A DNA stretch of 45,837 nucleotides, taken from NCBI GenBank assembly GCA_964016885.1, contig CAXHJY010000764.1, positions 1 through 45,837 on the forward strand, written 5' to 3'. Positions 1-45,837 of the stretch are shown one piece after another (position 1 is the first letter of the stretch; each line of letters starts with the position of its first letter). Position numbers and translations under genes: made by a program. Source of the DNA: Eledone cirrhosa (taxonomy: Eukaryota). The notes under the pieces were generated by a model that saw only the letters and a list, made by a program, of their open reading frames with translations, searched no databases and had not been told where the DNA came from.

Positions 1-29731: not shown

Positions 29732-29900
29732 ACTGTATTAAGTTGAGAGTGGTGTGTCTAACTATTGTCAATATATTATTTAGAGGTTTCTTATTGTCAC
29801 ACACACATATTTACACACACAAACACTTATATATATACATACGTGTATGTGTGTACATATAAATACCCCCCCTCTCTCTATATATATACATGTGTGTGTT

Positions 29901-29933
<33 letters not shown>

Positions 29934-29968
29934 TGTTTATATATATATATAGAGAGAGAGAGAGTGTT

Positions 29969-30003
<35 letters not shown>

Positions 30004-30639
30004 GGGGTATTTATATGTGCACACACGCGTATGTATATATAGGTGTTTGTGTGTGTAAATATGTGTGTGTCTTTTGCATGAGAATGGATTCGAGATGGTG
30101 AAGCCTACATTATTGACTGTGAATGACTGGAAGAGGAAATGTAAGTAGTCGCCATTTTAACTCAGGATCACAAAGACCGATATAATTTAATACGGAAGAT
30201 AAAAGTTGATTATATCAACCCCAACATCTGACTGGTACTTTATTCTATAGATCCTGGATGTATGAAAGGCAACTTTAACCTCGGTGGGATTTGAGCACGT
30301 AATTTGATAAGTGAACGAATTCGTAGAATAATGGAAAATATGTAATATAGAATTAATTTTGGTCTTCTGAAATGTTGAATTCAAATTCCACTATGTTCAA
30401 TGTTCATCCTTCCGCGGTCGAAAAACCTGTCAATGCTGAGATCAATTTAATCGACTCTCTTTTCATTTTCCAGGTTTTGTTGCTTAAGTTAGAAAGTAGT
30501 ATTAGTACTAAAATTGACCTGACATTGCTCGATAGTGTGTGTAGTTCGGAGATTAGTGAGTCACTTCAGGTAGAGCCGATACTTCTCCGATATATACGGA
30601 CATATACTGATGTCTCACCGACATCCAGAGTTGACATTG

Positions 30640-30825
30640 CACTCAGTGCTCCTTTGGGAGCCCCTACATGGACACACTAGAAGAGGAAGACCAAGGTTAA
30701 CGTATGTTGATGCCCTAAGGACAGACACTGGTCTATTGGAGACGCAGGACATGGCAGCGATAATGAGGGACAGAGACCGCTGGAAAGAACTCGTCCATGG
30801 ATCTCGGGAATTTTACCCGCCTTAG
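30640..30825 (+). pseudogene. RTE-like LINE C-terminal fragment
   Basis: VLLWEPLHGHTRRGRPRLTYVDALRTDTG...MRDRDRWKELV, typical of RTE/RTEX ORF ends. Confidence 0.7.
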
Positions 30826-30984
30826 AATACTGATGTCTAAGGAAAGTATCGCTGGACAGATTTTGGGGGCAGAACCAACCGGTAAGAAATCAAAGGATAG
30901 ACCCCCTAGCAAGATGGTTAGATAAGGTCTGAGGACTCTGCACTCACGACTCTCACAAGAAGAAGAAGAACAAGTAGCAACCAA

Positions 30985-31525
30985 TGGCAAATTATTGTCA
31001 TGTATAGGACAGATCCGGCTATCGACCGAGTGGATAGTGAAGATCTCCCTGACATCTTCTTTTGGTCAGGAAGGACAAGCAGTCTTCCTCTGTCTGGTGA
31101 CTGTAGCGAAAGAGGTTGTGTGGTGGACGCGACGGAAAGGGCTGAAGACAGATGTATTCTTCTTGCGCAAAGCCCTCATCAACTTTTTCAATTTTCACTT
31201 GAATAGGAGGTTGAGGGTGGAGAGGGAAGTGATGCTTTCCTCTCACCAGTACATTTGTTAAAAGTTGGGTGAATGTAGCGAGGATAGCCTGAGTGAATGG
31301 GCCTACTCTGCGCATGCGTTCGGAGAGTTCCAGGATGGTGGTGAATATCTTTCTAAGTTACTCTTGGTGATTAGAGTGGTTTCGGATCAGTAGAGTTCCT
31401 AATCTAACCCTGGGTAATACACCCCCAGTTGAGGAATTATTTTGTTATTTATTTATTGTTGTTACATGTCTTCTTGTTTTGTGTAAGTCCCCACTCTCCC
31501 TGTTTCTTGCCATTCATGTCTCGGC
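30985..31525 (+). mobile_element. Tx1/L1-like LINE 3' fragment
   Basis: EGQAVFLCLVTVAKEVVWWTRRKG...ALINFFNFHLNRRLRVEREV, followed by the 3' UTR. Confidence 0.75.
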
Positions 31526-31556
31526 CCTAGTTACCAATAAAGTAGTATTATCATTA

Positions 31557-31928
31557 GGGGCGATAGATTGGCAGTATCGGTAGAGGGTTGGACGCCATGC
31601 TTTGCAACATATAGTTACGGCCCTTTACGGACTGAGTTCAAATCCCGCCGAGGTTAACGTTGCATTTCATCCTTGCGAAGTCGATAAAATAAAGTACCAG
31701 TAATACACTGGGATGATTACTAGCTTTGTGCCAAAAGTAGAAACAATTATCATTAGAGGCAGTGGATTAGCAGTAACGGTGGAGCGACGGACGACATGCT
31801 TTATGGCCCTATACATCCTGTGTTCAAATCCTGCCGAGGTTAGATTTGCCTGTCATCTTTACGGGGCCGAGAAAATAAAGCACTACCCTCCCCAAAATTG
31901 TTGGCCTTGTGCCTAAATCCGAAACCAA
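31557..31928 (+). mobile_element. Main-family SINE followed by an older related SINE
   Basis: 31557-31750 is a full copy; 31757-31928 is a diverged copy. Confidence 0.8.
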
Positions 31929-31944
31929 TATTTTTTTTTTTTTT

Positions 31945-32635
31945 TATCTAGCCACTCTTTTCGGGAGGACTTTCGGTTCAGGGCCAATGGATAATTTCCA
32001 GAAATCCCTGGCCTGGCAGTACAATCGGGGAGCTTTGCGAGTTCGAGATAAACTCTATAGGCATGGAAGTACTATCAGCCGAGCCTGTTCGAGGTGCGTG
32101 CAGAGCGACGAAACCGCCATTCCCGCACGCATCCAGTGTCCGAGCATTACTGACCAGCGGATTTACATTGAACACCTTTTGTCGCGTTTAACAACCAATC
32201 CGGCTATCAACTGAGTCTATTATGAAGATCGCTCGCCACCTTCCTTTAGTCAGGAAGGACAGGCTGTTTTTATCTGTCTGGTAGCCATAGCGGAAGAATG
32301 ATGGACACGTTTTAAAGGGATGAAGACCAGCAATTTCTTCTTCGGCGACACCCTGAATAATTTTTCAGGTTTTACCTGAAGAGAAAAATCAAGTTGGAGA
32401 AGGAAGTGCTGCTTTCCAGGCAGTTGTATGATGGGTGACACAGGCGAGCATGGCCCGAGTAAATGGACCTGCTCTGAGTGTACACCTGTAGTTTGGAGGA
32501 GGGCAACTGGGACTGGGTACTTACCTTAGAGATCAGGGCACCTGTAGTTTTATGGGGGTTTCTACAAGCAGCCCTCAACTGTCTAATCCCCATTGAGGAT
32601 TTTTTTTGTTTAATTTTTATTTTTACTTTTTTCAC
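31945..32635 (+). mobile_element. Tx1/L1-like LINE 3' fragment with zf-RVT-like region
   Basis: NFQKSLAWQYNRGALRVRDKL...CSRC...ET.....IQCP, followed by the same C-terminus as the other copies. Confidence 0.75.
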
Positions 32636-33046
32636 TATTGATAAATCTGTTTAAACACACACACACATTGACACACACAACCACACGCACACACACACTG
32701 ACACACACAAACACGCACACGTACACACACAATTACAATAACACACACACGCACACACACACACGTACACACGTACACACACACACACGCACACGCACAC
32801 GCACACGCACACGCACGCACACACACACGTACACACACTCACACACACGTACACACACTCACACACACGTACACACACACACGTACACACACACACACGT
32901 ACACACACACACACGTACGCACACACACACACGCACACACACGTACACACACACACACACACACACGTACACACACTCCTCCTGTGCAGTCCTAATGTTT
33001 TTTTCTTGACATGAATAAAGAAACTATTATTCTTATTAAAATTATT

Positions 33047-33208
33047 AAATCGACCTCAGTACATTACTCGTACTTTATTTTATCGACCCCGTTTCATCCT
33101 TTCGGGGTCGATAAAATAAAGTACCAGTAATGCACTGGTGTCAATTTAATTTACTTTACCCCTCTCCCCAAATTGCTGGCCTTGAGCTTAAATCAGAAAC
33201 AATTATTA
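33047..33208. mobile_element. Fold-back SINE fragment
   Basis: Arms 33058-33091 and 33103-33137 around the loop TTTCATCCTTT; the right arm continues to the SINE tail. Confidence 0.8.
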
Positions 33209-33418
33209 TTAATATTAATTCCAATACTAATTGTAGTTCTCATTATCATTTTTAATTCTTGTTTTCTTATTTCTATTTTTATCTTTGTTAGTTTTTTATT
33301 ATTTCAATTTTTAAGAAGCTTTGCAGATCTGTCTGTAAAATGTTATAATAATGATAATAATAATAATAACAACAACAACAATGAAAGCAACAACAACAAT
33401 AATAATAATAACACCAAC

Positions 33419-33451
<33 letters not shown>

Positions 33452-34675
33452 CCTGTTTCATTTTTGTTGTTTTTTAAAGTTATTTAGAGAAATATTTCTC
33501 TTTATCATTATTATTGTTGTTGTTGTTTTTGTTGTAGTAGTAGTAGTAGTTGTTTTAGTTGTTGTAGTTGTTGTTTTAGTTGTTGTCGTTGTAGTAGTAG
33601 TAGTTGTTGTTGTTAATTAGTTTTCAAAGTATTCCAGCAGCAATTATATTAAACAAACAATCGTGTTTAACGAAACAAACGAAACAACAACAAAACAACA
33701 ACAAAAACAAAACACAAACACCAAACTAGGAAAAAAAAAACTAGTAAAATAAAGGCGAAAGCAATAATAAAAGAATTGGTGAAATTACTTTGGTAATTAT
33801 ATCCCGTGTCAGTGATTACCTTGACAAAAACTGAGAGACGAAAAGGTCAAATTAATGTTGTATCCAATTGATTAGAAAACATCCATACTGATCAGCCATT
33901 GATTATTTCATCTCTGTCACGTGACGAACATACATTCTCTTCTTATCCCTCGTATTCCTAAGACTTCCTGTAGTTTGTTAGTGGTGGTGTTGGTGTTGGT
34001 GTTGGTGGTTGGATGGTGGTGGTGTTGGTGTTGGTGTTGGTGGTGTTGGTCGTGTCGTTGATGGTGTTGGTGGTGTTGTTGTTGGTGGTGGTGGTGGTGG
34101 TGTTGATGGTGTTGTTGGTGTTGTTGGTGATGGTGTTGGTGATGGTGTTGGTGGTGGTGGTGGTGGTGTTGGTGGTGTTGGTGTTGGTGGTGGTGTTGGT
34201 GGTGTTGGTGATGTTGGTAGTGGTGGTGGTGATGTTTTTTCTTGCTGCTTAACGAGCTATTACTTTGGTTGTCGTTGTTGTTGTAGTGGTTGTTGTTGCT
34301 TTATGATGGTATCAGTAATACACTGGTGTTCATATGTATATTCTCTCACTTATAACGTGTCGCCTTCTTCCTAAACTACAAAGTAATACTATAACTGAGC
34401 ATACAATTGTGGTTTTCATTAAGTGTGTATATGTATACATAACTGTATATACATATATGTATGTATAATTGTATGTATATATCTATCTATATATATATAT
34501 ACATGTGTGTGTATATATATGCTTGCGTGTGTAAATTACAACCTCGAAGGTTTAATGAAGGTAAACGATTCCAAATTGAAATGTATGAATGTCCATAAGT
34601 GACAAAATATCCGAATATTACATATATATATACATGCATACATATATATATACATATATATAGAGAGAGAGAGAT

Positions 34676-34877
34676 AGGAAAACGTATGACCCCGACGGCA
34701 GAGCTCAAGCCGTTTCGACGGCTATTTCTGGACTCTGAGTCCAGAAATAACCGTCGAAACGGCTTGAGCTCTGCCGTCGGGGTCATACTTTTTCCTTTTT
34801 TCCCACTCTGCTACCCTAAGTATTGAGTACTCTGGTGCGTTATGGTCCATCTGGTTCCTTACCACAATTCCTTCGTT
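34676..34877 (+). mobile_element. Hairpin element (family I) copy 1: palindrome centred on HHR stem II
   Basis: Near-perfect palindrome 34676-34796 centred at 34736; right arm GAAA-CGGC ttgagctct GCCG-TC-GGGGTCA; ~80-bp unique tail running into (TA)n; homologous to 45277-45476. Confidence 0.85.
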
Positions 34878-35299
34878 ATATATAGAGATAGATAGATATG
34901 CGTGTGTGGGTGTGTATGCGAATGTGTATATAAATGTATCTGTATGTATATGTGTATATGCATGTATATATATATATATATATATAATATATATATATAT
35001 AATATATATATATATGGAAAAGAATCACATGTCTGTTGAAAGAGTGGTGGGGCAATTACCAGCTCAAAGATGCATTATGGGAAATATATATATTTAATTA
35101 GGCTTCATGTTCGGATTTTCTAACACATAGTCATACACTGACACATATGTATATACACATTCACATGTATATATATATACACTGACACATATGTATGTAC
35201 ACATTCACATGTATATATATATACATACATATACACACACATACGTACATATATATATATATATATACACTGACACATATGTATATACACATTCACATG

Positions 35300-35335
<36 letters not shown>

Positions 35336-35398
35336 CACTGACATATGTATGTACACATTCACATGTATATATATATACATACATATACACACTCATAC

Positions 35399-35436
<38 letters not shown>

Positions 35437-36183
35437 GCTGACATGTATATATATACACTCACACATACATATATACATATACGTACTACATATATACATA
35501 TACAAATTCACACGTACATACATATGCTTATACATACGCATACATAGATACATACATATATACATACTCGCACATACATATACACTGTATACACTGCATA
35601 CATACATACAAACACATACATACATACACGTATATAAACGCGTACTTATATATACATACGCACGTGCATACACACGCATACACACATATGTATATACACA
35701 TTAACATATAGAGACACACACATGTATATACACAATAACATATATACACACATGCATATACACACACAGGTATATACACATGCACATATATACGCACACA
35801 CGTATATACACACACACAAGTATATTCACACACACATATATACACACACATGTATATACATACACACACAAGTATATACACACACATATATACACACACA
35901 TGTATATATACATATACACACATGTACATTCACACACAAATATATATACACACACATATATACACACATGTATGTACAAACATATAATTCTATTATGTCA
36001 TTTATATCTAAAATGGCTGCCACTTTGAAATGCCAGGTTTCTAGTTGTTACCACAAGTATGTAAAGACATGTATATATATATATATATATAAAGACATGT
36101 ATATATATATATATATATATGTGTGTGTATATATATATATATATGTGTGTATATATATATATATATGTGTGTATATATATATA

Positions 36184-36224
<41 letters not shown>

Positions 36225-36275
36225 ATATATATATATATATGTGTGTATATATATATATATGTATATATATATATG

Positions 36276-36354
<79 letters not shown>

Positions 36355-37000
36355 GTATATATATGTGTGTGTGTGTGTGTGTAAATATATATATGTATAT
36401 ATATATATGTAAATTTTATATATATATATGTGTGTGTATATATATATATATGTGTTTGTGTGTGTATATATACATGCAGAAACAACACATAGACACACAT
36501 TAATGCATAAATAACACATGATTGAAGATGTTCACACATATATATGAGTGTGTATGTGTGAGTTTATGTGAATGTACGTGTGTGTGTATGTGTGTTTGTG
36601 TCTGTGCGTGCGTGTGTGTATGTGCGCATTATGTGTGTGTGGATGTGGATGTATGTATATGCGTGTGTATGTATGTGTGTGTGTGTGTGTGCATGTATAT
36701 ATGTATGTATATATGTGTGCGTGTACAATAACACCCTAGTGTTATGTAAAGGAGCCTGATTGGTATGTAGTGAGAAACCCCCCCCCCCCTCATCACCACC
36801 ACCACCATGGTCAAACATTCTAACAATAAAGCTAAGAATTCAAACTGATTTATTTCGTACACGACATGGGGATGGTTGTATCATGCGCATGCGTGACACA
36901 GACTTCACAGGCGAAGAAGATCTCATTAGATAAAGGAGAAAGGCATGATGAACAAGATTTTTCATTACCTATAAGAAGATAGAATAAGAATTTCAATAAT

Positions 37001-37589
37001 AATTGTTTCTACTTTAGGCACAAGGCCAGCAATTATCCAGTGTATTACTGGTACTTTATTTTATCGACCCCGTAAGGATAAAAGGCAAAGTTTACCTCGG
37101 CGGGATTTGAACTCACAATGGCTAGGGCCGTAACTCTATGCGTCAAAGCATGGCGTCCCACCCTCTATCGAGGGTTTACATAATTTTAATAATTGTTTCT
37201 ATTTTAGGCACAAGGCCACCAAATACCCAGTACATTACTGGTACTTTATTTTATCGACCCCGTAAGGATGAAAGGCAAAGTTAACCTCGGCGGGATTTGA
37301 ACTCAGAATGGCAAGGGCCGTAACTCTATGCTTCAAAGCATGGCGCCCGACCCTCTACCAATACTGCCAATCCACCGCCCTATTGATAATAATAATAATA
37401 ATAATAATTGTTTCTACTTTAGGCCCAAGGCCAGCAATCACCCAGTGCATTACTGGTACTTTATTTTATCGACCCCGTAAGGATGAAAGGCAAAGTCAAC
37501 CTCGGCGGGATTTGAACTCAGATCGTAAAGGGACGTAACTATGCTGGAAAGCATGGCGTCCGACCCTCTACCGATACTGCCAATCCACC
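37001..37589 (-). mobile_element. Three tandem main-family SINEs
   Basis: Copies at ~37001-37150, 37191-37380 and 37406-37589; a further 3' fragment at 37830-37901. Confidence 0.9.
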
Positions 37590-37971
37590 ATAGACTGGTA
37601 CTGCACACATATTGAGAAGAGCACTATCTCTGTAAGATTGATATCCCTCCTTGTATTTACATATGCATATGCACATGAGTATATATGTATACTGTTTTAT
37701 TTTTCGTTTTGTTTTTCGTTTTTTAAAAATTATAATCAATGTGCTGCATTAACTGGCTTACCAATGCACACTGTGAATTTATTTGTTCTAGCTGTCGGGA
37801 AGACACTCGGCATATATCTCAGAAACAATAATTGTTTCTACGTTTGGCACAAGGCCAGCAAATACCCAGTACATTACTGGTACTTTATTTTATCGACCCC
37901 GAAGAAAAATAAGAACAATCATAATAATAATAATAATGATTTTAATAAGGATGATAATAATAATAATAATT

Positions 37972-39630
37972 TTGGGAGGCGTGAAGATCAAGAGAGGTAT
38001 CTTCCAGGGAGATAGTCTGTCCCCTCTGTTGTTTGTCCTTGCCCTGATGCCCCTGACCATTATACTGCGAAAAGTGAGAGCAGGATACAAGTTGGGAAAG
38101 GGAGAGCTTACCATCAATCACCTCCTCTTCATGGACGATCTTAAGCTCTTCGGGAAGAGTGAGAATGAGTTGCATGTGCTTGTTGACACTGTCCGTATTT
38201 TCAGCAATGATATATGTATGCAATTTGGTATTAGTAAGTGTGGAGTCCTTGTGATGAAGAGGGGTAAATTGAGCAGAAGCAACGGAATCCAGGTACCAAC
38301 AGGTGAGATGATAAAGGAAATTGACACTGAAGAGGGATAAAAGTATTTGGGTGTTCTGGAGGCTGATGACATCAAGAACAAAAAAATGAAGGAATTGATA
38401 AGATCTGAATACATTCGGAGAGTAAGGAGCGTATTAAAGTCACATCTGAACAGTAGGAATGCCATAAGTGCAGTAAATTCCCGAGCTGTGTCTATTATTA
38501 GGTACAGTGCGGGGATTCTGAGATGGAATGTTGCTGAACAAAAAGAAATGGATAGGAAGACTAGGAAGCTATTGACTATCTACAACATGTTCCACAAGAG
38601 GAGTGATGTCGATAGACTCTACTTAAGGAGATCTGAAGGTGGAAGAGGTCTTATCAGCATAGAGGACTGTGTTCAGATGGAGAAAAACAACCTACACAAA
38701 TACGTGACTGATAGTAAGGAGCCAATGCTCAGAATTGTACTGAAGGAGAGGACAATAGACCAGGGGATGTCCAAGGAGGAAATAACAACAAGGAGAAAGA
38801 GCAGCCTTCATGAAAATCCCTTCATAGTACCTTCTTTGAGAAAACTGAATTCAGAGATCCACAGATATGGAACTGGTTGAAAAGAGGAGACCTTAAAAAG
38901 GCTACAGAAGGAATGCTAATGGCTGCGCAAGAGCAGGCCCTCAAAACGAAGTGGTTGAAACACCATATTTACAAGGAGGAGGCTAGCCCACTGTGCAGGA
39001 TCTGTGGAGAGAGAGAGGAGACTGTGGCTCACATTGTATCCGAGTGTAAACACCTAGCCCAGACTCACTATAAATGCTGGAGACATGATGTGATGGGCAG
39101 GGTGATCCACTGGCACCTATGCAAAGTAAACAATTTACCACATTCTGAGAAGTGGTATGAGCATAAGCCAGAGTCGGTGATAGAAAACGATCAGGTGAAG
39201 GTGCTGTGGGATTTTAGGATACAGACGGACAAGAACCTGGAACACAATAGACCTGACCTGGTGGTTTTCGACAAGGAAAAACGATCGTGCCTGATTGTGG
39301 ATGTGGCCTGCCCATTCGACACGAGAGTGCAAGAGAAGGAGGGAGAAAATTAACCGATACCAGGGCTTAAAGTGGGAGGTAAAAAGGATTTGGAACTGCC
39401 ATGAAGTCAAAGTGGTCCCGATTGTCATAGGCGCACTAGGTACTATCTCAAAAAGTTTCCAGGGATGGTTAAATAAAATTGGCCCCGCCACGCTTTTTGG
39501 AACGCTTCAAAAGGCATGCTTGCTGGGAACAGCAAGAACCCTCCGATACGTCCTGAATATCTGAGGCTGCAGGTAGTGGCTTGATATTCATTTCCAGTTA
39601 AATAACATCAATGACTGAGACTCAAAGAAC
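37972..39630 (+). mobile_element. 5'-truncated Dong/R4-clade RLE non-LTR retrotransposon in (TAA)n
   Basis: RT motifs GIFQGDSLSP and HLLFMDDLKL; CCHC knuckle CRICGEREETVAHIVSEC; RHD; REL motif RPDLVV...IVDVACP; ends at TGA 39564. One stop (38338-38340) and two frameshifts (~38815, ~39348). (AAT)n on both sides. Confidence 0.92.
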
Positions 39631-39677
39631 AATAATAATAATTTTAATAATGATTATGATGATAATAATAATAATGA

Positions 39678-40108
39678 TTTCATTTATTAGCCACAAGGGC
39701 CGACATGTACAAGGGGGACAATACAAAGACAGGGACAGTGGGGGTTTACAATAAGGTCGAGTAAAAGTGCACAATGGCAAGACTAATTTAACAATGAAGA
39801 TATAAAAAATATAAAATAAACTATGCATAAATATAACAAAATAAATTCCCCGATAGGGGTGGACGACCCTGGGGTGACTCAGGTACCACACCAATCCTGA
39901 ACCCTCCTGCGCTTCTAGGGCACCCAGGAAGAGCACCCTTCTCCTCAAATTAGCTAGCCTATAGGCAGGCGCATGGTCAGAGTAGGCCCATTCACACGGG
40001 CCATTTTCGCCACATTCATCCACCTTTTAGCAAATGTACTGGGGGGCAGCACTTCTCTCTCCACCCTCACCTTCCTTTCCAGGTGAAACTTGAAGAAGTT
40101 GATGAGGG
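39678..40108 (-). mobile_element. Tx1/L1-like LINE 3' end (minus)
   Basis: Minus strand LINFFKFHLERKVRVEREV...NVAKMARVNGP, with the 3' UTR ending CCCTTGTGGCTAATAAATGAAA. Confidence 0.75.
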
Positions 40109-40114
40109 ATTACC

Positions 40115-40350
40115 TCTTCGGTGATGCCCTGATCAACTTTTTCAAATTTCATTTGAAAAGGAAAATCAGGCCCTCGGAAGTTTCCTCATTATTGGGGAAT
40201 TTTTCATTGTTCTTTTTTTTTTTTTTTTTATTACATCCTCTGTTTTTTTTGTTTTTTTTACACGCAGAAATGCCCATTTGTACCGTCCTGTATTGTCCCG
40301 TACTGTTCTTAATGTCTACTTTGTGTAAACCCTTGTGGTTAATAAAGAAA
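40115..40350 (+). mobile_element. Tx1/L1-like LINE 3' end (plus, internally deleted)
   Basis: GDALINFFKFHLKRKIR, then a jump to the 3' UTR ending CCCTTGTGGTTAATAAAGAAA. Confidence 0.7.
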
Positions 40351-40371
40351 GCATTATTATTATTATTATTA

Positions 40372-40558
40372 GGGCGGTGGATTGGCAGTATTGGTAGAGG
40401 GTCGGATGCCATGCTTTGACGCATAGAGTTACAGCCCTTGCCATTCTGAGTTCAAATCCCGCCGAGGTTAACTTTGCCTTTCATCCTTACGGGGTCGATA
40501 AAATAAAGTACCAGTAATACACTGGGTGATTGCTGGCCTTGTGCCTAACGTAGAAACA

Positions 40559-40562
<4 letters not shown>
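40372..40562 (+). mobile_element. Full-length main-family tRNA-derived SINE
   Basis: GGGCGGTGGATTGGCAGTATTGGTAGAG (A box), GAGTTCAAATCC (B box), conserved core and (ATT)n tail. Confidence 0.92.
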
Positions 40563-40599
<37 letters not shown>

Positions 40600-40651
40600 G
40601 GATGAAAGGCAAAGGTTAACTTTGCTTTCATTATGGTACATAATATCACGC

Positions 40652-40708
<57 letters not shown>

Positions 40709-40879
40709 TACACACACACACACACACGCGCACACGCACATATATGAATACCTGTGCCGCGCATGTGTGTTGCAAACACATACATACATACATACATACA
40801 GAGATATAGATATAGATATATTATATTTTATTTGCAGGGATATCTATATGTATTTATATAAAATACATACACACACATG

Positions 40880-40998
<119 letters not shown>

Positions 40999-41669
40999 AT
41001 ATATATATACGAAGGCGTGTAGCTATAAATGTAGATTAAATTACGAAAGGATAATTTTATAAATATCGTTGGGTAAGATTAGAGTGTAGCCTGGCTTTTT
41101 ACTTGGTACTCCATAGCAGAGGCAGAGTCCTCTTATACAGGGAGAGTCCACTTAGAGAAGCTGCTTCTTTCACTAATCACTTTTTAACAACTTCAAATAA
41201 ATAGCAATATGTCAAGATGTTTGATTATTTCAAGATATGGAAGATCTTCAGCGCAATTGATTATTTGAGGTGTGAAAGATTTACGTTAATAAGTATGTAT
41301 GTGTGTGCAAAACCGTCTTGCTAGGTAGGCAGTAACCTATATATCTCTCTCTCTCTCTCTTTCTCTCTCTTTCTTTCTTTCTCTCTCTCTCTCTCTCTCT
41401 ATACATACATACATACATACATACATACATACATACGTATGCATGGAATTATATGTGGGCATATATAGCTGTATGTATATATGTTGATATAGACATATAT
41501 ATATGCATACACTCATATATATATATATACACACACATATATATATATATATATAGATATATATATATATATACATACGTATGCATGAAATTATATGTGG
41601 GCATATATAGCTGTATGTATATATGTTGATATAGACATGCTGTATGCATATATATATATGCATACACTC

Positions 41670-41824
<155 letters not shown>

Positions 41825-41997
41825 TGTTTACGTTTTAATGGCTACTTGACACATGCAGAAAAAACACTTATGTACTCAGAAATACACGCTTTCTCATTAT
41901 TAATAGACCAAAGTGCCACATATAGAATATATGAAGCTCTTGTAGCCCACGCACACACACCATAGTATATACACACACACATACAGCTGTACACTAA

Positions 41998-42030
<33 letters not shown>

Positions 42031-42106
42031 ATAGAACATACACACACGTGGCACGAAGATCATCAATTAATAACTGATTCAACTATCCCTCTCAGTATGT
42101 ACACAC

Positions 42107-42171
<65 letters not shown>

Positions 42172-42334
42172 ATCATCTAATTTATATTATCGATCACTTG
42201 TGTGATGCAATATAAGTATATGTATTTCTGCGTATATTTATATGTATGTATTTATAAATGTATGTATGTATAAATTTGTGCATCTGTGTATGTATGTATG
42301 TATGCATGTTTGTTATCGAAATATATATATATAA

Positions 42335-42376
<42 letters not shown>

Positions 42377-42519
42377 ATTTTTCACCTATGAAAAATCTAA
42401 TCAAATTTCTGTGATATTAAACGAAACGTAGTTTAAAAGAAAGTTTATTCTGTGTAACTGAACGGTTGAGACTTGAACAGTTTCGATACTTGACTAGATT
42501 TGACCATAGGGTAATCACC

Positions 42520-42520
42520 T

Positions 42521-42551
<31 letters not shown>

Positions 42552-42972
42552 GTAACAGTAACAACAACAGTAACACCAACCACTGTAACAACAACAGCAA
42601 TAACAATAAGAATAGTAACAACACCAGTAACAAACAACAACAGTAACAACACCAGGCACAACAGTAACAACAACAGTAACAACAACAGTAACAACAACAG
42701 TAACATCAACAGTAACAACAACAACAGTAACAACAACAGTAACAACATAAACAGTAACAACACCAGGCACAACAGTAACAACAACAACAGTAACAACAAC
42801 TAACAACAACAGTAACAACATAAACCGTAACAACAGCAACAACACCAGTAACAACAGTAACAACAAAACCAACAACAGTAACAACAAAACCAACAACAGT
42901 AACAACAACAGTAACACCAACACCAACAACAGTAACAACATAAACAGTAACAACAGTAACAACAGCTACAAC
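42520..42972. repeat. (AAC)n/(AGTAAC) compound repeat
   Basis: Direct reading. Confidence 0.9.
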
Positions 42973-43055
42973 AATTCCATTAAATAAAGTAGTGAGCAGT
43001 GTTAACGTTTTCATAATTTTCAAAATACAAAATGGCGACATTATTAATCTGTGAA

Positions 43056-43447
43056 GGGCGGTGGATTGGCAGTATCGGTAGAGGGTCGGACATCATGCTT
43101 TCCAGCATAGTTACGTCCCTTTACGATCTGAGTTCAAATCCCGCCGAGGTTGACTTTGCCTTTCATCCTTACGTGGTCGATAAAATAAAGTAGCAGTAAT
43201 GCACTGGGGGTAATTGCTGGCCTTGTGCCTAAAGTAGAAACAATTATTAATCTGTGAACGGTGGATTGGCAGTATCGGTAGAGGGTCGGACGCCATGCTT
43301 TGACGCATAGAGTTTCGGCCCTTGCGATTCTATATTTAAATCCCGCCGAGGTTAACTTTGCTTTTCATCCTTACGGGGTCGATAAAATAAAGTACCAGTA
43401 ATGCACTGGGATAATTACTAGCCTTGTGCCAAAAGTAGAAACAATTA
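43056..43447 (+). mobile_element. Two tandem main-family SINEs (different head subtypes)
   Basis: Copies at 43056-43247 and 43260-43447. Confidence 0.9.
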
Positions 43448-43598
43448 TAAATCTGAGAGCGACGGTGAATATCGTAAGAAGATGGCACAGTGTATAGATA
43501 GGAGACTGTACTTACTGAACCTCGGCTGTAATAGAAATTATAGATGGACGAACGGAATACCCCCCCCCCCACACACACACACACATATATACACATGC

Positions 43599-43639
<41 letters not shown>

Positions 43640-43690
43640 TATATATATATATATATATATGCGTATATATATATATATATATATATATGC

Positions 43691-43730
<40 letters not shown>

Positions 43731-43787
43731 GTATGCACACATATATGTAAGTATATATTTATATACATACATATATACAAACATATA

Positions 43788-43821
<34 letters not shown>

Positions 43822-43842
43822 CGTATGCACACATATATGTAA

Positions 43843-43882
<40 letters not shown>

Positions 43883-43938
43883 GTATGCACACATATATGT
43901 AAGTATATATTTATATACGTACATATATACATACATTT

Positions 43939-44000
<62 letters not shown>

Positions 44001-44539
44001 GGGTACAAGTAGGTTATATTGGGTGCAAGTGTTTAACGACAAATGGTAAGGACAAACAAGAAGTGCAACAAGACGCCATTATTGCATTAAAATCTCCCAA
44101 AAAAGAGAGTTCATTAGATGAAATGAAAGTGAATTGTATTGGACTGAAATATTAATACATAAGTTACATTAGTTGTAGACATCAGTGGAATATACTGCTG
44201 GAGAAATACTAGTATTATATGTCCTTCTAGTGCTGGCTTGGCAAGTCTCTGCTGTTTTAATGGTTTATCTGTTGGATCCTACCACTGGTTCTCTCCCTCT
44301 CTCTATATATATATATAATATATATACATATATATATAATGTATACATGCATACACAGAGACAGACATATATATATGGTGGCTGCCAACTCGTTTTCGAG
44401 TACGGCCACTACTTTATATCCATGTAGGAGAACCCCTACTGATGCGCTGAACGAGTGTGACTTTTTAGTCCAGCCAGCGACTAACTCTGGTATATATATA
44501 AGTACATACATACACACACATATATATAAGTACATACAT

Positions 44540-44589
<50 letters not shown>

Positions 44590-44745
44590 ATATAAGTATA
44601 TATATATATATACACACATATATATGTAAGTACATACATACACACACACATATATATATATATGTATACATGCATACACACACACACATATATATAAGTA
44701 CATACATACACACACACACATATATATAGAGAGAGCGAGAGAGAT

Positions 44746-44812
<67 letters not shown>

Positions 44813-44826
44813 GTTATATATATATT

Positions 44827-44858
<32 letters not shown>

Positions 44859-44883
44859 TAGATCTTGATATACATTTGCATGC

Positions 44884-44917
<34 letters not shown>

Positions 44918-44931
44918 ATGTGTGTGTGTGT

Positions 44932-44974
<43 letters not shown>

Positions 44975-45276
44975 GGTGTTTACAATAATTATCCAGATAC
45001 AATTTTCGCAGATTTACGGGAAAGAATTTCATTCCGAGCTAAGCAATTAGATGGGGTGGGGTGAGGTGGGGTGGGGGAATAAATGTGAAATGACTTAGAC
45101 TTGTAGAAATAATACGTACAGTAATACATATATAGCCACACATACAATGATACATAAATATAATCCAACACAAACAGAAAACGCGCGCACACTCGTATAT
45201 ATATATAAATTATATGTCTGTATCCATGCATGTGTGAGTATATATATAGAGAGAGAGAGAGAGGGTACATATATAT

Positions 45277-45474
45277 ATAGGAACGAGTAGGACCCCGACG
45301 GCTGAGCTCAAGCCGTTTCGACGGCTAATTCTGGACTAGTCCAGAGTTAGCAGTCCAAACGGCTTGAGCTCAGCCGTAGGGGTCCTACTCGTTCCTATTA
45401 CCCACACTACTACCCTAAGTATTGAGTACTTTGGTGCATTATGGTCCATCTGGTTCCTTACCACATTTCCTTCG

Positions 45475-45476
<2 letters not shown>
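45277..45476 (+). mobile_element. Hairpin element (family I) copy 2
   Basis: Palindrome 45277-45398 centred on GGACT|AGTCC; same tail as 34797-34877; (TA)n flanks. Confidence 0.85.
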
Positions 45477-45572
<96 letters not shown>

Positions 45573-45595
45573 CTATATATATATATATATAAAGT

Positions 45596-45837
45596 ATTAA
45601 AAAAATAATGAATAAAACAATGAAACAGTTCCTTATATTAAACAAAAAAAGTTCATTATTTAACGATCGTTTCTAGGACATATATGTGTTAGAATTGGCA
45701 TGCATATTCAACAGATCTATGTACAAAATTATACAAAATTATACAAACTATCAAATCTAATATACATACCAACACATACATATACCGTCTCTCTGAAGAC
45801 GGTATATGTATGTGTTGGTATGTATATTAGATTTGAT
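45596..45837. mobile_element. Family C PLE-like insert: long-stem-II HHR on the minus strand with a fold-back at the window end
   Basis: Perfect 41-bp arms 45750-45790 / 45797-45837 around CTCTGA; CTGAAGA at 45793-45799 (+); minus-strand stem II pairings TATGTATGTGTT/AACACATATATG and TTGGTATGTATATT/AATATGCATGCCAA; GAAACGATCGTT at 45662-45673. Confidence 0.75.

What the first reader, a model, noticed from the sequence alone, without database searches (positions are those of the whole stretch)
34676..34877. Palindrome folds back exactly at the ribozyme stem II hairpin, twice independently
Seen: this copy and 45277-45476 share the same axis (GGACTCTGAGTCC / GGACTAGTCC). The right arm holds the 3' half of an HHR (GAAA-CGGC-loop-GCCG-UC), but where CUGANGA should be there is the reverse complement of that 3' half. 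Within each copy the arms share private variants (GAGCTCT/GGTCAT here, GAGCTCA/GGTCCT in copy 2). Inference: after RT copies stem II, the cDNA snaps back on that hairpin and self-primes the second strand, so the ribozyme fold itself sets the inversion point. Arm-to-arm gene conversion is the alternative explanation.
Basis: partly seen in the sequence, partly recalled or inferred. Interest (0 to 1): 0.85.

Follow-up and report, generated by a model that had tools for sequence, protein, structure and literature searches.

The report
Fold-back stub of a Penelope retrotransposon
The palindrome is real and is the truncated, head-to-head end of a very abundant Penelope-like jumping gene; its fold point is not set by the ribozyme hairpin, and likely marks where the element's RNA starts, which would explain how such inverted ends form.

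Summary
Both palindromes exist, but they are two of tens of thousands of copies (33,710 exact tail matches). The "private" variants are subfamily markers (2,931 and 6,617 exact arms). Long copies encode a Hydra-clade Penelope-like RT plus GIY-YIG protein. The 200-bp unit is the known "inverted, tail-less copy plus tailed copy" insertion, here in (TA)n. The parent has a hammerhead, but with a U3-A8 core (UUGANAA, not CUGANGA) and a ~55-nt covarying stem II. The fold point lies in stem II's 3' strand, yet the hairpin does not set it: 1 of 135 junctions keeps the hairpin loop, both arms are truncated independently, some do not overlap, and the stop follows a TTAGT motif when the hairpin apex moves. 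In two other families the axis lies upstream of the whole ribozyme. Gene conversion and a single ancestral palindrome are refuted. Best reading (inferred, 0.6): two cDNAs, primed at two internal UAU sites, run to the RNA 5' end and are joined head-to-head. No RNA data were available. The scan met a similar Penelope fold-back unit in another genome.

The parts
34676..34734 (-). Copy 1 inverted, tail-less arm: element positions -41 to +18 (+1 = first G after the predicted GUC cut); its outer end meets the (TA)n/(GA)n flank at the CCTAT site
   Evidence: 96.7% to the 3' end of long copies L113, L114
34735..34737 (.). Copy 1 junction insert CTG; not in the parent, which has TTT before AGTCC
34738..34796 (+). 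Copy 1 direct arm, starting at A-41 of the TTAGTC motif (inferred RNA 5' end): 3' strand of stem II, GAAA (34756-34759), stem III with palindromic loop, predicted cut after C34778, 3' strand of stem I
34797..34877 (+). Copy 1 tail (~80 nt), on one arm only; in long copies it runs on into the 5' UTR before the ORF
45277..45337 (-). Copy 2 inverted, tail-less arm, subfamily B
45338..45398 (+). Copy 2 direct arm from A-41; zero-loop joint with a shared TA; ribozyme core letters mutated
45399..45476 (+). Copy 2 tail, followed by (TA)n

Best explanation
The 200-bp unit is a truncated insertion of a Hydra-clade Penelope-like retrotransposon into (TA)n, likely made when two cDNAs, primed at two internal UAU sites, ran to the RNA's 5' end and were joined head-to-head. 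SHOWN: parent element with RT and GIY-YIG frames; two fixed outer ends, CCTAT (+19) and CGTTAT (tail end), both ending in TAT beside (TA)n; a sharp inner stop at -41 to -45 on both arms; joints that vary copy by copy with microhomology, blunt joins or short inserts; arms of the same subfamily. INFERRED: the endonuclease cuts both strands of (TA)n; each 3' end primes reverse transcription on the same RNA, or on sister RNAs from one source; transcription starts at the A of TTAGT(C/T), so the cDNAs are strong-stop-like products of about 60 and 140 nt; end-joining repair fuses them. The ribozyme is a bystander for the main axis, though a minor cluster of ends at its predicted cut suggests that it sometimes cleaves.
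For: Parent. Inner stop: 52 of 93 tail-anchored copies start in -34..-45 (P about 1e-27 against a uniform null). About 68 of 100 listed arms that contain A-41 end within a few bases of it (by eye). The stop occurs without any inverted partner (L183, L268, L120, L136) and with poly-A stutter (L120, L150, L159). Independent arms: the tail-less arm reaches further in than the tailed arm in 38 of 66 pairs, and 8 of 66 pairs do not or barely overlap. Long tail-less copies carry short tailed inverted partners (L086, L088, L114). 16 of 50 loops are perfect zero-loop palindromes (by eye). About 4 of 130 pairs carry multi-letter different haplotypes (L060, L241, L291, L055). The stop tracks the motif, not the hairpin: in old subfamily C, 27 of 34 listed arms stop at -36..-46, where TTAGTT is an unpaired bulge and the apex is near -55. 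Two other families stop at ACAGTT and CATATG upstream of their cores (6 of 8 and 10 of 10 truncated arms, by eye). An extra G before A-41, as expected from a copied cap, appears in 10 of 13 unexplained non-T cases (by eye). 8 of 40 copies whose tail runs into the 5' UTR begin at the same stop. Precedent: two internal RT starts and extension of both strands in vitro (PMC11167929); TSS inside the pLTR (PMC2377424, PMC8557442).
Against: No RNA evidence for a start at A-41. Same-subfamily arms (71 of 74) fit snap-back equally well. One-sided deletion after insertion could also give non-overlapping arms. About 10 copies have the joint GGACT|GAAATAG, and several have short fold-back inserts, so cDNA ends do fold back locally at times. 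The extra-G count is small, by eye, and confounded by a TCAGT subfamily and by fold-back G; non-parent G was as common as C on the cDNA strand (about 10 to 8). A TATA-like word about 30 nt upstream in subfamilies A and B is absent from C. In D. virilis Penelope the start lies upstream of the ribozyme (PMC2377424, PMC4209133), not inside stem II. 17 of 40 5'-UTR-joined copies extend far upstream and 15 are shorter than the stop. Automatic junction calls include a few misplacements (L187, L207, L175, L177) and missed partners; the '-48' rows were corrected to -41.
Confidence: 0.6

Rival explanations
1. One reading: one cDNA copies stem II, snaps back on the hairpin and self-primes the second arm; the palindrome tip is later trimmed by repair.
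For: Subfamily A does have a 7-bp apical hairpin whose 3' strand holds the stop. Arms are concordant in 71 of 74 pairs. Short fold-back inserts exist. Self-priming was proposed in PMC3846280.
Against: 1 of 135 junctions keeps the apical loop, and that one is not the simple product. The apical helix shows no compensatory change and is the least conserved. The stop does not move with the apex in subfamily C. The tail-less arm is the longer one in 38 of 66 pairs; pairs do not overlap in 8. There are solo stops, zero-loop joints, and axes upstream of the ribozyme in two other families.
Confidence: 0.13
2. Two cDNAs are joined as in the best model, but the stop is a reverse-transcriptase stall or RNA processing site at the U-run or in stem II, not a transcription start.
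For: Poly-A stutter at the U-run (L120, L150, L159). The site lies inside a conserved structure. No RNA data.
Against: A structural stall should fall at the base of the stem (about -26), not 15 nt inside it. The site is paired in A and unpaired in C. The U-run is broken in the TCAGT subfamily and preceded by C or G in C-type copies. Extra-G signal.
Confidence: 0.17
3. A short palindromic master copy is itself transcribed and amplified as a non-autonomous unit, so the axis is inherited.
For: Some joints recur (GGACT|GAAATAG about 10 times; AAATTT loop 6 of 50). Short copies retain both priming sites.
Against: 61 distinct joints in 66 pairs and 28 loops in 50 loci. The same stop appears in every subfamily and at the head of long elements (L269, L308).
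Confidence: 0.07
4. One ancestral palindrome, or arm-to-arm gene conversion, keeps the arms alike.
For: Arms within a copy are 93-97% alike.
Against: Left arms do not form their own group: arms match by subfamily within copies (71 of 74; shuffled mean 18, maximum 32 in 2,000 shuffles). Post-insertion changes sit in one arm only (149) and rarely in both (6, of which 3 are a subfamily letter).
Confidence: 0.03

Closest known systems
Hydra clade of endonuclease-positive Penelope-like elements (Craig et al. 2021, PMC8557442), including Hydra-1_Obim and Penelope-13_HM
   Same: RT then C-terminal GIY-YIG, DKT motif, CxCX5C linker, (TA)n targets, hammerhead near the 3' end, 5'-truncated inverted copy at the 5' end.
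   Different: Element about 3.1 kb rather than <3 kb; tail about 80 nt rather than 30-40; RWR in place of RWK; core UUGANAA and ~55-nt stem II, whereas every Hydra ribozyme in that paper's File S2 has a ctga core and a short stem II; the 3' sequence differs from Hydra-1_Obim as listed there.
Penelope inverted pLTR plus tail structure and self-priming proposal (Arkhipova et al. 2013, PMC3846280)
   Same: Head-to-head palindrome at the inverted junction; tail on one arm only; an Inr-like word noted in a pLTR.
   Different: That paper infers self-priming on an antisense template from few copies; here many junctions favour two independently truncated cDNAs with a fixed stop.
Anolis Poseidon PAc in vitro reaction (Frangieh et al. 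2024, PMC11167929)
   Same: AT-rich cuts on both strands; two internal RT start sites that define the tail.
   Different: Different clade; there the start sites are not homologous to the target, whereas here both end in UAU matching (TA)n; the inverted junction was not studied there.
U3-A8 minimal hammerheads of Schistosoma Cercyon PLEs (Cervera and de la Pena 2014, PMC4209133)
   Same: U3-A8 core covariation, type I layout, palindromic loop 3, opposite-strand pairs of motifs.
   Different: Here stem III is 5 bp with a 9-nt loop and stem II is far longer with internal loops.
L1 twin priming (recalled, not read)
   Same: A second target end primes internally and gives an inverted 5' segment joined by microhomology.
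   Different: In L1 the two parts do not overlap and the second site varies; here the second site is fixed and the parts usually overlap, which makes a palindrome.

Membership tests
Hydra-clade Penelope-like element | Single ORF with RT followed by C-terminal GIY-YIG endonuclease | tested here: met
   RT motifs (FDIESYY, GSMGA, YRDD) and IYQC...AYIG in long copies, all frames broken. Pfam GIY-YIG only E=0.012, below the cutoff, and no Pfam RT hit. Atlas look-alikes 0.95-0.98, with GIY-YIG on 22-28% of members in two clusters.
Hydra-clade Penelope-like element | DKT motif and CxCX5C linker | tested here: met
   HSDKTG in L114; CNCPDRSTC in L112, L115, L116 (definition)
Hydra-clade Penelope-like element | RWK motif | tested here: inconclusive
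   L114 reads LRWRT at that region; one copy examined
Hydra-clade Penelope-like element | Insertion into (TA)n | tested here: met
   nearly all copies
Hydra-clade Penelope-like element | Absence of the CCHH motif; placement in an RT phylogeny | not tested
   no reference proteins aligned, no tree built
Penelope-like insertion unit | Partial tandems (pLTR), inverted 5' copy, tail on one end continuous with the ORF-side sequence | tested here: met
Type I hammerhead, canonical | CUGANGA core | tested here: not met
   0 of 72 long regions
Type I hammerhead, U3-A8 variant | UUGANAA core, GAAA, UH site, stems I-III | tested here: met
   49 of 56 parsed cores read TTGANAA with N7 = A, G, T or C; 3 read C3 with A8; 16 not parsed. 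96% of cells paired; 3 stem II pairs change on both sides between clades, essentially one clade split. Rfam found no hammerhead.
Type I hammerhead, U3-A8 variant | Self-cleavage | not testable with these tools
   Indirect only: 8 of 34 truncated arms in a -15..+3 window start at -1/+1 (by eye; P = 0.0004-0.03; G-run microhomology may inflate this)
Non-LTR retrozyme | Tandem head-to-tail units each with a whole hammerhead | tested here: not met
   units are head-to-head and hold half a ribozyme (definition)

The most novel reading that the evidence does not exclude
Penelope-like inverted ends are twin strong-stop cDNAs: each family's fold-back axis is its capped transcription start, so palindrome axes map PLE promoters from DNA alone. 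In this family the start lies inside stem II of a U3-A8 hammerhead, so the 5' repeat transcribes only half a ribozyme while the 3' repeat carries a whole, cleaving one.
Probability: 0.4. Interest if true: 0.62.

Novelty: new member of a known kind. Interest (0 to 1): 0.4.

Why it matters
But how Penelope-like elements make their inverted ends is stated as open (PMC8557442, PMC11167929), and this family gives tens of thousands of independent junctions that separate the models and yield a direct prediction: a capped 5' end at one nucleotide. If true, fold-back axes become a DNA-only map of PLE promoters. The parent ribozyme (U3-A8 core, long stem II) was missed by Rfam here and would be missed by CUGANGA searches.

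Tried and rejected
Rfam scans of the window, the element and six long-copy loci gave no hammerhead, only miRNA-like chance hits and one tRNA. The CTGANGA pattern search gave 38 hits, none of the 30 inspected being the predicted parent. Pfam gave no RT hit. Sequencing runs: no RNA holder listed; this is not evidence either way, and no reads were laid. The apical hairpin as cause of the stop was considered and rejected. MITE, Helitron-like or other DNA-transposon readings were dropped once the RT and GIY-YIG parent was found. An assembly artefact was rejected: arms diverge by 3-7% and follow subfamilies. One search's and 46's junction maps had cross-matching and de-duplication faults and were replaced. 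One search's pattern by accident excluded intact arms, so it shows only truncated or mutated ones. No paper supporting the cap-G reading was found; it rests on recall. Searches for a published link between PLE palindrome axes and transcription starts or twin priming found none; most subscription papers are not in the library.

Full report
Observation. Both palindromes are at the stated places: 60-bp arms with 2 mismatches around CTG, and 61-bp arms with 4 mismatches and no loop, each followed by an 80-nt tail and set in (TA)n. They are not a pair of rarities. The tail motif has 33,710 exact matches in the 3.0-Gb genome, and 6 copies lay in 200 kb of arbitrary sequence. The arm types of copy 1 and copy 2 have 2,931 and 6,617 exact matches, so the 'private' variants mark subfamilies.

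Parent. Sequence upstream of one arm led to long copies. They encode broken RT and GIY-YIG frames with DKT and CxCX5C motifs, which define the Hydra clade. Pfam support is weak (GIY-YIG E=0.012, below cutoff; no RT hit) and no tree was built. The tail continues into the 5' UTR. Of 40 such copies, 17 are partial tandems, 8 begin at the same inner stop as the window's unit (L269 is the window's palindrome attached to an element body) and 15 are shorter. The unit is thus the known inverted tail-less copy plus tailed copy (PMC3846280, PMC8557442).

Ribozyme. Numbering +1 from the G after the predicted GUC cut, the parent has stem I (ACCCC with GGGGU), a core UUGANAA, a ~55-nt stem II, GAAA and a 5-bp stem III with a palindromic loop. 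None of 72 long regions has CUGANGA at the core; 49 of 56 parsed cores read TTGANAA with position 7 free, 3 have C3 with A8, and 16 were not parsed. U3-A8 is a described PLE variant (PMC4209133). In 16 copies, 96% of cells pair and three lower stem II pairs change on both sides between clades; this is about one clade split, so it is modest evidence. The apical helix shows no such change. Rfam does not detect the motif. Cleavage is untested; 8 of 34 truncated arms in the -15..+3 window start at -1/+1 (by eye).

Axis. In 93 copies chosen only by the tail, 52 begin in -34..-45, and inverted partners stop in the same place. A of AGTCC is -41. Joints differ: 61 kinds in 66 pairs, 33 with overlap, 11 blunt, 22 with inserts; 28 loops in 50 loci, 16 of them perfect zero-loop palindromes (by eye). 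So the axis is a hot spot, rebuilt at each insertion.

One ancestor or conversion. Of 130 arm pairs, 74 were scored after setting aside 28 from best-hit loci (22 same, 6 differing by one letter) and 28 with a rare haplotype. Arms match by subfamily in 71 of 74; the shuffled mean is 18. Variants occur in one arm 149 times and in both 6 times. Both alternatives fail.

Snap-back on stem II. The model predicts joints that keep the hairpin loop and a left arm contained in the right. One of 135 joints keeps the loop and it is not the simple product; the tail-less arm is the longer in 38 of 66 pairs, the tailed arm in 19; 8 pairs do not or barely overlap. Long tail-less copies have short tailed partners. 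The stop occurs with no partner and with poly-A stutter. In old subfamily C the apex is near -55 and TTAGTT is a bulge, yet 27 of 34 listed arms stop at -36..-46 (by eye; only arms reaching -33 are listed). Two other ribozyme-bearing families fold back at fixed sites about 40 and 65 nt upstream of CUGANGA (8 and 10 truncated arms). In favour of snap-back: concordant arms, about 10 GGACT|GAAATAG joints and short fold-back inserts, and the possibility that tips were trimmed after insertion.

Best mechanism. Both outer ends finish in TAT next to (TA)n. An Anolis PLE cuts and extends both strands and starts RT at two internal sites (PMC11167929). I infer two target-primed cDNAs that run to the template's end and are joined by end-joining. 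The conserved TTAGT/TCAGT resembles an initiator element (consensus recalled), PLE starts lie in the pLTR (PMC2377424, PMC8557442), and an unexplained G precedes A-41 in 10 of 13 cases, as a copied cap would give (recalled). That count is by eye and confounded; extra G and extra C on the cDNA strand were about equal. No RNA holder was listed, so the start site is untested. Confidence 0.6; stall 0.17; snap-back 0.13.

Literature seen. PMC3846280: main text. PMC11167929: main text. PMC4209133: results and discussion. PMC8557442: passages, sections 10 and 11, supplement part 2 with the Hydra table and HHR list. PMC2377424: passages and discussion. bioRxiv 10.64898/2026.07.22.740005: abstract, introduction and part of methods; its supplements were not seen. 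PMC2718515: one term search, nothing relevant. L1 twin priming, cap copying and the initiator consensus are recalled. I found no paper tying PLE palindrome axes to transcription starts. An earlier scan note on another genome reached the same class of answer.

Verdict. Real, and a new member of a known kind. The headline mechanism is mostly not supported, but a testable alternative bears on an open question. Interest 0.4.

Noticed in passing
window 2380-2500: Palindrome of another ribozyme-bearing repeat family (canonical CTGATGA about 65 nt past the axis); all 10 truncated arms seen start within CATATGTTG.
   Followed up: partly
window 45750-45837: Palindrome at the contig end whose axis abuts a CTGAAGA core; a third repeat family, with four non-palindromic relatives in fetched loci.
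   Followed up: partly
window 33044-33150: Imperfect palindrome of a very common short repeat (185 hits in fetched loci).
   Followed up: no
window 7804-7859: 28-bp-arm zero-loop palindrome beside (TA)n; one relative in L023.
   Followed up: no
window 27933-28319: Fragment of another Penelope-like endonuclease region, 32% identical to the parent protein (tblastn E=6e-19).
   Followed up: no
L045, L056, L077: Arms of this family joined directly to arms of other ribozyme-bearing families; in L045 this family's arm starts exactly at A-41. Possible cross-family template switching or nested insertion.
   Followed up: no
L173, L195, L262 and rows: Recurrent 27-nt deletion between the two GCCGTCG direct repeats, removing GAAA and stem III.
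   Followed up: no
G000:C1:18228113-18228635 and C1:26300619-26302361: A tandem repeat at about 183-bp spacing with a CAGTT...TAGCTGTCGAAAC unit; possibly a retrozyme-like array.
   Followed up: no
L160, L191, L275, L284: A subfamily with C at core position 3 and A at position 8, a mismatch that would be expected to weaken the ribozyme.
   Followed up: no
L114:2052-3244, L116:8813-9430, L117:7529-9112: Further, divergent Hydra-like Penelope frames near the fetched copies.
   Followed up: no
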